Below, piece by piece: positions 1 to 64,000 of a stretch of 64,000 nt of DNA. The translations under genes were made by a program, and so were the position numbers. The notes under the pieces are model-generated. The model made no database searches, was not told where the DNA came from, and was given only the letters and a program-made list of their open reading frames with translations. Every line of letters begins with the position of its first letter. The stretch's first letter is position 1. The stretch is from Stellaceae bacterium (GTDB taxonomy: Bacteria; Pseudomonadota; Alphaproteobacteria; ATCC43930; CGMCC-115725), in the NCBI GenBank assembly GCA_035533255.1, contig DATLUE010000028.1:59-64058 (forward strand). Reading direction: 5' to 3'.

Positions 1-1
1 A

Positions 2-295
2 TTTTCGTCGCACGCGGGCAGTGAGCAGGCAGGCAGACGTCCGGCCATCGTTCTGACGCCGGAGGCCTATCATCAAAGATCGCGTCTTGCGATTGTTTGT
101 CCGATCACTAGCCGCATTCGCGGCTGGCCAATGGAAGTAGCTCTGCCACCAGGACTACGGATATCGGGCGTCGTGCTCGTCGATCACATCAAGAGTGTGG
201 ATCGCGAAGCGCGACACATGGAAGTCATCGGCCAGGCGCCGCGTGAGGTGCTCGATGAGATCGATGCCCGCTTAGCGCCCTTGCTGAATTTATAA
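2..295 (+). CDS. mazF: MazF/PemK-family type II toxin, 5'-truncated by window edge
   Basis: Frame open from the window edge to TAA at 293-295. The translation ..GSEQAGRRPAIVLTPEAY..IVCPITSRIRGWPMEVALP..GVVLVDHIKSVD.. aligns by eye with E. coli MazF (GSEQAGHRPAVVLSP..VPCTTQSKGYPFEV..ADQVKSIAW). The N-terminus and any antitoxin lie outside the window. Confidence 0.8.
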   Translation, partial: FSSHAGSEQAGRRPAIVLTPEAYHQRSRLAIVCPITSRIRGWPMEVALPPGLRISGVVLVDHIKSVDREARHMEVIGQAPREVLDEIDARLAPLLNL

Positions 296-413
296 GGGTG
301 AGGTTATGAGGCCGGTTCTGGGCGCTCGGGCCTTCGTGCCCTGAGCCGCGCCTAACCCCGCTGGACAGGTTGCGCCGGGAATGTTATCGCACCCTGACAG
401 CCGGGAGGACGGA

Positions 414-731
414 ATGGGCCGGTCGCTTTATCTGATTGTTTTGCTTGGGATTTTGGCGGGGTGCGTACCGATCCATAGCGATCCGTCGCGCGACAAGTTC
501 GGGGTTTCGACGGCGCGGCCCGATGCGGGCGCTGCGCCGTCAGGCGATCCTCAGCTTGCCGCGCTCGATACCAAGTCGAAAGCCGTTTGTACGACCGGCT
601 TTCGCGCCGACGCCCCGACCGTGCAGCCGGCGCAAGCGAGCCAGCAACTCGTCGACCGGAAGCTGCGCTGCGGGCATTACGACCGGATCAATTTCGATTT
701 CGTCCATATGGACTGGGCAAATCTTCTCTAG
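414..731 (+). CDS. hypothetical lipoprotein
   Basis: Track ORF 381-731. The internal ATG at 414 is preceded by GGGAGGA (403-409). N-terminus MGRSLYLIVLLGILAGC carries a lipobox. No family recognised. Confidence 0.55.
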   Translation: MGRSLYLIVLLGILAGCVPIHSDPSRDKFGVSTARPDAGAAPSGDPQLAALDTKSKAVCTTGFRADAPTVQPAQASQQLVDRKLRCGHYDRINFDFVHMDWANLL

Positions 732-761
732 CATTGGCACGATGATCGAACGGGAGGCGGG

Positions 762-1703
762 ATGACGCGCGCCCTGGTGTTTCCGGGCCAAGGGTCGCAG
801 GCGGTCGGCATGGGGCGCGAGATCGCCGGCGCCTTCGCGACCGCGCGCGACGTGTTCGCCGAGATCGACGACGCGCTGAGCCAGCGTCTCTCGCGCATCA
901 TGTTCGAGGGGCCGGAGAGCGACCTCGTCCTGACCGAGAACGCGCAGCCGGCGCTGATGGCGATGAGCCTCGCGGTCGCGCGCGTGCTCGAGATCGATGG
1001 CAAGCTCGATCTGAAGCGCCACGTCGCCTTCGTCGCCGGGCACTCGCTGGGCGAATATTCGGCGCTGGCCGCGGCCTCGGCGCTCGGGGTCGCGGACGCA
1101 GCGCGCCTTCTGAAGCGCCGCGGCCTTGCGATGCAGCGTGCGGTGCCGGTTGGCATCGGCGCGATGGCGGCACTGCTCGGGACCGATATCGATGTCGCGC
1201 GCGAGATCGCGACGGCGGCCGCGCAGGGCGAAGTTTGCGACGCCGCCAACGACAACGGCGCTGGCCAGGTCGTGGTCAGCGGCCACAAGACCGCGGTCGA
1301 GCGCGCGGTCGAGATCGCCGCCGAGCGCGGCATCAAGCGCTCGATCATGCTGCCGGTGAGCGCGCCCTTCCATTGCGCGCTGATGCAGCCCGCCGCCGAC
1401 GCGATGGCGGAGGCGCTCGCCGAAGTGACGCTGCGCGAGCCGCTGGTGCCGCTGATCGCCAATGTCAGCGCCGCGCCGGTGCGCGATCCCGACGCGATCA
1501 AGCGGCTGCTGGTGGAGCAGGTGACGGGCCTCGTACGCTGGCGCGAATCGGTGCTGGCGATGAAGGAGCACGGCGTCCACGAGCTGGTCGAGCTCGGCGC
1601 CGGACGCGTTCTCAGCGGCCTCACCAAGCGCATCGATCGCGAACTGGTCGGCTCGGCAATCGGCACGCCGGCCGAAATCGAAGCCTTCCTCAAGACCATC
1701 TGA
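762..1703 (+). CDS. fabD: malonyl-CoA:ACP transacylase
   Basis: 313 aa. Motifs FPGQGSQ and GHSLGEYSAL. Sits in a fabD-fabG-acpP-fabF cluster. Confidence 0.95.
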   Translation: MTRALVFPGQGSQAVGMGREIAGAFATARDVFAEIDDALSQRLSRIMFEGPESDLVLTENAQPALMAMSLAVARVLEIDGKLDLKRHVAFVAGHSLGEYSALAAASALGVADAARLLKRRGLAMQRAVPVGIGAMAALLGTDIDVAREIATAAAQGEVCDAANDNGAGQVVVSGHKTAVERAVEIAAERGIKRSIMLPVSAPFHCALMQPAADAMAEALAEVTLREPLVPLIANVSAAPVRDPDAIKRLLVEQVTGLVRWRESVLAMKEHGVHELVELGAGRVLSGLTKRIDRELVGSAIGTPAEIEAFLKTI

Positions 1704-1726
1704 AGCCCTCATTCGAAGGATCAGCG

Positions 1727-2464
1727 ATGTTCGATCTGAGCGGCAAGGCCGCGCTCGTCACCGGCGCCTCGGGCGGCATCGGCGGCGCTATTGCCCGCGC
1801 GCTGCACGGCGCCGGCGCCACGGTGCTGCTGCATGGCACGCGCCAAACCGCGCTCGATGCGCTGGCGGCCGAGCTGGGGACGCGCGCGTTCGTTGCGGCC
1901 TCCGATCTCGGCGATGCGGCCGCGGCCGATGCGCTGGTCAAGGCGGCGGACGCGGCGATGGGACAGCTCGACATCCTCGTCAACAATGCCGGGCTCGCGC
2001 GCGACATGCTGGCGATGCGGATGAAGGACGAGGATTGGCAGAAGGTGATCGACGTCGACCTGACCGCGGGTTTTCGCCTCGCGCGCGCGGCGCTGCGCGG
2101 CATGGTGCGGCGGCGCTGGGGCCGGATCATCGCCATCACCTCGGTCGTCGGTGCGACCGGCAATCCTGGCCAGGCGAATTACGCCGCCGCCAAAGCCGGC
2201 ATGGTCGGCATGTCGAAGGCGCTCGCGGCCGAGGTCGCGCAGCGCGGCGTCACGGTCAACTGCGTCGCCCCGGGCTTCATCGCGACCGCGATGACCGAGG
2301 GGCTGACCGAGGAGCAGAAAGCCCGCATCGCGCAGGCGATTCCGATGGGCCGGGTCGGCACGCCCGAGGAAATCGCGGCCGGCGTCCTCTATGTCGCAAG
2401 CGAGGAAGCGCGCTATATGACCGGCCAAACCTTGCACATCAATGGCGGGTTGGCCATGATCTAG
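1727..2464 (+). CDS. fabG: 3-oxoacyl-ACP reductase
   Basis: Start at MFDLSGKAALVTGASGGIG inside track ORF 1235-2464. SDR motifs NNAG and YAAAKAG. Position in the fab cluster supports the call. Confidence 0.95.
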   Translation: MFDLSGKAALVTGASGGIGGAIARALHGAGATVLLHGTRQTALDALAAELGTRAFVAASDLGDAAAADALVKAADAAMGQLDILVNNAGLARDMLAMRMKDEDWQKVIDVDLTAGFRLARAALRGMVRRRWGRIIAITSVVGATGNPGQANYAAAKAGMVGMSKALAAEVAQRGVTVNCVAPGFIATAMTEGLTEEQKARIAQAIPMGRVGTPEEIAAGVLYVASEEARYMTGQTLHINGGLAMI

Positions 2465-2621
2465 CCCCGTCGGCGGGCCTCGCGGTCGAGACCGGGCCGC
2501 CGGCTGGTAATGGCCGGCGATCTATGTTACTTAACCGCCCTTCCGGCTCCGGCCCGTCGCCGAGCGAACGGAAGTCACACACAGCAAAGATTTGCGCGTC
2601 AATTTTGTCGAGGAACGAGTG

Positions 2622-2858
2622 ATGAGCGATGTCGCCGAGCGGGTAAAGAAAATCGTCGTGGAGCACCTGGGCGTCGACGAGTCCAAGGTCACCGACAATG
2701 CCAGCTTCATCGACGATCTGGGCGCGGACAGTCTCGACACGGTCGAACTGGTGATGGCGTTCGAGGAAGAATTCGGCTGCGAGATCCCCGACGACGCCGC
2801 CGAGAAGATCGTCACCGTCAAAGACGCCGTCCAGTTCATCGAAGCCCACCCGGCCTGA
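2622..2858 (+). CDS. acpP: acyl carrier protein
   Basis: 78 aa starting [12 protein letters not shown]. Contains the phosphopantetheine site [12 protein letters not shown]. Confidence 0.97.
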
Positions 2859-2871
2859 CAATCGCACCATC

Positions 2872-4134
2872 ATGAGACGGGTCGTCGTTACCGGTCTCGG
2901 TCTGGTCACGCCTTTGGGCGTAGGAGTCGAGCATGTCTGGAAGCGCCTGATCGCGGGCCAATCCGGCATCCGCGCGATCCAGGGTTTCGACGTCTCCGAC
3001 CTGGCCGCCAAGATCGCCGGGCAGGTTCCGCGCGGCGAGACCTCGGCCGGCGACTTCAATGTCGACGATTGGGTCCCGGTCAAAGACCAGCGCAAGATGG
3101 ACGAGTTCATCGTCTTCGCGCTCGGCGCCGCAACGCAAGCGGTCGAGGATTCCGGCTGGAAGCCGCAGGACGAAGAATCGCGCGAGCGCACCGGCGTGAT
3201 GATCGGCTCGGGCATCGGCGGCCTGCCCGGCATCACCGACGCGGCGATGACCTTGCACGAAAAGGGCGCGCGCCGCATCTCGCCGTTCTTCATTCCGTCC
3301 TGCCTCATCAATCTCGCTTCGGGCCATGTCTCGATCCGCTACGGCTTCCGCGGTCCCAATCATGCTGTGGTGACGGCGTGCTCGAGCGGCGCGCATGCGA
3401 TCGGCGACGCCGCGCGCCTCATCCAATGGGAAGACGCCGATGTCATGGTCGCGGGCGGCGCCGAGGCGGCGGTATGCCGGCTCGGCGTGGCCGGGTTTGC
3501 GGCCTCGCGCGCCTTATCGACCGCCTTCAATGACGAGCCGACCCGCGCCTCGCGCCCCTGGGACCAGGCGCGCGACGGGTTCGTGATGGGCGAGGGCTCG
3601 GGCATCGTGGTGCTCGAGGAGCTCGAGCATGCGAGAAAGCGCGGCGCCAAGATTTATGCCGAGATCATCGGCTACGGCATGTCGGGCGACGCGTATCACA
3701 TCACCGCGCCGGCCGAGGATGGCAACGGCGGATTCCGTGCGATGCGCAACGCGCTGAAGCGCTCCGGCCTCGCCAAAGAGGACATCGACTACATCAACGC
3801 CCACGGCACCTCGACGCCCTTGGGCGACGAGATCGAGCTGGGCGCGGTCAAGCGCCTGTTCGGCGATCATGCCTACAAGCTGTCGATGTCGTCGACCAAA
3901 TCGGCGATCGGCCATCTGCTCGGTGCCGCGGGCAGCGTCGAGGCGATCTTTTCGATGCTCGCGATGCGCGACAGCGTCGTGCCGCCGACGCTCAATCTCG
4001 AGCAGCCGAGCGCCTCCTGCGACATCGATCTCGTGCCGCTCAAGGCCAAGGAGCGCAAGGTGCGGTTCGCGCTGTCCAATTCCTTCGGCTTTGGCGGCAC
4101 CAACGCCTGCCTGATCTTCGGCCCGGCGCCCTGA
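2872..4134 (+). CDS. fabF: 3-oxoacyl-ACP synthase II
   Basis: 420 aa. Active-site context VVTACSSG, and the [12 protein letters not shown] and [11 protein letters not shown] motifs. Confidence 0.95.
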
Positions 4135-4135
4135 G

Positions 4136-5116
4136 ATGCGGAAAGCGGCGCGCGCGGCGGGCGGGCTCGTGGCTGTCTTGCTGCTCGTCGGCGGCGCGCT
4201 CGCGATCGGCGCGCGCGATTACCGTGCGCCGGGACCGTTGCCGGCCGCGAAGATCATCGTCATCCCGAAAGGCGCCGGCGCGCGCGCGGTCGGCACGCTG
4301 CTCGCGGCCGCCGGCATCGTCGACAACGGCTATGTCTTCGCCGCCGGCACTTATCTGACCGGTCGGGCGCGCGGTTTGCGGGCCGGCGAGTATCAATTCG
4401 CCGCCGCCATCAGCCCTGCCGCCGCCGCCGAGCTGATCGATAGCGGCAAGGTCGTGCGCCACCGGCTCACCATTCCCGAAGGCTTGACCAGTGCCCAAAT
4501 CGTGGCGCTGGTAGACGCGGCGCCGGCGCTCGACGGCACGATCGATGCCGACCCGCCCGAAGGCACGCTGCTGCCCGACACCTATTTCTATGTGATGGGC
4601 AACACCCGGCAGGAACTGTTGGAGCGCATGCACCGGGCGCTGGAGAAGGCGCTGACCGCGGCCTGGGCGGCGCGCGCCCCGGACCTGCCGCTCGCCAGCC
4701 CGGCCGAAGCGCTGACCCTCGCATCGATCGTCGAGAAGGAAACCGCCAAGCCCGACGAGCGCCCGCGCATCGCCGGCGTCTATATCGAGCGGCTGAAGCT
4801 CGGCATGAAGCTGCAAGCCGATCCGACCGTGATCTACGCGCTGACCGACGGGGGTGTCGTTCCGCTCGGCCACCCGCTCGCTCACGACGATCTCGCTGTC
4901 GCATCGCCCTACAACACCTATCTCGCGAAGGGCCTGCCGCCGACGCCGATCGACAATCCGGGCCTCGCCTCGCTGAAGGCGGCGCTGCAGCCCGACGATC
5001 GCGGCGACCTTTATTTCGTCGCCGACGGCACCGGCGGCCACGCTTTCGCCAAGACCTTGGAAGAGCACAATCGCAACGTCGCCAAGCTGCGCGGCGCACA
5101 GGGCGGCGGCGGATAG
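4136..5116 (+). CDS. mltG: endolytic murein transglycosylase MltG (YceG family)
   Basis: 326 aa with an N-terminal TM. Contains [17 protein letters not shown] and SPYNTYL..GLPPTPI motifs typical of YceG/MltG. Lies directly after fabF, as in many bacteria. Confidence 0.9.
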
Positions 5117-5150
5117 TTCTCGCCGCCCGTTTCTTGCTATAACCCCCCGC

Positions 5151-6038
5151 ATGACGATTGCCAGCATGACGGGCTTTGCCCGCGCCGAAGGCCAGGATGG
5201 GCTGCTGAGCTGGGCCTGGGAGCTCAAGAGCGTCAATGCCAAATCGCTCGATCTGCGCTTCCGCCTGCCGCCGGGCTTCGATGCGCTCGAGCTGCCGTTG
5301 CGCGGGCTGTTGTCGCAAAAGCTGAAGCGCGGGTCGGTGACCGCCAATCTCTCGGTCGCGCGCAGCGGCGGCGCGGGCAGCTTGCGCGTCAACCGCGAGG
5401 CGCTGGCGATGGTGGTGCGGCTCGCCAACGAGCTGGCCGCCGAGGTCGAAGCGGCGCCGCCGCGCATCGACGGGCTCTTGGCGCTGAAGGGCGTGCTCGA
5501 AAGCGGCGACGACGCGCTCGACGAGACGGCGCGCGCGCGGCAGGTCGGGCTGCTGACCGCGGGGTTCGAGCACGCGCTCGGCGGGCTGGCGACGATGCGC
5601 TGGAGCGAAGGCGGGCGGCTCGAGATCGTTCTGGCCGAGCGGCTCGACGAGATCGCGGCGCTGGTCACAGAGGCCGAGGGCGCCGCAGCGGCGCAGCCCG
5701 CGGCCATCAAGGCGCGGCTCGCGCAATTGATCGCGGCACTGACCGATGCCGTGCCCGCGCTGCCCGAAGAGCGGCTCGCGCATGAGGCGGCGTTGCTCGT
5801 CGCCAAAGCCGATATCCGCGAGGAGCTGGATCGCCTCGGCGCGCATCTGAGTGCCGCTCGCGGTCTTCTCGCCGAAGGCGGTTCAATCGGCCGGCGGTTC
5901 GATTTCCTGTGCCAGGAATTCAATCGCGAGGCGAACACGCTGTGCTCGAAATCGGCCGATCTCGCGCTCACCCGCATTGGCCTCGGCTTGAAAGCGGCGA
6001 TCGAGCAGTTGCGCGAGCAAGTGCAGAACATCGAGTAG
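5151..6038 (+). CDS. YicC/YloC-family protein
   Basis: 295 aa. N-terminus SMTGFAR and C-terminus EFNREANTLCSKS..LREQVQNIE are characteristic of the YicC family. Lies next to gmk, as is usual. Confidence 0.85.
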   Translation: MTIASMTGFARAEGQDGLLSWAWELKSVNAKSLDLRFRLPPGFDALELPLRGLLSQKLKRGSVTANLSVARSGGAGSLRVNREALAMVVRLANELAAEVEAAPPRIDGLLALKGVLESGDDALDETARARQVGLLTAGFEHALGGLATMRWSEGGRLEIVLAERLDEIAALVTEAEGAAAAQPAAIKARLAQLIAALTDAVPALPEERLAHEAALLVAKADIREELDRLGAHLSAARGLLAEGGSIGRRFDFLCQEFNREANTLCSKSADLALTRIGLGLKAAIEQLREQVQNIE

Positions 6039-6044
6039 CGGATC

Positions 6045-6657
<613 letters not shown>

Positions 6658-6683
<26 letters not shown>

Positions 6684-7500
6684 CGACACGGGCGAGCGCG
6701 CAGAATTGCTCGACCGATAGGGTTTCGGCGCGGGCGGTCGGCTCGACGCCGGCGGCCGCGAGCAGCGCTGCGGTGTCGCCGCCGAGCGATTTGAGGCTCT
6801 GGCGCAGCATCTTGCGGCGCTGGCCGAAGGCGGCAGCGGTGACGCGCTCGAGCGCCGCCTGGTCGCAAGGCGCGAGCGGCGCGGCACGCGGGATCAGATG
6901 CACCAATGTCGAAGTCACTTTCGGCGCCGGAACGAAAGCCTGCGGCGGCACGTCGAAGGCCAGACGCACGTCGCACAGCCACTGCGCCAGCACCGAGAGC
7001 CGCCCATAGGCGTCGCTGCCGGGCGCGGCGGCCAGGCGCTCGGCGACTTCCTTTTGGAACATCAGCGTCATGCTCTCGTAAGCGCGCGCATCGCCGAGCC
7101 AGCGGATCAGCAGCGGCGTCGCGATGTTGTAGGGCAGGTTGGCGACGATCTTGCGCGGCGCGGCGACCAGGCGCGCGGGATCGACGCCGAGCGCGTCGCC
7201 CTCGACGATCGTCAGTCGGCCGGGAAAAGCCGCGTCGAGCTCGCGCAGCGCGGCAATGCAGCGCGGGTCGCGCTCGATCGCCGTCACATGCTTGGCCCCT
7301 TCAAGCAGCAGCGCGCGCGTCAGCCCGCCGGGGCCCGGGCCGATCTCGATGATATTCGCCGCGTCGAGCGGCGCTGCCGCGCGCGCAATGCGCCGCGTCA
7401 GGTTGAGGTCGAGCAGGAAATTCTGCCCGAGCGATTTGCGCGCCCCGAGCTCGAAGCGCCGAATAACCTCGCGAAGCGGCGGAAGCTCAGGCGCCGACAG
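6658..7500 (-). CDS. rsmA: 16S rRNA (adenine1518/1519-N6)-dimethyltransferase RsmA/KsgA; start assigned to a CTG
   Basis: Motifs [34 protein letters not shown] and FGQRRKML. The first two lie upstream of the first canonical start (GTG 7285-7287). The frame is open up to the stop at 7552-7554. The start is placed at in-frame CTG 7498-7500, where orthologues begin (inference). Confidence 0.85.
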
Positions 7501-8497
7501 GTTCGGCGACCCGGCGCTCGACGAGCTCGCCGGCCAGGGCGAGCGCGGCGATCAGGCTGGCGGGATTGGCGATGCCTTGGCCGGCGATGTCGCACGCCGT
7601 GCCGTGGTCCGGCGAGGTGCGCACGAACGGCAGGCCCAGCGTGATATTCACGCCGCGATCGAAGTCGATCGTCTTCAGCGGGATCAGCGCCTGGTCGTGA
7701 TACATGCAGATCGCCGCGTCGTAGCGCGTGCGCGCGGCTGCGTGAAAAAGCGTGTCCGCCGGCGCCGGCCCGCTGACCTCGATCCCGAGATCGCGCAATG
7801 CCTCAACTGCCGGTACGATGATGTCGATCTCCTCGCGGCCGATGGTGCCGTTCTCGCCGGCATGCGGGTTGAGACCGGCGACCGCCAATCGCGGCCGGGC
7901 GATGCCGAAATCGCGCTGCAAGGCCGCCGCCGTGATCCGTCCTGCGGTGACGATGTCCGCGGTGCGAAGCTGCGCGATCGCTTCCGCCAGCGGGCGGTGG
8001 ATCGTCACCGGCACGACCCGCAGTCCCGGGCCGGCGAGCATCATCACCGGCGTCACATTCCCGGCGAGCTCGGCGAGATATTCGGTGTGGCCGGGGTGGC
8101 GGAAGCCGGCCGCGTAAAGCGTCTCTTTCTGGATCGGGTTGGTGACGATCGCCGCCGCGCGGCCCTGCTGGACGAATGCAACCGCGGCGGCGATCGCGCC
8201 GATCACGGCCGGCGCATTGGCCGGGTCCGGCTTGCCCGGCACGACCGGCGCCGGCAGCGCGATCGGCAACACCGGCAGGGCGTCGCGGAAGATCGCGGCC
8301 GCTTCTTCGAGAGCCGCGATGGCGCGGATCGGCACGTCGAGGCGCAGCATCGCGGCAAGCCGCGCCAGCCGCTCGGGCCCATCGAGGACGAAGAACGGCG
8401 GCAGGCCGTTCGCGCGCCGCGCGGTCCAGGCTTTCAGCGTGATCTCGCCGCCAATTCCTGCCGGCTCGCCGATGGTCACGACAAGCGGAGCGGTCAT
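7487..8497 (-). CDS. pdxA: 4-hydroxythreonine-4-phosphate dehydrogenase
   Basis: 336 aa from [16 protein letters not shown]. Contains [16 protein letters not shown] and RTSPDHGTA motifs. Its ATG overlaps the surA stop (ATGA at 8494-8497). Confidence 0.93.
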
Positions 8498-9741
8498 CAG
8501 CGAATGTCCACATAGGCGCTGCGACGCAAATCTTGCAGGTAACGGCGCGACATCTGATCCATGCGCGCATGCATAATCTGGTCGTAGACCTGATCGGTCG
8601 AGGGCAGCGCCGCGGCCGGATCGACACGCTGGCAGACCATGATTACGCCGATGCCGCCGCGCGCCGGCACCGGCTTGCTCGGCTCGGAGACTTTGAGGCC
8701 GAGGACGAGGCTCTTCACCTCGGGCGCCAGGTCGCCGGCGCGGACTTTCGGTGTCTGGGTCGACAGTTGCGGGGCTTCGGTCTGCGCGATTTTTCCCATG
8801 TCGCCGCAACTCTTCGCTGTGGCGGTGACGTGCTGGGCCTCGGCCATGACGCGGGCTTGCTCTTGCGGCGGCGCGGTCGGCGCGAGCGGGAACACGACTT
8901 CGACCAGCGAAAGCTGCGTGTCGTCGACCGTCGTTTGTCCGGGCGTCCGGCGCTCGAGCAGATAGAAGATGTAATAGCCGGCCGCAGTGCGGATCGGATA
9001 GGAGATCTCGCCCGGATTCATCTTGGCGATCGCTTCGTCGAGCGGCGGGCCGAACTGGTTCGGCGTGACCCAACCGATATCGCCGCCGGTCGCGGCACTG
9101 GGCGCTTGCGAGAATTGTTGCGCCACCGCCTGGAATGCCGCGCCTTGGCGAATCTGGGTGATGAGCCGGTCGGCAAGCTGCTTCACCTCGGGTTCCTGGG
9201 TCGGATTGTCGATAGCGAGGAAAATCTCGGCGACGTGGCTTTGCGGCTTGCCGATATCGCTCTTCATGCGCGCGAGCTCGTCTTTGACCTCGGCGTCGGA
9301 TACGCTGACATCCGAGGAATAGCGGCCTTCGACGACCTTGTTCCACAGCAGCGACGCGGTCACCTGATCGACCAAGGTGCTGCGGGGAATGCCGGCCGCC
9401 TTCAGATATTGATCGAGGCCGCCCTTCGGCATGTTGTTGCGCGCCTCGATGTTGCTGAGGGCCTTGTCGACCTCGCCTTTGTCGGCCGTGATCTTGTAGC
9501 GCGCGGCCTCCTGAAGCTCGAGCTTCTCGTCGATGAGCTGGCGGAGAACCCGGGGCTGGAGCTGTTGGCGGTTCTGGGGCGTGTCGGGGATGCCCGAGGA
9601 TTTCATGAGCAGCGCCAGCCGCGCACCGACATCGTCGGCGGTGACGATGTCGTTGTTGACGACGGCGGCGATGCGTGTCTCCTGCGCCTGGCAAGCCGTG
9701 GCCAGCGCGAGGATGAAGCCGAGACCGAGCAACCATTTCAT
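8497..9741 (-). CDS. surA: periplasmic chaperone / peptidyl-prolyl isomerase SurA
   Basis: 414 aa with a signal peptide MKWLLGLGFILALATACQA. Position in the lptD-surA-pdxA-rsmA order supports the call. Confidence 0.88.
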   Translation of the reverse strand: MKWLLGLGFILALATACQAQETRIAAVVNNDIVTADDVGARLALLMKSSGIPDTPQNRQQLQPRVLRQLIDEKLELQEAARYKITADKGEVDKALSNIEARNNMPKGGLDQYLKAAGIPRSTLVDQVTASLLWNKVVEGRYSSDVSVSDAEVKDELARMKSDIGKPQSHVAEIFLAIDNPTQEPEVKQLADRLITQIRQGAAFQAVAQQFSQAPSAATGGDIGWVTPNQFGPPLDEAIAKMNPGEISYPIRTAAGYYIFYLLERRTPGQTTVDDTQLSLVEVVFPLAPTAPPQEQARVMAEAQHVTATAKSCGDMGKIAQTEAPQLSTQTPKVRAGDLAPEVKSLVLGLKVSEPSKPVPARGGIGVIMVCQRVDPAAALPSTDQVYDQIMHARMDQMSRRYLQDLRRSAYVDIR

Positions 9742-9832
9742 GGGTAATGCAAATATGATGGGATGAACCGGCGTCTATATAGGTCGAAAGCGCGAAATGC
9801 CCAAGAGGGCAGATCGGCGTTCTTGCCCGGTC

Positions 9833-12046
9833 TCAGCCGCCGAAGGGCGAGACCGAGACATCGCCGAGATCGCGGAAAACGAAGGTCAGGACGAAGGAGG
9901 TGCCCGGTCGGATGTCGCCGAGGGTGATGCCACTCCGCTGCAGGGTTCCGGTGACCGCCAGACAATCGTCGCGATAGGTGATGCGCAGGGCGGAATCGAT
10001 GCTGGTCAGGCCGCCGTTCAGATTTTGCGTCTTGGTCACTTGGCCCGACCAGGTGTCGGTGAGCGCGAAATTAATCCCGACGCTGACCTGGCTAGCCGGT
10101 AGCACCGACGGCAAGCCGGGGATGGCCGAGGTCGCGATGTAGCTGAGCGTGCCGTTGAGGTTGGCGTCGCCGCCGGTGGTGCCGATTTCCTGGCGGCGCA
10201 TCGCATAGTCCTGGCTATCGAGGCGCGCGCGGTAGAACAGGTTGAAATGCGGATCGGGCGCGACCGTCACGCGTCCGACGACGTCGGAGCGCCGGTGGTC
10301 GAGACCGGTCCCGACCGGGAACTGGCTGTTGCTCTGAAAGCGATAGCTCTGGCCGACCAGGATTTGCGTGCTGCCCGCTACCGGATTGAAAACGCCGGCG
10401 TGGATACCGTAATCGACGCGTTGCCCGCCATCGACCCGGTCGAAGCCCGGAAAGCGGTTGCCGACGAACAGGTCGGTGTCGTCGAATTCGAAGCTCTGCG
10501 CGTCTTCGTTGGGAATCCCTGCCGGATTGCCGCCGGTGGGTGCGACAAAAGCGGCGGCTATCGGCTCGATCAGGGCGGTGACGTTGCTGTCGGTGTTTAC
10601 CCACGGGTAATGCCAGCTCAACGCCGCCTGCGGAAACACGCGGCCCGTGGCCTTGGTCTCGGGCTGGGCGGAGATCCCGTAGGCCCGGCTGAAATTGCTG
10701 TCGTAGCCGTCGCCGCGCAGCGTCGCGCTGAATTGATAGCGATCGCCCAGCGGCCCGTTGAAAGGCAAGCGCCAGTTCGCGCCCAGCGACAGGCGCCGCT
10801 CGTTGACGCTGTCGCGCTTGGCGAGATCGAGCAGGTTGCCGGTCATCTGCCAGCGGCCGCCGAGCGCGTCGGGCGGCGTGGTGAAAGTGTAGGTTGCCTC
10901 CGGCAGAACGAAAGGCTCGCTGGCGATGCTGTAGAGCGGATTGAGGTTCTGATAGGCGTAGGCGCTGATGTTGCCGTAGCTCGTCGCGCCGAAATTCTCG
11001 GCATAGACGTGGTCGGTAAGGAAGTTCGTCGCATAGGGGAAGTGATAGCGCTGGAGGTAGGTCTGGTCGGTGGTCGCGGTTCCATCGAATCCGGCACGCC
11101 AGCTCGGCGTCAAATCCCAGACCCCGGTCGCCGCGATATGGCCGCGCACCGCGTTGCTGCTCGCGTTGACGTCCGACAGTTGCGGGTCGACACTTTTGCT
11201 GCCGAAGGTCAGGCTGGTGTCGTCGAGCAGCATGCCACTGCCGAAGCGCTGGCGATACTGCCCGTCGAGAATCGTCCCGCCCTGGGTCGTGAAGATCGGG
11301 CGAAATATCGCGTCCTTGTCGGGCCCGAGCACGAAATAATAGGGCAAGCCGATGCGAAAGCCGTTCGACGCGTCGTTGCCGATCACCGGCGGCAAGAAGC
11401 CGCTCGCGCGCTTCACCGACGGATCAGGATGCGAGAAATACGGCGAATAGAAGACCGGAAAGCCGTCGATCTCCATGATCGCGTCGTGATATTCGACGAT
11501 CTGCAATTCCTTGTCGTCGACGGCGTCTGCGGCCTTGATCTGCCAGACCGGCGGGTGCGTCGGATCCGCGGCGCACAGCTCGCACGGCGAATAGACGGCG
11601 CGCTTGACCTCGGTACGCGTGCCGGCTGAGCGGCGCGCGGTATTTCCCGCGAGGCGCGAGCCATCGAACAGCAGCAGCCGGACGTCCTTGATGAAGCCGT
11701 CGCGAAAATTGTTGCGCAGCTCCATGTAATCGGCGAACGCGACGTCGCCGGCCGGCTGCGTCAGGCTGACATGCCCGGAGGCCGTGACGGTATCGGTGCG
11801 CTGATTGTAGGTGACCGTGTCGGCCAGCAGGATCTGATCCTGCTGGCTGAGCTCGACATGCCCCTTGGCGACGACGAGGCCGAGATCCTGGTCGTATTGC
11901 AGCTCGTCGGCGGTGACCAGCACGGGCTTCTCGTTGCCCGGTTTCCCGGGTTGCGTCGGCGCCGCCTGTTGGGCATGCGCGACAAACGGAAACGCCCAGG
12001 AAGCGAGCAAGCTTCCGACCAGCGCCAGAATCCGGATGCGTCTCAT
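9833..12046 (-). CDS. lptD: LPS-assembly outer-membrane protein LptD
   Basis: 737 aa with a signal peptide. Has an N-terminal OstA-like segment (VLVTADELQYDQ..GHV) and a large beta-rich C-terminus. Lies upstream of surA. Confidence 0.92.
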   Translation of the reverse strand: MRRIRILALVGSLLASWAFPFVAHAQQAAPTQPGKPGNEKPVLVTADELQYDQDLGLVVAKGHVELSQQDQILLADTVTYNQRTDTVTASGHVSLTQPAGDVAFADYMELRNNFRDGFIKDVRLLLFDGSRLAGNTARRSAGTRTEVKRAVYSPCELCAADPTHPPVWQIKAADAVDDKELQIVEYHDAIMEIDGFPVFYSPYFSHPDPSVKRASGFLPPVIGNDASNGFRIGLPYYFVLGPDKDAIFRPIFTTQGGTILDGQYRQRFGSGMLLDDTSLTFGSKSVDPQLSDVNASSNAVRGHIAATGVWDLTPSWRAGFDGTATTDQTYLQRYHFPYATNFLTDHVYAENFGATSYGNISAYAYQNLNPLYSIASEPFVLPEATYTFTTPPDALGGRWQMTGNLLDLAKRDSVNERRLSLGANWRLPFNGPLGDRYQFSATLRGDGYDSNFSRAYGISAQPETKATGRVFPQAALSWHYPWVNTDSNVTALIEPIAAAFVAPTGGNPAGIPNEDAQSFEFDDTDLFVGNRFPGFDRVDGGQRVDYGIHAGVFNPVAGSTQILVGQSYRFQSNSQFPVGTGLDHRRSDVVGRVTVAPDPHFNLFYRARLDSQDYAMRRQEIGTTGGDANLNGTLSYIATSAIPGLPSVLPASQVSVGINFALTDTWSGQVTKTQNLNGGLTSIDSALRITYRDDCLAVTGTLQRSGITLGDIRPGTSFVLTFVFRDLGDVSVSPFGG

Positions 12047-12052
12047 GCAGAC

Positions 12053-13150
12053 TCAGCCGTCCTCGAGATGAAGCAGCAGCGTCGCGCCGAGCAGCCAGGT
12101 AATGCCGGTCGGCGTCCAGGCGGCGAGCGAGATCGGGATGCTGGCGGAAAGCCCGAGCGCGAAAACCACATCGGACAGAAAGTAGAGCGCGAACCCGCTG
12201 GCGACGCCGGCGCCGATCATCAGCGTCGCCCCGCCGCGGCGCTGCATCCGGAGGCTGAAGCTGGCCGCGATCAGGACCATCGCCGCGTAGAGGAAAGGCC
12301 GCGACAGCAAGGCATTGAAATAGAGGCGATGGCGCTGCGAGGAAAATCCCGAATTGTCGAGCAGGCGGATGAAGCCCGGCAGCTCCCAGAACGACATTGT
12401 CTCGGGCGAGGCGAAGCTTTCTTGAATCTTGTTCGCGGTGAGGTTGGTGCCGACGTCGATGGTATCGAACGACTGGAGCGGCTTGCCCGGCTCCCATTGG
12501 GTGCCGTCATGCACCTCCCAGACGCCGTTCTTGAGCAGCGCTTGCTTGGCGTCGATGCGCCGGACCAGCTTGGTGTCGCCGGCCAGGAACAGGATCATCA
12601 CATTGTCGAGCGCGCGCCGGTTGACGACGAATCCGCTGGCGTGGACGATCGAGTGGTTGCCGGCGGCGTCGCTTTGCCGCAGCCAGAAGCCGGTCCGCGA
12701 CAGGCTGAGCTGGTCGCCGCCGCCGCGGAGAATCCGGTTATCGAGCTGCTCGTAGCTCGCCTGCATCACCGACGCGATCGGATTGAAGACCGTGACCACC
12801 AGCACGCCGACCAGAAAGGCACCCGACAGCGGCGGCGCAAGGAATTGCCAGGCGGAAATGCCGGCGGCCCGCGCGACCACGAGCTCGTGGCTGCGGGTGA
12901 GCCGCCAGAAGGCCATCATCGTGCCGAACAGGATCGCGAACGGCATGACCTGTTGAGCCATATCGGGCTGTTTCAGGGCGGCCATCTCCAGCAGGATCAA
13001 GAGGGTCGCCTCGGGCCGCGTGCCGGCGCGGCGGATCAGCTCGATATAGTCGAGCAGGAAGACGATGCTCATCATCGCGAGGAAGACGGTCGTGCACCAG
13101 CCGAAGAACTGGCGCGCGATGTAGCGGAACAGCGTCTTCCACGGCGACAT
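12053..13150 (-). CDS. lptG: LPS export ABC permease LptG
   Basis: 365 aa, YjgP/YjgQ permease architecture (MSPWKTLFRYIARQF..). Paired with lptF. Confidence 0.9.
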   Translation of the reverse strand: MSPWKTLFRYIARQFFGWCTTVFLAMMSIVFLLDYIELIRRAGTRPEATLLILLEMAALKQPDMAQQVMPFAILFGTMMAFWRLTRSHELVVARAAGISAWQFLAPPLSGAFLVGVLVVTVFNPIASVMQASYEQLDNRILRGGGDQLSLSRTGFWLRQSDAAGNHSIVHASGFVVNRRALDNVMILFLAGDTKLVRRIDAKQALLKNGVWEVHDGTQWEPGKPLQSFDTIDVGTNLTANKIQESFASPETMSFWELPGFIRLLDNSGFSSQRHRLYFNALLSRPFLYAAMVLIAASFSLRMQRRGGATLMIGAGVASGFALYFLSDVVFALGLSASIPISLAAWTPTGITWLLGATLLLHLEDG

Positions 13151-13153
13151 CGG

Positions 13154-14275
13154 CTACTCCGCCGGCTGTGCGGCGAAGCGCCGAAGCAAGGGCGTTCCGC
13201 TTTCGCGCCACAGGAGCCACAGCGACACGAGCAGCGGCAGCAAGAGATTGACGTAGATCAGCGGGATCGCGAGTCCCGATCGCGCCGACAGATTCTTCAG
13301 CGCGATATCGGCGACCTCGACCGCGAAGGCAAGGCCGACGCCGAGCAGGATGCGGCGCGCCTGCCCGCGGCGGTTGAATTCGCCGGTCAGCAGGCAAGCG
13401 ACCGGTAGCGCGGCCATGGTGAGCGCCAATAGCGGGCCGGCAAGCCGCATGTTGAGCTCGACCATGACCGCGCGGCGCCAATCCGGATCCTGGTTCGGCC
13501 CCATGCCGTTGATCAGCTCGCCGGTGTAGCGCTCGTCGACCTGGCGGTCGCGCGTGCCCGGCGCGCCGGCCAGATTGTCGAGCTCCAACGTGTATTTCTT
13601 GAAGGTCAGGACCGAGAGATGGCCGTTGGTATCGTCGCGCTGCTGGCGCGTGCCGTCGACCAGCAGCAAGCGCGGGCCTTCGGGCGTGTTGGCGACGGCG
13701 CCCCGCTCGGCGAACACGGTCACCGGCTTGTCGGGCTGGCGCTCGTCGTAGATGAGGATGCTGACGAGGTCGCCGTTATCGTCGCGACTCTGGACATAGA
13801 CCATCAGCTTGTCGGACAGCATGTTGAAGACGCCGTCCTGGATCAAGACCGAGGCGAAGCGGTTGCGAATCTCGAATTGCAGGTCCTTGAAAGCGCGATT
13901 GGCCGCCGGCAGCAGGTAGAGCGACAGGGAATAGAGCAGCACGGTGCCGATCAGCCCGGTGATGAGCGCGGGGCCGGCCAGCGACATCGGGCTGACGCCG
14001 GCTGCCCGCATCACGACCATTTCGCTCTCGGCGATCAGCTTGTTGTAGACGAATTGCACCGCGACGAAGACCGCGATCGGCAGGACCACATCGATGAAGC
14101 GCGGCATGATCAGGATCGCGAGGTGCAAGAACACCCCGATCGCCAACCCGCGATTGACGATGAGATCGATCAGCCGCAGCGCCTGCACCAGCCATACCGC
14201 GGAACTGAACACCAGACAGACCGAGACCATGACCAGCACGGTCTGGCGCAGCATATAACGCGTGAGGCCCGTCAT
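13154..14275 (-). CDS. lptF: LPS export ABC permease LptF
   Basis: 373 aa, YjgP/YjgQ architecture (MTGLTRYMLRQT..). Ends 4 nt upstream of lptG. Confidence 0.9.
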   Translation of the reverse strand: MTGLTRYMLRQTVLVMVSVCLVFSSAVWLVQALRLIDLIVNRGLAIGVFLHLAILIMPRFIDVVLPIAVFVAVQFVYNKLIAESEMVVMRAAGVSPMSLAGPALITGLIGTVLLYSLSLYLLPAANRAFKDLQFEIRNRFASVLIQDGVFNMLSDKLMVYVQSRDDNGDLVSILIYDERQPDKPVTVFAERGAVANTPEGPRLLLVDGTRQQRDDTNGHLSVLTFKKYTLELDNLAGAPGTRDRQVDERYTGELINGMGPNQDPDWRRAVMVELNMRLAGPLLALTMAALPVACLLTGEFNRRGQARRILLGVGLAFAVEVADIALKNLSARSGLAIPLIYVNLLLPLLVSLWLLWRESGTPLLRRFAAQPAE

Positions 14276-14441
14276 GGGCGTGGATTATAGAAGCGGCCCG
14301 CGCGCCGAGCCTAGCCCCGAATTCGCGTCCTCGCCACGCGTGGCGCATTTTGTCGCGCGCGAGCGGCTTGCGGCGAGCGGTCTGCCGTGGAACTCTGCGG
14401 CGATCGTTGGACTGGGCGGTTGAGGTCGGAGCAGGTTCGGC

Positions 14442-15959
14442 ATGGGGGAAGAATACGCGCCGGCGCGCCCGCGTTATGGCGGGTTCGCGATCTGCTTCGC
14501 GATCCTCATGGCATTGAGTTGCGTGCCGCTGCTGCTGACCGCGCTGCCGCCGCTGCTCGACTATCCCAACCATCTGGCGCGCATGTCGCTGCTGCTGGGC
14601 CATCCGGCCGCCGACCTGCAGCGCTATGTCGCGGCGCGCTGGGCGCCGCTGCCTAATCTCGGCATGGACGGCGTCGTGCCGTTTCTCGCCCTCGTCATGC
14701 CGCTCGAATGGGCGGGCAAGCTGTTTATCGCCCTGACATTCGTTCTGCTCGCAGGCGGGACGGCGGCGTTGCATCGGGTGCTGTATGGCCGCTGGTCGAC
14801 TTGGTCGCTGCTCGCCTTCCTGCTGCTCTACACCCGGCTGCTGCTGTGGGGCTTCATGGGCTATTTGTTCGGCTGCGGCCTGGCGATGGTCGCGTTTGCC
14901 GTTTGGATCGCCTTGCAAGACCGGCATTGGGCCGTCCGTGCCGCGGTCGGTTGCCTGTTCGCGCTTGCCGTCTACCTCGCGCATCTCCTCGCGTTCGGCC
15001 TTTATGCGGTGATGGTCGCCGGTTACGAGTTCGGGCAGGTATGGCGCTTGCGCAAGCCGATTGTCGCCGCGGTGCGCGATCTGGCGATCGGCGGCGTGCC
15101 GTTCCTGCCGGCCTTGGTGCTGATGAGCATGAATTCCTCGGCCGGCCGCATCGTTTACGGCAATCCGCTGCGCAAATTCGATCTGCTGTTCAGCGTGTTC
15201 GACGATTATAGCCGGCCGTTCGATGTCGCGTGCTTCGCGATCGCGGTGCTGGCGGTCGGCTTCGTGTTCTGGCGGCGGTGGGTGCGGCTCGCGCCGGAAC
15301 TGGTGCTGCCGCTGCTCGGTTTGCTCGCGGTCTATCTCGCCATGCCGTCGCAGCTTTTTACCGCCGCCGGGGTCGAGCGCCGCATTCCGCTGATGATCTT
15401 TCTCGTGCTGATCGGCGGGAGCCGCTGGCAAGCGGCGTTCGCGCGCCGCGAGGCGTTCTTTATGGCCGGGGCGGCCGCGATGTTCGCGGCGCGTCTCGGG
15501 GTCATCGTGGCGGTCTGGCACAATGCGGGAAAGCTTTATGCCGAGCTGCTGCCGGGCTTCGACACGCTGCCGCGCGGCGGATGCCTTGCCGTCGGCTTTG
15601 GCAAGGACAGCATCCAGGTCGCGAAGGCGCCGCTGACCCATTTCCCGGTGCTGGCGCTGCTGCGCCGCGACGATTTCGTGACGACGCTGTTCGCCTATCC
15701 CGAGCAGCAGCCGATCGCGCTGCAACCCGAAGCCGCCCGCCTGGCGACGCTGCTGACGCAGGACGGGCTGTGGTACGCCTTCGTCGAAAACAGCACGCCG
15801 CTCTCGCCGGCCGCGTCGTCGGCGCTGGCGGAATGCGGTCATGTCGCTTTCGTCGATCCGCACCCCTTCGCGTTGAAGAATACCGCAGGGTTGGTGCCGC
15901 TGTTCGTGACGCCGCGCTTTAAGATCTATCGCGTTGCCGCCGCGTCGCCGCCATCCTGA
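14442..15959 (+). CDS. polytopic inner-membrane protein, function unknown (possibly GT-C-like)
   Basis: 505 aa. About 10 or more hydrophobic helices followed by a roughly 130-aa non-hydrophobic tail. Codon usage looks like the host. The stop overlaps the next ATG (TGATG at 15957-15961). Confidence 0.7.
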   Translation: MGEEYAPARPRYGGFAICFAILMALSCVPLLLTALPPLLDYPNHLARMSLLLGHPAADLQRYVAARWAPLPNLGMDGVVPFLALVMPLEWAGKLFIALTFVLLAGGTAALHRVLYGRWSTWSLLAFLLLYTRLLLWGFMGYLFGCGLAMVAFAVWIALQDRHWAVRAAVGCLFALAVYLAHLLAFGLYAVMVAGYEFGQVWRLRKPIVAAVRDLAIGGVPFLPALVLMSMNSSAGRIVYGNPLRKFDLLFSVFDDYSRPFDVACFAIAVLAVGFVFWRRWVRLAPELVLPLLGLLAVYLAMPSQLFTAAGVERRIPLMIFLVLIGGSRWQAAFARREAFFMAGAAAMFAARLGVIVAVWHNAGKLYAELLPGFDTLPRGGCLAVGFGKDSIQVAKAPLTHFPVLALLRRDDFVTTLFAYPEQQPIALQPEAARLATLLTQDGLWYAFVENSTPLSPAASSALAECGHVAFVDPHPFALKNTAGLVPLFVTPRFKIYRVAAASPPS

Positions 15960-17836
15960 TGCCCGCGCTCGCGCTGCTTGTGCCGTCGTGGCTCGATCTC
16001 GCCGGCTGGGCGGGCGTGATCTTGGCGAGCCTTGCCATGATCGGTGTCGGTCGTCTGGCGACCGGTGGGCGCGCGACGCCCGAAGCCGCGCTCATCGCCG
16101 GCTGGGGCGGCTGCGTGCTGGTGCTGACGGCGTGGGGGATCGCCACCGCGGCCAGCTTGCGCGTGCCGGGGCTCGCCCTGATGGCGCTCGGCCTCGTCGC
16201 GCAGCTTTGGCCGCGGCTGCGTCTCGGCGGTCGCGATTGGCGCGCGCTCGGCCGGGTCGCGGCGCTTGCCTTGCCGCTACTCGCGATCATGGCGAGCGCG
16301 CGGCCAAGCCTGCCCGATACCTGGCTCAACCTCCTGCCCAACGCGGCCTATCTCTACGATCACGGATTCTTCCCGGCCGATGCGCGGCCGCCGGCCTATT
16401 CCTTCATCGCCGGCGCGCCCTACAATATGCAGCTCGCAAGCTTGATGGCCGGGCTGGTGCTGCCCAATTTCCCGGCCAGCGCGATGATCGATTTCAACCT
16501 CGTGCTCCAGCTCGCCGCGGGCCTGCTGCTGGCGCGGCTCGCGACCGGCGATGACGCGGCCGCGCCGGGCTGGGCGATCGCCGCGCTCGGCATCCTGCTT
16601 GCGACCGCGCTCAACCCGGGCTTCGATCCGCGCTATCACCTCTCCGCCTATAGCGAGGCGTCGGTAACGGTCGCTCTGGCGTTCGCTGGATGGCACGCGG
16701 CGCGCGCGCTCGATCGCGCCGGCGGCGGCCGCGATGCCCAGCTCGATTTCCGGCTGCTGGCCCTGACGCTCGCGGCGCTCGTCAACATCAAGCAGGAAAG
16801 CGTCGCACTCGCGCTTGGCGTCGTCGTATCGGCCTGCGTGCTCGCGCTCTTGGCGCGGGCGCGGCGACGCGAGGCCGCGCTCGGCATCGCGCTCGCGACG
16901 CTGCCGGCGGTGGTGCTTTATCTCGGCTGGCGCTGGTACGTGCTCGAGCATTTCGCGCTCGGCGAGCTCAAGGACCTGCCCTTCGCGCAATGGCATATCC
17001 TCGAGCTGCCGCAGATCATTCTCAACATGTTGCGCGCGGCCGGCGGCAAGATATTGTTCTTCGCGATCCTGCTGGCGGCGCTTGCGGCGGCGTCATGGCG
17101 GCTGCTGCGGCGCGAGCTCGATCTGGCGACGCGGCTCGCCGCCATGCTGCTGGGCACCGCGATCGTCTACAACGCCGCGCTGATCGCAGCCTATGTCGCC
17201 CATTTCGAGGGCGGCATGGGCATCGAGGCGCATTCCTATTTTCGTTACAGCACGCATCTCGGGCTGCTGCTGATGGCGGCGCTCGTGCTGCTGGCGCGCG
17301 ACTGGCGCTGGTCGGATTTCGGCGGGCGCTGGCGGCGTGCGGTTCCGGCGGTTCTCGTGCTGCTGATCTTGCTCGTCCCGTTGCCGTTCCTGCGCATGCT
17401 GCGCTTCGATCTCGAGCCCCCGAATTTGCGCGCGTTCCAGCTCGCGCACGAGGCGGCGCTGCGTATCGGCGGGGCGACGCACCTCCTGCTCATCCTGCCG
17501 GGCGACAACGGCACCGTGCCGCCGACGCTCGAGGGCGTGTTGCGATATTTGCCGCCGCGTCATCCCGCGATCGAGTTCGGGGTCGCGACCGACGTTGCGG
17601 CCGGGCTTGCGATGCCGGGCTATGCGCGCGCACTGCTGTCATGCGTGCCGCCAGGCTTCGATACGGTTCCTGCCGGCGACGCGGCGCTGCTGCAGCGGGT
17701 CGGCGAGGCTTGGCAGGCCGAAGCGATCTGGCCCTACGATCCGCCTCCCGCGCAGGCACGCTGGTCGCATGTGCTCGCGCTGGCGCCGTTGTGCTTGACG
17801 CCGACCGATACCAAAGCGCGCGCCCCCGCCGGTTGA
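15959..17836 (+). CDS. polytopic inner-membrane protein, function unknown (possibly GT-C-like)
   Basis: 625 aa with many predicted TM helices and then a soluble C-terminal region. Translationally coupled to the preceding ORF. Confidence 0.7.
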   Translation: MPALALLVPSWLDLAGWAGVILASLAMIGVGRLATGGRATPEAALIAGWGGCVLVLTAWGIATAASLRVPGLALMALGLVAQLWPRLRLGGRDWRALGRVAALALPLLAIMASARPSLPDTWLNLLPNAAYLYDHGFFPADARPPAYSFIAGAPYNMQLASLMAGLVLPNFPASAMIDFNLVLQLAAGLLLARLATGDDAAAPGWAIAALGILLATALNPGFDPRYHLSAYSEASVTVALAFAGWHAARALDRAGGGRDAQLDFRLLALTLAALVNIKQESVALALGVVVSACVLALLARARRREAALGIALATLPAVVLYLGWRWYVLEHFALGELKDLPFAQWHILELPQIILNMLRAAGGKILFFAILLAALAAASWRLLRRELDLATRLAAMLLGTAIVYNAALIAAYVAHFEGGMGIEAHSYFRYSTHLGLLLMAALVLLARDWRWSDFGGRWRRAVPAVLVLLILLVPLPFLRMLRFDLEPPNLRAFQLAHEAALRIGGATHLLLILPGDNGTVPPTLEGVLRYLPPRHPAIEFGVATDVAAGLAMPGYARALLSCVPPGFDTVPAGDAALLQRVGEAWQAEAIWPYDPPPAQARWSHVLALAPLCLTPTDTKARAPAG

Positions 17837-17895
17837 CTCGCGCGCGGCGAGGGTCTATCGCGGCTCGCAAGGAAACAAGCATTCGGGGCGGTTCC

Positions 17896-19389
17896 ATGAA
17901 GATCAGCTTCGCTGCGCCGCGCATGCCGCGCTCGGGCACGGTGGTCTGCGCGGCGATGGAAGGACGCAAGCTTTCGCCCGCCGGCTTGCAGATCGACAAA
18001 GACAGCGGCGGCGCGCTGCGCCGCGCGATGGAAGCCAGCCGCTTCACCGGCAAGAGCGACGAGACCTTGATGGTTCTGGCGCCGGCCAATCTCGATGTTT
18101 CGCGCGTGCTGCTGGTCGGCGTCGGCACGCCGCGCGCCGGCGAGCGCAGCGTGCGCCAAAATCGCGGCGGCATCGTGCTGGCGGCGCTCAACGCCGCGGG
18201 CGAGCAGAACGCCGCGTTCTTCGTCAACGCGTTCAAAGGCAAAGATACCGCGTTGGCCGCGGCCGATCTCGCTTATGGCGCGCGTCTGCGCTCCTATCGC
18301 TTCGACAAATACCGCACCAAGGAAAAGCCCGAGCACAAGCCGTCGCTGAAGGAGCTGACCTTCCTGGTCGACGGCCCCAAAGCGGCGGAGCGCGAATTCG
18401 AGCCGCTGGAGAAGATCGCCGAGGCGGTGTTCTTCACCCGCGATCTGGTCTCCGAGCCGGCCAACGTCATCTATCCGGAAACCCTGGCGCAAGAGGCGAA
18501 GAAGCTCGCCAGCCTCGGCGTCGAGGTCGAGGTGCTCGACGAGAAGCAGATGAAGACGCTCGGCATGAACATGCTTCTGGGCGTCGCCCAGGGCAGCGCG
18601 CGGCCGGCGCGGCTGGTCGTGATGCAATGGAAGGGGAATCCGCGCGCGCGCAACAAGGCGCCGGTCGCGTTCCTCGGCAAGGGCGTGACCTTCGATACCG
18701 GCGGCATCTCGATCAAGGGCGCCGCCGGCATGGAAGACATGAAGTGGGACATGGGCGGCGCCGGCGTCGTGATCGGCCTGATGAAGGCGCTGGCCGGACG
18801 CAAGGCGCGCGTCAACGCGGTCGGCATCTGCGGCTGCGTCGAGAACATGCCCTCGGGCACGGCGCAGCGGCCGGGCGACATCGTCAAATCGATGTCGGGC
18901 CAGACGGTCGAGGTGATCAACACCGACGCCGAAGGCCGGCTCGTGCTGGGCGATGCGCTGTGGTACTGCCAAGACCGCTTCAAGCCGCAATTCATGATCA
19001 ATCTCGCGACCCTGACCGGCGCGATCATCGTCGCCCTCGGCCACGAGCAGGCCGGCATCTTCTCGAACAACGACCAGCTTGCCGATCGCCTGATCGCGGC
19101 CGGCAAATCGGTCGACGAGAAGCTGTGGCGCATGCCGCTCGGCGACGGCTATGACCGGATGATCGACAGCGACGCGGCCGACATGAAAAACATCGGCGGC
19201 CGCGACGCCGGCTCGATCACCGCGGCGCAATTTCTGCAGCGCTTCGTCAATGGCCTGCCCTGGGCGCATCTCGACATCGCCGGCACGACCTGGTCGAAGA
19301 AAGACGCGCCGACCGTGCCGAAAGGCGCCACCGCCTTCGGCGTGCGGCTGCTCGACCGCTTCGTCGCCGATCATTGCGAAGGCAAATAG
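17896..19389 (+). CDS. pepA: leucyl aminopeptidase
   Basis: 497 aa from MKISFAAP inside track ORF 16690-19389. M17 motifs VGKGVTFDTGG, NTDAEGRL and HLDIAG. Confidence 0.95.
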   Translation: MKISFAAPRMPRSGTVVCAAMEGRKLSPAGLQIDKDSGGALRRAMEASRFTGKSDETLMVLAPANLDVSRVLLVGVGTPRAGERSVRQNRGGIVLAALNAAGEQNAAFFVNAFKGKDTALAAADLAYGARLRSYRFDKYRTKEKPEHKPSLKELTFLVDGPKAAEREFEPLEKIAEAVFFTRDLVSEPANVIYPETLAQEAKKLASLGVEVEVLDEKQMKTLGMNMLLGVAQGSARPARLVVMQWKGNPRARNKAPVAFLGKGVTFDTGGISIKGAAGMEDMKWDMGGAGVVIGLMKALAGRKARVNAVGICGCVENMPSGTAQRPGDIVKSMSGQTVEVINTDAEGRLVLGDALWYCQDRFKPQFMINLATLTGAIIVALGHEQAGIFSNNDQLADRLIAAGKSVDEKLWRMPLGDGYDRMIDSDAADMKNIGGRDAGSITAAQFLQRFVNGLPWAHLDIAGTTWSKKDAPTVPKGATAFGVRLLDRFVADHCEGK

Positions 19390-19402
19390 GAGGGACCTGA
19401 GG

Positions 19403-19891
19403 CTGGCCGAGATCGGCTTCTACCATTTGAAGGTGACGCCGCTCGAGCGTGCGTTGCCGCGGCTCTTGGAGCGGGCGCTGAAGGACGGCTATCGCATCCA
19501 GATCGTCGCCGGCTCGAGCGAGCGGGTCGAGCATCTGAACCAGCTCCTCTGGACCTATGAGGAGGCGAGCTTCCTGCCGCATGGCAGCGCCCGCGACGGC
19601 AATGCCGAGCGTCAGCCAATCTTTCTGACCGCGGACGAGGGCAATCCCAATGCCGCGACCATGCTGGTCCTGGTGGATGGCGCGCGCGTCACGGCGCTGG
19701 AGGAGTACCGGCGCGTCTGCGACATGTTCGACGGCAATGACGAGACCGCGGTCGAGGATGCCCGGCGGCGCTGGCGCGAAGCCAAGCTTGCCGGCCACAC
19801 CCTGACCTATTGGGAGCAGACCGGCGCCGGCTGGGTGAAGCGCGCCGCGGACTCGGATTCCAGCGGGCCGGATTCCAGCGGGGCCGGTTGA
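19403..19891 (+). CDS. holC: DNA polymerase III chi subunit; start assigned to a CTG
   Basis: ..EIGFYHLKVTPLERALPRLLERAL..LLWTYEEASFLPHG matches the chi N-terminus, and the gene follows pepA as usual. AGGAGG at 19388-19393 lies 9 nt before CTG 19403. The only canonical upstream start (ATG 19250) would overlap pepA by 140 nt. Confidence 0.78.
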   Translation: MAEIGFYHLKVTPLERALPRLLERALKDGYRIQIVAGSSERVEHLNQLLWTYEEASFLPHGSARDGNAERQPIFLTADEGNPNAATMLVLVDGARVTALEEYRRVCDMFDGNDETAVEDARRRWREAKLAGHTLTYWEQTGAGWVKRAADSDSSGPDSSGAG

Positions 19892-19942
19892 AGCGCCGCG
19901 CGGCGCTCGCTATACCCGCCCGCACAAGGAGAAAACGAGTTC

Positions 19943-20365
19943 ATGGCGATTGAGCGTACCCTGTCGATCATCAAGCCGGACGCGACCCGGCGAAATCTCA
20001 CCGGCCAGATCAATGCCCGGTTCGAGGGCAAAGGCCTGCGGATCGTCGCACAAAAGCGGTTGCAGCTCACGCGCGCCCAGGCCGAAGGCTTTTACGCCGT
20101 GCATCGGGCGCGGCCGTTCTTCGGCGAGCTGGTCTCGTTCATGATCTCGGGGCCGGTCGTGGCCCAGGTGCTCGAGGGCGAGAACGCGGTCGCGGCCAAT
20201 CGCGTCATCATGGGTGCGACCGATCCCAAGAAGGCCGCGCCCGGCACCATCCGGCGCGATTTCGCGGAATCGATCGAAGCGAATTCGGTCCACGGCTCGG
20301 ATTCGGCGGAAAATGCCGCCACCGAGATCGCGTTCCTCTTTGCCGGGACCGAGATTTGCCCGTAA
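19943..20365 (+). CDS. ndk: nucleoside-diphosphate kinase
   Basis: 140 aa. [13 protein letters not shown] and NSVHGSDS motifs. Confidence 0.97.
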
Positions 20366-20448
20366 AAACCGACGCCCGCGGCCGGGTGCCTAGAAAATAA
20401 GCAATTGATATTTATCGGATTTTAGCCGTCTGGCCCTAAGACAGGCGC

Positions 20449-22074
20449 ATGAAGTTGCGTGCGCGTAAACAGGGAGCAGGCCGGCATGTCGGCGCGGACA
20501 TATCGCGCGCGGCCCCGCTGCGGTCGCGCCACCCGCCGCATCCCGGGCCGCAATTGTCGCGCGTGCAGGCGATCGCCGCGCTCGGCAGTTGGGAACTGGA
20601 TTTCGGCACCGGACGTTTGTCGCTCTCGGATGAGGCGCGCCGCATCTTCGGCTGGGGCAGCGCCGTGGTTCCGACCGTCGCCTTGATCCTGGCCTCGGTT
20701 CATCCCGACGATCGCGCCGCGCTGGCCTTGTGGCTATCGCCGCCGGAAGGCGGCAAGCCCAAGACCGAGGAATGCTTCTTCCGCCTCGCTGGCGACGAGC
20801 GCCGCGGCACGCTGATCTATGGCCGCAGCGGCGTCGCGCTGAGCCGGCGCGGCCGGCTCGAGCTGCTGGTCGGCATCGTCCAGGACATGACGCGGCTGGT
20901 CGAGATGGAGCGTGCCGCCCATCAGCAGGCCCAGTTCTATCGCGGCATTTTCGACAATTCGATCTGGGGCATTTTTCAGACCACGGCCGACGGTCATTAC
21001 CTGATGGCCAATCCGGCGCTCGCCCATATCTACGGCTATGAGACGCCGAACGCCTTGCTCTCGGCGCTCACCAATATCGGCGGCCAGCTCTATGTCGATC
21101 CGACGCGCCGCGATGCGTTCGTTGCGCAGATGCGCGCGCGCGGCGTGGTGTCGGGATTCGAATCGCAAATCCGCCGCCGCGACGGCAGCGTGATCTGGAT
21201 CTCGGAAAGCTGCCGCGAGGTGCGCGCGGCCGACGGGCGGTTCCTCTATTACGAAGGCATGGTCGAGGAGGTCACCGAGCGCAAGCGCGTCGAGGAAGAG
21301 CTGCGCGCCGCCAAGGAAGCGGCCGAGGCCGCCAACCGCGCGAAATCGGAATTCCTCGGCACCATGAGCCATGAGCTGCGCACGCCGCTCAATGCGATCA
21401 TCGGGTTTTCCGAAGTGATCTCGGGCGAGCTGCTCGGGCCGGTCGGCGTGCCGTCCTACAAGACCTATGCCGGCGATGTTCTCGCCAGCGGCCGGCATCT
21501 GCTGATGCTCATCAACGACATTCTCGACTTTGCGCGGGCCGAATCCGGCCGGCTGGCGCTGCGCGACGAGCCGCTCGACCTGCCGGTGCTGATCGAGGAC
21601 GCCGTGCGCTACATGGCGCCGCGCGCCGAAGCGGGCGGCGTCCGCCTGAGCGCCGATCTTGCCCATGTTCCGACGGGCATCCTCGGCGACGAAACGCGGC
21701 TGCGGCAGGTGCTGGTCAATCTGATCGGCAACGCGATCAAATTCACGCCGCGCGACGGCCGCGTCGATGTACGCGCGCTGACGAGCGCCGGCGGCGAGGC
21801 GCGGATCGAGATTCGCGACAGCGGCATCGGCATGTCCTCGGCCGATGTGGCGCGCGCTTTCGAGCCCTTCCATCAAGCCGATGCCAGCCACGCGCGCAAT
21901 CACGAGGGCACCGGCCTCGGCCTCGCGATCTGCGACCGGCTTATGCGGCTGCATGGCGGCCGCGTGCTGTTGATGAGCGAGCTGGGCCGCGGCACGGTAG
22001 CCACGGTGGTCATTCCCGCGGAGCGCAATCTCTCCGCCTCGGGGTCGGGCAATCGGGCGCGCCTGAGCGCTTAG
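20449..22074 (+). CDS. cytoplasmic PAS-domain sensor histidine kinase
   Basis: 541 aa. Two PAS-like segments, H-box FLGTMSHELRTPLN, N-box NLIGNAIKFT and G-boxes DSGIGM and GTGLGLAI. No TM segment and no adjacent response regulator. The exact start is uncertain. Confidence 0.85.
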   Translation: MKLRARKQGAGRHVGADISRAAPLRSRHPPHPGPQLSRVQAIAALGSWELDFGTGRLSLSDEARRIFGWGSAVVPTVALILASVHPDDRAALALWLSPPEGGKPKTEECFFRLAGDERRGTLIYGRSGVALSRRGRLELLVGIVQDMTRLVEMERAAHQQAQFYRGIFDNSIWGIFQTTADGHYLMANPALAHIYGYETPNALLSALTNIGGQLYVDPTRRDAFVAQMRARGVVSGFESQIRRRDGSVIWISESCREVRAADGRFLYYEGMVEEVTERKRVEEELRAAKEAAEAANRAKSEFLGTMSHELRTPLNAIIGFSEVISGELLGPVGVPSYKTYAGDVLASGRHLLMLINDILDFARAESGRLALRDEPLDLPVLIEDAVRYMAPRAEAGGVRLSADLAHVPTGILGDETRLRQVLVNLIGNAIKFTPRDGRVDVRALTSAGGEARIEIRDSGIGMSSADVARAFEPFHQADASHARNHEGTGLGLAICDRLMRLHGGRVLLMSELGRGTVATVVIPAERNLSASGSGNRARLSA

Positions 22075-22095
22075 AGAGCGTAGCACAGGCGAGGG

Positions 22096-22243
22096 CCGAA
22101 TCTTTAGGCGGTCGACTCCGTTCACGCGCTCCTCGCGCGTGAACCCGAAGGGGCCGATCGCGAAGAGCGGTCGGCCGGGTCGACCGTCGTGCGGAGCCAC
22201 TTCTTAAGAGGCTTCGCAAGACGCCGTCGCCCTAAAGATTCGG
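22096..22243 (+). ncRNA. candidate structured RNA / multi-hairpin intergenic element
   Basis: A 13-bp closing stem (22096-22108 with 22231-22243) encloses a 7-bp stem (22110-22116 with 22179-22185). Inside are two 10-bp hairpins (22120-22144 and 22152-22176) and an 8-bp hairpin (22191-22217). The G-T pairs are wobble-compatible only on the + strand. Confidence 0.3.
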
Positions 22244-22266
22244 GCGCCGGCTTTGCTGCGCTCGGT

Positions 22267-22389
22267 TCAGGCGACGAAGACCGCCAGTCCGACCAAAATC
22301 AGGATGACCAAGCCCAAGGTCCAGCGCATCAGCCGGGCAAAGCCCAGCCAGGTCGCGCGGTGACGGTCAAATTCAAGATCGACGGCCAT
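22267..22389 (-). CDS. possible 40-aa single-TM small protein
   Basis: MAVDLEFDRHRATWLGFARLMRWTLGLVILILVGLAVFVA. Its ATG lies 2 nt after the stop of the upstream membrane glycosyltransferase-like gene. No homology recognised. Confidence 0.35.
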   Translation of the reverse strand: MAVDLEFDRHRATWLGFARLMRWTLGLVILILVGLAVFVA

Positions 22390-22391
22390 TC

Positions 22392-23549
22392 CTAGACACC
22401 TTTCGCATCGGCTTCGGCGCCGCTGGTATAGCCAAAGCGGCGCGCTTGGCAAGCCTCGCCGCGGGGCGGAGCAAGGGCATGCGACAGCAGGATCGCGTAA
22501 AACGGCAGCCACCAGAGCTGGTAATTGTGATGCGCGCCGGGCCCCGCCAGGATCGATGCGATGCCGAGCATGGCGGCGATGCCGCTGCGCGCGGCAATCG
22601 GCGGGTTGCTGCGCCAGACGTAAAGCGCCGCTGCCACCATGCCGGCAGCCAAGACGACATGCGCTACGGTCGCGATCGCGGGCGGGAGGGCATGCAGCCA
22701 GCTCGTATCGTCGGGAAAGCGGGCGAGGTTGAACAGCACGATGTTGTCGATGAAGCTGCGCGGCCCGGCGATCAGGAAGGGCAGGATCGGCAGCAAGCCG
22801 ACCGCCACGCCTGCGGCATAATGGCCGCGCCGCTCGGCAGGGATGAGCGCCGGCAGCATCGCCGCGCCCGGCAGCAGCTTGGTCGAGATCGACAATCCAA
22901 CGCAGACGCCGCACCAAAAGCTGCTGCGCCCGACCAGCGCCAAGCCGGCCAGCAGCGGCAGGACCGCAGCCAGATCGGTCGCGCCTTTGGCGAAGATTTG
23001 CTCGGCGACCAGCGGCAGCATCAGCAGCAGCAGCGGCGCGAGCCGCGCGCCGGCGAGCTGTCGCATCAACGCCAGGCAGCCGAGCAGCAGTACCAGATTG
23101 GTCAGCAGCACGCCGCGCTCGCCCAAGCTTGCCCCGAGCGGCAGATAGGCGGCGATCATCGCCGGCAGATATTTGTAGCCGGTGAAGCCGGCCGCTTCGG
23201 GCCCGGTATCGATCGGCAGCGCATACGGATTCGCGCCGTGCAGCAGCGCCTGGCCGGCGGCGAGGGTCGTGGTCGCGATGTCGATGACATGCGGCGCGAC
23301 GATGCGTGCGCCGAAATAGGCGAGGTTGAGCGCGAGGCATAGCCAGAACGCGATCGCGACGGTGCGGGCGAGCGCAGGCGCAAGCGGCGCCACGGGCTTG
23401 CGCGCGGCGGCGAGCGCGAACGGCACCGCGGCGAGCACCAGCAGCATCACCACGGCTTTGGGAACGCCGCTGCCCCAGTTGAAGGTCTGGATGAGGCCGA
23501 TCGCGAGCCAGAACAGAATGATCGCGCCGAGCTTTGCGATCGTGCTCAC
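22392..23549 (-). CDS. polytopic membrane protein, DUF2029/GT87-like glycosyltransferase (recollection-based)
   Basis: 385 aa from GTG 23549, which overlaps the purN stop as GTGA. Many TM helices. The FTGYKYLPAMIAAYLPL segment resembles the DUF2029 family motif. Confidence 0.72.
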   Translation of the reverse strand: MSTIAKLGAIILFWLAIGLIQTFNWGSGVPKAVVMLLVLAAVPFALAAARKPVAPLAPALARTVAIAFWLCLALNLAYFGARIVAPHVIDIATTTLAAGQALLHGANPYALPIDTGPEAAGFTGYKYLPAMIAAYLPLGASLGERGVLLTNLVLLLGCLALMRQLAGARLAPLLLLMLPLVAEQIFAKGATDLAAVLPLLAGLALVGRSSFWCGVCVGLSISTKLLPGAAMLPALIPAERRGHYAAGVAVGLLPILPFLIAGPRSFIDNIVLFNLARFPDDTSWLHALPPAIATVAHVVLAAGMVAAALYVWRSNPPIAARSGIAAMLGIASILAGPGAHHNYQLWWLPFYAILLSHALAPPRGEACQARRFGYTSGAEADAKGV

Positions 23550-24208
23550 GCCTGGCTTTCGTCCGAAGGGTTGAGCAGCGTCGCGATCCTGCCGGCGGCG
23601 CCGGCGATGGCGACGCGCTCGCCGACGATCTTCACGCGGCCTTCGCCCATGAGGCGCAGGGCGAGGGGATAGGCGCGGTGCTCGGCGGCGAGTACACGCG
23701 CGGCGAGCGTCGCCGCGTCGTCGCCCGGCAGCACCGGCACCGCTGCCTGGACGACGATCGGGCCGTGGTCCATCTCGGCGCGCACGAAATGCACTGTGCA
23801 GCCGGCGAAGCGCACGCCTGCGGCCAGCGCTCGCGCATGGGTGTCGAGCCCCGGGAAGGCCGGCAGCAGCGAGGGATGGATGTTGATGAGCCGGTCGCGC
23901 CACTGCGCAACGAAGCCCGCGGTGAGTAGCCGCATGAATCCCGCAAGGCAGACGAGCTCGATTTGCGCCGCTTGGAGCGCTGCGGTGATCGCGGCATCGA
24001 AAGCCTCGCGGCTCGGATAATCACGATGCGGAATGACCGTCGTCGGGATATTCGCCTGTGCCGCACGCTGCAAGCCTGCCGCGTCGCCGCGGTTGCTGAT
24101 GACGAGCTTGATCTCGGCGGGAAAATCCGCGGCAGCACAGGCGCGGATCAAGGCGTCGAGATTGGTGCCGCGGCCCGAGATCAGGACCGCGATCTTCAGC
24201 CGGGCCAC
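23546..24208 (-). CDS. purN: phosphoribosylglycinamide formyltransferase
   Basis: 220 aa. [16 protein letters not shown] and HFV..MDHGPI motifs. Confidence 0.95.
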
Positions 24209-25260
24209 GCGCTCTCCGTCCCGCGCAGGATGGTGCCTTCATTGCCGGGAGGACGCTTGACGATGTGCCCGATCTCGACGACGCGCTCGCCGGCTTGCTC
24301 CATCGCCGCGCGTGCCGCATCCACGGACGCGGGTGCGACGATCGCGATCATGCCGATGCCGCAATTGAAGGTGCGCGCCATCTCGTCGCGCGCGATCGAC
24401 GCGCTCTCGGCGAGCCAGCGGAACACCGGCGGCAGGGGCCAGCGGGTCGCATCGAGCTCGGCGGCGAGATGATCGGGCAGCACGCGCGGGATGTTGTCGA
24501 TGAGGCCGCCGCCGGTGATATGCGCGAAGGCATGGACGCCGCCCGACTTTATCGCCGCGCGGCAGGCATTGACGTAGAGCCGCGTCGGCACCAGCAGCGC
24601 CTCGGCAAGGCTGATGCCGGGCGCGAACGGCGCGGGCGCCGCATAATCGTAGCCGCCGACCTCGACGACGCGCCGCACCAGCGAAAAGCCGTTGGAATGC
24701 AGTCCGCTCGACGCCAGGCCGAGTACGATATCGCCGGCCGCGACCTGCCTGCCGTCGAGCGCCTGGCCGCGCTCCACCGCGCCGACCGCGAAGCCGGCGA
24801 GATCGTAATCGCCCTTGGCATAAAGGCCGGGCATCTCGGCGGTCTCGCCGCCGATCAGCGCGCAGCCGACCTCTTGGCAGGCGCGGGCGATGCCGGCGAC
24901 GATTTCGGTCGCCTTCGCGACCTCGAGCTTGCCGGTCGCGAAATAGTCGAGAAAGAACAGCGGCTCGGCGCCCTGCACCACCAGATCGTTGACGCACATC
25001 GCCACCAAATCCTGGCCGATGGCCGCGTGGCGGTTGGCGGCGATCGCGATCTTCAATTTGGTGCCGACGCCGTCGGTGGTTGCCAAGAGGATCGGGTCGC
25101 GGAAGCCAGCGGCTTTGAGATCGAACAGCGCGGCGAAACCGCCAAGCCCGGCATCGCAGCCCGCGCGCGCGGTCGCCTTGGCGAGCGGCTTGATCGCCTC
25201 GACCAGCGCGTCGCCGGCATCGATGTCGACGCCGGCGGAACGATAGCTCTCGCCGCTCAT
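24196..25260 (-). CDS. purM: phosphoribosylformylglycinamidine cyclo-ligase (AIR synthetase)
   Basis: 354 aa from [16 protein letters not shown] inside track ORF 24196-25359. DGVGTKL and [11 protein letters not shown] motifs. Confidence 0.95.
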
Positions 25261-25985
25261 TTCGCCCCTTTTGCCGCGCAGCCGAGGAGGATGCCGGTCA
25301 ACGCGTCGGGCAGGTCGAGCATCACGTTGTGGCCGCAGGGCACTTCGAAATACTGCCATTTCGGATCGCTGCGCGCTTGGTCGGCGAATTGCGCGAAGGT
25401 CGGCCGCGGCTGGCCCGCGGCGCGGATGTAGACCAGATGCGGAATGTTCTTCCAGGCACCGGTGACGGATGATTTCTGGTCCATGGTCGCGATCGGCTGG
25501 TCGACGGCGCGGCGGTCGAGCCGCGCGATATCGTCGCTGCCCTGGACGCGGAATTCGCTAGCGGAGATGCGGGCGATCCGCCAGCCATCCTTGGCGCTTG
25601 CGCGCTGCGCGGCGGCGGCCTCTAGCGGCAGGAAATCCCACAGCGATTTGCCGGCCTCGGGAATGAACGCGTCGAGATAGACCAGCGACGCGATCTTTTG
25701 CGGCACGCGGTCGGCCGCGCCGCCGACCACCATCCCGCCATAGGAATGGCCGCACAGAATGACGTTATCGAGCTCATGATGCTCGATCACGCCGGTCACA
25801 TCGGCGATGTGGGTCTCGAGATCGACCTCCGGGCCGGCGAGATGCGCGCGCTCGCCGAGGCCGGTGAGCGACGGCGTATAGACGCGATGGCCGGCGGCGC
25901 GCAGCCGGTCGGCGACGCGCTCCCACACCCAACTGCCCTGCCAGGCGCCGTGGACGAGAACGAAGGTCGCGGGCGAAGCGCTCAC
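25257..25985 (-). CDS. alpha/beta hydrolase (methylesterase-like)
   Basis: 242 aa from GTG 25985, which overlaps the upstream stop as [18 protein letters not shown], with the nucleophile elbow GHSYGG. Its stop overlaps the purM ATG (ATGA). Confidence 0.8.
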
Positions 25986-26974
25986 GCGAATGCCATGTTC
26001 AAGAGCTTCTCGGCGTTGCGCCGCGTGATCGCCTCGCGGAGCGGCCGCTCGAAATCGCGCGCCTCGATCGCGTCGGTGTGCAGCTTGATCGGGCCGAAGG
26101 GCGCGTCGGACGCAAACACCATCTTGTCCTGGCCGAAGAATTTGAGCGCGCAATCGAGGCCGAGCGAATCGCCGAACAGCGCGGTGTCGGCATAGAAATC
26201 GTGGAAATAATCCATGAACGGCCGCTTCAAGGATTTCAGCACGCCGCTGTAATCTTCTTCCTTGGTGCGTCCGCCGAGGCTCGCGAGCCCGTGCTCCATG
26301 CGCTTGTCGTAGAACGGGATCATGCCGCCGCCGTGATGGGTGATGACCTTGATGCCGGGATGGCGGTCGAAGAGGCCGGTGAACACCAGCCGCGCCATCG
26401 CGACCGAGGTCTCGTAGGGCCAGCCGAAGCACCACCACATCTCGTAGCGCGAGAATTTCTCGCTGGTGTAGTCGGGGAAATCCGCGGTCCGCGTCGGGTG
26501 CAGCCAGACCGGCAGATCGTATTGCGCGGCGAGCGCGAACAGCGGCGCGTAGTCCGCAGCGTCGATCGGCTTGCCGTTGACGTTGGTGAAGAGCTGGATG
26601 CCCTTGGCGCCGAGCTGGTCGATCGCGCGCTTGGCCTCGGCGAGCGACGGCTCGATCTCGTGCATCGGCAGCGCCGCGACGAACGCCGGGAAGCGGTCGG
26701 GATGCTTGCGGACGAGGTCGGCCATGCCGTCATTGGCGACCTGCGCCAGCTCGATCGCCTGTTTCGGCGTGGTGAAGGCCTCGATCGGCGGGTTGGGCAG
26801 CGATATGATCTGCCGGTAATCCTTGATCCGGTCCATCGACCGAAAGCGCGACTCGATGTCGTGCACGTCGCGCACCGCCTTCATGCGCTTGGCGATGCCG
26901 AGGTCCGAGCCCAACTGCTCGATTGCGGCGGCGACCGCCGGCGGCAGGATATGCGTGTAGATATCGATGAACAT
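25982..26974 (-). CDS. amidohydrolase-2 (ACMSD-like) family protein
   Basis: 330 aa from MFIDIYTHILPP. Contains LHPTRT, ITHHGGGMIP and VFASDAPF segments typical of amidohydrolase_2 decarboxylases/hydratases. Confidence 0.85.
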   Translation of the reverse strand: MFIDIYTHILPPAVAAAIEQLGSDLGIAKRMKAVRDVHDIESRFRSMDRIKDYRQIISLPNPPIEAFTTPKQAIELAQVANDGMADLVRKHPDRFPAFVAALPMHEIEPSLAEAKRAIDQLGAKGIQLFTNVNGKPIDAADYAPLFALAAQYDLPVWLHPTRTADFPDYTSEKFSRYEMWWCFGWPYETSVAMARLVFTGLFDRHPGIKVITHHGGGMIPFYDKRMEHGLASLGGRTKEEDYSGVLKSLKRPFMDYFHDFYADTALFGDSLGLDCALKFFGQDKMVFASDAPFGPIKLHTDAIEARDFERPLREAITRRNAEKLLNMAFA

Positions 26975-27110
26975 GGCGCGCGCCTCGATTTTTCTTGTCG
27001 CCGTCAGTCTAGTCCGCGCCGCTGGCCGCCTCAACGCCGGAGACGGCATGGCGGCGCTGGACTTCTCGCGCGCGGGCTGCGACAAAGTCGCATCCCAGGG
27101 AGGGAACCCG

Positions 27111-28070
27111 ATGCGCGTGACATGGATGATTCTGGCCGCTTGCGTCGTTCTGTCGGCGATGCCGGCGCTCGCCGCCGACAAGATCGTGACCGGCTTCGTC
27201 GGCGCGCCGACCGCGAATGGCTGGCCGTGGTTCGTCGGCATGGCCAAAGGCTATTTCGCCGATGCCGGCATCGAGATCGACCCGATCTTCGCGCCGAGCG
27301 CGCCCGGCAACATTCAGCAGGTGAGCGCGGGGTCGCTCGACATCGTCTCGGGCTCCGGCCTCACCGACCCGCTCTATGCGATCGCGAAAGGCGCGCCGAT
27401 CGCGATCGCGCGCGTGATCAGCCTCGCCAATCCTTACGCGCTGGTGGCGCAAAAGAACATCGCGTCGATCAAAGGCCTCAAAGGGAAGACGATTGTGATC
27501 GGCGGCCTTGCCGATATCACGCGGGTCTATTTCGACCGCATGATGGCGGGCAATGGCTTGAAGCCGGGCGATTACGACCTCACCATCATCGGCGCGACGC
27601 CGGGGCGCTTTGCGGCTTTGCGCTCGGGCGCGGCCGATGCGGCGCTGCTGATCCCGCCGCTTCTGTTCCAGGCCGAGCATCTGGGCTTCAACAATATCGG
27701 CTTCGCTTACGATTACACCAAGGATTTGCCGTTCGGCGGCATGGTGGTGAATCGCAACTGGGCGGCGCAGCACATGGCTGCGCTACACCGCCTGATGCCG
27801 GCCTATGCCAAGAGCCTCGCCTGGTTCCTCGACGACAAAAATCGCGCCGAGGCGATCGCGATCCTGCAGAAAGCGAGCAATCTCCCGCAGGAAGAAGTCG
27901 CGGAAAGCTGGGACCTGACGCGCAAGATTCCGTTATTTGAAACGACGGGCAAGGTCTCGAAGACGCTCATCGGCAATCTGATGAAGGTGCTGATCGCGAT
28001 GGGCCAACTCTCGGTCCCGATCCCGATGGAGAAGATCGCGCTCGCTGGCGTGACGCAGATCGGGGATTAG
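27111..28070 (+). CDS. ABC-type substrate-binding protein (NMT1/SsuA/TauA-like), orphan
   Basis: 319 aa from ATG 27111, with GGGAGGGA upstream. Signal peptide MRVTWMILAACVVLSAMPALAA. No permease or ATPase adjacent. Confidence 0.78.
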   Translation: MRVTWMILAACVVLSAMPALAADKIVTGFVGAPTANGWPWFVGMAKGYFADAGIEIDPIFAPSAPGNIQQVSAGSLDIVSGSGLTDPLYAIAKGAPIAIARVISLANPYALVAQKNIASIKGLKGKTIVIGGLADITRVYFDRMMAGNGLKPGDYDLTIIGATPGRFAALRSGAADAALLIPPLLFQAEHLGFNNIGFAYDYTKDLPFGGMVVNRNWAAQHMAALHRLMPAYAKSLAWFLDDKNRAEAIAILQKASNLPQEEVAESWDLTRKIPLFETTGKVSKTLIGNLMKVLIAMGQLSVPIPMEKIALAGVTQIGD

Positions 28071-28072
28071 GA

Positions 28073-28981
28073 CTAATCTGCCTCTCGTCCGATAATCGTG
28101 CTGCTGTCGGAAAGTCTGAGGCTGGCGGCAGGGATGTTCCCTTCTTCCGGCCGGATTGGAGCTGGCGTCGATCTCATTAAATCGTAGATGAACCGCGTTT
28201 GATGGTGCGTATTGGGATCGGTCGGGAAAGTGTAATCGATGCACCCAACGACAGACAATGAGATGGATTTCTTGTCTCCACTAACGAGCATCCCCTTAGT
28301 GATGTCATCTTGGCTCGCAGATATGCCAACGCTATATGCACCCAAGCCCATAGCGCTAGGGAAGACTTCATCAGGAAAAAGAGCAAACCCGCCAGCGATT
28401 TGAGTCTGACGAAGCTCGTCGCATTTTTGTAGTTGGGCTTGCCAAGGGAACGGGCCGCCCTCCTTCAACACGATCAGCCACGCATGTATCGTGATTTTTA
28501 TTGCGGGCGTATTTCCGATGTTGTGAATTTTGAAGGACACGGCTGTGCTTGCGTTGTTTTCGTCGAAATGTAGAGGCTGGGCACCAATAGAGACTTCGGC
28601 TCGTATCCACGCCCTTTGACTAGCTTTCAAGGTCCTGTCGGCCACTTCGAATGCATTTTTCGCGGCGTCTGCAGAGTTTTTTGCAGATTGAGCAGTGCTC
28701 GCGGCAATTTGCTCAGCCCTATTCAGTAAATTCAACTGAACGATGCCTGCAAACGCCAGTACAGCACTGAAAACGACTAGAAAAAGGGTGAACACGGAGA
28801 TAGAATCGGGAAACCATCTTTCCCATAAAGTTTTGGTCCCTTTCTCGATAACCGGTTCTGCTCCGTTGTTTGCGTCGGTTTGTTGCTGGCTGGGGTTGGA
28901 GGATGGTTGTGAAAAAACAATCGCTCCGGTAACGGCCAACACGAAAACAACCGCGGCAGCGAGCGCGATCCATCGGAACAT
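28073..28981 (-). CDS. hypothetical two-TM membrane protein in a low-G+C patch
   Basis: 302 aa. Two N-terminal TM helices, an Ala/Ser/Asn-rich helical stretch and then a beta-rich domain. Sampled 60-nt lines give 47-52 percent G+C against about 70 percent in the flanks. Confidence 0.6.
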   Translation of the reverse strand: MFRWIALAAAVVFVLAVTGAIVFSQPSSNPSQQQTDANNGAEPVIEKGTKTLWERWFPDSISVFTLFLVVFSAVLAFAGIVQLNLLNRAEQIAASTAQSAKNSADAAKNAFEVADRTLKASQRAWIRAEVSIGAQPLHFDENNASTAVSFKIHNIGNTPAIKITIHAWLIVLKEGGPFPWQAQLQKCDELRQTQIAGGFALFPDEVFPSAMGLGAYSVGISASQDDITKGMLVSGDKKSISLSVVGCIDYTFPTDPNTHHQTRFIYDLMRSTPAPIRPEEGNIPAASLRLSDSSTIIGREAD

Positions 28982-29087
28982 CGTAAGTCCCCTTGATGGC
29001 TTTGTCGAAAATAATCGGCGTTCTCACGAACGTGGTATCAGAAGAGTCTGGGAGAATCGCGCTCGTAGTAACATCGGCTGCAGGTCC

Positions 29088-30221
29088 TCACACGATCGCG
29101 GCGTGGATGCAATTGCTGATGAGCTCCAGCCGGCGCGAATGCCACGGGTCGGGCAGCTTGCTGTTCGAGATATAGGCGAAGCTGGTGCCCGAATCGGGAT
29201 CAGCCCAGCAATAGGAGCTGCCGACGCCGCCATGCCCGAAAGTGCCGGGATGGGCGATCGAGCCGAGGCCGCGGATGACGTCGCCGATCCCGCGCGAATG
29301 CGGGCCGAGGCCGCGATGCATCGCGATCTCGCCCATGCCGGCGTCGGGACGCTCGGCGGTGAAGTTGCGCGTGACATATTGCACCATGCGCGGCGAGAGG
29401 ATGCGCTTGCCGTGAAGTGTCCCGCCCGCGAGCAGCATCTGGTAGAACGCCGCCATCGCTCGCGCCGTGGCAAAGCCGCCGCCCGAGGGAATGCCGGCGC
29501 GGCGGAACGCGATCGTGTTCTCGGCCTCGATCAGCTTGTGGCTCTTGCCGTCGGGCGCGGGCTCGTACATCTCGGCGCAGCGGGTTTGGTCTTGCTCGTC
29601 GATGCCGACATACAGCTCGCTGCCGAGGCCGAGGGGCTCGATGATGCGGCTCCTGATGAAGGCGCGGAAATCCATTTTGGTGAGCGCCTCGATCGCCAGC
29701 GCCAGCACCCAATGCGCCGAATAGCTGTGGTAGTGGAGCCGCGATCCCGGCGTCCATTCGAGCGTGTAGTCGCTGACCAGCCGCTTCAAAAGCTGATGGT
29801 CCTCCCAGGATTCGGGCGGCATGACCGGCGCGTTGGGAAAGCCGGCCTGATGCGTCAGCACCTGAAGGATGGTGATCCCGCCCTTGCCGTTGCGCGCGAA
29901 TTCCGGGATGTGCTCGGCGACACGATCGTTGAAGCTCAAGAGCCCGTCCTCGACCAGCAGCCAGATCGCCGCGGCGGTGATGACCTTGGTGTTGGAATAG
30001 AGCCGCCACAGCGTCTCGTCGCGCGCCGGCAGGGCAGGCGCGATGCGCGCGAGGCCATAATTGCGCGTGAAGGCGAGCTTGCCGTGGCGCGCGATCGCGA
30101 CTTGCGCGCCGGGATAGCGGCCGTCGGCGATATGGCGCTCGATGAGACCGTTCATGCGCTCGATCTGCTCGAGCCGCAACCCGGCAGCGGCGGGATCGAC
30201 GGTTTCCAGGACGAAGCTCAT
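29088..30221 (-). CDS. serine hydrolase (beta-lactamase/esterase family)
   Basis: 377 aa. S-x-x-K motif in LYSNTKVITAAA. Class C / EstB-like length. Confidence 0.85.
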   Translation of the reverse strand: MSFVLETVDPAAAGLRLEQIERMNGLIERHIADGRYPGAQVAIARHGKLAFTRNYGLARIAPALPARDETLWRLYSNTKVITAAAIWLLVEDGLLSFNDRVAEHIPEFARNGKGGITILQVLTHQAGFPNAPVMPPESWEDHQLLKRLVSDYTLEWTPGSRLHYHSYSAHWVLALAIEALTKMDFRAFIRSRIIEPLGLGSELYVGIDEQDQTRCAEMYEPAPDGKSHKLIEAENTIAFRRAGIPSGGGFATARAMAAFYQMLLAGGTLHGKRILSPRMVQYVTRNFTAERPDAGMGEIAMHRGLGPHSRGIGDVIRGLGSIAHPGTFGHGGVGSSYCWADPDSGTSFAYISNSKLPDPWHSRRLELISNCIHAAIV

Positions 30222-30289
30222 GCGCGCATCTCCTTGGCAGGACGAAAGTTACTTTAACAAACGTCGCGCCGCCACGATACTGCGCCGCC

Positions 30290-31456
30290 ATGCTCGCTCC
30301 CCTCTTCACCGATCGCCGCCGTATCGCCGTCATCCTGTGCGGGCTGTGCTCGTTCCTCGATCTGTGGGCGACGCAATCGCTGCTGCCGCTGCTTGCGGAC
30401 CGGCTTCACGCGAGCCCGGTCGCGGTGAGCTTTACGGTCAGCATGCCGCCGCTGGCGATCGCGCTGGTCGCGCCCTGGACCGGAATTATCGCCGATGTCT
30501 TCGGGCGCAAGCGCGTCATCGTCGCGGCGATGTTCGCGCTGGTGGTGCCGACGGTGATGGTCGGATTTGCGACGACCCTCGGCGCAATCATCGTCTGGCG
30601 CTTCGTGCAAGGGCTGTTCGTGCCGTCGCTGTTCGCGACCACGGTCGCCTATATCGCCGATGAATGCCCGCCGGGCGAGGCGACCGCCATCACCGGGCTC
30701 TATACCGCGGCGGGCGTGTTCGGCGGTTTCCTGAGCCGGTTCCTGACGGCGTTCCTCGCCGCGCATTGGGGCTGGCGCGCCGCGTTTCTCGGCCTCGCTT
30801 TGCTGACTCTGTGCCTGGCGGTCGGCGTCGTGCTGACGATGCCGGCCGAGCGCGGCTTCAAGCGCTCGACCTCGCTGATCGGCTCGACCGCCGAGATGAT
30901 GCAGCATTTTCGCGACAGCCGGCTGGTCGCGACCTACAGCGTCGGCTTCTGCGCGCTGTTCACTTTCGTGACGATCTTCACCTTCGTCGGGTTTCGCCTC
31001 GCGGCGCCGCCTTACCGGCTTTCGACCGCGGCGCTGGGCGCGATTTTCGTGACGTATCTCGCCGGCGTCGTCACGACGCCGCTGATCGGGCGCGGCGTCG
31101 CCTGGCTCGGGCGGCGGCGCATGGTTCTGATTGCGCTGGCGATCTGGGCTGGCGGGCTCGTGCTGACGCTGCTGCCGAGCATGATCGCGATCATCGCCGG
31201 GCTGATGATCGCCGCCGCTTTCGGCTTTGCCTGCCAGGCCGCCTCGACCAGCTATGTCGCGCTGACCGCGCAGCGGGCGCGCTCCTCCGCGGTCGGGCTT
31301 TACGTCACGTTCTATTATCTTGGCGGCAGCGTTGGCGGCGTGATCGCGGGCCTCGCCTGGACCTTCGCCGGCTGGCCCGGTTGCGTCGCCGCCGCGCTTG
31401 CCGTGCTTGGCATCGTCGCGCTGGTGGTGCGGCGTTATTGGGAAAAGGCTGCTTAG
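30290..31456 (+). CDS. MFS transporter
   Basis: 388 aa, about 12 TM. The loop ADVFGRKRV is MFS motif A-like. Confidence 0.85.
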   Translation: MLAPLFTDRRRIAVILCGLCSFLDLWATQSLLPLLADRLHASPVAVSFTVSMPPLAIALVAPWTGIIADVFGRKRVIVAAMFALVVPTVMVGFATTLGAIIVWRFVQGLFVPSLFATTVAYIADECPPGEATAITGLYTAAGVFGGFLSRFLTAFLAAHWGWRAAFLGLALLTLCLAVGVVLTMPAERGFKRSTSLIGSTAEMMQHFRDSRLVATYSVGFCALFTFVTIFTFVGFRLAAPPYRLSTAALGAIFVTYLAGVVTTPLIGRGVAWLGRRRMVLIALAIWAGGLVLTLLPSMIAIIAGLMIAAAFGFACQAASTSYVALTAQRARSSAVGLYVTFYYLGGSVGGVIAGLAWTFAGWPGCVAAALAVLGIVALVVRRYWEKAA

Positions 31457-31513
31457 TGGAGCGACTGTCGATTGAAAGACATCAACAACATTCAGTTCTG
31501 CCAATCGGCAAAG

Positions 31514-32821
31514 TCAGTTCCAGTGCCACTTCCGGCACCGTTCGATTTCTTCGGCGAAGAGTTTTCGCTGCATCGCGAGATCCGCGTTTCCACGACCAAT
31601 TTCGTCGTAATAGCCCTTGCCCGGCAATCTCGTCTCCTTGTTGATGACGAGACACATCAACAAGGGCTCGCCGGTCGTTCTATTTTGAATCGCTAATTGA
31701 TTCAGAGCGCGCGTCAGCGATGATCCGAAGCCCCGGGTCCAGCGCTGCGCGAACACCTCTGCGACTTCGCCGTAGGCGATGGGCGCAGCTTTGCGCGCAC
31801 GGGCGATCAGGAGCGTTCTTAATATCTCCAGATCGACGAGGGCTGGCCCCGTCGCACGTTCGCGCGAACGCTTAATTACCGTATCGGGCCTTCCCGGGTG
31901 TCGATAATCCGCGTGCGCGACAGGCAGCGGCGGGAGTAGGAGACGGGCGAGGGCTGATCCGTTCTTCATCATCCAGGGTCGATCGACGGCAATGTCCCGT
32001 TCCGTAGCGGCCTTGACTAACAACGCACGGGTCTGCGGCAATGTGATCGTGGCCATGTAGCCTGTTCGCTCGTCGCCGATGACGAGCATTTGCTCGCGTG
32101 GGCCGCGCCGCCAAGCCAATGCGATCAATAGACAGATTGCCGCATCGAGCCGATCCTGATCGGCCTTGACCGGCTTCGGCAAAACCACCTGCGTTTCGAC
32201 CCAGGCGGCGAGGTCAGTAGCCCCCAGACCGCGGGCGAACTTCCCTACGGCGGAAGCGACCATCTGCCAGTCAGCCAAAGCAAAATTCGATGCCGCAGGG
32301 TTGTACTTGGCCGCACGGTGTCGTCGCCAGATCTCGGGGACGATGGCCGACAGCGCTAGCGCAGGAAAAACCTCGATGACGAAACGTCCGATGCCGGCAT
32401 CTCGGGCGACAAAGGGGTTCTCGATTGCACCAACAGCCCCAAGAAAGCGCCAGATCGGGGCACCTTCGCCGAACATGAGAGCGCCGGTTCCACCGCGACG
32501 TGCGGGCTGTACCCCGCCCCCGAGGCTCGATACGAGGCTGCCTGCTACGCGGTCGACAGGCCGACAACCGGAATCGTTGGGGACGATCGTGGGTTGGTCG
32601 ATAGCGAGCAAGGTATACGCGGCCTCGGACGTCCATTCGTTGACGAGCTTCAGCGCGACATCGAATGTTGCGAGCGTGGGCGGATAGAAGATGGGCGATT
32701 CTGGGTCTCGGCTAACGTAAGCAGTGATCGCGCCGGGCTTTTGTTTGTTATCGGTCCACGCTGAGTCGAAACCAATGAGAACCTCGCACTCGCTCGGAGT
32801 CTTGTCTCCCTGGGCAATCAT
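31514..32821 (-). CDS. DUF429-like (RNase H-fold) protein fused to a C-terminal winged-helix-like domain
   Basis: 435 aa. The N-terminal roughly 250 aa has GFDSAW, EVFPALAL and DRLDAAICLLIALAW blocks, as recalled for DUF429. The C-terminal roughly 100 aa (..IAYGEVAEV..PLLMCLVINKETRLPGKGYY) resembles MGMT/ATL-type DNA-binding folds. Lower G+C than its neighbours. Confidence 0.62.
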   Translation of the reverse strand: MIAQGDKTPSECEVLIGFDSAWTDNKQKPGAITAYVSRDPESPIFYPPTLATFDVALKLVNEWTSEAAYTLLAIDQPTIVPNDSGCRPVDRVAGSLVSSLGGGVQPARRGGTGALMFGEGAPIWRFLGAVGAIENPFVARDAGIGRFVIEVFPALALSAIVPEIWRRHRAAKYNPAASNFALADWQMVASAVGKFARGLGATDLAAWVETQVVLPKPVKADQDRLDAAICLLIALAWRRGPREQMLVIGDERTGYMATITLPQTRALLVKAATERDIAVDRPWMMKNGSALARLLLPPLPVAHADYRHPGRPDTVIKRSRERATGPALVDLEILRTLLIARARKAAPIAYGEVAEVFAQRWTRGFGSSLTRALNQLAIQNRTTGEPLLMCLVINKETRLPGKGYYDEIGRGNADLAMQRKLFAEEIERCRKWHWN

Positions 32822-32836
32822 GGCCTTCGAGCCGGC

Positions 32837-33571
32837 CTAGCGTCCGCCGGTCACGTCGAGCACCGTGCCGGCGATGTAGGACGCTTCATCCGACAGCAGA
32901 TAGAGGATCGCGCTTGCGACTTCCTCGGCTTTGCCGGCGCGCTTCATCGGCAAATTGGGTCCGACTCGCGCGACCCGGCCTTCCGGCTGGATTTCGGTAT
33001 CGATGACGCCGGGGCTGACCGCGTTGACGCGGATGCCCTCGGCGACCAGCTCCTGTGCGAGGCCGAAGGTCAGGCTGTCGATCGCGCCCTTGCTCGCGGC
33101 ATAGGGCACGGTTTCGCCGGCGCCGCCGATCCGCGCCGCCGCCGAGGAAAGGTTCACGATCGCACCGCCCTTGCCGCCGTACTTGGTCGACATGCGCTTG
33201 ATCGCCTCGCGGCAGCAGATCAGCGTGCCGGTGACGTTGATGGCGAAGAGCCGCGCGAGGCCAGGGGCATCCACCGCCTCGATCCGGCCATGCGGCCCGA
33301 TGATGCCGGCGCTGTTGACCAGGCCGTCGAGCCGGCCGAAATCGCGATCGACCGCGGCAAAAAGCGCAACGACCGCATCGTCGTCGGCAATGTCGGCGGC
33401 ATAGGCGATGGCCTTGCCGCCGGCGTGCGCGATCGCGGCGGCCACCTGCTCGGCGCGGGCGCGATTGTCGCGGTAATTGATCGCGATTTCCCAGCCGGCG
33501 CGCGCGGCGGCGAGGGCGGTGGCGGCGCCGATGCCGCGACCGCCGCCGGTGACGAGCAGCGTCTTGCCCAT
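32837..33571 (-). CDS. SDR-family oxidoreductase
   Basis: 244 aa. TGGGRGIG and YAASKGA motifs. Confidence 0.9.
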   Translation of the reverse strand: MGKTLLVTGGGRGIGAATALAAARAGWEIAINYRDNRARAEQVAAAIAHAGGKAIAYAADIADDDAVVALFAAVDRDFGRLDGLVNSAGIIGPHGRIEAVDAPGLARLFAINVTGTLICCREAIKRMSTKYGGKGGAIVNLSSAAARIGGAGETVPYAASKGAIDSLTFGLAQELVAEGIRVNAVSPGVIDTEIQPEGRVARVGPNLPMKRAGKAEEVASAILYLLSDEASYIAGTVLDVTGGR

Positions 33572-33572
33572 G

Positions 33573-33887
33573 TCAGGCCTTCGCCGCCGCGTCGATCCAT
33601 TCGATATGCGCGCGGATCGTCTTCTGCTGCTCGTCGACCCAGCCGTATTTCTTTGCCACCGCGATCATCGCGGTGAGGCCGTCCTGCCATGCCGCGGCGG
33701 CGTCGCGGCCGCGCAGCCACGCCTCGCTCACCCAGCCGTGTCCGTCGCGGTCGATGGTCGCGATGCCCGTCAAGGCGGCTGCGACCTTTTCATCGCCGCG
33801 CGCCGCATCGATGACCAGCTTGAAATGCTTGAAATCCTCGCTCTCCGCGAGCGCGACCGCAAAATCTTTCGTGACGTGGATGAACAT
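33573..33887 (-). CDS. hypothetical protein (104 aa)
   Basis: Start MFIHVTKDF inside track ORF 33573-34079. The stop lies 1 nt before the SDR ATG. No family recognised. Confidence 0.5.
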   Translation of the reverse strand: MFIHVTKDFAVALAESEDFKHFKLVIDAARGDEKVAAALTGIATIDRDGHGWVSEAWLRGRDAAAAWQDGLTAMIAVAKKYGWVDEQQKTIRAHIEWIDAAAKA

Positions 33888-33954
33888 GAACCTGCCTCGC
33901 TGATGCGTGGCCGCGAGATTAGGACCTTGCCGCGGGCGATGGTAGATTCGCTTT

Positions 33955-34788
33955 ATGCGAAACACGTTCCGCGGATTCTGCCTTGCCGCGATCTGGTTGG
34001 CGGCGGCCGCGGCGGCGCATGCCTCGCCCTGGAGCGACCAGCAGACGCCGTCGCCCGGTCCCGCGCGCTCGATCGGCAAGACCGCCGCGGGGTGCCTCGC
34101 CGGCGCCGAGGCCTTGCCGCTCGATGGGCCGGGCTTCCAGGCGATCCGCCTCAGTCGCAGCCGCTATTTCGGCCATCCCGAGACCGTCTCCTTCATTGAA
34201 GCGCTGGGGCGCGCAGCCGCGGCGGCTTCGCTGGCGCCGCTCTATGTCGGCGACATGTCGCAGCCGCGCGGCGGACCGATGCCGAACGGCCATGCCAGCC
34301 ATCAGAGCGGCATCGATGTCGATATCTGGTTCAACCTCGACCCGAAGCCGGTGCTGGCGCCGGCGGCGCGCGAGGATGTGCCGCTGCCCTCGATGCTGAC
34401 GGCGGACGGCAAGGCGATCGACCCGGCGCATTTCGACCGGCGGCAAGTGACGCTGCTGCGGCTCGCCGCCAGCGATCCGCTGGTCGACCGCATGTTCGTC
34501 AATCCGGCGATCAAGCGCGCGTTGTGTCGCGGCGTCGATGGCGCGGCCGAGGGCGACCGAAGCTGGCTGCATCGCATCCGGCCGTGGTACGGGCATGAGG
34601 CGCATTTCCATGTCCGGCTGCGCTGCCCGGCGGATTCGCCCGATTGCGTGACCCAGGCGCCGGTGCCGCCGGGCGACGGCTGCGACGCCTCGCTCGCTTG
34701 GTGGTTCGAGCCCCATCCGCCGACCCCAGCGACGCCCGCGCACACGCCGATCCTGCCTGCGGCGTGTCGCAAGCTCATCCAACGCTGA
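33955..34788 (+). CDS. mepA: penicillin-insensitive murein endopeptidase
   Basis: 277 aa with a signal peptide. RYFGHPE, GGPMPNGHASHQSGIDVDIW and GHEAHFHVRL motifs. Confidence 0.9.
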   Translation: MRNTFRGFCLAAIWLAAAAAAHASPWSDQQTPSPGPARSIGKTAAGCLAGAEALPLDGPGFQAIRLSRSRYFGHPETVSFIEALGRAAAAASLAPLYVGDMSQPRGGPMPNGHASHQSGIDVDIWFNLDPKPVLAPAAREDVPLPSMLTADGKAIDPAHFDRRQVTLLRLAASDPLVDRMFVNPAIKRALCRGVDGAAEGDRSWLHRIRPWYGHEAHFHVRLRCPADSPDCVTQAPVPPGDGCDASLAWWFEPHPPTPATPAHTPILPAACRKLIQR

Positions 34789-35015
34789 GCCGGCAGCGCC
34801 GGAAAATCTGCCAACCCGTCCCGGGCGCTGACACCGACGCGCGCGGATTGGGGCGCGCTTTACGCATCGTGGAAGTAAATATTTCCATATTACTTCGTGG
34901 CGAAGGAAACATTAAGTAATAATCATTAAATATCTTGCGAGTTCTTCTCTTCATAAATATAAATCATGGTTAACGCGGGTCCGCCCCGCGCGGATTGCGA
35001 TCAGTGGAGGATGGC

Positions 35016-36152
35016 ATGAGGTTGGGTCGCGCTTTGGCACTCGGCATCGCTTGGTCGGCGCTCGCGGTCGCGAGCGGTCACGCGCAGGGCTTCGGCTCGG
35101 ACGAGCCCTATACCGGCCCCAACGGCCTCTATCTGCGCGGCGAGGGCGGCTTGTCGCACCTCAACAACGAGAAGGGCGAAGGGGTCGGCAACGGCGCCTC
35201 GACGCTCAATTTCGATTCGCGCGAGGACCTCGGCTACATGGCCGGCGGTGCGGCCGGTTGGAAATTCGGCCAGCTCCGCGCCGAGCTCGGCCTTGATTTC
35301 TCCGGCTATCGCGCCGACACGATCGGCATCAACAACGATGGCGGCTTGGGCGCGCGGCTGCACAGCGGCTCGCTCAGCGGCGTCAGCTCCAGCCCCTCCG
35401 GCAGCGTTCACGTCTTCGACGCGATGGTGAACGGCTATTGGGATCTGCGCACCGGCACGCCGTTCGTGCCCTATATCGGTATCGGCGTCGGTGCCGCGCG
35501 CGCGAGCCTCGACAATTTCTCGGTCGGCGGCAAGCCGCTGAGCAACAGCAGCGACATCGTCTTCGCCTACCAGCCGATGGTGGGCGTGCGCTATCACCTC
35601 ACCGACAATATCGCCCTCGGCCTCGAATATCGCTATTTCGCGACCGTGCAGCCGACCTTCAAGGATGCCTCGGGCACGCGGTTCCACGGCCGCATCGAGA
35701 ACCACAATTTGCTGGCGAGCTTCTCCTACTTCTTCGGCGCGGCGCCCGCCGCGCCCGCGCCGCAACCGATTCCGGCAGCCGCGCCGGCGCCGATAGTGGT
35801 TGCACCGCCGCCGCCGCCCGCGTCGCATACTTTTATCGTCTATTTCGATCTCGGCCGCGCGACCCTCTCGCGGCAAGGCCGGCGCGTCGCCGATACCGCC
35901 ATTGCCGCCTTCCGGCAGAGCAATGCGAGCCATATCGAGATTGCCGGCTTTACCGACGCCTCAGGCTCGGCCCGCTACGACGAGGCGCTGTCGCATCGCC
36001 GCGCGGAGACCGTGCGCGACTACCTGGCGGCGCGCGGCGTGCCGCCCGGCGACATCGCGATGTCGTGGCATGGCAAGGGCGATCCGCGCGTGCCGACGCG
36101 GGATGGCGCGCGCGAGCAGCAAAACCGCCGCGTGGAAATCGATATCCCCTGA
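35016..36152 (+). CDS. OmpA-family outer-membrane protein (beta-barrel + Pro-rich linker + OmpA domain)
   Basis: 378 aa from ATG 35016 (GGAGGA at 35006-35011). Has a signal peptide and a Pro/Ala linker. The C-terminus has GFTDASGS..YDEALSHRRAETV and NRRVEI. Confidence 0.85.
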   Translation: MRLGRALALGIAWSALAVASGHAQGFGSDEPYTGPNGLYLRGEGGLSHLNNEKGEGVGNGASTLNFDSREDLGYMAGGAAGWKFGQLRAELGLDFSGYRADTIGINNDGGLGARLHSGSLSGVSSSPSGSVHVFDAMVNGYWDLRTGTPFVPYIGIGVGAARASLDNFSVGGKPLSNSSDIVFAYQPMVGVRYHLTDNIALGLEYRYFATVQPTFKDASGTRFHGRIENHNLLASFSYFFGAAPAAPAPQPIPAAAPAPIVVAPPPPPASHTFIVYFDLGRATLSRQGRRVADTAIAAFRQSNASHIEIAGFTDASGSARYDEALSHRRAETVRDYLAARGVPPGDIAMSWHGKGDPRVPTRDGAREQQNRRVEIDIP

Positions 36153-36182
36153 ATGCGGTTGCGTCGCCGCGTGGAGAAAAAA

Positions 36183-36214
36183 GAGGCCCGGTATTCCCGG
36201 GCCTCGCTTTTTTC
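36183..36214 (+). terminator. rho-independent terminator
   Basis: GAGGCCCGG (36183-36191), loop TATTC, CCGGGCCTC (36197-36205), then GCTTTTTT. Lies 31 nt after the OmpA-family stop. Confidence 0.8.
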
Positions 36215-36257
36215 GAATAACCGATCGCTTTAACGATAGCGCTCGCGGTGTTGGTGC

Positions 36258-36422
36258 TTATTTCGCCGAAATCATCTCGGCATTGCGCAGCCGCCGCGCC
36301 ACCATCTTGCGCATCAATTTACGCCGCAGGAATTCGCGCGTGTTGATGCGGCCGCCATCGACAACGGCCATGCTAAAACTCGGCGTGCCGGGAAAGCGAG
36401 CCATTTTCATTTTGTCGTCCAT
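36258..36422 (-). CDS. possible small basic protein (54 aa)
   Basis: MDDKMKMARFPGTPSF..RRKLMRKMVARRLRNAEMISAK. AGGAGG lies 6 nt upstream of ATG 36422. No family recognised. Confidence 0.45.
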   Translation of the reverse strand: MDDKMKMARFPGTPSFSMAVVDGGRINTREFLRRKLMRKMVARRLRNAEMISAK

Positions 36423-36789
36423 GAGGCGCCTCCTGGTTTTTGTTAGGCGGGAGCGTGCCAATCTTGGCGAAAAAGCACAAGTCCCTTTCCGTCCAAACCC
36501 GCTAAAAATCATCAATTTGCCATCATTCCCCGTATGTTGCGCTGCGGTAAGAAGGAAAGGAAATCTAAAACAATTAGTTATGTGATTTGGCGGAAGTGAT
36601 ATTACGCCTTTTGGCGATATCCCGCGCCAACCGCACCAAGAGTCCTCTTAACTCGGCCTCCGGACCCGGTTCTTTTCCGCTATCACGGCGGGGCGCGAAG
36701 GACCGATGGCCGGATGAAAGGCCGATGGATGAGAAACCGCCCGCGGCGCATACTCTTCGTCATTTTCCCCCTCACTGCTGGAGAGACCC

Positions 36790-37569
36790 TTGGACGACGA
36801 GCTGCTTTACGAGGTGAAGGACGGCATCGCCCGCGTCACCTTCAATCGGCCGCAAGCGCGCAACGCGTTCACCTTCGCGATGTACGAGCGCTTGGCCGAG
36901 ATCTGCAATGGCGCCGAGGCCGACCGCTCGATCAGGGCGATGGTGCTGACCGGCACCGGCGACAAAGCCTTCGCCTCGGGCACCGACATCGCGCAATTCA
37001 AGGCGTTCAAGACCGCCGAGGACGCGATCGCCTATGAGGGACGCATCGATCGCGTGGTCGGCGCGCTTGAGCATTGCCGCGTGCCGACGATCGCGGCGAT
37101 CGCCGGCGCCTGCACGGGCGGCGGCGGCGCGATTGCGGCGGCGTGCGATCTGCGCATCGCGGCGGCGAATGCGCGCTTCGGCTTTCCGGTGGCGCGCACG
37201 CTCGGCAATTGCCTGTCGATGGGAAATTACGCGCGGCTGGCGGCGCTGATCGGCGTCGCGCGCACCAAGGAGATCATCTTCACCGCCCGGCTGGTCGAGG
37301 CCGAGGAGGCGCGCAGCATCGGCCTCGTGAGCGAGGTGCTGCCCGACCACGCCGCGCTGATGGCGCGCGCCGACGAATTGGCGAAGCACGTCGCGAGTCT
37401 GGCGCCGCTGACCTTGCGCGCGACCAAGGAAGCGCTCCATCGCCTGATGGCGCGTATCCCGCCCGGCGAGGGCCAGGACCTCATCCTCATGTGCTATATG
37501 AGCAAGGATTTTCGCGAAGGCATGGACGCCTTCCTCAACAAGCGCCCACCGCAATGGCAGGGCGAATGA
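36790..37569 (+). CDS. enoyl-CoA hydratase/isomerase family protein
   Basis: 259 aa, TTG start after GGAGAG. ARVTFNRPQARNA and GACTGGG (oxyanion-hole context). Confidence 0.9.
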   Translation: MDDELLYEVKDGIARVTFNRPQARNAFTFAMYERLAEICNGAEADRSIRAMVLTGTGDKAFASGTDIAQFKAFKTAEDAIAYEGRIDRVVGALEHCRVPTIAAIAGACTGGGGAIAAACDLRIAAANARFGFPVARTLGNCLSMGNYARLAALIGVARTKEIIFTARLVEAEEARSIGLVSEVLPDHAALMARADELAKHVASLAPLTLRATKEALHRLMARIPPGEGQDLILMCYMSKDFREGMDAFLNKRPPQWQGE

Positions 37570-37572
37570 TCC

Positions 37573-38187
37573 TCAGAGGCTGATCTTCTCGTCCGCGACG
37601 ACGCGCTGCACGGCGGGACGTTGCAGCATGCGGTCCTTGAAGGCGGTGTAGCTCTTCATCTCCTGCATCGGGATCTCGCGCCGCACGCCCCAGGTATAGA
37701 GCACGAAGGCGTAGGGATCGGCGACCGAGTATTGGTCGAACAGCCAGTCCTTGCCGGCATACATGCCGTCGATCTCTCGCAGATAGCCGTCGAAGACCTT
37801 CTTCCCGGTCGCTTTGAGGTTCTCGTGGGTCGCGGGATCGCTGGCATAGCGCTCGGGCCGGCCGATATGCGCCTGGGCGGGATGGACGCTCGAGGCCACC
37901 CAGCCGATGAAGGACATCATCTTCGCCTCGGCGATCGGGTCGCTGGTCCAGAGGCCGAAGCGCTTGCCGAGGAATGGCAGGATCGCCGTGTTCTCGGAGA
38001 TGAACTCGCCATTATCGAGGCCGAGCGCGGGCACGCGGGCGTGCGGATTGATCTTGAGATACTCGGCGGAGCGCTGCTCGCCCTTGCCGAGGTCGACGCG
38101 GCGGCCGGTGTATTTCTCGCCGCTTTCCTCGAGCACGATATGCGAGGCCATGGAGCAGGCGCCGGGGCAATAGCACAGGGTCAGCAT
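37573..38187 (-). CDS. glutathione S-transferase
   Basis: 204 aa. N-terminal thioredoxin-like fold with INPHARVPAL and the SENTAIL serine motif. Confidence 0.88.
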   Translation of the reverse strand: MLTLCYCPGACSMASHIVLEESGEKYTGRRVDLGKGEQRSAEYLKINPHARVPALGLDNGEFISENTAILPFLGKRFGLWTSDPIAEAKMMSFIGWVASSVHPAQAHIGRPERYASDPATHENLKATGKKVFDGYLREIDGMYAGKDWLFDQYSVADPYAFVLYTWGVRREIPMQEMKSYTAFKDRMLQRPAVQRVVADEKISL

Positions 38188-38317
38188 GTCATCCTCCCGT
38201 GATGAGATGCGCCATCTTCGGCCGCGACCGCATGCTTGTCTATGGGCCGGCGTTCACGGCAGGAATGCTTCGGAGCGGTCCTTGTCGGCTGCTCCTGCCG
38301 GCTCCGCGATTTGGAAA

Positions 38318-39586
38318 TTAGCTCTTATCGGATGCCATGATGAAGCGGTCCATGCGCCGCAGCGCCGGGAAGCGCCGGCTCGCGATGGCGACGACGATCA
38401 AGGTCGCCGCGCCGCCCAGCACCACCGAGCCGACGGCGCCGAACCAATCGGCGGTGACGCCCGATTCGAACTCGCCGAGCTGGTTCGACGTCCCGACGAA
38501 CAGCGAGTTGACCGCGCTGACCCGGCCGCGGATGACATCGGGCGTCGCGGTCTGCACCAGGGTCGAGCGCACCACCACGCTGACCACATCGGCCGCGCCG
38601 ATCAGGATCAGCGCGGCCACGGTCAGCGGCAGCCAATGCGACAATCCGAAAGCGATCGTCGCCGCGCCATAGACCGCCACGGTGATCAGCATGCGCCGGC
38701 CGACATGGCGGTCGAGCGGGTGGCGCGCGAGATAAAGCCCGGTCACCAGCGCGCCGATCGCCGGCGTGCTGCGCAGCAAGCCGAGACCGACCGGCCCGAC
38801 CATCAAGATGTCGCGCGCAAAAATCGGCAGCAGCGCGGTGGCGCCGCCGAAGAACACGCCGAACATGTCGAGCGTGATCGCGCCGCGCACCGCCTCGGCG
38901 TGGCGGATGAAGCTAACGCCGCTCAAGAAACTGGTCCAGGACAGCGGCTGTGCCGCGCGCGCGGGCTGATGCGGCAGCAAGAATACCGCGGTCTCCGCCA
39001 CCAGCAAGAACGCGGCGGCGCCGAAGAACGCGACCGGCGCGCCGAAGATGAACAGCAGCCCGCCGAGCGCGGGGCCGACCACCACCGCGCATTGGTTGAC
39101 CAGCGAGCCCGCCGGCGTGACGCGCGGAAACACCGCAACCGGCACGAGACCCGGCAGCAGCGCCGCCTGTGCCGGCTGCTCGAAAGCGCGGCCGGCGCCG
39201 ACGCAGGCGATGAGAGCGAAAATCCACACCACGCTGCCGGTGCCGAGCAGCGCCAGGAGGCCGATCGCGGTGGCGGCGCTGATCTGCGCGAGCCAAGCAA
39301 TGAGGAGAACGCGCCGGCGCGGGAAATGGTCGATCGCCTGACCCGCGACCAGCGCGAGGCTCACGGTCGGCAGGAACATGGCCAGCCCGACGAAGCCGAG
39401 CTGGAGCGGGCTGTTGGTCAGATTGTAGATGTACCAGCCAACGGCGACGCCCTCGATCTGGAAGGCCGCCGCACCGCAGAACCGCGCCAGCAGATAGAGC
39501 CGCACCGGCCCGGTGAGGACACTGGCCAGTTTGGTCGCTTTCGTCTTGTTGTCGCGCTGGTCTTCGTCCGGCGCGGGGTCGTTCAT
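38318..39586 (-). CDS. MFS transporter
   Basis: 422 aa, about 12 TM, DHFPRRRV loop. Confidence 0.85.
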   Translation of the reverse strand: MNDPAPDEDQRDNKTKATKLASVLTGPVRLYLLARFCGAAAFQIEGVAVGWYIYNLTNSPLQLGFVGLAMFLPTVSLALVAGQAIDHFPRRRVLLIAWLAQISAATAIGLLALLGTGSVVWIFALIACVGAGRAFEQPAQAALLPGLVPVAVFPRVTPAGSLVNQCAVVVGPALGGLLFIFGAPVAFFGAAAFLLVAETAVFLLPHQPARAAQPLSWTSFLSGVSFIRHAEAVRGAITLDMFGVFFGGATALLPIFARDILMVGPVGLGLLRSTPAIGALVTGLYLARHPLDRHVGRRMLITVAVYGAATIAFGLSHWLPLTVAALILIGAADVVSVVVRSTLVQTATPDVIRGRVSAVNSLFVGTSNQLGEFESGVTADWFGAVGSVVLGGAATLIVVAIASRRFPALRRMDRFIMASDKS

Positions 39587-39620
39587 TCCCGAGGCGTCGC
39601 CCGCGCGTCTCGCCGGCGCG

Positions 39621-40508
39621 CTATTCGACGATCCGGTTGCGCAGCACGCCGATCCCCTCGACCTCGGCTTCCATCACGTCGCCGGTATTGAGGAATTTCT
39701 GCGGCGTCATGCCGAGCGCCACGCCCGAGGGCGTGCCGGTCGCGATCACGTCGCCGGCATGGAGCGTCAGGCTGGCGCACACGCTCTCGACGATCGCCGG
39801 AATGCCGAACAGCAAATCCGAGGTGTTCGAGTCCTGGCGCGTCTCGCCGTTCACCCGCAAGGTGATGCGATGGCCGCTCGGGTCGCCGAACTCGTCCTTG
39901 GTAACGACGCACGGCCCCATCGGCCCGAACGTGTCGAAGCTCTTGCCCTTGAACCACTGGCCGTGCGCTGCCTGCTTGTCGCGCGCGGTGACGTCGTTGA
40001 AGACCGTGTAGCCGAAAATGTGATCCATCGCCTGGGCCTGGGTCACGTCGCGCGTCGTCTTGCCGATCACGATCGCGAGCTCGACCTCGTAATCGAGCTG
40101 GTCGGTGTTCTTGGCGTGACGCAGCACGCTGTCCTCGGGGCCGACCACGGTGGTGAAGGGCTTGGAGAAAATCTCCGGCACCGGCGGGAACTTCACGGGG
40201 ATGTTGCGCGCGCGCGCGCCTTCCTCGATATGCGCCTTGTAGTTGCGGCCGATGCAAAAGATGTTTTTGCGCGGATGCGGGATCGGCGCATAGAGCCTCG
40301 TGCCCTGCAGCGGCAGCCAGCCGGACTTGTCCTGCGCCGCGCTGACGACCTTCCTGGCCTCGTCGAGCGCGGCTTGGCCGGCCTCGATGAAGGCGATCAT
40401 GGCGCCGGGCAGGGCGCTCGACGCCTTTTGCAGATCGAGGATGCCGCGCTTGGCGTCGACCACGCCGAGCCGCTCTTGGCCATTGGCATCGAAGGTCACG
40501 AATTTCAT
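39621..40508 (-). CDS. fumarylacetoacetate hydrolase (FAH) family protein
   Basis: 295 aa. LDYEVELAIVIGK, FNDVTARD and GTPSGV motifs. Confidence 0.9.
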   Translation of the reverse strand: MKFVTFDANGQERLGVVDAKRGILDLQKASSALPGAMIAFIEAGQAALDEARKVVSAAQDKSGWLPLQGTRLYAPIPHPRKNIFCIGRNYKAHIEEGARARNIPVKFPPVPEIFSKPFTTVVGPEDSVLRHAKNTDQLDYEVELAIVIGKTTRDVTQAQAMDHIFGYTVFNDVTARDKQAAHGQWFKGKSFDTFGPMGPCVVTKDEFGDPSGHRITLRVNGETRQDSNTSDLLFGIPAIVESVCASLTLHAGDVIATGTPSGVALGMTPQKFLNTGDVMEAEVEGIGVLRNRIVE

Positions 40509-40766
40509 GAATGCTTGCTCCTCACGCTGATGGGAGGCCGCTGGCGATTTCCGTTGCAGGAATGGCGCGCGGCGACTTCACTCCCGCTGGTGCATCGACC
40601 CTAGCTCGCGACGGCACGGCTTTCAACCGAGCGCATGAGACCACCACGGAGACACGAAGACCACGGAGATAAATCTGGCCGCGAAGCGGCCCATTCGATC
40701 TTCTCCGTGCCCCCCGTGGTAAATCTTATTCCGTTGCGCGGTTGCAGAAATGTCATGGAGGCGAGA

Positions 40767-41555
40767 ATGGCTGACATCAAGAACCCGGCGCGCGAGCGGC
40801 TCGCAGGGGGCGCGGTGTCGATCGGCGTCGGGCTGCGGCTGGCGCGCGGCGCCGAGATCGGCCGCATCATGAAAAGCTGCGGCTGGGATTGGCTGTTCAT
40901 CGATCTCGATCATGGCTCGATGTCGCTCGACACCGCGTCGCAGATCTCGGTCGCGGCGCTCGATTCCGGCATTGCGCCGATCGTGCGCGTGCCGCATGGC
41001 CAGCTCGACATGGCGACGCGCGCGCTCGACGGCGGCGGCTGGGGCATCGTCATGCCGCATGTCGATACGCCCGAGGAGGCGGCCGAGCTGGTCGCCCACG
41101 TCAAATACCCGCCGCAGGGCCATCGCTCGGTGATGGGCGCGCTGCCGCAATTCGGCTATCGCGGCCTCGGCGTCGGCGAAGCGGCCAAGATCGTCAACGC
41201 CGAGATGCTGGTGACGGTGATGATCGAGACGCCCACGGCGCTCGCCAATGCCGAGGCGATCGCCGCCATGCCCGGCGTCGACGTGCTGCTGATCGGCACC
41301 AACGATCTCGCGATGGAGATGGGCATCCCCGGGCAATTTGCGCATCCGCAGATCGTCGCGGCTTACGAGAAGGTGATCGCGGCTTGCCGCGGCGCCGGCA
41401 AATGGCCGGGCATGGGCGGCTGCTATGCCGACGATCTGCTGCGCAAATACATCGCGATGGGAATGCGGATGATCCTCGGCGGCAACGACCTGCCGTTCCT
41501 GATGGCGGGCGCGACCGACCGCGCCAAAGTGCTGAAGACCGCGCCGACCGGATAG
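40767..41555 (+). CDS. HpcH/HpaI-family aldolase
   Basis: 262 aa from ATG 40767 (GGAGG at 40757-40761). WLFIDLDHG, IVRVP, YPPQGHRS and GTNDLA motifs. Confidence 0.9.
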   Translation: MADIKNPARERLAGGAVSIGVGLRLARGAEIGRIMKSCGWDWLFIDLDHGSMSLDTASQISVAALDSGIAPIVRVPHGQLDMATRALDGGGWGIVMPHVDTPEEAAELVAHVKYPPQGHRSVMGALPQFGYRGLGVGEAAKIVNAEMLVTVMIETPTALANAEAIAAMPGVDVLLIGTNDLAMEMGIPGQFAHPQIVAAYEKVIAACRGAGKWPGMGGCYADDLLRKYIAMGMRMILGGNDLPFLMAGATDRAKVLKTAPTG

Positions 41556-41563
41556 GACGAGCG

Positions 41564-42403
41564 CTACCGCGCCTGCGCTTGCTGCTCGATCGCGGGACGA
41601 TCGCCGAGAATTGCATAGTCGATCGGAATCGCGTTGACGAAATGCTGGACGCGATCTTGCACGGTTTGCGCGGCGCTGAGCGCGGCCGCGTAATCGCGAT
41701 AGCTGGGCGAGCGCAAATAGTAGAGCCTATGGCCGCCGGCGCCCGGCGCCTGCGCGACATCCACTTTCAGCCCGGTCGCCTCGACCGCCCATTGCACGCG
41801 CCGCGCATTGTCTTCATTGGCGAACGCGCCGAACTGAACCCGATAGGGTCCGGCAAGGTTGGCGGGCGCGGCGGGTGGCGCATGCAGTGCCACGGTTTGT
41901 GCCGCTGCCGCATGCACCGTCTTGGCGGCGATGCGCGACTTCTTCGGCGCTGCAGCGGCTCGATGTTGCGCGGCGGTATGGGAGCGTGCGGCCCGCGCTT
42001 GCGGTTCGACGGCGAGGTAGGGCACCGGCGCCGGCGTGTCGGCTGCGGCTTGCGGCGTCGCATCTGACGGGGTGGGCGTTGCTGCGGCAACCGTAACCGG
42101 CGCGGGCGGCTGCGCGACGCTCGGCGGTGCCGATGGCGTGACCTGCGCGAGTCGCGGCGCCGCCATGCTGGGCGCGATCTCGCCCGGCGCTTGGGCGACG
42201 GTTGCCGGCAAGGTCGGCTCCGCGACGGGGGGCGTTGCGACCCGGTCGGCGACTTGCGCGACCGCGCCGTCGCTCGCCAGCCATTTGTAGGCCGTCCCGC
42301 CGGCCAGGCCGATGCCGAAGAAGAATACCAACGCGATCGCGGTGTAGGTCGCGCTGACGAAGGTCGGTCGGCTGCCGGGCGTTGCGGACAAAGTTATCCC
42401 CAT
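41564..42403 (-). CDS. SPOR-domain (peptidoglycan-binding) membrane protein
   Basis: 279 aa. One TM, a Pro/Ala-rich linker and a C-terminal SPOR-like segment YRVQFGAFANEDNARR. Confidence 0.78.
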   Translation of the reverse strand: MGITLSATPGSRPTFVSATYTAIALVFFFGIGLAGGTAYKWLASDGAVAQVADRVATPPVAEPTLPATVAQAPGEIAPSMAAPRLAQVTPSAPPSVAQPPAPVTVAAATPTPSDATPQAAADTPAPVPYLAVEPQARAARSHTAAQHRAAAAPKKSRIAAKTVHAAAAQTVALHAPPAAPANLAGPYRVQFGAFANEDNARRVQWAVEATGLKVDVAQAPGAGGHRLYYLRSPSYRDYAAALSAAQTVQDRVQHFVNAIPIDYAILGDRPAIEQQAQAR

Positions 42404-42431
42404 AATTGGAGATAGACTCGGGTGTTTATGG

Positions 42432-42447
42432 TTAATTTTAGGTTAAC
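42432..42447. promoter_or_regulatory. CtrA-box consensus TTAA-N7-TTAAC
   Basis: TTAATTTTAGGTTAAC. The flanking bases make it read TTAA-N7-TTAAC on both strands. It starts 29 nt upstream of the SPOR-gene ATG (42403) and spans 29-44 nt upstream. It is the only full match I noticed; my scan covered mainly the low-G+C and intergenic stretches. Confidence 0.45.
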
Positions 42448-42612
42448 GCCGGCACGAGTCGATCTCTTTCGTGCCTTCCGATCGGTTTCGACGAAGGCGG
42501 CGGCGATCGGCCCAACCACCTGAAATAAAATAACTTTCTATCGCTCCGGGCGCCAAAACACCAAGCTGTCGCTCGGTGCCCTGGCGGCCTTTGCGAAGGT
42601 TAACGGCGTCGC

Positions 42613-43869
42613 TTACCCGCCGAACGGATAGACCGCATTGCCCGATTTGAAGGCCGGCGGGTCGAGTATGATGGTCTTCTTGGGGTCTTTGAATTGGTCG
42701 AGACCGGTGCCGGTGATGCCCTGGAACTGCACCATCAGCATGCGCGATTGCGCCCATTCGCCGTCCTTGCCGAATTTGATGTCGCCGAACACGGTCTTGA
42801 AGGTATGCGAGCGGATGTAATCGGCGAGCTTGTCCTGGTCGAGGCTCTTCGTGCCTTCGACCGCCTGCTGCAGCACCTGCATATTGGCGTAGCTGATCGG
42901 CACCATGTAGTAGCCGAGCGGATCGGCGCCGGCCGCTTTCGCGCGCGCCTGGTATTTGCTCAGCACATCGGCGACGCCCGGGAACATCATGGTTTGCGCC
43001 GGCTGCCATACGTCGAAGGTGATGAAGCCGTTGAGTGCTGGCCCGAGCTGCCGCTTGATCGCGGTCGCCTGCGGCCCGACCATCGCGCCGCCGATCATCT
43101 TGGGCTTGTAGCCGATCTCTTTCACCGCGCGGATCATGCACGCGGAATCGGTGACGTAGGAAGCGAACAGCACGATATCGGGATTGGTCGCCTGGATCGC
43201 GCGCACCACGGGTCCGCAATCGGTGATGTTGCCGGGATAGGTCTTGTCGTAGACGATATCGAGCCCGTCGGCCTTCGCGGTCTGGCGCGCGCCGTCGGCG
43301 GCGTTGTGCGCGAACTCGATGTCGGCCGAGCTGATCGCGATCGTCTTCGGCTTCGGGTTCTGCGCCATCGCGACGTTGAAGAAGCCCTGGGTGAAGGCGG
43401 TCTTCGGATTGGGCCCCGACGGGATCATCGCGAAATATTTCGGATAGTGAAACTGGCTGTTCACCGCGAGTCCCAAGAGCGCGAGAAAAGTCATGTTGTG
43501 CTGCATCACCACCGGCATCGCCGGCGCGATCAGCCCGGTGGCATAGGAGCTGACCACGAGATCGACCTTATCGACGTCGAGCAGCTTGGTGTAGATGCCG
43601 GGCACGTTCGCCGGGTTGCTCTGATCGTCGTAATGGACGAGTTGCACGGGCCGACCGAGTAAGCCGCCCTTCGCATTGACATCCTCGGCCCAGATCTGCA
43701 TCGCCAACAGCGCCGGCTTGCCGTTCGCGGCAAGGCCGCCGGTCTCCTCCATGCTGAAGCCGATCTTGATCGGATCGGCGGCGCGCGCCGCGGGCGCGGC
43801 CAGCGTCAACCCGACCGCCATACCGGCGATCGCGAGCCAAGCCTTGTCGCTTCGAGATGAGCTGGTCAT
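42613..43869 (-). CDS. ABC substrate-binding protein, branched-chain amino acid (LivK/PBP1) type, orphan
   Basis: About 418 aa with a signal peptide ..AGMAVGLTLAAPAARAADPIKIG. The start is ATG 43869 (GGGGGAA upstream) or ATG 43884. Confidence 0.85.
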   Translation of the reverse strand: MTSSSRSDKAWLAIAGMAVGLTLAAPAARAADPIKIGFSMEETGGLAANGKPALLAMQIWAEDVNAKGGLLGRPVQLVHYDDQSNPANVPGIYTKLLDVDKVDLVVSSYATGLIAPAMPVVMQHNMTFLALLGLAVNSQFHYPKYFAMIPSGPNPKTAFTQGFFNVAMAQNPKPKTIAISSADIEFAHNAADGARQTAKADGLDIVYDKTYPGNITDCGPVVRAIQATNPDIVLFASYVTDSACMIRAVKEIGYKPKMIGGAMVGPQATAIKRQLGPALNGFITFDVWQPAQTMMFPGVADVLSKYQARAKAAGADPLGYYMVPISYANMQVLQQAVEGTKSLDQDKLADYIRSHTFKTVFGDIKFGKDGEWAQSRMLMVQFQGITGTGLDQFKDPKKTIILDPPAFKSGNAVYPFGG

Positions 43870-44151
43870 GTACGTTTCCCCCATTGGTTTTGTTATCGCG
43901 ATAATGGCGCCGGCGGCCTAGCCGCCGAGGCAAGCGCAAAGCCGGGCCGGTCTTGCGGCGCGGGCCGTCCCGATCCCGGCGTTTCCTTGCCGGCGAGCAG
44001 ACACCGCGCCTGCCATCGCGTCAAGAGGCGGGACCCCTGCTGCGGTTCGCCGCGCGCGTTGCCTTGACAAGGCGTTGCACCTCAACAAGGATCGCCGCTG
44101 GTAAAACCGGCAGCGCATCGGCGTGAGGCGCAAGCCCGAGGGGAGGTTCGA

Positions 44152-45213
44152 CTGCGCCCGATCCACAGCCTATTTGCCGGCCTGCTGGCCGTCCTCTTGC
44201 TCTTGGTCGTTTTCGGGCTTGCGGCGCCCGCGACGGCCCAGCCGCTGACCCATGTCGTCATCGCGACCGTGCCGACTATCGCCTCGACCTCGACCTACAT
44301 CGCCGACGCCAAGGGCTATCTGCGCGACGCCGGCATCGATGCCGAAATCCAGAACATCGATTCGGTCAGCACGGCGATGCCGCTTCTGGCGAGCGGCCGC
44401 ATTCAGGTGGCCCAAGGCGGACTCGCCGCGTCGTATTGGAACGGGGTGGCGCAGGGTCTGCCGGTGATCATGGCGTTCGAGGGCGGCTCGACGCCGCTCA
44501 ACCACCATATCCTGCTGGGGCTCGGTGCGAAGGACAAGATCAAGGCGATCGCCGATCTCAAGGGCCATGCGGTCGCGCTCAACGCGCCGGGCTCGATCAT
44601 CGGCTACGATCTCTACAAGGTGCTCGGCAGCGCCGGCCTGACCTTCAACGACGTCGACATCAAATACATCTCGTTCCCGCAAATGGGCATCGCCCTCCAG
44701 AACGGCGCGGTCGATGCCGCGGTGGACGTGCCGCCGTTCGGCGACCTGATCATCGCGAAGGGGCTCGGCGTCAATTGGATCAACACCGACGACTATCTGA
44801 AGCCGGCGCCGGTCACGGTCGTTCATTACGTCATCAATTCCGATTGGGCGAAGGCGAATAGCGATCTCGCGCATCGCCTGTTCGTCGCGATCGGCCGCGG
44901 CACGCGCGATTATTGCCAAGCCTATCATCACGGCCCCAACCGCGACGAGGTGATCGCGATCATGCTTAAATACGGCGTCGCCGGCACTCACGATTCGCTC
45001 GACAAATTCCCGTGGCAGGCGCGCGATCCCAATGGGCGCTTCAACATGGCGAGCCTCTTGGACGTGCAGGATTGGTATTTCAAGGACGGCTTTATCAAGC
45101 AGAAGCTGACGCCCCGGCAGCTCGTCGATCCGAGCTATGCCGATGCGGCGGCGAAAGCGCTCGGACCGTTCGCGGTAACGAACACGGCGAGCACGCTGCG
45201 CGGTTGCCGCTAA
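44152..45213 (+). CDS. ABC substrate-binding protein (NitT/TauT, NMT1-like); start assigned to a CTG
   Basis: The track ORF starts at TTG 44197 in the middle of a hydrophobic core. The frame is open from 44068 with no ATG/GTG/TTG before 44197. GGGAGG (44141-44146) lies 5 nt before CTG 44152. That start gives a complete signal peptide (M)RPIHSLFAGLLAVLLLLVVFGLAAPATA. Confidence 0.75.
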   Translation: MRPIHSLFAGLLAVLLLLVVFGLAAPATAQPLTHVVIATVPTIASTSTYIADAKGYLRDAGIDAEIQNIDSVSTAMPLLASGRIQVAQGGLAASYWNGVAQGLPVIMAFEGGSTPLNHHILLGLGAKDKIKAIADLKGHAVALNAPGSIIGYDLYKVLGSAGLTFNDVDIKYISFPQMGIALQNGAVDAAVDVPPFGDLIIAKGLGVNWINTDDYLKPAPVTVVHYVINSDWAKANSDLAHRLFVAIGRGTRDYCQAYHHGPNRDEVIAIMLKYGVAGTHDSLDKFPWQARDPNGRFNMASLLDVQDWYFKDGFIKQKLTPRQLVDPSYADAAAKALGPFAVTNTASTLRGCR

Positions 45214-45281
45214 GCGCCGCAGCGCCGTTTGCGAGTAACAGGCTGCCGGTTCCGGCGGCCGCAGAAGGAGGGAGTGAGGCA

Positions 45282-45833
45282 ATGGGTATTGCACCATATT
45301 CGCCGGCGAGGCGCGTCATCACCGGCCACGACAAGACCGGCAAGGCGGTCGTCCTCATCGACGACAACACGCCCTACACGATGAAGCGCGGCGAGGGCAC
45401 GCTGCAGCAGCGACTGTGGGTCACCGACAAGTTCCCGGTCGACATGGCGGGCGATAAGGATCGCGCCAGCATCGAGGTGCGCATCGCGCCGCCGCCGGGC
45501 GGCACCATCATTCGCTATCTCGACATTCCTCCCGAGGGCGCGGAAGCGAAAACGCAGCCGAACGATCACATGTCGAAGATGCTGGGCGACCAGCATCACG
45601 CGCCGCCGGGCGTGCGCCCGCCGCGCCACCCCAGCATGCATCGCACCCGCACGCTCGATTATGCGATCGTGCTCTCGGGCGAGATCGACATGCTGCTCGA
45701 CGACAGCGAGGTGCATTTGAAAGCCGGCGATGTGCTGGTGCAGCAGGCGACCAACCACGCCTGGGTCAACCGCGGCAAGGAGCCGTGCCGCATCTGCTTC
45801 GTGCTGATCGACGGCGCGGACCCACTGGTTTGA
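45282..45833 (+). CDS. cupin-domain protein
   Basis: 183 aa from ATG 45282 (GGAGGGAG upstream). The C-terminal GDVLVQQATNHAWVNRG..CFVLID is a cupin_2-like pattern. Confidence 0.72.
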   Translation: MGIAPYSPARRVITGHDKTGKAVVLIDDNTPYTMKRGEGTLQQRLWVTDKFPVDMAGDKDRASIEVRIAPPPGGTIIRYLDIPPEGAEAKTQPNDHMSKMLGDQHHAPPGVRPPRHPSMHRTRTLDYAIVLSGEIDMLLDDSEVHLKAGDVLVQQATNHAWVNRGKEPCRICFVLIDGADPLV

Positions 45834-45861
45834 GCCGGCCGCCGGTCCGAGCAGGGAAAGC

Positions 45862-46668
45862 ATGACAACCGAGCCCGCGCGCAAGGGAGCGAAGATCGAG
45901 ATCGCCGGTCTGCGCAAGATCTTCGAAACCCCGCGCGGGACGGTGGAGGCGATCGCCGACATCGATCTCCACATCGCGGCCGGCGAATTCTTCTGCATCG
46001 TCGGGCCGTCGGGCTGCGGCAAGTCGACCTTGCTGCGCATCCTTGCGGGGCTCGAGCGCCAATCCGCCGGCACGATCGCGGTCGATAGCGCCGGCTGGGC
46101 GGTCGAGAACGCGATGGTGTTCCAGGATAGCGGGCTCTTTCCCTGGATGTCGGTCGAGGAGAATGTCGGCTTTGGACTGATGACCCGTGGCGTGCCCGCG
46201 GCCGAGCGCGCGGTGCGGGTCGAGGCGGCGATGCGGCTCGTCGGCCTGACCCAGTTCCGCCGCCATTTTCCGCACCAGCTTTCGGGCGGAATGCGCCAGC
46301 GCGGCGCGATCGCGCGCGCCTTCGTCACCGATCCGGCGGTGCTTTATATGGACGAGCCGTTCGCCGCGCTCGATGCGCAGAACCGCACCATCCTGCAGGA
46401 AGAGCTGGTCCGGCTCTGGGAGACGACCGGAAAGACCGTGGTCTATATCACGCATTCGATCGACGAGGCGCTGTTCCTCGGCGACCGCACCGCGGTGATG
46501 ACCGCGCATCCCGGCCGCATCAAGGAAATCATCGACGTGCCGTTTCCTCATCCGCGCAACCTGATGGAGTTGTCGGTGACGCCGGTCTTTGGCGAGCTTA
46601 AGCTCAAAATCTGGCGCGTGCTCGAGGACGAAGTCAACCGGGCGCGAGCCAGCGAGGACGGCGCATGA
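45862..46668 (+). CDS. ABC transporter ATP-binding protein (NitT/TauT family)
   Basis: 268 aa. Walker A GPSGCGKST, signature LSGGMRQR and Walker B LYMDEPF. Confidence 0.92.
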   Translation: MTTEPARKGAKIEIAGLRKIFETPRGTVEAIADIDLHIAAGEFFCIVGPSGCGKSTLLRILAGLERQSAGTIAVDSAGWAVENAMVFQDSGLFPWMSVEENVGFGLMTRGVPAAERAVRVEAAMRLVGLTQFRRHFPHQLSGGMRQRGAIARAFVTDPAVLYMDEPFAALDAQNRTILQEELVRLWETTGKTVVYITHSIDEALFLGDRTAVMTAHPGRIKEIIDVPFPHPRNLMELSVTPVFGELKLKIWRVLEDEVNRARASEDGA

Positions 46669-47450
46669 GCATGAGCGGCCGCGGCGAGGCGGCGCGTCAT
46701 CTGCGGCAAGAGCGGCTGCTTTATCTGCTGTCGCCGATCGCGCTGCTGATCCTGTGGCAGCTCGCCATCATGGCCGGCCTCGGCGACCGCCGCTTCGTTC
46801 CGGCACCGACGGACATTGCCGAGCGCTTCTGGCTGCTGTGCATTTCGGGCGAGCTGCCCTGGGATACGGTCGTGACCTTGTGGCGCATCCTTGCCGGCTT
46901 CCTGATCGGCGCGATCCCCGGCATCGCTCTCGGTCTCGCGATGGCGATGTGGCGCGGCGTGCGGATCGTGGTCGATCCGCTGATCGCGGCGCTGTTCCCG
47001 ATCCCCAAGCTCGCGCTGATGCCGCTCATCCTGCTCGCTTTCGGCTTCGGCGAGACCTCGAAGATCGTGGTGGTCGCGATCGGCGCGTTCTTCCCGGTGA
47101 TCGTCAACACCTATGCCGGCGCCGCGAATATCGACAAAATCTATATCGACGTGGCGCGGAATTACGGCGCGAGCCCGCGCGTCATGTTCACGCGCGTCGT
47201 GTTCTACGGCGCGCTGCCGCTGATCTTCGCGGGGCTGCGCGTCGCGCTCGCGATCTCGTTCATCATCGGCACCGCGGCCGAGTTCATCGCCGCCAAGAGC
47301 GGCATTGGCTACCTCATCTGGTCGTCCTGGGAGCTGTTGCAGGTCGATGCGATGTTCGTCGGCATCGTCACCATCGGGCTCCTCGGCGTCATCACCTCGA
47401 CGCTGTTCATCGAGGTCGAGCGCAAGGTCATCCCGTGGAAGGCGCCATGA
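46665..47450 (+). CDS. ABC transporter permease
   Basis: 261 aa, about 6 TM, EAA-like loop. Overlaps the ATPase stop by 4 nt. Confidence 0.9.
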   Translation: MSMSGRGEAARHLRQERLLYLLSPIALLILWQLAIMAGLGDRRFVPAPTDIAERFWLLCISGELPWDTVVTLWRILAGFLIGAIPGIALGLAMAMWRGVRIVVDPLIAALFPIPKLALMPLILLAFGFGETSKIVVVAIGAFFPVIVNTYAGAANIDKIYIDVARNYGASPRVMFTRVVFYGALPLIFAGLRVALAISFIIGTAAEFIAAKSGIGYLIWSSWELLQVDAMFVGIVTIGLLGVITSTLFIEVERKVIPWKAP

Positions 47451-47725
47451 TGCGAATCCTGCGACCGCTTGTGCTGCTGGCCGTGCTCGGCCTGCAAGGC
47501 TGCAGCTTGTTCACGATCGCAGACGGCTACGGCAACACCTATGGCAACTTTTTCGATTACGGCAATCGATATACGTGGCAGCTCGCGACCTGCCAGAGCG
47601 ACCTCGCGGCGGGCAATGTCGATGCGAAGCTGCGTCAGCGTTGGATGCAATGCTGCATGTGGCGCCACGGCGTGCCGATCGACGACCATGCCGGCTGCGC
47701 CGCGCCGCCTTATTACAGCGGCTGA
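47447..47725 (+). CDS. small Cys-rich lipoprotein (92 aa)
   Basis: MMRILRPLVLLAVLGLQGC lipobox. The ATG overlaps the permease stop (ATGA). Four further Cys residues. No family recognised. Confidence 0.6.
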   Translation: MMRILRPLVLLAVLGLQGCSLFTIADGYGNTYGNFFDYGNRYTWQLATCQSDLAAGNVDAKLRQRWMQCCMWRHGVPIDDHAGCAAPPYYSG

Positions 47726-47758
47726 AATCGGCCGGATGGCGGCGAGGGCAGGAATTTC

Positions 47759-49000
47759 ATGAAGCGCAGCACCGACCGCATCCTGACGACCCATACCGGC
47801 AGCCTGCCGCGGCCCAAGCCGCTCGCCGAGCTGCTCATGCGCAAGGATCGCGGCGATCCCTACGATGCGGCGGCACTGGCGCAAGCGGTGCGCGAAGCGG
47901 TTCTGGACGCGGTCCGCCGGCAAGTCGAGACCGGGATCGACATCGTCGACGATGGCGAGATGTCGAAGCCCGGCTATTCGACCTATATCGCCGACCGACT
48001 GACCGGCTTCGACGGCCACGCGCCGCGCAAGCCGCCGCTCGATACCGCCGGCTATCCCGAGTTCAACGCGGCGATGACGCGAATGACCGGGCCGCAGAGC
48101 TTGCGCCGCTCGACTTGCGTCGGGCCGGTCGCTCTGCGCGACCGTGCGCCGATCGATGAGGACGTTGCGAATCTTCGCGCGGCATTGGATGGCACGAACG
48201 CGGTCGAGGGCTTCATGACCGCGGCCTCGCCCGGCCTTGTGAGCGCGTTCCAGCCCAACGCTTTCTATCCGACGCACAAGGCGTATGTCGAAGCGGTCGC
48301 GGATGCCATGGCGGTGGAATATACGGCGATCCATCGCGCCGGCTTTGTGCTGCAGCTCGATTGCCCCGATCTCGCGATGGCGCATCACACCGGCTTCCAG
48401 GATTTGAGCGAGGCGGAGTTCTTGAAGCGCGCGCGCCAGCACGTCGAGATTCTCAATCACGCCGTGCGCGACATTCCGGCTGAGGCGATGCGGCTGCATA
48501 TCTGCTGGGGCAATTACGAGGGCCCGCACGATCACGACATCGCCCTCGCCAAGGTTGCGCCGATCCTCCTCAAGGCGAAGCCGGCGGCGCTGGTGATCGA
48601 GGCGGCCAATCCGCGCCACGAGCATGAATGGTCGCTGTGGCGCGAGGTGAAGCTGCCCGACGACAAGCTGCTGATCGCCGGCGTGCTCGACACCTCGACC
48701 AACTACGTCGAGCATCCCGAACTGGTGGCGGAGCGCTTGGAGCGCTTCGCCGGCATCGTCGGGCGCGAGCGCGTGATCGCCGGCACCGATTGCGGCTTCG
48801 GCACCTTCGCCGGCTACGGCAAGATCGATCCCGCGATCGCATTCAAGAAATTGCGCGCGATGGTCGAGGGCGCGGCGATTGCGTCGCGGCGGCTGTGGGC
48901 TAAGAAGCCCGCCAAACGCCGAACCCGAGCAAAAACGTCAGCTCGGAAGACGGCGGTGCCAGCGCGGCGCGCCAAATCCAAACAGCGCAAACGTCGCTAA
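47759..49000 (+). CDS. cobalamin-independent methionine synthase (MetE C-terminal)-like protein with a basic tail
   Basis: 413 aa. THTGSLPRP, DDGE and GTDCGF are MetE/UROD-like segments. The last roughly 35 aa are Lys/Arg/Ala-rich. Confidence 0.82.
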   Translation: MKRSTDRILTTHTGSLPRPKPLAELLMRKDRGDPYDAAALAQAVREAVLDAVRRQVETGIDIVDDGEMSKPGYSTYIADRLTGFDGHAPRKPPLDTAGYPEFNAAMTRMTGPQSLRRSTCVGPVALRDRAPIDEDVANLRAALDGTNAVEGFMTAASPGLVSAFQPNAFYPTHKAYVEAVADAMAVEYTAIHRAGFVLQLDCPDLAMAHHTGFQDLSEAEFLKRARQHVEILNHAVRDIPAEAMRLHICWGNYEGPHDHDIALAKVAPILLKAKPAALVIEAANPRHEHEWSLWREVKLPDDKLLIAGVLDTSTNYVEHPELVAERLERFAGIVGRERVIAGTDCGFGTFAGYGKIDPAIAFKKLRAMVEGAAIASRRLWAKKPAKRRTRAKTSARKTAVPARRAKSKQRKRR

Positions 49001-49006
49001 TCGTTT

Positions 49007-49014
49007 TGGATTTC
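49007..49014. repeat. target-site duplication, left copy (TGGATTTC)
   Basis: An identical 8-mer directly abuts the outer side of both terminal inverted repeats. Confidence 0.8.
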
Positions 49015-49031
49015 GGTAGTGTCCTAATTTG
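49015..49031 (+). repeat. left terminal inverted repeat GGTAGTGTCCTAATTTG
   Basis: Exact reverse complement of 51703-51719. Confidence 0.9.
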
Positions 49032-49356
49032 ACCTCTCGTGAGCGAATCCGGCCGCAGCCCACGAAAGCGCGATACCTAGCAGAAGCACGACGACAGGTC
49101 CGCCGATAGCAATCGCAACTTCTATCCAAACGGTGCTAGACGTTCCTGATGCCGGTGTTCCAGGCATGGTTATCGTCCAACCACCCTGTTCTATCGTTTT
49201 CCCAGGTACGTATTTCGCAAAAGGATTTACGTCATCTGTTTGCGTTGGCGTCAGTTGATGGTCCCGCCAATCGCTAATGGCATAAGCGCCAACAAGCGCA
49301 CACCAGATCACAGACGCCAGCACCCAAAGTCGCAAAAGCCCGCGCCGCCAGTTCAT
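49024..49356 (-). CDS. cargo ORF: 110-aa two-TM membrane protein
   Basis: MNWRRGLLRLWVLASVIWCALVGAYAI.. with a C-terminal TM. The ATG overlaps the upstream ORF stop (ATGA at 49353-49356). Its own stop TAG (49024-49026) lies inside the left IR. Confidence 0.55.
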   Translation of the reverse strand: MNWRRGLLRLWVLASVIWCALVGAYAISDWRDHQLTPTQTDDVNPFAKYVPGKTIEQGGWTITMPGTPASGTSSTVWIEVAIAIGGPVVVLLLGIALSWAAAGFAHERSN

Positions 49357-49652
49357 TTGCTTCTGTGCTCCGCCACGATTGCCGCCCGCACTGCCGCCTG
49401 GGGCGAATCTATCCCGCCCATATGCAGCACGGCAAAGAACCGGCGCTTGTCGCTTCCCTCGATAGGGGATGACCAAGCATAGGCGCGGGTCGCATGGGGA
49501 TTGCCGGCAAGGTCGAAGATATGAACCATGCCATCCCAGACCGTCGCGCCTTGAAACGTCTCCTTGACCGGCACCGATTGCAGCAAGCGGGCTTTGCCCC
49601 CGTGCTGACTTTCGACGGCGACCTTAAGTTCGTCGGGATCGACTTCGGCCAT
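49353..49652 (-). CDS. cargo ORF: 99-aa soluble hypothetical protein
   Basis: MAEVDPDELKVAVESQHGG..AYAWSSP..FFAVLHMGGIDSPQAAVRAAIV. Translationally coupled to the membrane ORF. No family recognised. Confidence 0.55.
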   Translation of the reverse strand: MAEVDPDELKVAVESQHGGKARLLQSVPVKETFQGATVWDGMVHIFDLAGNPHATRAYAWSSPIEGSDKRRFFAVLHMGGIDSPQAAVRAAIVAEHRSK

Positions 49653-49668
49653 CGCGCTCCTAGCGATT

Positions 49669-49686
49669 CTAAATTAAGACACTATC
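49669..49686 (+). repeat. internal degenerate copy of the right-end repeat
   Basis: CTAAATTAAGACACTATC against CCAAATTAGGACACTACC (51702-51719): 15 of 18 identical, same orientation. Confidence 0.55.
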
Positions 49687-49845
49687 TGCTATAAGAGCAG
49701 CGGCCACGCCCCCGGGGCGGCTACCCCGATGGCGCGGCCAGACCCGCTTAGTCTAATAACGCGCGTTCTTTACGCACTGAGCACCTCGCGATCTCCGGCC
49801 CCTACAGCCGGTCTGGTTTAGCGGTCACCAACCGCCGATAGATGA

Positions 49846-49882
49846 GGGCCACGGGACAATTCTCGTGGCCCGATTCTTTTTT
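49846..49882. terminator. hairpin with T-tract (terminator-like)
   Basis: GGGCCACG (49846-49853), 10-nt loop, CGTGGCCC (49864-49871), then GATTCTTTTTT on the + strand. Lies immediately downstream of the minus-strand HARE-HTH-like ORF, and the T-run overlaps that ORF's stop codon. Which strand it serves is unclear. Confidence 0.45.
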
Positions 49883-50435
49883 AGGCCGCCGTCTGCTTAT
49901 CGGTAGCTTCCTCAATCTCAGCGGCGTCGTCGCCGGCATCGACATCATCGCTTCCCGGCGCTTCTTTCGGCGCCCTAAGATTCGGATACCAAGACCGGAG
50001 TCCGTACTTTCCGTTCTGAAGCTTCGCGAAGGTTGTCGTGTTTTTGCGCAGCATGGTGCGGAGCACGACCATTGCCGTTGCGTCGTCCTTTGCGCCGGAT
50101 TGAAACCCGCCTTCTTTAAGCGCATCGAAGATTTCGCGAGTCGTGGCAGGTTTATCGCCGCCACTGGCCTTTCGCATTTCCAAATACTCGCGGACAGCGG
50201 CGCCCATCTTCTTTCCGGCAAAGCTATCAGATTGGAGCTTGATCGGTGCGCCACTAGACCCTGCACTACCCTCGGACGATGCCGATGACAAGCCGCCAGG
50301 ACGAGGCGGTAGGCCCGCTTTCGACCGCAAAACATTGATGCTCGTCAAAAGGGCGTTCGCTTGGCGTTCTAGGTCAACATAGTCCTGCTCCAGCGCATCT
50401 ATCGCGGGCTGGAACGCGCTTGCGGGATTCGTCAT
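49881..50435 (-). CDS. cargo ORF: 184-aa protein with a HARE-HTH-like winged-helix segment
   Basis: Start MTNPASAF at ATG 50435 (GAGGAGA upstream). The segment TTREIFDALKEGGF..VVLRTMLRKNTTTFAKLQNGKYGLRSWYP resembles HARE-HTH (recollection-based). Acidic tail. Confidence 0.58.
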   Translation of the reverse strand: MTNPASAFQPAIDALEQDYVDLERQANALLTSINVLRSKAGLPPRPGGLSSASSEGSAGSSGAPIKLQSDSFAGKKMGAAVREYLEMRKASGGDKPATTREIFDALKEGGFQSGAKDDATAMVVLRTMLRKNTTTFAKLQNGKYGLRSWYPNLRAPKEAPGSDDVDAGDDAAEIEEATDKQTAA

Positions 50436-50569
50436 GGTTCTCCTCGTCAGGCCGCATTCGGCCTCTGAGGTTTGGTATAGACAACATTTTTGAAGAATGC
50501 AAATAAAATGTTTGCGCCGACGAATCGAGGCGAATATAGTGTCTCCAGACGAGCGCATTGGAACCAGCT

Positions 50570-51361
50570 ATGAACCGCACCCCTCTCGGCCGCCGCACCC
50601 AGATTATTCACTCGCTAGTTGAAGGTAATTCGATCCGCTCAACCGAGAGGCTGACAGATACCCATCGTGACACGATTACCCGGTTGATGGATGAGCGCAT
50701 GCGGGACGTGCAGTCGCGCCGTATCCAGGTTGATGAAATCTGGACCTACGTGCAAAAGAAGCAGCGACACGTCACTCGCGAGGATGACACGCGCCGCGTC
50801 GGCGATCAGTGGATTTTCGTGGCACTCGACCCCGATACCAAGCTCGTTCCGGCCTACCTCGTCGGCAAGCGCCGCCGCTACGATGCGGTTACGTTCATGG
50901 CCGATCTATCCGAGCGGTTGGCGAACCGCGTACAGCTTTCGAGCGATGCCCTCAGGACCTACGTTGACGCGGTTGAACGCGCTTTCGGTGCCGATGTTGA
51001 TTACGGGCAGGCGGTTAAATTTTACGAAGCTGAACCGATTGGCCCAGGCCGCTACAGCCCTCCCAGGGTTATGAGCCAAGAAAAGACCTTGATCGCAGGC
51101 AGCCCCGATCACGCCCATATCTCGACCTCACTTGTTGAGCGGCAAAATCTCACGATGCGGATGAGCATGCGCCGCCTTACGCGGCTGACGAATGCCTTTA
51201 GCAAGAAGATCGAAAACTTGCGCGCGGCCACGTCGCTGCACTTCGCCTATTACAACTTCGCCCGCGTCCATAAGACACTGCGCACGTCGCCAGCAATGGC
51301 CGCAGGGATCGAAAACCGGCTATGGTCGCTAGAGGAATTGGTGGAACGGACTTCACGATAG
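50570..51361 (+). CDS. IS1-family-like DDE transposase
   Basis: 263 aa. N-terminal HTH (RTQIIHSLVEGNSIRSTERL), RIQVDEIW, and VERQNLTMRMSMRRLTRLTNAFSKK..LHFAYYNFARVHKTLR (compare IS1 InsB [25 protein letters not shown]). Confidence 0.85.
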   Translation: MNRTPLGRRTQIIHSLVEGNSIRSTERLTDTHRDTITRLMDERMRDVQSRRIQVDEIWTYVQKKQRHVTREDDTRRVGDQWIFVALDPDTKLVPAYLVGKRRRYDAVTFMADLSERLANRVQLSSDALRTYVDAVERAFGADVDYGQAVKFYEAEPIGPGRYSPPRVMSQEKTLIAGSPDHAHISTSLVERQNLTMRMSMRRLTRLTNAFSKKIENLRAATSLHFAYYNFARVHKTLRTSPAMAAGIENRLWSLEELVERTSR

Positions 51362-51373
51362 CGAGGCGGGAAA

Positions 51374-51676
51374 ATGGCCTTCAACAACGGCAAGCCCTAT
51401 CACGGTTCATCGACCGTACAAGGGGGAAAACTGACAGGGACAACCGACACCGATTATTTTTACTTTTATTGCCCGAATTGCCAAGACAACCATGTGATGC
51501 GGATTCTCGACTATGCCAGTCACGGGAAGGAAGAGGCCGGTGGGGCGAACTATCCTGACGTGAGGCCGAAACAAGCGCGCGATTTTGTCCTCGTATTCAA
51601 ACTCTATTGCCCCACCTGCAAACTTACTGATTTCGTTAAAATTGGGAACACCGGATGGCAGGGCGGGCGAGTATGA
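51374..51676 (+). CDS. cargo ORF: 100-aa zinc-ribbon protein
   Basis: CPNC..(38 aa)..CPTC. Starts 12 nt after the transposase stop and ends 27 nt before the right IR. Confidence 0.55.
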   Translation: MAFNNGKPYHGSSTVQGGKLTGTTDTDYFYFYCPNCQDNHVMRILDYASHGKEEAGGANYPDVRPKQARDFVLVFKLYCPTCKLTDFVKIGNTGWQGGRV

Positions 51677-51702
51677 CACCAGCGCACCAGCGCCCTCAAT
51701 CC

Positions 51703-51719
51703 CAAATTAGGACACTACC
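51703..51719 (-). repeat. right terminal inverted repeat
   Basis: CAAATTAGGACACTACC is the reverse complement of 49015-49031. Confidence 0.9.
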
Positions 51720-51727
51720 TGGATTTC
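51720..51727. repeat. target-site duplication, right copy (TGGATTTC)
   Basis: Identical to 49007-49014. Confidence 0.8.
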
Positions 51728-51734
51728 TATACGC

Positions 51735-51774
51735 TTGACATCGTACGATCTCAATCATACGCTGTCCGTATGAT
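51735..51774 (+). promoter_or_regulatory. putative higBA promoter and operator palindromes
   Basis: TTGACA (51735-51740), a 17-nt spacer, then TACGCT (51758-51763). Palindrome TCGTACGA (51741-51748). Inverted repeat ATCATACG (51754-51761) / CGTATGAT (51767-51774) spans the higB ATG. Confidence 0.45.
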
Positions 51775-52063
51775 CCGGTCCGTTCTAGGAACGCCAACGC
51801 GGCGTTTCGTAGAGAGGCGAAAATCGCCGTTCTCGGGAATGGACGAGAAGGTCGCACGCCGTCGTTTGGCCCAACTTGATGCGGCGACATCCTTGAATGC
51901 GTTCGGCCGGCTGAACAGTGTCGGCCTGCACAAACTGACGGGTAACCTGCGTGGGTTCTGGTCGGTCGATATCAACGGTCCCTGGCGTCTCCTGTTCAAG
52001 TTCCGCGACGGCGACGCTTACGAAGTTCATATCGCGGATACGCATAGATGGAAGCGGTCATGA
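51770..52063 (+). CDS. higB: HigB-like toxin (RelE/ParE superfamily, killer protein)
   Basis: 97 aa. ..LHKLTGNLRGFWSVDINGPWRLLFKFRDGDAYEVHIADTH resembles HigB (..LHPLKGDREGYWSI..NWRITF.F.NGDAY..). Confidence 0.88.
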   Translation: MIRSVLGTPTRRFVERRKSPFSGMDEKVARRRLAQLDAATSLNAFGRLNSVGLHKLTGNLRGFWSVDINGPWRLLFKFRDGDAYEVHIADTHRWKRS

Positions 52064-52380
52064 CGAAAGACAAAGCAGTTTTTGATTATCCAAACGGCAT
52101 CCCGCTCGCGCCGGTTCATCCCGGCGAAACCCTCGCCGAGGAAATGGCCGCAAGACGACTCTCGTCCAATGCTCTCGCGCTCAAGCTTCGTACGCCGGCG
52201 AACCGCATTACGGAAATTATCGCCGGTAAGCGGGGTATCAGCGCTGAGACGGCGCTCCGGCTTGGGCGCTATTTCGGAACCGGGGCACAATTCTGGGTCA
52301 ATTTGCAGGCGAGATACGAACTCGCGATTGCCGAGCAAGAACTCGGCGCGATTATTGCCCGCGAGGTCGAGGCGGCTTGA
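52060..52380 (+). CDS. higA: HigA antitoxin (XRE-type HTH)
   Basis: 106 aa from ATG 52060, which overlaps the higB stop (ATGA). VHPGETLAEE..RITEIIAGKRGISAETALRLGRYFGTGAQFWVNLQARYEL. Confidence 0.9.
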   Translation: MTKDKAVFDYPNGIPLAPVHPGETLAEEMAARRLSSNALALKLRTPANRITEIIAGKRGISAETALRLGRYFGTGAQFWVNLQARYELAIAEQELGAIIAREVEAA

Positions 52381-53319
52381 TTAGCGCGCGAGCCGGTAGC
52401 GCGAGCCGAGCAGCGGCGGCCCTTCGCAATCCACCCGCCGGGTCTCGACCAGCTCGATCAAATGCGCGAGCACCGAGCGGCCGGCGGCGGCGGTGAGCTT
52501 GGGGTCGAGCCCCCGATAGACGCGGGCGACGATCGCCGGAATGGTGTCGTCGCCGGCGGCGAGTGCTTTGAGGATTGCAGCGCTGCGCTCGTGGCGATGG
52601 GCGATGAAAGCTGCGACGAATGGCTTGGGCTGTGGGATCGACGGCCCATGCGTCGGCCAATAGAGCGCGTCGTCGCGATAGAGCAGCTTATTGAGCGAGC
52701 GCAGATAGGCCGCCATGTCGCCGTCGGGCGGCGCGATCACGCTGGTCGACCAGCCCATGACGTGATCGCCGGTGAAGAGCGTGCGCTCCTCGGCGAGCGC
52801 GAAGCACAGATGGTTCGAGGTATGGCCGGGCGTCTCGACCGCCGCGACGCGCCAGCCCGCGCCCTCGCCCCCTCCTTCGATCGTGTGGCCGTCGCGCAGC
52901 ACGACATCGGGAATGAAATCGCGGTCGCCGCCTTCCTCGGTGATGCCGCCGATGCGCTCTTCGGCGCGGCCAGGTTTATTGGGGGCATGGCCATGCGGCC
53001 CGAAGCCGTAGGTCTTGGCGCCAGTCGCCGCTTTGAGCGCCGCCGCTGCGGGCGAATGGTCGAGATGTGTGTGCGTGATGAGGATATGCGTCACGGTCTC
53101 GCCGTCGAGCGCCTGCAACAGCGCGTCGATGTGGTCCTGTTGCTTCGGGCCGGGATCGATCACCGCGACCTTGCCTTGGCCGACGACATAGGTTCCGGTG
53201 CCCTTGAAGGTGAACGGGCCGGGGTTGCGCGCGACGACGCGGCGGATCAGCGGGCTTAAGCGCTCGGCCCGCCCGTATTCGAAGGCAAAGTCGCGGCGGA
53301 AAGGGATTTCACCGGCCAT
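52381..53319 (-). CDS. MBL-fold metallo-hydrolase
   Basis: 312 aa from MAGEIPFRRDF. ITHTHLDH motif and TPGHTSNH. Confidence 0.88.
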   Translation of the reverse strand: MAGEIPFRRDFAFEYGRAERLSPLIRRVVARNPGPFTFKGTGTYVVGQGKVAVIDPGPKQQDHIDALLQALDGETVTHILITHTHLDHSPAAAALKAATGAKTYGFGPHGHAPNKPGRAEERIGGITEEGGDRDFIPDVVLRDGHTIEGGGEGAGWRVAAVETPGHTSNHLCFALAEERTLFTGDHVMGWSTSVIAPPDGDMAAYLRSLNKLLYRDDALYWPTHGPSIPQPKPFVAAFIAHRHERSAAILKALAAGDDTIPAIVARVYRGLDPKLTAAAGRSVLAHLIELVETRRVDCEGPPLLGSRYRLAR

Positions 53320-54356
53320 GCCCTCGGCCTTATCCCAAGCTTGCGCTCTTGCCAAGCCCCGCGCGGCTTCAGGCGCAGCGCGCGCTTCTCGACCAAATGC
53401 CAGGAGAGGAACGCCAGCGCGCCGGCGAGCAGCGTCGCAAGCGGGAAAAGCTGCCACCAGGCGGCGTGGCCATGCATCAGCCAGATCACGAATTCCTCGG
53501 ACGGCCAGCCGAAAATATAGAGGCCATAGGACAGGTCGCCGAAACGCGTCGCCGGGATGATCGGCAGCCGCGGATGCAGCGCGACGTAGAGCGCGAGATA
53601 GCAGCCAAACAGCGGGAATAGCAGAATGAACTGCCGCAGCGGAATGCTGGCCGCGAGCCCGAGCAGCGCCGCGAGCGCGACGTATTTGTTGAAGACGCGG
53701 GTGTCGCGCAGCTTGTAGAGCCCCATGCCCGAAGCAAAGAAGCTCAAGGTCCAGCCCCAACCGCCGAGGAAGCTCAGCGCATCGAAATGGATGCAGGCCA
53801 TGCCGAGCGCGAGCAGCAACAGGCACACCGGCAGGCGCAGCAGGCGCAGCATGCCGAGGACCAGCACCATCAGGTACATGTCGAACTCGCAGCCGAGCGA
53901 CCACAGCGAGCCGTTGACCTCGAGCCCAGTGGCATTGTCGACGAACATCACGCCCGGCAGCTCGTGGACCCGCCCGTCAAAGAAGGAATTGTAGAAGAGA
54001 TAACGATAGGGCTCGGGGCGGTGGAGATAGTCGCCAAGCGGCAGGGTGGTGACGATCGGGCCCAGCACGAGCGCGGTCAGCGCCAGCACGACCAGATAGG
54101 CCGGAAAGATGCGCAGCACCCGCTTGATCAGATAGCGCAGCGGCGAGCTGGTCTGCTCGAAGCTCTGGGTGATCAGGAAGCCGCTGACGGCGAAGAACAC
54201 GAACACCCCGGCGAGGCCGAGCATGGATTGATTGCCGGTCAGGATGTTCAGCGGATCGCTCGCCTCGACGCCTTGCGCGATGAAGAATGCGTGTGAGAGA
54301 ATCACCGACAGGGCGGCGAGGAGGCGAAGCGCGTCGAAATTATTCCGCCGATTCAT
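53256..54356 (-). CDS. acyltransferase family 3 (membrane O-acyltransferase)
   Basis: 366 aa. N-terminus NFDALRLLAALSVILSH, about 10 TM. Its 3' end overlaps the MBL gene start by 64 nt. Confidence 0.88.
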   Translation of the reverse strand: MNRRNNFDALRLLAALSVILSHAFFIAQGVEASDPLNILTGNQSMLGLAGVFVFFAVSGFLITQSFEQTSSPLRYLIKRVLRIFPAYLVVLALTALVLGPIVTTLPLGDYLHRPEPYRYLFYNSFFDGRVHELPGVMFVDNATGLEVNGSLWSLGCEFDMYLMVLVLGMLRLLRLPVCLLLLALGMACIHFDALSFLGGWGWTLSFFASGMGLYKLRDTRVFNKYVALAALLGLAASIPLRQFILLFPLFGCYLALYVALHPRLPIIPATRFGDLSYGLYIFGWPSEEFVIWLMHGHAAWWQLFPLATLLAGALAFLSWHLVEKRALRLKPRGAWQERKLGIRPRAWPVKSLSAATLPSNTGGPSA

Positions 54357-54973
54357 CCCGCAGGCGGCTTCATCGCCACCGAGAACATCACCGTCGGCAG
54401 CATCTCGCGGATCGCGGCCCGAAGGCTCGCCTCGTCGGTGCCTTCGGCCGCGGCGATCGCGCCGCGCGGATTGCGCTTGAGGACCGTCGCGATCGCTCGT
54501 CCGGCCGAATTCGAGCTCAAGGTCACGAACACTTCGGCGGGATCGACGCGGGTAAGAGTCTTGGCGAGCGCGGCACGGCCCTTCTCGGTGTCGAGATCAT
54601 GCGCCGGCAGCTCGCCCGATTGCGGTACCGGATCGGGCGGCACCGCCGCGTCGATCGCCTCGACCGGCTGATGGCGGGCAAAGCGCTGGAAGATCGCGCG
54701 ACCCTCGGCGGTGTCGATGCGGAATTGCAGCTCCCAGGTCTCGCCGCGCGCGGCCAGCTCGCTGATCAGCGCGAACAGGTCGTCGCAATCGGCGTCATGG
54801 CTGCAGGTGATGAAGGCAAAGCGGCCTTCATGCTCGATCACGCGATCGTCATTCTCGGCAAAGCCGAGCTCGTCCAAGGCGTTAACGAGCGCGCGCTCCG
54901 AGGCGACGAGCAACGTGCTGACATGCAGCCGGGCGGTTTCGCGTGACGGATCGACGGCATCCATGAGCCTCAC
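54353..54973 (-). CDS. hypothetical protein (206 aa)
   Basis: The stop overlaps the acyltransferase ATG (ATGA). No family recognised. The start may be ATG 54964. Confidence 0.5.
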   Translation of the reverse strand: MRLMDAVDPSRETARLHVSTLLVASERALVNALDELGFAENDDRVIEHEGRFAFITCSHDADCDDLFALISELAARGETWELQFRIDTAEGRAIFQRFARHQPVEAIDAAVPPDPVPQSGELPAHDLDTEKGRAALAKTLTRVDPAEVFVTLSSNSAGRAIATVLKRNPRGAIAAAEGTDEASLRAAIREMLPTVMFSVAMKPPAG

Positions 54974-55026
54974 TTAGCGATTCACCCCGGTTTCGGCAAG
55001 CGACCCCGGCCGCTGCCGCGCGGGCT

Positions 55027-55521
55027 TCAGCCATTGATCAGCCGCAGGCCATAGGTCGATCGGGCGCCGATTGCCGGATCGACAACGCTTAGGATGAAGG
55101 TGTCGCCGTAGCATCGCTGGGTGTTCTGCTCGCGGCAGGCAAGGTAGGGCAGCGTGTCGATCTGGACGTAGTCCACATCGCCCGCCCCGACGACGACGGT
55201 CTTGAACTGGTCGGGATAGGGGAGGGTCGGCGAGACGCTGAGATCGTAGCGGCCGGGCGTGACGTCGCGATAGAGTACCGCGCCGTTCTGCGTGATGCCG
55301 GCCGGCGCGCCGTTCAGATAAACCGCCGGCATTGCCTGCGTGCCGTAATAATCGAGGCTGCGATAGAAGACGAGACGCGCGGTGCCGGGCGGCGGCGGCG
55401 GCAGCCGACCCGTCAGCGCCTCGCCCGGTGGCACCGCCGACACGCAGCCGGCCAGCAACAGCAGCGCACCGGCAAGCAGCGCGCGGGCGCTGTGGAAGAG
55501 GCGTGGTGGCGCAACGATCAT
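55027..55521 (-). CDS. hypothetical lipoprotein
   Basis: 164 aa. Lipobox LLLLAGC, then a beta-rich domain. Confidence 0.62.
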   Translation of the reverse strand: MIVAPPRLFHSARALLAGALLLLAGCVSAVPPGEALTGRLPPPPPGTARLVFYRSLDYYGTQAMPAVYLNGAPAGITQNGAVLYRDVTPGRYDLSVSPTLPYPDQFKTVVVGAGDVDYVQIDTLPYLACREQNTQRCYGDTFILSVVDPAIGARSTYGLRLING

Positions 55522-55628
55522 GGCGGCTCCCGAAGCCAGGCTGGGCGAGGCTCGCTCGCGCGGGTTCGACCTACTATAAACGCTTTCTCGACGCCCGGGT
55601 TCATCGCGAAATCGGGGCAGGGAGGACG

Positions 55629-57272
55629 ATGTTCGGGCTCATCCAGGATCGGCCTTTGCTGATCTCGTCGCTGATCGCGCATGCCGCTCGGCATCATGGC
55701 GCGACCGAGATCGTCAGCCGCGATGGCGAAAGCCCGCTTCATCGCTACACCATTCGCGACGCGCATGCCCGCGCGCGCCAGCTCGCCAAAGCGCTCGCGC
55801 GGCTCGGCATCGCTTCGGGCGATCGGGTCGCAACGCTCGCCTGGAATAGTCACCGCCATCTCGAATTCTATTACGCGGTCTCAGGGCTCGGGGCGATCTG
55901 CCACACCGTCAACCCGCGACTCTTCCACGACCAGATCGTCTACATCGTCAACCACGCCGAAGATAAAGCGGTGTTCTTCGATCTTGCGTGTCGCGAGGTC
56001 GTCGAGCGGCTGCGGCCGCTGTGTCCGACGGTTCGGCACTGGGTCGCGATGGCCGATCGCGCGTCGCTGGCGAGCGCGGCGGCAGACACGCTGTGCTATG
56101 AGGAGCTGCTCGCCGCCGAAACCGACGATTTCGCCTGGCCGGTTTTCGACGAGCGGCTCGCTTCCTCGCTTTGCTACACCTCGGGCACGACCGGCGATCC
56201 GAAAGGCGCGCTCTACGCGCATCGCTCGACCGTGCTGCATTCCTACGGCACCGCGCTGCCCGATTGCCTCAATCTTTCGGCGCGCGACGTGATCTGTCCG
56301 GTGGTGCCGATGTTTCATGTCAACGCCTGGGGCCTGCCCTATTCGGCGATGCTGGTCGGGGCAAAGCTGGTGCTGCCGGGCGCGGCACTCGACGGCAAGA
56401 GCCTCTACGACCTCTTCGATGCCGAGCAGGTCACGGTCAGCGCCGGCGTGCCGACGGTGTGGTTCGGCTTGCTGCGGCATCTTGCCGAGCACCGCCTAAG
56501 GCTGTCGTCGCTGAAACGTCTGGTGATCGGCGGCTCGGCTTGCCCGCCGGCAATGATCGAGCGCTTCGAGCAGGATTACGGCGTCGAGATCCTTCATGCC
56601 TGGGGCATGACCGAGATGAGCCCGATCGGCACCTTTGCGCAGCTCAAAGGCAAGCATCGCGCCGCGGATGCCGCGGCGCTGCTTGCCCTCAAAAGCAAGC
56701 AGGGCCGCGTCATCCCCGGCGTCGATCTTAAGATCGTCGACGGCGCGGGCAACGAGCTGCCGTGGGACGGCACGAGCTTCGGCGATCTTCTGGTGCGCGG
56801 CTGGTGGGTCGCGGCCGGCTATTACCGGGCCGAAGGCGGATCGCCGCTGCGCGACGGCTGGTTTCCCACCGGCGATGTCGCGACCATCGATGCCGACGGT
56901 TACCTGCAGATCACCGATCGCTCGAAGGATGTGATCAAGAGCGGCGGCGAATGGATCAGCTCGATCGAGCTCGAGAACATCGCGGTCGCCCATCCCGCGG
57001 TCGCCGAAGCGGCGGTGGTCGGCGTTCCGCATCCCAAATGGGGCGAGCGGCCGCTTTTGGTTGTGCAGCTCAAGCCCGGCCACGCCGTCGAGCGCGACGC
57101 GCTTTTGGGTTTCTATCGCGGCAGGACGGCGGCGTGGCGGATCCCCAGCGATGTGGTCCTGGTCGATGCGCTGCCGCACACCGCGACCGGCAAGCTGCTC
57201 AAGGCCGAGCTGCGCCGTCGCTATGCGGACTACCGGCTGCCCGACGTCCCCGAGACTTGCCGCGAGACCTGA
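55629..57272 (+). CDS. long-chain fatty-acid--CoA ligase (AMP-binding family)
   Basis: 547 aa from ATG 55629 (GGAGG upstream). [18 protein letters not shown] and SGGEWISS motifs. Confidence 0.92.
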
Positions 57273-58573
57273 AAGCGCTTGTCGAGATCGGCGAGCGCGA
57301 CTTTGAGCTGGTAATCCTTGGCGGTGCCGATCGCCGCCGCCTCGATCAGGGTCTCGGTCTTGACCGGCGGCTGAACCGCGGCCGCGGCGGTCTTGGCCTT
57401 GGCGCCGGTATCGAGCGCGCCCGGCAGATCGGCCTCGCGCACTAGATCGACCTCGGCGGATTCTTTGCCCTTGGGCTGCTCGACGACCTGGTCGGGGGTG
57501 ATGCCCTGGCCCTGGATCGAGCGGCCGCTCGGCGTGTAGTAGCGCGCCGTGGTCAGGCGCAGCGCGCCATGCCCGTCGAGCGGGATGATCGTCTGCACCG
57601 AGCCCTTGCCGAAGCTTTGCGTGCCGAGAATCTCAGCGCGATGACGGTCCTGCAGCGCCCCGGCGACGATCTCGGCGGCCGAGGCCGAGGCGCCGTTGAC
57701 CAGCACCACCATCGGCACGCCGGGCAGGCGGTCGCCGCTCGACGGCGCCGGGAAGATGCGGTTGTCATCCGGCGAGCGGCCGCGGATCGAGACCGTGGTG
57801 CCGCCATCGAGAAAATCGCCCGAGACCAGGACCGCCTGGTCGAGCAGCCCGCCCGGATTGTTGCGCAGATCGAGCACCAGGCCTTTGAGCCGGCCGTGGT
57901 CCTTCGCCTTGAGGTCGTCGATCGCCTTGGCGACCTCGCGCTGCGTGGTCTCGGCAAAGCTGGTGATGCGGATATAGCCGACGCCGTCCGGCTCCAGCGC
58001 CGATTTGACCGAATCGACATGGATGATGGCGCGCGTGAGGGACACGGTGATCGGCTCGACATTCTTGCGCCCGAGCGTGATCTGGACCTTGCTGTCGGCG
58101 GGACCGCGCAGCGCGTCGACCACGTCCTTGAGGCTCATGCCGTCGGTCACGCGCCCGTCGATGCGCAGGATGATGTCGCCCGGCCTGATCCCGGCGCGCG
58201 CGGCGGGCGTGTCGTCGATCGGCGACAGCACCACCGGATGGTTGTCGCTTTGCGTGAGCTCGGCGCCGATGCCGGCGAACTCCCCGGCACTGTCGTCCAG
58301 CATGTCCTGGTATTCGCGCTCGTTCATGAAATCGGAATGCGGATCGAGGCCCGTGAGCATGCCTTTCAGCGAATTGTCGATCAGCGTGCTGTCTTTCACC
58401 GGATCGACATAGCTGGCATGGACCTTGTCGAGGACCGCGCGATAAAGCGCGAGGTCGGCGGGATTCGGGCCGGCTGCCGCGGCGCCCGGCCCGGTCGGCG
58501 TCGCGGCATTGCAGCCGGCGAGCGCGAGGGTCAACAGAACCAGAAACCAGCGGGAGCGGGGGGTGCGGATCAT
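57230..58573 (-). CDS. ctpA: carboxy-terminal processing protease (S41)
   Basis: 447 aa from MIRTPRSRWF. Lipobox-like LALAGC, a PDZ segment, DLRNNPGG and SASAAEI..GTQSFGKGSVQ. Confidence 0.92.
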   Translation of the reverse strand: MIRTPRSRWFLVLLTLALAGCNAATPTGPGAAAAGPNPADLALYRAVLDKVHASYVDPVKDSTLIDNSLKGMLTGLDPHSDFMNEREYQDMLDDSAGEFAGIGAELTQSDNHPVVLSPIDDTPAARAGIRPGDIILRIDGRVTDGMSLKDVVDALRGPADSKVQITLGRKNVEPITVSLTRAIIHVDSVKSALEPDGVGYIRITSFAETTQREVAKAIDDLKAKDHGRLKGLVLDLRNNPGGLLDQAVLVSGDFLDGGTTVSIRGRSPDDNRIFPAPSSGDRLPGVPMVVLVNGASASAAEIVAGALQDRHRAEILGTQSFGKGSVQTIIPLDGHGALRLTTARYYTPSGRSIQGQGITPDQVVEQPKGKESAEVDLVREADLPGALDTGAKAKTAAAAVQPPVKTETLIEAAAIGTAKDYQLKVALADLDKRFQVSRQVSGTSGSR

Positions 58574-58672
58574 TGAAACGGCGATGCCTTCATGGTGATG
58601 GGTGCCGAACCGCCCCCGAATTCGGCACGGAACGCGCAACTATGCCGCAGAGGGTCGGGAGAGGCGAGCGCC

Positions 58673-59014
58673 TCAATGTCGCAGTTTCTCGCTCACCAGC
58701 TCGCGCACCTTGCGCTGCTCCCAATCCTGCGTGGTCCAGGGCAGCAACTCGAAGGCATGGAGCGCGTGGAGACAGATAATCAGCCCCCAACCGACCAGCG
58801 GCGCATAGAACCAGGCCGGGCCGGGCGTGGTCGAATCGATCAGGAACAGGACGAAATTGATGACCACATAGGCGGCCAGGTGGCTGTAGAAGATGCGCAG
58901 CGCGCGCGCCCGGCCCCAGGCCCATTTTTCGAACTCGGCGACCCGCGCGGCCTCGCGGACGCTCACGCCCGGATGCAGCTCCGTCGGCTCGCTTTGCTGA
59001 CCGCGTATCGCCAT
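58673..59014 (-). CDS. 2TM-domain membrane protein
   Basis: 113 aa from MAIRGQQ. Two adjacent TM helices after a basic helix (recollection of the 2TM family). Confidence 0.55.
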   Translation of the reverse strand: MAIRGQQSEPTELHPGVSVREAARVAEFEKWAWGRARALRIFYSHLAAYVVINFVLFLIDSTTPGPAWFYAPLVGWGLIICLHALHAFELLPWTTQDWEQRKVRELVSEKLRH

Positions 59015-59100
59015 GCGGCATGTCCTGTCCACGAGAGGCGCGAAGTGTAACGCGTCCCACCAGAGCGCAACAGTGAATTGTCTCGACACGGCGGGACAAG

Positions 59101-59177
59101 ATGGTCGGAGTGAGAGGATTTGAACCTCCGGCCCCCGCCTCCCGAAAGCGGTGCTCTACCAGGCTGAGCTACACTCC
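59101..59177 (-). tRNA. tRNA-Pro (anticodon CGG)
   Basis: The 77-nt reverse complement folds by hand into a cloverleaf. Acceptor CGGAGTG/CACTCCG, anticodon loop TTCGGGA, T-loop GGTTCAAATCC, encoded CCA. Confidence 0.93.
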
Positions 59178-59246
59178 GGCGCCGCGCGCGGTATAGCGGG
59201 AAACGATCGCCGCCGCAACCGGCTCGGCGACGCGGCGACCGCGCGC

Positions 59247-60269
59247 TCAGTAGCCCCGCTCGAGGCAGAAATCGATCACCTCGTCGAGCGCCTGGCGCTC
59301 CGGACCGTCGCGAAAGATGGCGAGCGCGCGGCGCGCGGCCGCGCCGTATTCGCGGGCGCGCTCCAAGGTCGCGGCCAGCGTGCCGTGACGGCGCATCAGC
59401 TCGACCGCATGGGCGAGATCGCCGTCGCGCTGCTCGCTGTCCTCGAGGGTGCGGCGCCAGAATTCGCGCTCGCGCTCGTCCGCCGCCTTGAGCGCCAGCA
59501 CCACCGGCAGGGTGAGCTTGCCGTCGCGGAAATCGTCGCCCACGGTCTTGCCGAGCTCGGATTCGAGCGCCGCGTAGTCGAGCATGTCGTCGACGAGCTG
59601 AAAGGCGATGCCGAGATTGCGGCCATAAATGTCGAGCGCGTCTTCCTCGGCGGCCGACCGTCCCGCGACCACGGCGCCGATGCGGCTCGCGGCGGCAAAG
59701 AGCTGCGCGGTCTTGGCGTTGATCACTTCGAGATAGGCGGCCTCGGTGGTCGCGACGTCGTTCGAGGTGACGAGCTGGAGCACCTCGCCCTCGGCGATCA
59801 CCGCCGAAGCGCGCGAGAGAATGGCGAGCACCGGCAGCGAGCCGTCCTCGACCATAAGCTCGAAGGCGCGGCTGAACAGAAAATCGCCGACCAGCACCGA
59901 GGCCTTGTTGCCCCAGACGGCGTTGGCGGTGGCGAGGCCGCGCCGCAGCTCGCTGTCGTCGACCACGTCGTCATGCAGCAGGGTCGCGGTGTGGATGAAC
60001 TCGACCGAGGCGGCGAGCGCGATATGGCGGTCGCCGCGATAGCCGCAGAGGCGCGATGCCGCGAGGGTCAGCATCGGGCGCAGCCGCTTGCCGCCGGCGG
60101 CGATGATGTGCCCGGCGAGCTGCGGAATGAGCGCGACCGGACTGCGCATCCGCTCGAGAATGAGCGCGTTGACGCGCTTCAGATCGTCTTGCAGCAAGGT
60201 GTTGAGCCGGTCGAGCGACGCTTTGGGGGGCGACGGAGTATGTTCTCGGGCATTGATTGCTAATGCCAC
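59247..60269 (-). CDS. ispB: polyprenyl (octaprenyl) diphosphate synthase
   Basis: LLHDDVVDD and DDMLD aspartate-rich motifs. The start is taken at GTG 60269 (GGGAAAGAGG upstream); the track ORF extends to TTG 60311. Confidence 0.87.
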   Translation of the reverse strand: MALAINAREHTPSPPKASLDRLNTLLQDDLKRVNALILERMRSPVALIPQLAGHIIAAGGKRLRPMLTLAASRLCGYRGDRHIALAASVEFIHTATLLHDDVVDDSELRRGLATANAVWGNKASVLVGDFLFSRAFELMVEDGSLPVLAILSRASAVIAEGEVLQLVTSNDVATTEAAYLEVINAKTAQLFAAASRIGAVVAGRSAAEEDALDIYGRNLGIAFQLVDDMLDYAALESELGKTVGDDFRDGKLTLPVVLALKAADEREREFWRRTLEDSEQRDGDLAHAVELMRRHGTLAATLERAREYGAAARRALAIFRDGPERQALDEVIDFCLERGY

Positions 60270-60385
60270 GTCCGCGCCTCTTTCCCTTGCTTGACGGAGC
60301 CTCGACCGCAAGCGAGCATAGAACCATCGCTTGAAGGGTCAAGCCCGCGCGGCTTCGACATGGCGCTCGTGAAGGCTGAGAGGAT

Positions 60386-60595
60386 ATGCGGGAACTGCTC
60401 CGCACCAATGATTTCGTCCGCTTGTCCTGGCTGCAGGCGATGCTTGCCTCGGCGGGCATCGAGGCCGTGGTCTTGGATGCCTATACCAGCATCATCGAGG
60501 GCAGCATCGGGGCGATCCCGCGCCGGCTGGTGGTGCATGAGGATGATGAGATGCGCGCCCGGGCGGTGCTGAAAGACGTCGGAGACGCCGCATGA
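60386..60595 (+). CDS. DUF2007-like small protein
   Basis: 69 aa. The MRELLRTNDFVRLSWLQAMLASAGIEAVVLD pattern recalls the putative signal-transducing DUF2007 fold. Confidence 0.65.
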   Translation: MRELLRTNDFVRLSWLQAMLASAGIEAVVLDAYTSIIEGSIGAIPRRLVVHEDDEMRARAVLKDVGDAA

Positions 60596-61353
60596 ATGTC
60601 GATCTGCCGACGCTGGCCACGAGCGACGATGCGCTGCTCGGCGGCAGGCTGCATCTGCGCCAGCCGGTCGACGGCTATCGCGTCGCGATCGATCCGGTGC
60701 TGCTGGCGGCCGCAGTGCCGGCGACCGCCAGTGACCGCGTGCTCGATATCGGCTGCGGCGTCGGTGCTGCCGGCCTGTGCCTTGCCGCGCGCGTGCCGGG
60801 CTGCCGTATCGTCGGGCTGGAGAAGCAATATGAGCTGGCGCGGCTCGCGGCCGACAACATCGTGCGCAATGATTTCGCCGCGCGGCTTGCGGTGGTCGCA
60901 GGCGATCTGCTGCGCCCGCCGTCATCGCTCGAGCCCGGCAGCTTCACTCAGGTGATGGCGAACCCGCCTTTCCTCGAAGCTGCTCGCGCCTCACTTTCGC
61001 CGGTCGCGGCTAAAGCGGCTGCGTCGGTCGAAGGCGAGGCGAGGCTGGTTGATTGGCTCGCCTTCGCGCTGGCGATGCTGCGCGACCAGGGCGGGCTGAC
61101 CCTCATCCACCGCGCCGACCGGCTCGGCGATATTCTCGCGGCGCTGGCGGGACGTGCGGGCGCCGTCACCGTATTCCCGCTCTGGCCGGGCGAGGGCAAG
61201 CCGGCCAAGCGCATTCTGATCCATGCCAAGAAAGGCAGCGCCGCGCCGCTGGTGCTGGCGCCCGGTCTCGTGCTGCATCGCGCCGATGGGCGCAACACCG
61301 ACGCGGCCGAGGCGATCTTGCGTCACGGCGCGTCGCTGGTGCTGGTATTGTGA
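60592..61353 (+). CDS. SAM-dependent N6-adenine methyltransferase (TrmN6/YfiC-like)
   Basis: 253 aa. VLDIGCGVGAAG (motif I) and NPPF (motif IV). Confidence 0.82.
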   Translation: MNVDLPTLATSDDALLGGRLHLRQPVDGYRVAIDPVLLAAAVPATASDRVLDIGCGVGAAGLCLAARVPGCRIVGLEKQYELARLAADNIVRNDFAARLAVVAGDLLRPPSSLEPGSFTQVMANPPFLEAARASLSPVAAKAAASVEGEARLVDWLAFALAMLRDQGGLTLIHRADRLGDILAALAGRAGAVTVFPLWPGEGKPAKRILIHAKKGSAAPLVLAPGLVLHRADGRNTDAAEAILRHGASLVLVL

Positions 61354-62204
61354 TGGCACCGCAATTCCTGCGACGCTTGCCGGTAATACGGCGTTTCGGC
61401 CCCGCCGAGCCGACGGTCGCGGTCATACGCTTCGACGGCGTCATCGGCGTGCGCGGCCGCCGCGGTCTCAGCCTCCTGCGTTATGCCGGCGCGCTCGACC
61501 GCGCGTTCAAGCTGCGCGGCCTCAAAGCCGTCGCCCTGGCGATCAACTCGCCCGGCGGCTCGCCGGCGCAATCGGCGCTGCTCTATCGCCGCATCCGCCA
61601 GCTTGCGGCCGAGCGCGCGGTGCCGGTGATCGCCTTTGCCGAGGATGTCGCCGCCTCGGGCGGCTATTGGCTCGCGCTCGCGGCCGACGAGATCTACGCC
61701 GAAGACACGTCGCTGGTCGGCTCGATCGGCGTCGTCACCGCCGGCTTCGGGTTCGTGCAGGCGATGAGCAAGCTCGGCATCGAGCGCCGCCTGTTCACCG
61801 CGGGCGACAATAAATCGCTGCTCGATCCGTTCCTGCCCGAGCGCGAGGGCGACGTGGCGCGCCTCAAGACGCTGCAGCAGGATTTGCACGATAGCTTCAA
61901 GGATCTGGTGCGCGAGCGGCGCGGCGCCAAGCTCAAGGACGACGAAGCGCTGCTGTTCAGCGGCGAGGTCTTCAGCGGCCGGCGCGCGCTCGGCATGGGG
62001 CTGGTCGACGGCATCGGCGAGCTGCGCGGCGTGGTGCGCGGCCTCTTCGGCGAGAGCGTGCGCCTGACGCCGATCGAGCCCGAGCGCCGGCGCTTTTCCT
62101 GGACGCGGCTGATGCGTCCCTTCTCCAGCGAGGCCGGCGAGATTGCCGGCGACCTGCTCGCGCGCGTCGAGGAGCGGCTCGTTTGGGCGCGGTTCGGGCT
62201 GTGA
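61353..62204 (+). CDS. S49-family peptidase (SppA-like)
   Basis: 283 aa. INSPGGS and AASGGYW motifs. The ATG overlaps the upstream stop (TGATG). Confidence 0.87.
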   Translation: MAPQFLRRLPVIRRFGPAEPTVAVIRFDGVIGVRGRRGLSLLRYAGALDRAFKLRGLKAVALAINSPGGSPAQSALLYRRIRQLAAERAVPVIAFAEDVAASGGYWLALAADEIYAEDTSLVGSIGVVTAGFGFVQAMSKLGIERRLFTAGDNKSLLDPFLPEREGDVARLKTLQQDLHDSFKDLVRERRGAKLKDDEALLFSGEVFSGRRALGMGLVDGIGELRGVVRGLFGESVRLTPIEPERRRFSWTRLMRPFSSEAGEIAGDLLARVEERLVWARFGL

Positions 62205-63037
62205 TGGGCAAGATCGTTCTCGCGATGCTGCTCGTCTTCGCCGCCGTGCCGGCGATCGCCGCCGCGCCGCCGCTGATCACCCTGCCCGACGGCACCTATC
62301 GCGCGCTGACGCCGCCGCATTGGGACGGGAAGCGCAAGCTGCCGCTGGTGCTCTACCTTCACGGCTTTCGCGAGGACAGCGCGTTTGTCATGAACCGCGC
62401 CGACCTGGTCGATGCGGTGACCGGCCTCGGCGCGTTGTTGGTCGTGCCCGACGGCATGGGGGGAGGCTGGTCGCATGTCGGCGCGCCAAGCCACAAGCGC
62501 GACGACATCGCTTTTTTGCATGCGGTGGTCGCCGATGCCGAGCGGCGCTACCCGGTCGATCGTGCGCGCGTGTTCGCGGCCGGGTTCTCGATCGGCGGCT
62601 CGATGGTCTGGGATCTGGCCTGCCACGGCGCCGAAGGCTTCACCGCCTTCCTGCCGTTCTCGGGCGATTTCTGGATGCCCTATCCAACGCGCTGCGAGAC
62701 CGGCCCGATCGATCTGCGCCACACTCATGCCGACAATGATCACACCTTCCCGATGGGCGGCCGGCCGCTGATGGGCGGCAAGTTCCATCAAGGCAATCTG
62801 CATCAGGGCATGGCGATCTTGGAGGTGACCGATGGCTGCGCGGTCGATCCCGACAAGGAAAGCCGAGAGGGCGATCTCAACTGCGAGACCTGGAGCACAT
62901 GCAGCTCGGGCAAAATCCTCGAGCTCTGCATCCATCACGGCGATCACCAGATCCAGGGCATTTGGCTGAAGCAGAGCATCGCATGGGCGCTGCAGCGCGC
63001 CGCCGCGAACGCCCTCGCCGCCAAGACCAAGGGCTGA
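62204..63037 (+). CDS. secreted alpha/beta esterase (PHB-depolymerase-family-like)
   Basis: 277 aa with a signal peptide. LYLHGF and the nucleophile elbow GFSIGG. Confidence 0.68.
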   Translation: MGKIVLAMLLVFAAVPAIAAAPPLITLPDGTYRALTPPHWDGKRKLPLVLYLHGFREDSAFVMNRADLVDAVTGLGALLVVPDGMGGGWSHVGAPSHKRDDIAFLHAVVADAERRYPVDRARVFAAGFSIGGSMVWDLACHGAEGFTAFLPFSGDFWMPYPTRCETGPIDLRHTHADNDHTFPMGGRPLMGGKFHQGNLHQGMAILEVTDGCAVDPDKESREGDLNCETWSTCSSGKILELCIHHGDHQIQGIWLKQSIAWALQRAAANALAAKTKG

Positions 63038-63043
63038 GCCGCG

Positions 63044-63313
63044 ATGTTGGGGATGAGTCTCGGCAAGCTCCTAGTGCTCGCGGCTGTCATCCTGATCGTC
63101 TGGTACGGGTTCAAATACGCGGCGCGCGTCGAGGCGGTGCGGCAGCATCTGCGCGCCGAGATGCGGCGGCGCGGCGGCGCGGCGAGCGGTGGCGCCCGGC
63201 GCGTGCCGCCGCGCCCGGTCGAGGATCTGGTCAAATGCCAGCGTTGCGGCGCTTTCGTCGCGTCGCAAGGCGCCGCCAATTGCGGCAAACCGGGTTGCCC
63301 CTGGGGCCCATGA
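63044..63313 (+). CDS. small single-TM protein with a C-terminal Cys4 motif
   Basis: 89 aa. N-terminal TM, a basic linker, then CQRC..(11 aa)..CGKPGC. Confidence 0.5.
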   Translation: MLGMSLGKLLVLAAVILIVWYGFKYAARVEAVRQHLRAEMRRRGGAASGGARRVPPRPVEDLVKCQRCGAFVASQGAANCGKPGCPWGP

Positions 63314-63480
63314 CGGAATTCGAGGCGCTTGCGGCGTGGCGCGATTTCTTCGTCGTGATGGGGGCGGCCGCGGGCAAATTGCTCGACGCGAATCGTCCGC
63401 GAATCGCCGCGCTCGCTTGACCCTCTCCGAGTCGATCCTTATGGTGCGCCGCAATCTCAACCGATTGCGGATGGCTTGAT

Positions 63481-64000
63481 TTGGCGAGCGCTTCGACGAG
63501 CAGCAGCTTCCAGGCGCTCATCCTCAAGCTGCAAACCTTCTGGGCCGATCAAGGTTGCGTCATCCTCCAACCCTATGATGTCGAGATGGGTGCCGGGACG
63601 TTCCACCCGGCGACGACCTTGCGCGCGCTGGGCCCGCGGCCCTGGAAAGCCGCCTATGTCCAGCCCTCGCGTCGTCCGACCGACGGCCGCTACGGCGAGA
63701 ATCCCAACCGGCTGCAGCATTACTATCAGTTCCAGGTAATCCTGAAGCCCGCGCCCGTCGACAGCCAGGCGCTGTACCTGAAAAGCCTCGACGCGCTCGG
63801 CATCGACATGAAGCGCCACGACATCCGCTTCGTCGAGGACGATTGGGAAAGCCCGACCTTGGGCGCCTGGGGGCTCGGCTGGGAGGTCTGGCTCGACGGC
63901 ATGGAGGTGACGCAGTTTACCTATTTCCAGCAAGTCGGCGGCATCGAATGCGACCCGGTCTCGACCGAGCTGACCTATGGGCTTGAGCGCTTGGCGATGT
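63481..64000 (+). CDS. glyQ: glycine--tRNA ligase alpha subunit, 3'-truncated by window edge
   Basis: [67 protein letters not shown] is near-invariant GlyQ sequence. TTG 63481 is taken as the start. Confidence 0.93.

Follow-up and report, generated by a model that had tools for sequence, protein, structure and literature searches.

How a gene for RsmA (KsgA), the dimethyltransferase of 16S rRNA, can be translated when the region encoding its N-terminus contains no ATG, GTG or TTG is the question raised by the surA-pdxA-rsmA locus of an uncultured soil alphaproteobacterium. In the window, that is, the whole stretch of 64,000 nucleotides that was analysed, rsmA lies on the minus strand, and its frame is bounded upstream by an in-frame TGA (7552..7554). 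The earlier note had reported that no canonical start occurs between this stop and a GTG at 7285..7287; this holds at every coordinate, and none of the 88 codons between TGA 7554-7552 and GTG 7287-7285 is ATG, GTG or TTG. From that GTG, the open reading frame (6658..7287, minus strand) encodes 209 amino acids, whereas from the proposed start, a CTG at 7498..7500, the coding sequence (6658..7500, minus strand) encodes 280 amino acids followed by a stop, and is identified as rsmA/ksgA by its translation, the Pfam RrnaAD domain and matches to RsmA/KsgA structures in the PDB.

The coding region from CTG 7500-7498 through position 7288 (71 codons) accounts for one quarter of the RrnaAD domain. It contains the S-adenosylmethionine (SAM)-binding motif, as had been claimed from the sequence alone. 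The protein starting at the CTG matches the Pfam profile PF00398 (RrnaAD) with an E-value of 7.6e-58 and 196 bits (cut-off 24) over positions 4-259 of 263, whereas the product starting at the GTG covers only positions 56-259 and lacks the SAM-binding motif. The glycine-rich motif I, which lies upstream of GTG 7287, aligns with the same motif in the RsmA structure 4jxj of the PDB. The description of this N-terminus as universally conserved was too broad: the LPPLREV segment is alphaproteobacterial, and in the comparison of the PDB matches the N-terminus of Escherichia coli KsgA aligns at approximately residue 10 of the CTG-start protein. The locus shares the full RrnaAD domain, the SAM-binding motif and the gene order with the surA-pdxA-ksgA operon that encodes the 16S rRNA (adenine1518/1519-N6) dimethyltransferase RsmA/KsgA; the start codon is the sole difference, and the methyltransferase activity of the protein considered here is predicted.

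The upstream gene, pdxA (7487..8497, minus strand), is recognized as an open reading frame and in public gene calls, where it encodes a PF04166 protein of 336 amino acids ending at TGA 7489-7487. Counted from the first base of the CTG, this stop (7487..7489) follows after 11 nt, which confirms the spacing given in the earlier note, and the two genes overlap by 14 nt.

The public annotations of rsmA differ. The ENA and JGI calls begin at GTG 7287, and the same truncated RsmA of 209 amino acids is called on JGI contigs; a lookup of the JGI form of this product returned no contig. The exact protein of 280 amino acids (M-SAPELPPL...) is present in NCBI nr for this contig, so the NCBI annotation already uses CTG 7500-7498. 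It also takes the CTG start of tlyA and the ATC start of infC, but not the CTG or ATH forms of three other genes discussed below, namely, holC, an ABC-type substrate-binding protein and an oxidoreductase. This existing annotation is one of three points that the earlier note missed, the others being the upstream GTG of the relatives, destroyed here, and the restriction of such starts to a handful of genes.

Because ATG, GTG and TTG together account for 6.1% of the in-frame codons of this genome, a run of 88 codons free of all three has a probability of about 0.004. For the whole assembly, a metagenome bin of 4.34 Mb in 439 contigs with 65% G+C, we constructed a gene finder based on codon usage. 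In the whole-assembly scan for coding signal upstream of the first canonical start, rsmA ranked first among 3,219 genes, and two positive controls were recovered, infC with its near-cognate start and prfB with its +1 frameshift. Separately, two conserved genes outside the window, on contigs C150 and C99, carry in-frame stops that are possible nonsense alleles or consensus errors: an lptB-like ATPase has TAG at the Walker-A lysine codon (GPNGAG*NT), and a SufS-like aminotransferase has an internal TAA.

The genus comprises 18 species genomes (including OY969771.1), all from uncultured alphaproteobacteria, and the pdxA-rsmA junction was found in 17. In 14 of these 17, an in-frame GTG stands nine codons before LPPL(REV), that is, four codons upstream of the position of CTG 7500-7498. 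At this ancestral start position the genome analyzed here (G000) has GGG (7510..7512, minus strand), the result of a T to G change at base 7511; the genome G015 has GAG, and G010 has ACG followed two codons later by TTG. The two genomes that have neither GTG nor TTG, G000 and G015, both have CTG at codon -5, and are the only ones of the 17 to have it; in the other members of the genus this codon is CCG, CCA, GCG or CAG. Within the G000 frame, no codon other than CTG 7500-7498 differs from ATG by a single base in the interval from the upstream stop to LPPL. In the alignment with close relatives that the earlier note had proposed, the CTG codon is shared with G015, and most relatives start at the GTG four codons upstream.

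In a tree of the 3.2-kb region, G000 and G015 belong to different clades (support 94/100 and 91/99), so the loss of GTG and the gain of CTG occurred twice. The association between CTG and the lack of a canonical start is significant by Fisher's test (p = 0.007; 17 genomes, two events), with n=2 independent lineages behind it, so that a sign test corrected strictly for phylogeny is weak; in G015, the contig ends about 60 codons into rsmA. Among 78 other alphaproteobacterial rsmA loci, none was without a canonical start, and accordingly the start-less state is derived. Together with the absence of any other near-cognate codon before LPPL, the independent gain of CTG in G000 and G015 supports the proposal of near-cognate initiation at CTG 7500-7498.

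Other variation was noticed at this locus within the genus. Three related genomes (G016, G014 and G017) have a 15-nt insertion (…CCT[A/G]A[A/T]TTA…) at the pdxA-rsmA junction that shifts the stop of pdxA upstream by 15 nt and adds five residues to the N-terminus of RsmA. In G001 (L005), the rsmA frame is broken immediately ahead of the SAM motif (…AANIDRDRTRPRR…), by a frameshift or an assembly indel.

The codons at the start of rsmA are also read in the pdxA frame. The T to G change at 7511 that turned GTG into GGG in the rsmA frame is silent in the pdxA frame, where CGT became CGG (Arg). CGT makes up 4.8% of the CGN codons in this genome, and the ancestral CGT of the pdxA frame is kept in 14 genomes despite synonymous divergences of 0.5-1.0; the retention of this rare codon suggests that the GTG start of rsmA is under selection in the relatives. 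Likewise, CTG in the rsmA frame requires the proline codon CCT in the pdxA frame; CCT accounts for 2.8% of CCN codons, and the probability of two such codons by chance is about 0.0008. For the 67 codons that precede GTG 7287, dN/dS relative to the relatives is 0.05-0.16, and these codons are under purifying selection. For the whole of rsmA the values are 0.13-0.27 against relatives and 0.34 against the outgroup, equal to or lower than those between the relatives that keep GTG. The frame has neither a frameshift nor an internal stop, and selection is not relaxed, so the gene does not have the marks of a pseudogene.

We consider it probable that rsmA is a functional gene whose translation starts at the near-cognate codon CTG 7500-7498 and is coupled to that of pdxA. 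The ancestral GTG start was lost through the change at 7511, silent in the overlapping pdxA, and under this scenario the start would have moved four codons downstream to the CTG, yielding the 280-residue RsmA. Pairing of the initiator tRNA with CUG would be near-cognate, and initiation would depend on ribosomes that are translating or terminating on pdxA. No member of the genus has a Shine-Dalgarno (SD) sequence before the rsmA start (anti-SD duplex energies of -1.5 to -5.5 kcal/mol, and -3.7 kcal/mol before CTG 7500-7498), and in every member with the junction (17) the start falls within the last codons of pdxA; this combination points to translational coupling. It is from such comparisons of sequences that we infer both the use of CUG as the actual start codon and the coupling mechanism. 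In E. coli, CUG initiates very weakly, with reporter expression undetectable in one study (10.64898/2026.09.08.748864), and re-initiation in the absence of an SD is both weak and IF3-sensitive (PMC2268962).

Several other explanations of the locus can be weighed against this one. That GGG is a sequencing or consensus error for a true GTG is extremely improbable: although the genome is a bin of 439 contigs in which two conserved genes carry in-frame stops that may be errors, the junction is identical, GGG and CTG included, in the metagenome assemblies ERZ27256814 and ERZ27256801, which come from different ENA samples and whose contigs differ solely at one contig end, in yicC. The 209-residue call on JGI contigs speaks against an error as well, and an error would leave the accompanying change from CCG to CTG unexplained. 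The sequence error that the earlier note had entertained is therefore excluded as far as the assemblies show; exact-pattern scans of the genome and metagenome contigs, with N at two variable bases, found no same-species variants. Hardly more credible is the production of a PdxA-RsmA fusion by +1 ribosomal frameshifting near the pdxA stop. The rsmA frame is indeed +1 relative to pdxA and open across the junction, and the prfB frameshift found in the same genome scan indicates that the organism possesses the mechanism. We rejected this candidate because the junction has no slippery site of the CUU-UGA type; it reads GGC GCC TGA G, where GCC cannot re-pair in the +1 frame, and an SD-like stimulator is absent upstream of the pdxA stop. 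Furthermore, the relatives have a GTG start of their own, so a fusion would not be ancestral.

Two further alternatives are unlikely and, in our estimate, equally so. Translation could begin at another near-cognate codon, the best candidate being ATT 7468..7470 (minus strand), the isoleucine codon of REVIRR, where ribosomes re-initiating after termination on pdxA, 17 nt upstream, would produce an RsmA with a shorter N-terminus. ATH starts are used in the genus, in infC, in the oxidoreductase gene of 10 of the 17 genomes and in tlyA of some genomes; moreover, the product would be nearly as long at its N-terminus as E. coli KsgA, and since KsgA begins at about residue 10, a slightly shortened protein could still fold. 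The codon is ATH in every relative because the isoleucine is conserved. Against this start stand the LPPLREV segment, which is conserved across alphaproteobacterial RsmA and intact in this genome, and the rare CCT/CTG that arose in both lineages lacking GTG and would be left without explanation; the GAGG before ATT is only 2 nt away, too near to function as an SD. Alternatively, rsmA might be silenced or strongly down-regulated, as the first step of gene decay or as an adaptive reduction, with the CTG being incidental. Such an outcome would be compatible with the poor performance of CUG as an initiator and the lack of an SD; rsmA is dispensable in E. coli, though its loss is costly, and loss of RsmA methylation raises resistance to kasugamycin (10.64898/2026.09.08.748864). 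The intact frame and a dN/dS as low as or below that of the GTG-keeping relatives, a measure blind to very recent loss, argue against silencing, and so does the parallel gain of CTG in the second GTG-less lineage. Initiation at CTG 7500-7498 accordingly remains the reading that we favor.

CTG starts are used elsewhere in the genus. The earlier note had pointed to two other genes of the window with the same pattern, and both proved to have real, conserved CTG starts. The holC gene starts at CTG 19403-19405 (region 19385-19405, plus strand), after the TAG stop of pepA and an AGGAGG; at this position (x-E-I-G-F-Y-H-L) CTG is found in 13 of 17 genomes of the genus, TTG in two and GTG in two, and in other genera of the family the codon is ATG, GTG or TTG, with CTG in one genome. 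The gene for an ABC-type substrate-binding protein starts at CTG 44152 (region 44141-44154, plus strand), preceded by GGGAGG. Its promoter (TTGACAAG...), the GGGAGG and the CTG are conserved in 13 of 14 genomes of the genus, whereas the signal-peptide codons diverge; in three relatives an additional ATG follows three codons later.

Outside the window, on the plus strand of contig C116, tlyA, which encodes an rRNA 2'-O-methyltransferase and follows dxs, has a CTG start at about base 17005. In six genomes of the genus, including G000, tlyA has no canonical start and instead offers CTG, ATC or both 1-10 nt past the dxs stop; in another clade it has an SD and GTG. A quinone-oxidoreductase-like gene (MKAIVIREFG...) lies on the minus strand of contig C180, again beyond the window, and its start follows GGAGG. 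Across the 17 genomes this start is ATC in six, ATT in three, ATA in one and ATG in seven; the gene is metabolic, and its start resembles the ATH type of infC. The start of infC itself is ATC in this genome and ATA in relatives. Two genes on contigs C369 and C315, likewise outside the window, have relatives that are too distant or absent for comparison: a kdsB-like gene has a possible CTG start 7 nt after GGAG, and a vapC-like PIN gene lacks ATG, GTG and TTG ahead of its conserved N-terminus, LLDTNILI.

In a genome-wide count around the 5' edges of coding regions, SD sequences preceding in-frame CTG codons showed no excess over those preceding control codons at any threshold; therefore, the phenomenon concerns a handful of genes rather than hundreds. 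By rough extrapolation, near-cognate starts would be found in about 0.2-0.5% of the genes. Thus, the suggestion that such starts may be a property of the genome holds in that other genes have CTG or ATH starts, but not in the sense of a bulk shift. The tRNA-Leu(CAG) is ordinary, and pattern searches across the genus for an initiator-type anticodon stem-loop with a CAG anticodon, in a set where this bin itself is without tRNA-fMet, returned non-tRNA matches only.

The closest parallel comes from Deinococcus deserti, where N-terminal proteomics has proven non-canonical starts for dnaA (ATC), rpsL (CTG), Deide_03051 (CTG) and infC (PMC2830850). As in that bacterium, housekeeping genes are among those affected: their conserved N-termini are encoded before the first ATG, GTG or TTG, and gene finders truncate the products; the CTG and ATC starts of D. 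deserti are conserved among its relatives, and its near-cognate cases make up a share of the genes similar to the rough estimate for this genus (PMC2830850). In contrast to the peptide-proven starts of D. deserti, the CTG start of rsmA is proposed from comparison; and whereas the CTG of rpsL is phylum-wide, that of rsmA is recent, being present in 2 of 17 species as a replacement for a lost GTG.

Near-cognate initiation on a gene of the translation machinery is also known from E. coli infC, which encodes IF3 and has an AUU/AUH start with autoregulation, according to Sacerdot et al. 1996 as cited in PMC2268962. That start, which senses IF3 levels, is of ancient origin and has been conserved, whereas any regulatory role of the rsmA CTG is hypothetical. 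A third point of comparison is the gene pairs that undergo termination-reinitiation, in which the downstream start lies a few nt from the upstream stop and has no SD of its own (PMC10666635, PMC2268962). The rsmA CTG, 11 nt upstream of the pdxA TGA on the same strand, has the position expected for coupling; the studied cases use AUG, GUG or UUG (PMC10666635, PMC2268962), whereas here the codon would be CUG within a 14-nt overlap, with a putative dependence on pdxA. The rsmA case is a further example of a known, rare start type that is missed by standard gene finders.

A more speculative proposal, built on the analogy with the AUU of infC and IF3, is that the weak CUG and AUH starts of rsmA and tlyA act as a sensor of the methylation of the ribosome pool in a feedback circuit; we regard this as quite doubtful. 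The two genes are the top two without a canonical start in the genome-wide scan, and the product of each is a methyltransferase acting on rRNA in or close to the decoding center. The wider context is the lack of a canonical tlyA start in six genomes of the genus and the CTG or ATH starts of holC, the ABC-type binding protein and the oxidoreductase. Loss of RsmA has been reported to alter initiation at non-canonical codons (10.64898/2026.09.08.748864), and CUG and AUH starts could therefore respond to the methylation state of the ribosomes.

For annotation, the consequence is that Prodigal-type calls, such as those of ENA and JGI, report a 209-residue RsmA without its SAM-binding site, which could be misread as a defective gene and mistaken for a predictor of kasugamycin resistance. 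For the evolution of overlapping genes, the locus presents a case of start-codon turnover in which a substitution without effect on the protein of the upstream gene destroys the start of the downstream gene and a nearby CTG appears to replace it, twice independently. With holC, tlyA, the ABC-type binding protein and the oxidoreductase, this uncultured alphaproteobacterial genus joins the lineages that use non-canonical initiation, for a handful of genes.

Follow-up and report, generated by a model that had tools for sequence, protein, structure and literature searches.

We identified the segment 49015–51719 of the analysed DNA (a stretch of 64,000 nucleotides from a Stellaceae bacterium, referred to as the window) as a real mobile unit of the IS1 family that moves together with passenger genes and belongs to a clade which often carries anti-phage genes. 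The segment is very probably one integrated transporter insertion sequence (tIS): a target duplication flanks the whole 2705 bp, the same layout is found at other sites, and relatives hold variable cargo within identical ends. No description was found of the conserved small protein and the structured RNA gene that it contains. The features are as follows.

49007–49014, no strand: left copy of the target-site duplication, TGGATTTC (same sequence as 51720–51727)
49015–49031, plus strand: left inverted repeat (IRL), GGTAGTGTCCTAATTTG, the exact reverse complement of 51703–51719
49024–49356, minus strand: tm110, end-slot ORF of 110 aa with two hydrophobic segments, variable cargo
49353–49652, minus strand: orf99, conserved 99-aa companion of the transposase subclade, predicted alpha-beta4-alpha fold, no known family
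49670–49686, minus strand: IR', degenerate third inverted repeat in right-end orientation, GATAGTGTCTTAATTTA (three mismatches; 0.01 expected by chance)
49700–49884, plus strand: conserved, structured non-coding RNA gene of about 185 nt, supported by covariation
49881–50435, minus strand: hare184, 184 aa, N-terminal coiled-coil-like region and weak HARE-HTH (winged-helix) match
50570–51361, plus strand: IS1-family DDE transposase, single ORF of 263 aa (Pfam, NCBIfam, hhalign)
51374–51676, plus strand: zn100, end-slot ORF of 100 aa with two CxxC pairs (zinc-ribbon-like), variable cargo
51703–51719, minus strand: right inverted repeat (IRR), reverse complement of IRL
51720–51727, no strand: right copy of the target-site duplication, TGGATTTC

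Boundaries and recurrence of the element

An earlier, sequence-only reading of the window had reported perfect 17-bp inverted ends, an 8-bp duplication abutting both of them and an element length of 2705 bp. A direct sequence check bore out the ends and the duplication, and we measured the same length between the outer repeat edges. At up to three mismatches the 17-mer occurs three times in the 64-kb window, compared with 0.01 occurrences expected from shuffled sequences. The third copy, which that reading had missed, is located inside the element on the minus strand (GATAGTGTCTTAATTTA, 49670–49686). A MetE-like gene and a higBA pair flank the inserted 2.7-kb unit.

Four ORFs accompany the transposase ORF (50570–51361) inside the element. 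All ORFs listed previously are present; the start of the leftmost one was refined to an ATG at 49356, giving 110 aa, and its TAG stop lies inside IRL (49015–49031). The ends do enclose cargo, as had been stated, but two of the ORFs taken for cargo are conserved companions of the transposase and not passengers. The composition, which could not be matched to a described element at that time, is found again in other genomes: L190 and L192 (related loci carry L numbers) show the gene order of the window element at different chromosomal positions.

The repeats had been interpreted as the signature of a transposition event, and the relatives agree with this. Exactly this 17-bp end also delimits 17 elements of 2.0–5.4 kb from unrelated genomes, and each of them has an 8-bp duplication of its own. 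Among 15 other elements that share the repeat, 13 were found to have perfect 8-bp duplications, all different. Four further duplications are ACCTCGCT in L172, CAAGCGCG in L183, AACCCGTC in L190 and GACCCGCC in L192. Identical 17-mer ends were found in Alphaproteobacteria, Desulfobaccales, Gammaproteobacteria, Methylomirabilales and others. Approximately 50 of the 80 related loci have GGTAGTG… inverted repeats and an 8-bp duplication, with sizes from 1966 to 5350 bp, and no plain 1-kb insertion sequence was observed among the bounded elements of this sample (minimum 1966 bp). A tRNA-like gene is present in some relatives; none was found in the window element.

The transposase and the condition of the window copy

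The transposase scores above the cut-off of the Pfam family DDE_Tnp_IS1 (PF03400; 29.5 bits, cut-off 24.1). Its best NCBIfam match is transpos_IS1 (residues 9–136), where 47 bits stay under the cut-off of 100. An hhalign comparison with the real InsAB' of E. coli IS1A resulted in a probability of 93.8% and an E-value of 1.7e-7 for 166 columns. The Pfam models for the DDE_Tnp_IS1595 domain and the N-terminal zinc ribbon of the IS1595 family, PF12762 and PF12760, gave no match to the protein. These results uphold the earlier assignment to the IS1 family. The protein is encoded by one continuous ORF and not by two ORFs with a programmed -1 frameshift; no N-terminal zinc finger is present, and hhalign yielded no counterpart to residues 1–53 of IS1. 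As judged by these alignments, we classify it as an atypical IS1-family homologue (one ORF, no zinc finger, no frameshift) of a divergent subgroup, not as an equivalog of the enterobacterial IS1.

The ends follow the IS1 type GGnnnTG, with GGTAGTG… in the window element and GGTGATG… and GGTAATG… at the two ends of the real IS1A, in line with the resemblance (GGT..TG) pointed out before. IS1 target duplications comprise 8–9 bp; 8 bp were found for the window element and for 17 relatives. Based on IS1 biology we propose the following course of insertion. The HTH-DDE transposase would bind both 17-bp terminal repeats, cut at the GG ends and join these to a target cut with an 8-bp stagger. Gap repair would then yield the TGGATTTC duplication.

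Compared with all 18 aligned homologues, the window transposase lacks 11 residues in frame directly after the HTH, among them near-invariant V, G, G and C positions adjoining this motif. The exact protein was found at one locus only, in several metagenome samples. Because of the deletion and the single locus, the window copy is probably crippled or helper-dependent. Both observations, together with the lack of a second copy of the element ends in the 64-kb window, would also be expected of a dead relic, that is, of an element which arrived by transposition and is now an immobile, fixed 2.7-kb island. We give this view an even chance. The ends and the duplication, however, remain free of mismatches and no ORF is broken, which makes either the insertion or the deletion a recent event. 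Furthermore, the deletion preserves the reading frame and does not affect the DDE region, and a helper copy could be located elsewhere in the genome, the visible part of the MAG being 64–70 kb.

The left-end module and its possible roles

A leftward conserved module adjoins IRL and comprises the RNA gene, the degenerate third repeat and orf99, the latter being translationally coupled to the variable small gene tm110. The winged-helix-like gene hare184 occupies the middle of the element, and zn100 is a second variable small gene, following the transposase.

Of the 16 elements with the exact inverted repeat, 13 encode the protein orf99, and an HMM search detected it in 17 of the 80 related loci. 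All of its 4517 homologues are annotated as "hypothetical". The 3315 orf99 clusters comprise exclusively short, stand-alone proteins, as seen in an exhaustive profile search for fusions. The structure predicted by AF2 has a pLDDT of 83.7. A Foldseek search with it against PDB and BFVD gave no match, nor did a sequence profile comparison with the PDB, and no family was assigned in Pfam, NCBIfam, PHROGs or PADLOC. We rejected orf99 as a partner of IS1595 transposases, which was suggested by an IS1595-type gene in L177–L179: the outer end of these loci is the usual 17-bp repeat, and the gene is therefore better explained by a nested insertion sequence.

For hare184 the match to the Pfam family HARE-HTH (E = 0.0076) is under the cut-off. 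It has 217 homologues at 62–85% identity, adjoins the transposase in L190–L194 and has a distant relative in L044. A role as universal core gene was discarded, as a jackhmmer search over all element ORFs linked just L044; hare184 belongs to the core of the window element's own type alone.

Both end-slot genes are variable. The start of tm110 overlaps the stop of orf99 (ATGA). It has no relative in any related locus and no family in Pfam, NCBIfam, PHROG or PADLOC; elsewhere its slot is occupied by an unrelated 85-aa membrane protein (L190), a ClpP-like protein (L172) or Rap1a (L183). Likewise, zn100 has no relative in the related loci and its zinc-ribbon matches in Pfam are all sub-threshold; other elements contain unrelated small ORFs in this slot. 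In PADLOC there was no match for orf99, hare184, zn100 or tm110.

The RNA gene is preceded by a TGnTA motif (extended -10-like, 49689–49696) and ends with an intrinsic terminator composed of a stem (49846–49871) and a T-run. The RNA folds into six helices with a nearly invariant unpaired block, TCTTTACGCACTGAGCACC. Among six distinct copies, which are 66–72% identical, compensatory changes were found for 12 of 40 pairs, compared with 4.9 ± 1.5 in shuffled alignments (0/500) and 2–4 in slid controls. The fraction of paired cells is 91.6% (33–48% in controls). Judging from the G-U pairs and the T-run, the plus strand alone fits. No Rfam family was matched; the best hit was a partial one to scr4677 (14.6 bits, E = 0.8). 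Two further interpretations were tried and discarded. A small ORF in the RNA spacer is interrupted by stops in every frame and lacks a conserved start codon. As for antisense or seed pairing of the RNA with an element mRNA, the most favourable duplex energies were equal to those of shuffled controls, the positions of these duplexes differed from element to element, and the complement of the conserved block inside the elements was nowhere better than random. Most elements with orf99 do not contain the RNA.

The internal repeat IR' precedes the start of orf99 by 17 nt and occupies approximately -17 to -33 relative to the predicted RNA start. L172 (GGTAGTGTCTCAATTTG), L177 and L192 have such a repeat at this position as well. 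In L190 the repeat is degenerate and in L003 it is disrupted, which argues for a relic and not for a required site. From its position, IR' may be a transposase-binding operator or the remnant of an old end; it would then cover the divergent control region of the RNA and orf99, by analogy with the IRL of IS1, which lies over its own promoter.

IR' also gives rise to a different reading of the element, in which the 2705-bp unit consists of two juxtaposed pieces. One would be a transposase-less cassette of the mobile-insertion-cassette type (49015–49686, containing IRL, tm110, orf99 and IR'), the other a one-ended transposase segment (49687–51719), the last event having used the outermost ends. 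Indeed, IR' faces as a right end and forms with IRL an inverted pair around orf99 and tm110. In addition, orf99 is read inward from IR' in just the way in which the small gene C1 is read inward from IRL in distant subclades, and the IR' of L177 matches the repeat variant of another subclade in 15 of 17 positions. On the other hand, L172, L190 and L192 show the same tripartite arrangement, again with a duplication that encloses the entire unit, which indicates that the element was inherited as one unit. Neither an 8-bp repeat around the inner unit nor, among the fetched loci, a stand-alone cassette of orf99 between two inverted repeats was found, and the decay of IR' in L190 and L003 also speaks against two pieces. 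We therefore regard this composite origin as improbable and retain the single integrated element.

Similarly unlikely, in our view, is that orf99, the small membrane protein coupled to it and the divergently oriented RNA make up an addiction or abortive-infection module of the hok/sok kind, i.e. cargo that stabilises the element without a function in transposition. This would be in line with the overlap of orf99 with the start of the adjoining small membrane-protein gene, observed in the window (ATGA) and in L190, with an RNA that begins about 50 nt upstream of orf99 and is antisense to any orf99 leader initiated upstream, and with defence or toxin-antitoxin-like cargo next to it in sister elements. 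The partner downstream of orf99, however, is not a membrane protein in every case, being ClpP-like in L172 and Rap1a in L183, and L013 and L016 have no such partner. The RNA is absent from most orf99-bearing elements and as predicted does not overlap the ribosome-binding site of orf99, and PADLOC recognised no such system.

Returning to the integrated element, the position and conservation of orf99, the RNA and IR' suggest that orf99 and the RNA may serve the element, in the regulation of transposition or in maintenance, and not the host. Tentatively, the module formed by the RNA, IR' and orf99 might be an unrecognised, transposon-borne control or addiction system that governs transposition or retention in a very large IS1-family clade; we consider this conceivable but doubtful. 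If it were true, it would apply to a clade that numbers over 8000 transposase homologues and 3315 clusters of orf99 from many phyla, and the invariant 17-bp ends with three cargo slots would make this clade a major but overlooked shuttle of anti-phage genes in soil bacteria. An orphan protein with thousands of members and no known fold relative, together with a covarying RNA, is directly testable. Both could reveal a new way of self-regulation or stabilisation of a DDE transposon.

Empty sites, cargo and comparison with known systems

Five loci with a MetE-like gene 73–82% identical to that of the window have a convergent MBL-fold gene 0–250 bp further on, with neither the element nor higBA. 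These syntenic sites belong to different species, in which higBA is absent as well. The exact empty site, a 22-nt reconstructed junction (ATCGTTTTGGATTTCTATACGC), had 0 matches in metagenome contigs, and contigs encoding the exact flanking proteins all contain the element or are broken inside it. The empty-site evidence is at the level of synteny; the check proposed earlier yielded relatives without the insert, which support a transposition event, but no exact junction. In a plasmid search only distant transposase matches and two partial orf99 matches were obtained. The G+C content of the element is about 55–60%, that of the flanks about 66%. The notion that the repeats are coincidental and the ORFs native genes of the locus, for which we found no supporting point, has practically no chance of being correct, since it is already refuted by a chance expectation of 0.01 per window for the 17-mer, by identical ends in dozens of unrelated genomes and by syntenic relatives without the segment, and is also at odds with a G+C content unlike that of the flanks.

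PADLOC detected HEC-06, AbiLi together with AbiLii, and HEC-04 as cargo of related elements. Further cargo comprises ImmA/IrrE, a ClpP-like protease, DUF433 and Rap1a. As anti-phage systems and toxin-antitoxin-like genes occupy the variable positions of the sister elements, the clade acts as a vehicle for accessory genes, with recognised defence systems (AbiL, HEC-04, HEC-06) in defined slots. Small DDE insertion sequences would thereby join Tn7-like elements and genomic islands as a route for immune genes. IS1 is usually viewed as a minimal element of 768 bp; here we describe a large environmental branch with extra genes, which are carried by every bounded element of the sample, with ends that are identical across phyla.

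The RNA resembles RNA-OUT of IS10, art200 of IS200 and hok/sok in being short and structured, with a promoter-like motif and a terminator, and in lying inside a transposon, divergent to the leader of an element gene, to which it may be antisense. Unlike these regulators, it lies clear of the transposase start and showed no complementarity to a target, and with about 185 nt and six helices it belongs to no Rfam family. The part from IRL to IR' (49015–49686) resembles mobile insertion cassettes and MITE-like elements, as inverted insertion-sequence ends enclose genes but no transposase. In contrast to these, it is the terminal section of a larger element that encodes a transposase, no separate duplication flanks it, and in relatives the inner end is in decay.

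With IS1 of E. coli the element shares homologous HTH and DDE regions (hhalign 93.8%, PF03400), the corresponding motifs MDEQW (IS1) and VDEIW (window transposase), and a block ERxNLxxR…FSK, which reads VERQNLTMR…FSK in the window transposase. The ends are GGTGATG / GGTAATGAC in IS1 and GGTAGTGTC in the window element, with duplications of 8–9 bp and 8 bp, respectively. IS1, however, comprises 768 bp with insA and insB', an annotated programmed -1 frameshift and an N-terminal zinc finger, whereas elements of the window type encode the transposase in one ORF of 263–274 aa and contain, within 2–5 kb, a conserved companion protein and RNA, and variable cargo. By motif matching, and not from the hhalign alignment, the window transposase would exceed IS1 by about 40 residues in the interval from the putative second D to the E.

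Passenger genes occur in subgroups of the IS1595 family, and in ISfinder the IS1 subgroup ISMhu11 reaches about 4.6 kb. A named relative of the element may exist. In the literature searched we found no mention of ISMhu11, of defence cargo in the IS1 family or of orf99, and no description of cargo as the rule, of three slots or of a small left-end gene. The closest general concept is that of the tIS, an insertion sequence with passenger genes (PMC9330008, PMC7986276), with which the element shares genes unrelated to transposition that lie inside one pair of ends and move with the transposase. It differs from this concept in that the cargo-bearing form is the rule and not the exception in the 80 sampled loci, in that the clade carries its cargo in three defined slots, and in that a small gene, either orf99 or C1, is conserved at the left end in every subclade.

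Terminal repeats, target duplication and insertion sites

The sequence-only reading had described a transposon with inverted 17-bp ends and an 8-bp target duplication, and the window contains both. The element is 2705 bp long, with a G+C content of ~55–60% compared to ~66% on either flank, and comprises the following features.

Features of the element and its borders
49007–49014 and 51720–51727: 8-bp direct repeat TGGATTTC, abutting the outer side of each terminal repeat
49015–49031: left terminal inverted repeat (IRL), GGTAGTGTCCTAATTTG
49024–49356: tm110, 110-aa ORF in the left end slot, variable cargo
49353–49652, minus strand: orf99, 99-aa orphan protein; its relatives adjoin the transposase in 13 of 16 exact-IR elements
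49670–49686, minus strand: IR', a third IR-like match within the element, GATAGTGTCTTAATTTA
49700–49884, plus strand: structured non-coding RNA gene (~185 nt)
49881–50435, minus strand: hare184, 184-aa protein with a weak HARE-HTH match
50570–51361: transposase ORF, 263 aa
51374–51676: zn100, 100-aa ORF in the right end slot, variable cargo
51703–51719: right terminal inverted repeat (IRR), exact reverse complement of GGTAGTGTCCTAATTTG

The 64-kb window contains three matches to the 17-mer with up to three mismatches, compared to 0.01 expected from shuffled sequences; the third, IR', had escaped the sequence-only reading. A TAG inside the terminal repeat (CAAATTAGG; window 49024–49026) is the stop codon of ORFs reaching either end in all elements, so that many transposases, like many cargo proteins unrelated to one another, share the C-terminus …SN. 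A further stretch (50533–50549, TATAGTGTCTCCAGACG), 20 nt ahead of the transposase ORF, has the 9-mer TAGTGTCTC in common with the IR variant GGTAGTGTCTCAGTTTG of other subclades. On no more than a rough statistical estimate, this stretch could represent a vestigial fourth end or else a binding site.

A scan with one genome per species yielded 80 related loci (comparison loci carry L-numbers). In 15 of them GGTAGTGTCCTAATTTG (0–1 mismatch) bounds elements of 1966–5350 bp, 13 of which show perfect 8-bp duplications, all different in sequence. Protein look-ups added four further elements with the same ends (duplications: L172, ACCTCGCT; L183, CAAGCGCG; L190, AACCCGTC; L192, GACCCGCC). The hosts include Alphaproteobacteria, Desulfobaccales, a gammaproteobacterium, Methylomirabilales, Chthoniobacter and Acidobacteriaceae. 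Transposase identity among these elements is merely ~50–77%, the ends nonetheless being unchanged. A generic search for IRs with duplications found GGTAGTG… ends (variants GGTAGTGTCTCAGTTTGAA, GGTAGTGGGTCAGTTTGAA and GGTAGTGTCCTAATTTG) in ~50 of the 80 loci; all of these elements have 8-bp duplications and measure 1966–5350 bp, and none is a plain IS of ~1 kb. The whole unit has inserted at many sites, and its ends, its duplication and its homology to IS1 are established. Two 3479-bp elements (L003, 2829–6307; L008, 2603–6081, differing by one indel) have perfect IRs and no matching duplications, as expected from recombination between two copies or from decay of the flanks.

The exact empty site was absent from the searched collections. 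In five metagenome loci, a MetE-like gene 73–82% identical to that of the window is followed after 0–250 bp by a convergent MBL-fold gene, with neither the element nor higBA in between; in the window the same MBL-fold gene is located right of higBA. No relative was seen with the same cargo at this locus but without the repeats, the situation in which the sequence-only reading would have considered them coincidental. The HigB-like/HTH_3 pair to the right of the element (51730–52380; toxin from 51770 or 51839 to 52063, antitoxin 52048–52380) is missing in the five syntenic relatives and has a lower G+C content (~58%). The right duplication ends 7 bp ahead of a TTGACA in a palindromic stretch (51730–51759), which looks like the higBA promoter/operator.

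Transposase and relationship to IS1

The proposed assignment of the transposase to the IS1 family was borne out by profile comparisons. Pfam DDE_Tnp_IS1 matches residues 183–215 with 29.5 bits, above the curated cut-off of 24.1; the best NCBIfam match, transpos_IS1 (residues 9–136), reaches 47 bits and stays below its cut-off of 100. The database name of the identical protein is "IS1 family transposase [Stellaceae bacterium]". For a direct comparison, InsAB' of IS1A from an E. coli plasmid (L195) was rebuilt over the annotated frameshift and aligned with hhalign to a 19-member alignment of the clade, resulting in a probability of 93.8% (E = 1.7e-7, 166 columns). The aligned stretches comprise the HTH, MDEQWGYV/VDEIWTYV, RWLFYAYD/DQWIFVALD and a 24-residue segment paired with VERQNLTMRMSMRRLTRLTNAFSK. 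Judged by motif matching in a region where hhalign is unreliable, SSDALxxY of the window clade would correspond to TDGWPLY of IS1. The putative catalytic triad consists of D55, D126 and E190, all invariant in the homologue alignment, and on this motif matching the spacing from the second D to E would be ~40 residues longer than in IS1.

The ends of the window element (GGTAGTGTCCTA…) compare with GGTGATGCTGCC… at the left end of IS1A and GGTAATGACTCC… at its right end (reverse complement). Residues 1–53 of IS1, which include its zinc finger, have no counterpart in the clade, and the window transposase is a single ORF without the frameshift annotated in IS1A. Homology, ends and duplication thus speak for the IS1 family, whereas frameshift, zinc finger and NCBIfam cut-off set the protein apart from canonical IS1. 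The transposase is a divergent, single-ORF member, and the element belongs to the IS1 family in a broad sense.

All 18 aligned homologues have 273–278 aa. In the window transposase the 11 residues that follow the HTH in these homologues (LVEVGxGCAKI, with near-invariant V, G, G and C) are missing. All records of exactly this protein come from this one locus, as assembled from metagenomes of a single population. The window copy may be inactive or helper-dependent. It is an ordinary, possibly defective member of the clade. In L008 and L192 the transposase is split.

Conserved interior and structured RNA

Within the element orf99, hare184, IR' and the RNA are conserved, whereas the end and middle slots are variable. 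By HMM search, 17 of the 80 loci contain orf99, among them every close relative with enough upstream DNA; in L003 it is frameshifted. Its 4517 homologues in a large protein database are all named "hypothetical" and have no Pfam domains; the 3315 clusters at 50% identity consist of short, stand-alone proteins throughout. The AF2 model (pLDDT 83.7, confident) shows an alpha-beta4-alpha fold that nothing in PDB or BFVD matches significantly. For hare184 there are 217 homologues at 62–85% identity. The elements L190 and L192, with their own IRs and duplications at unrelated chromosomal sites, have the gene order of the window (small ORF, transposase, hare184, spacer, orf99, small ORF), so that this composition is a recurrent element type.

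The orf99–hare184 spacer is conserved (66–72% identity) in six distinct elements (window, L003, L172/173, L177–182, L190/191 and L192–194) and partially in L174 and L009; no reading frame stays open across it. RNAalifold predicted 40 pairs in six helices from the six-sequence alignment. Observed pairing covers 91.6% of cells, compared to 83.3% in shuffles (0/500 reach the observed value) and 33–48% with partners slid by 1–3 columns. Compensatory changes occur in 12 pairs (shuffles 4.9 ± 1.5, 0/500; slid partners 2–4). Both measures come from only six related sequences, which also yielded the structure, but their margin over the slid controls is large. An invariant G-U pair, further G-U pairs and a terminator (stem 49846–49871 followed by a T-run) fit the plus strand only. 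A conserved, extended −10-like TGnTA motif (TGCTATAAG, 49689–49696) at the 5' edge would place the RNA start near 49703. The RNA has no matching Rfam family. Its most conserved block, TCTTTACGCACTGAGCACC, is unpaired in the predicted structure. Tests for a role of the RNA were negative, this block having no complement in the elements that surpasses shuffled controls.

IR' directly precedes the RNA, and 17 nt separate it from the start of orf99. The site is clearly recognisable in the window, L172, L177 and L192; the L190 version is degenerate and the L003 version disrupted. Based on spacer conservation, RNA pairing and the position of IR', the three parts RNA, IR' and orf99 make up a module that is conserved across part of the subclade. 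The interval between IR' and orf99 is too short to hold a promoter, and the hairpin stops plus-strand transcripts only. Transcription running leftward from hare184 could therefore continue into orf99, in which case the RNA would be perfectly antisense to that transcript.

Cargo, proposed roles and known elements

The truly variable genes of the window element are tm110 and zn100, with nothing similar in any relative examined. Unrelated small genes occupy the end slots elsewhere: an 85-aa membrane protein (L190), a ClpP-like protein (L172) and Rap1a (L183). In the middle slot PADLOC identified HEC-06 (L004, E = 1e-155; homologue in L005), AbiLi with AbiLii (L013) and HEC-04 (L016, E = 3e-203); Pfam cargo of sister elements includes an HTH with an ImmA/IrrE peptidase, a ClpP-like SDH protease, DUF433 and Rap1a. 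In most elements of the distant subclades a small conserved gene starts ~5–80 nt from IRL and reads inward. The left-end gene C1 (L018–L082; 22 elements, 74–105 aa, motif LGRxGGxKGGxARA..LS..R.EIA..AA..RW) and the related C6 (4 elements) have no Pfam family; the geometry of C1 relative to IRL is that of orf99 relative to IR'.

Several sister elements carry additional features. A tRNA with anticodon UUA (L024, 4822–4896, minus strand; L051, 4428–4514, plus strand) is called "tRNA-Stop" by ARAGORN and scores 37.7 and 56.3 bits, respectively, with the Rfam tRNA model (gathering score 29); it would read the UAA stop codon, a possible case of suppressor tRNAs as transposon cargo. The Desulfobaccales element L017 contains a c-di-GMP-I-GGC riboswitch aptamer (2601–2683, plus strand; 70.8 bits, gathering score 59) ~115 nt inside its left end; the 216-aa ORF downstream of the aptamer is hydrophobic in an N-terminal segment and at its C-terminus. 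In L014, L015 and L017, tRNA-/tmRNA-like 3' ends (…GGGGTTCGATCCCC…CTCCAC), not called by ARAGORN, lie 40–110 nt upstream of the transposase start, and in L017 the stretch 4845–4911 matches the tRNA-like mascRNA model below its threshold. Other IS are nested in some elements: an IS1595-family transposase with a 259-aa gene between orf99 and the terminal IR in L177–L179 (1554–3235), and a DDE transposase-like ORF of 443–446 aa in L004 (985–2325) and L044. Upstream of the transposase of L003, L006, L008 and L016, a region resembling a divergent promoter, in which a palindrome (TGTATGCA…TGCATACA) surrounds TTGACA, adjoins a small divergent gene, probably a repressor/operator pair; the window has no equivalent.

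By analogy with IS1, the HTH-DDE transposase would bind the 17-bp ends and, with an 8-bp stagger, insert the element. IR' might serve as an operator for the region from which the RNA and orf99 are divergently controlled, comparable to IRL of IS1, where InsA binds over the promoter; or else it may be a relic of a former end. Overlapping stop and start codons always join the gene for orf99 tightly to its neighbours: upstream to cargo such as AbiLii (L013), HEC-04 (L016), HEC-06 (L004/L005) or an AAA_14/DUF4143 ATPase (L012/L183), or to an end-slot gene downstream. Our best guess, a tentative one, is that orf99 and the RNA regulate or maintain the element. The main alternative, in which both constitute a hok/sok-like addiction or abortive-infection module, appears unlikely.

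ISfinder lists long members within an IS1 subgroup. Among the papers searched, none dealt with this clade, with its defence cargo, with orf99 or with the RNA. The composition, which the sequence-only reading could not match to a described element, is not unique, as it recurs in L190 and L192. Passenger-carrying IS are a known kind, termed transporter IS (tIS; PMC9330008, PMC7986276). The window element is a tIS, and in the clade as sampled here elements carry cargo as a rule. It is set apart from known tIS by this rule, by ends that are invariant across phyla, by defined cargo slots and by a conserved orphan protein together with a covarying RNA.
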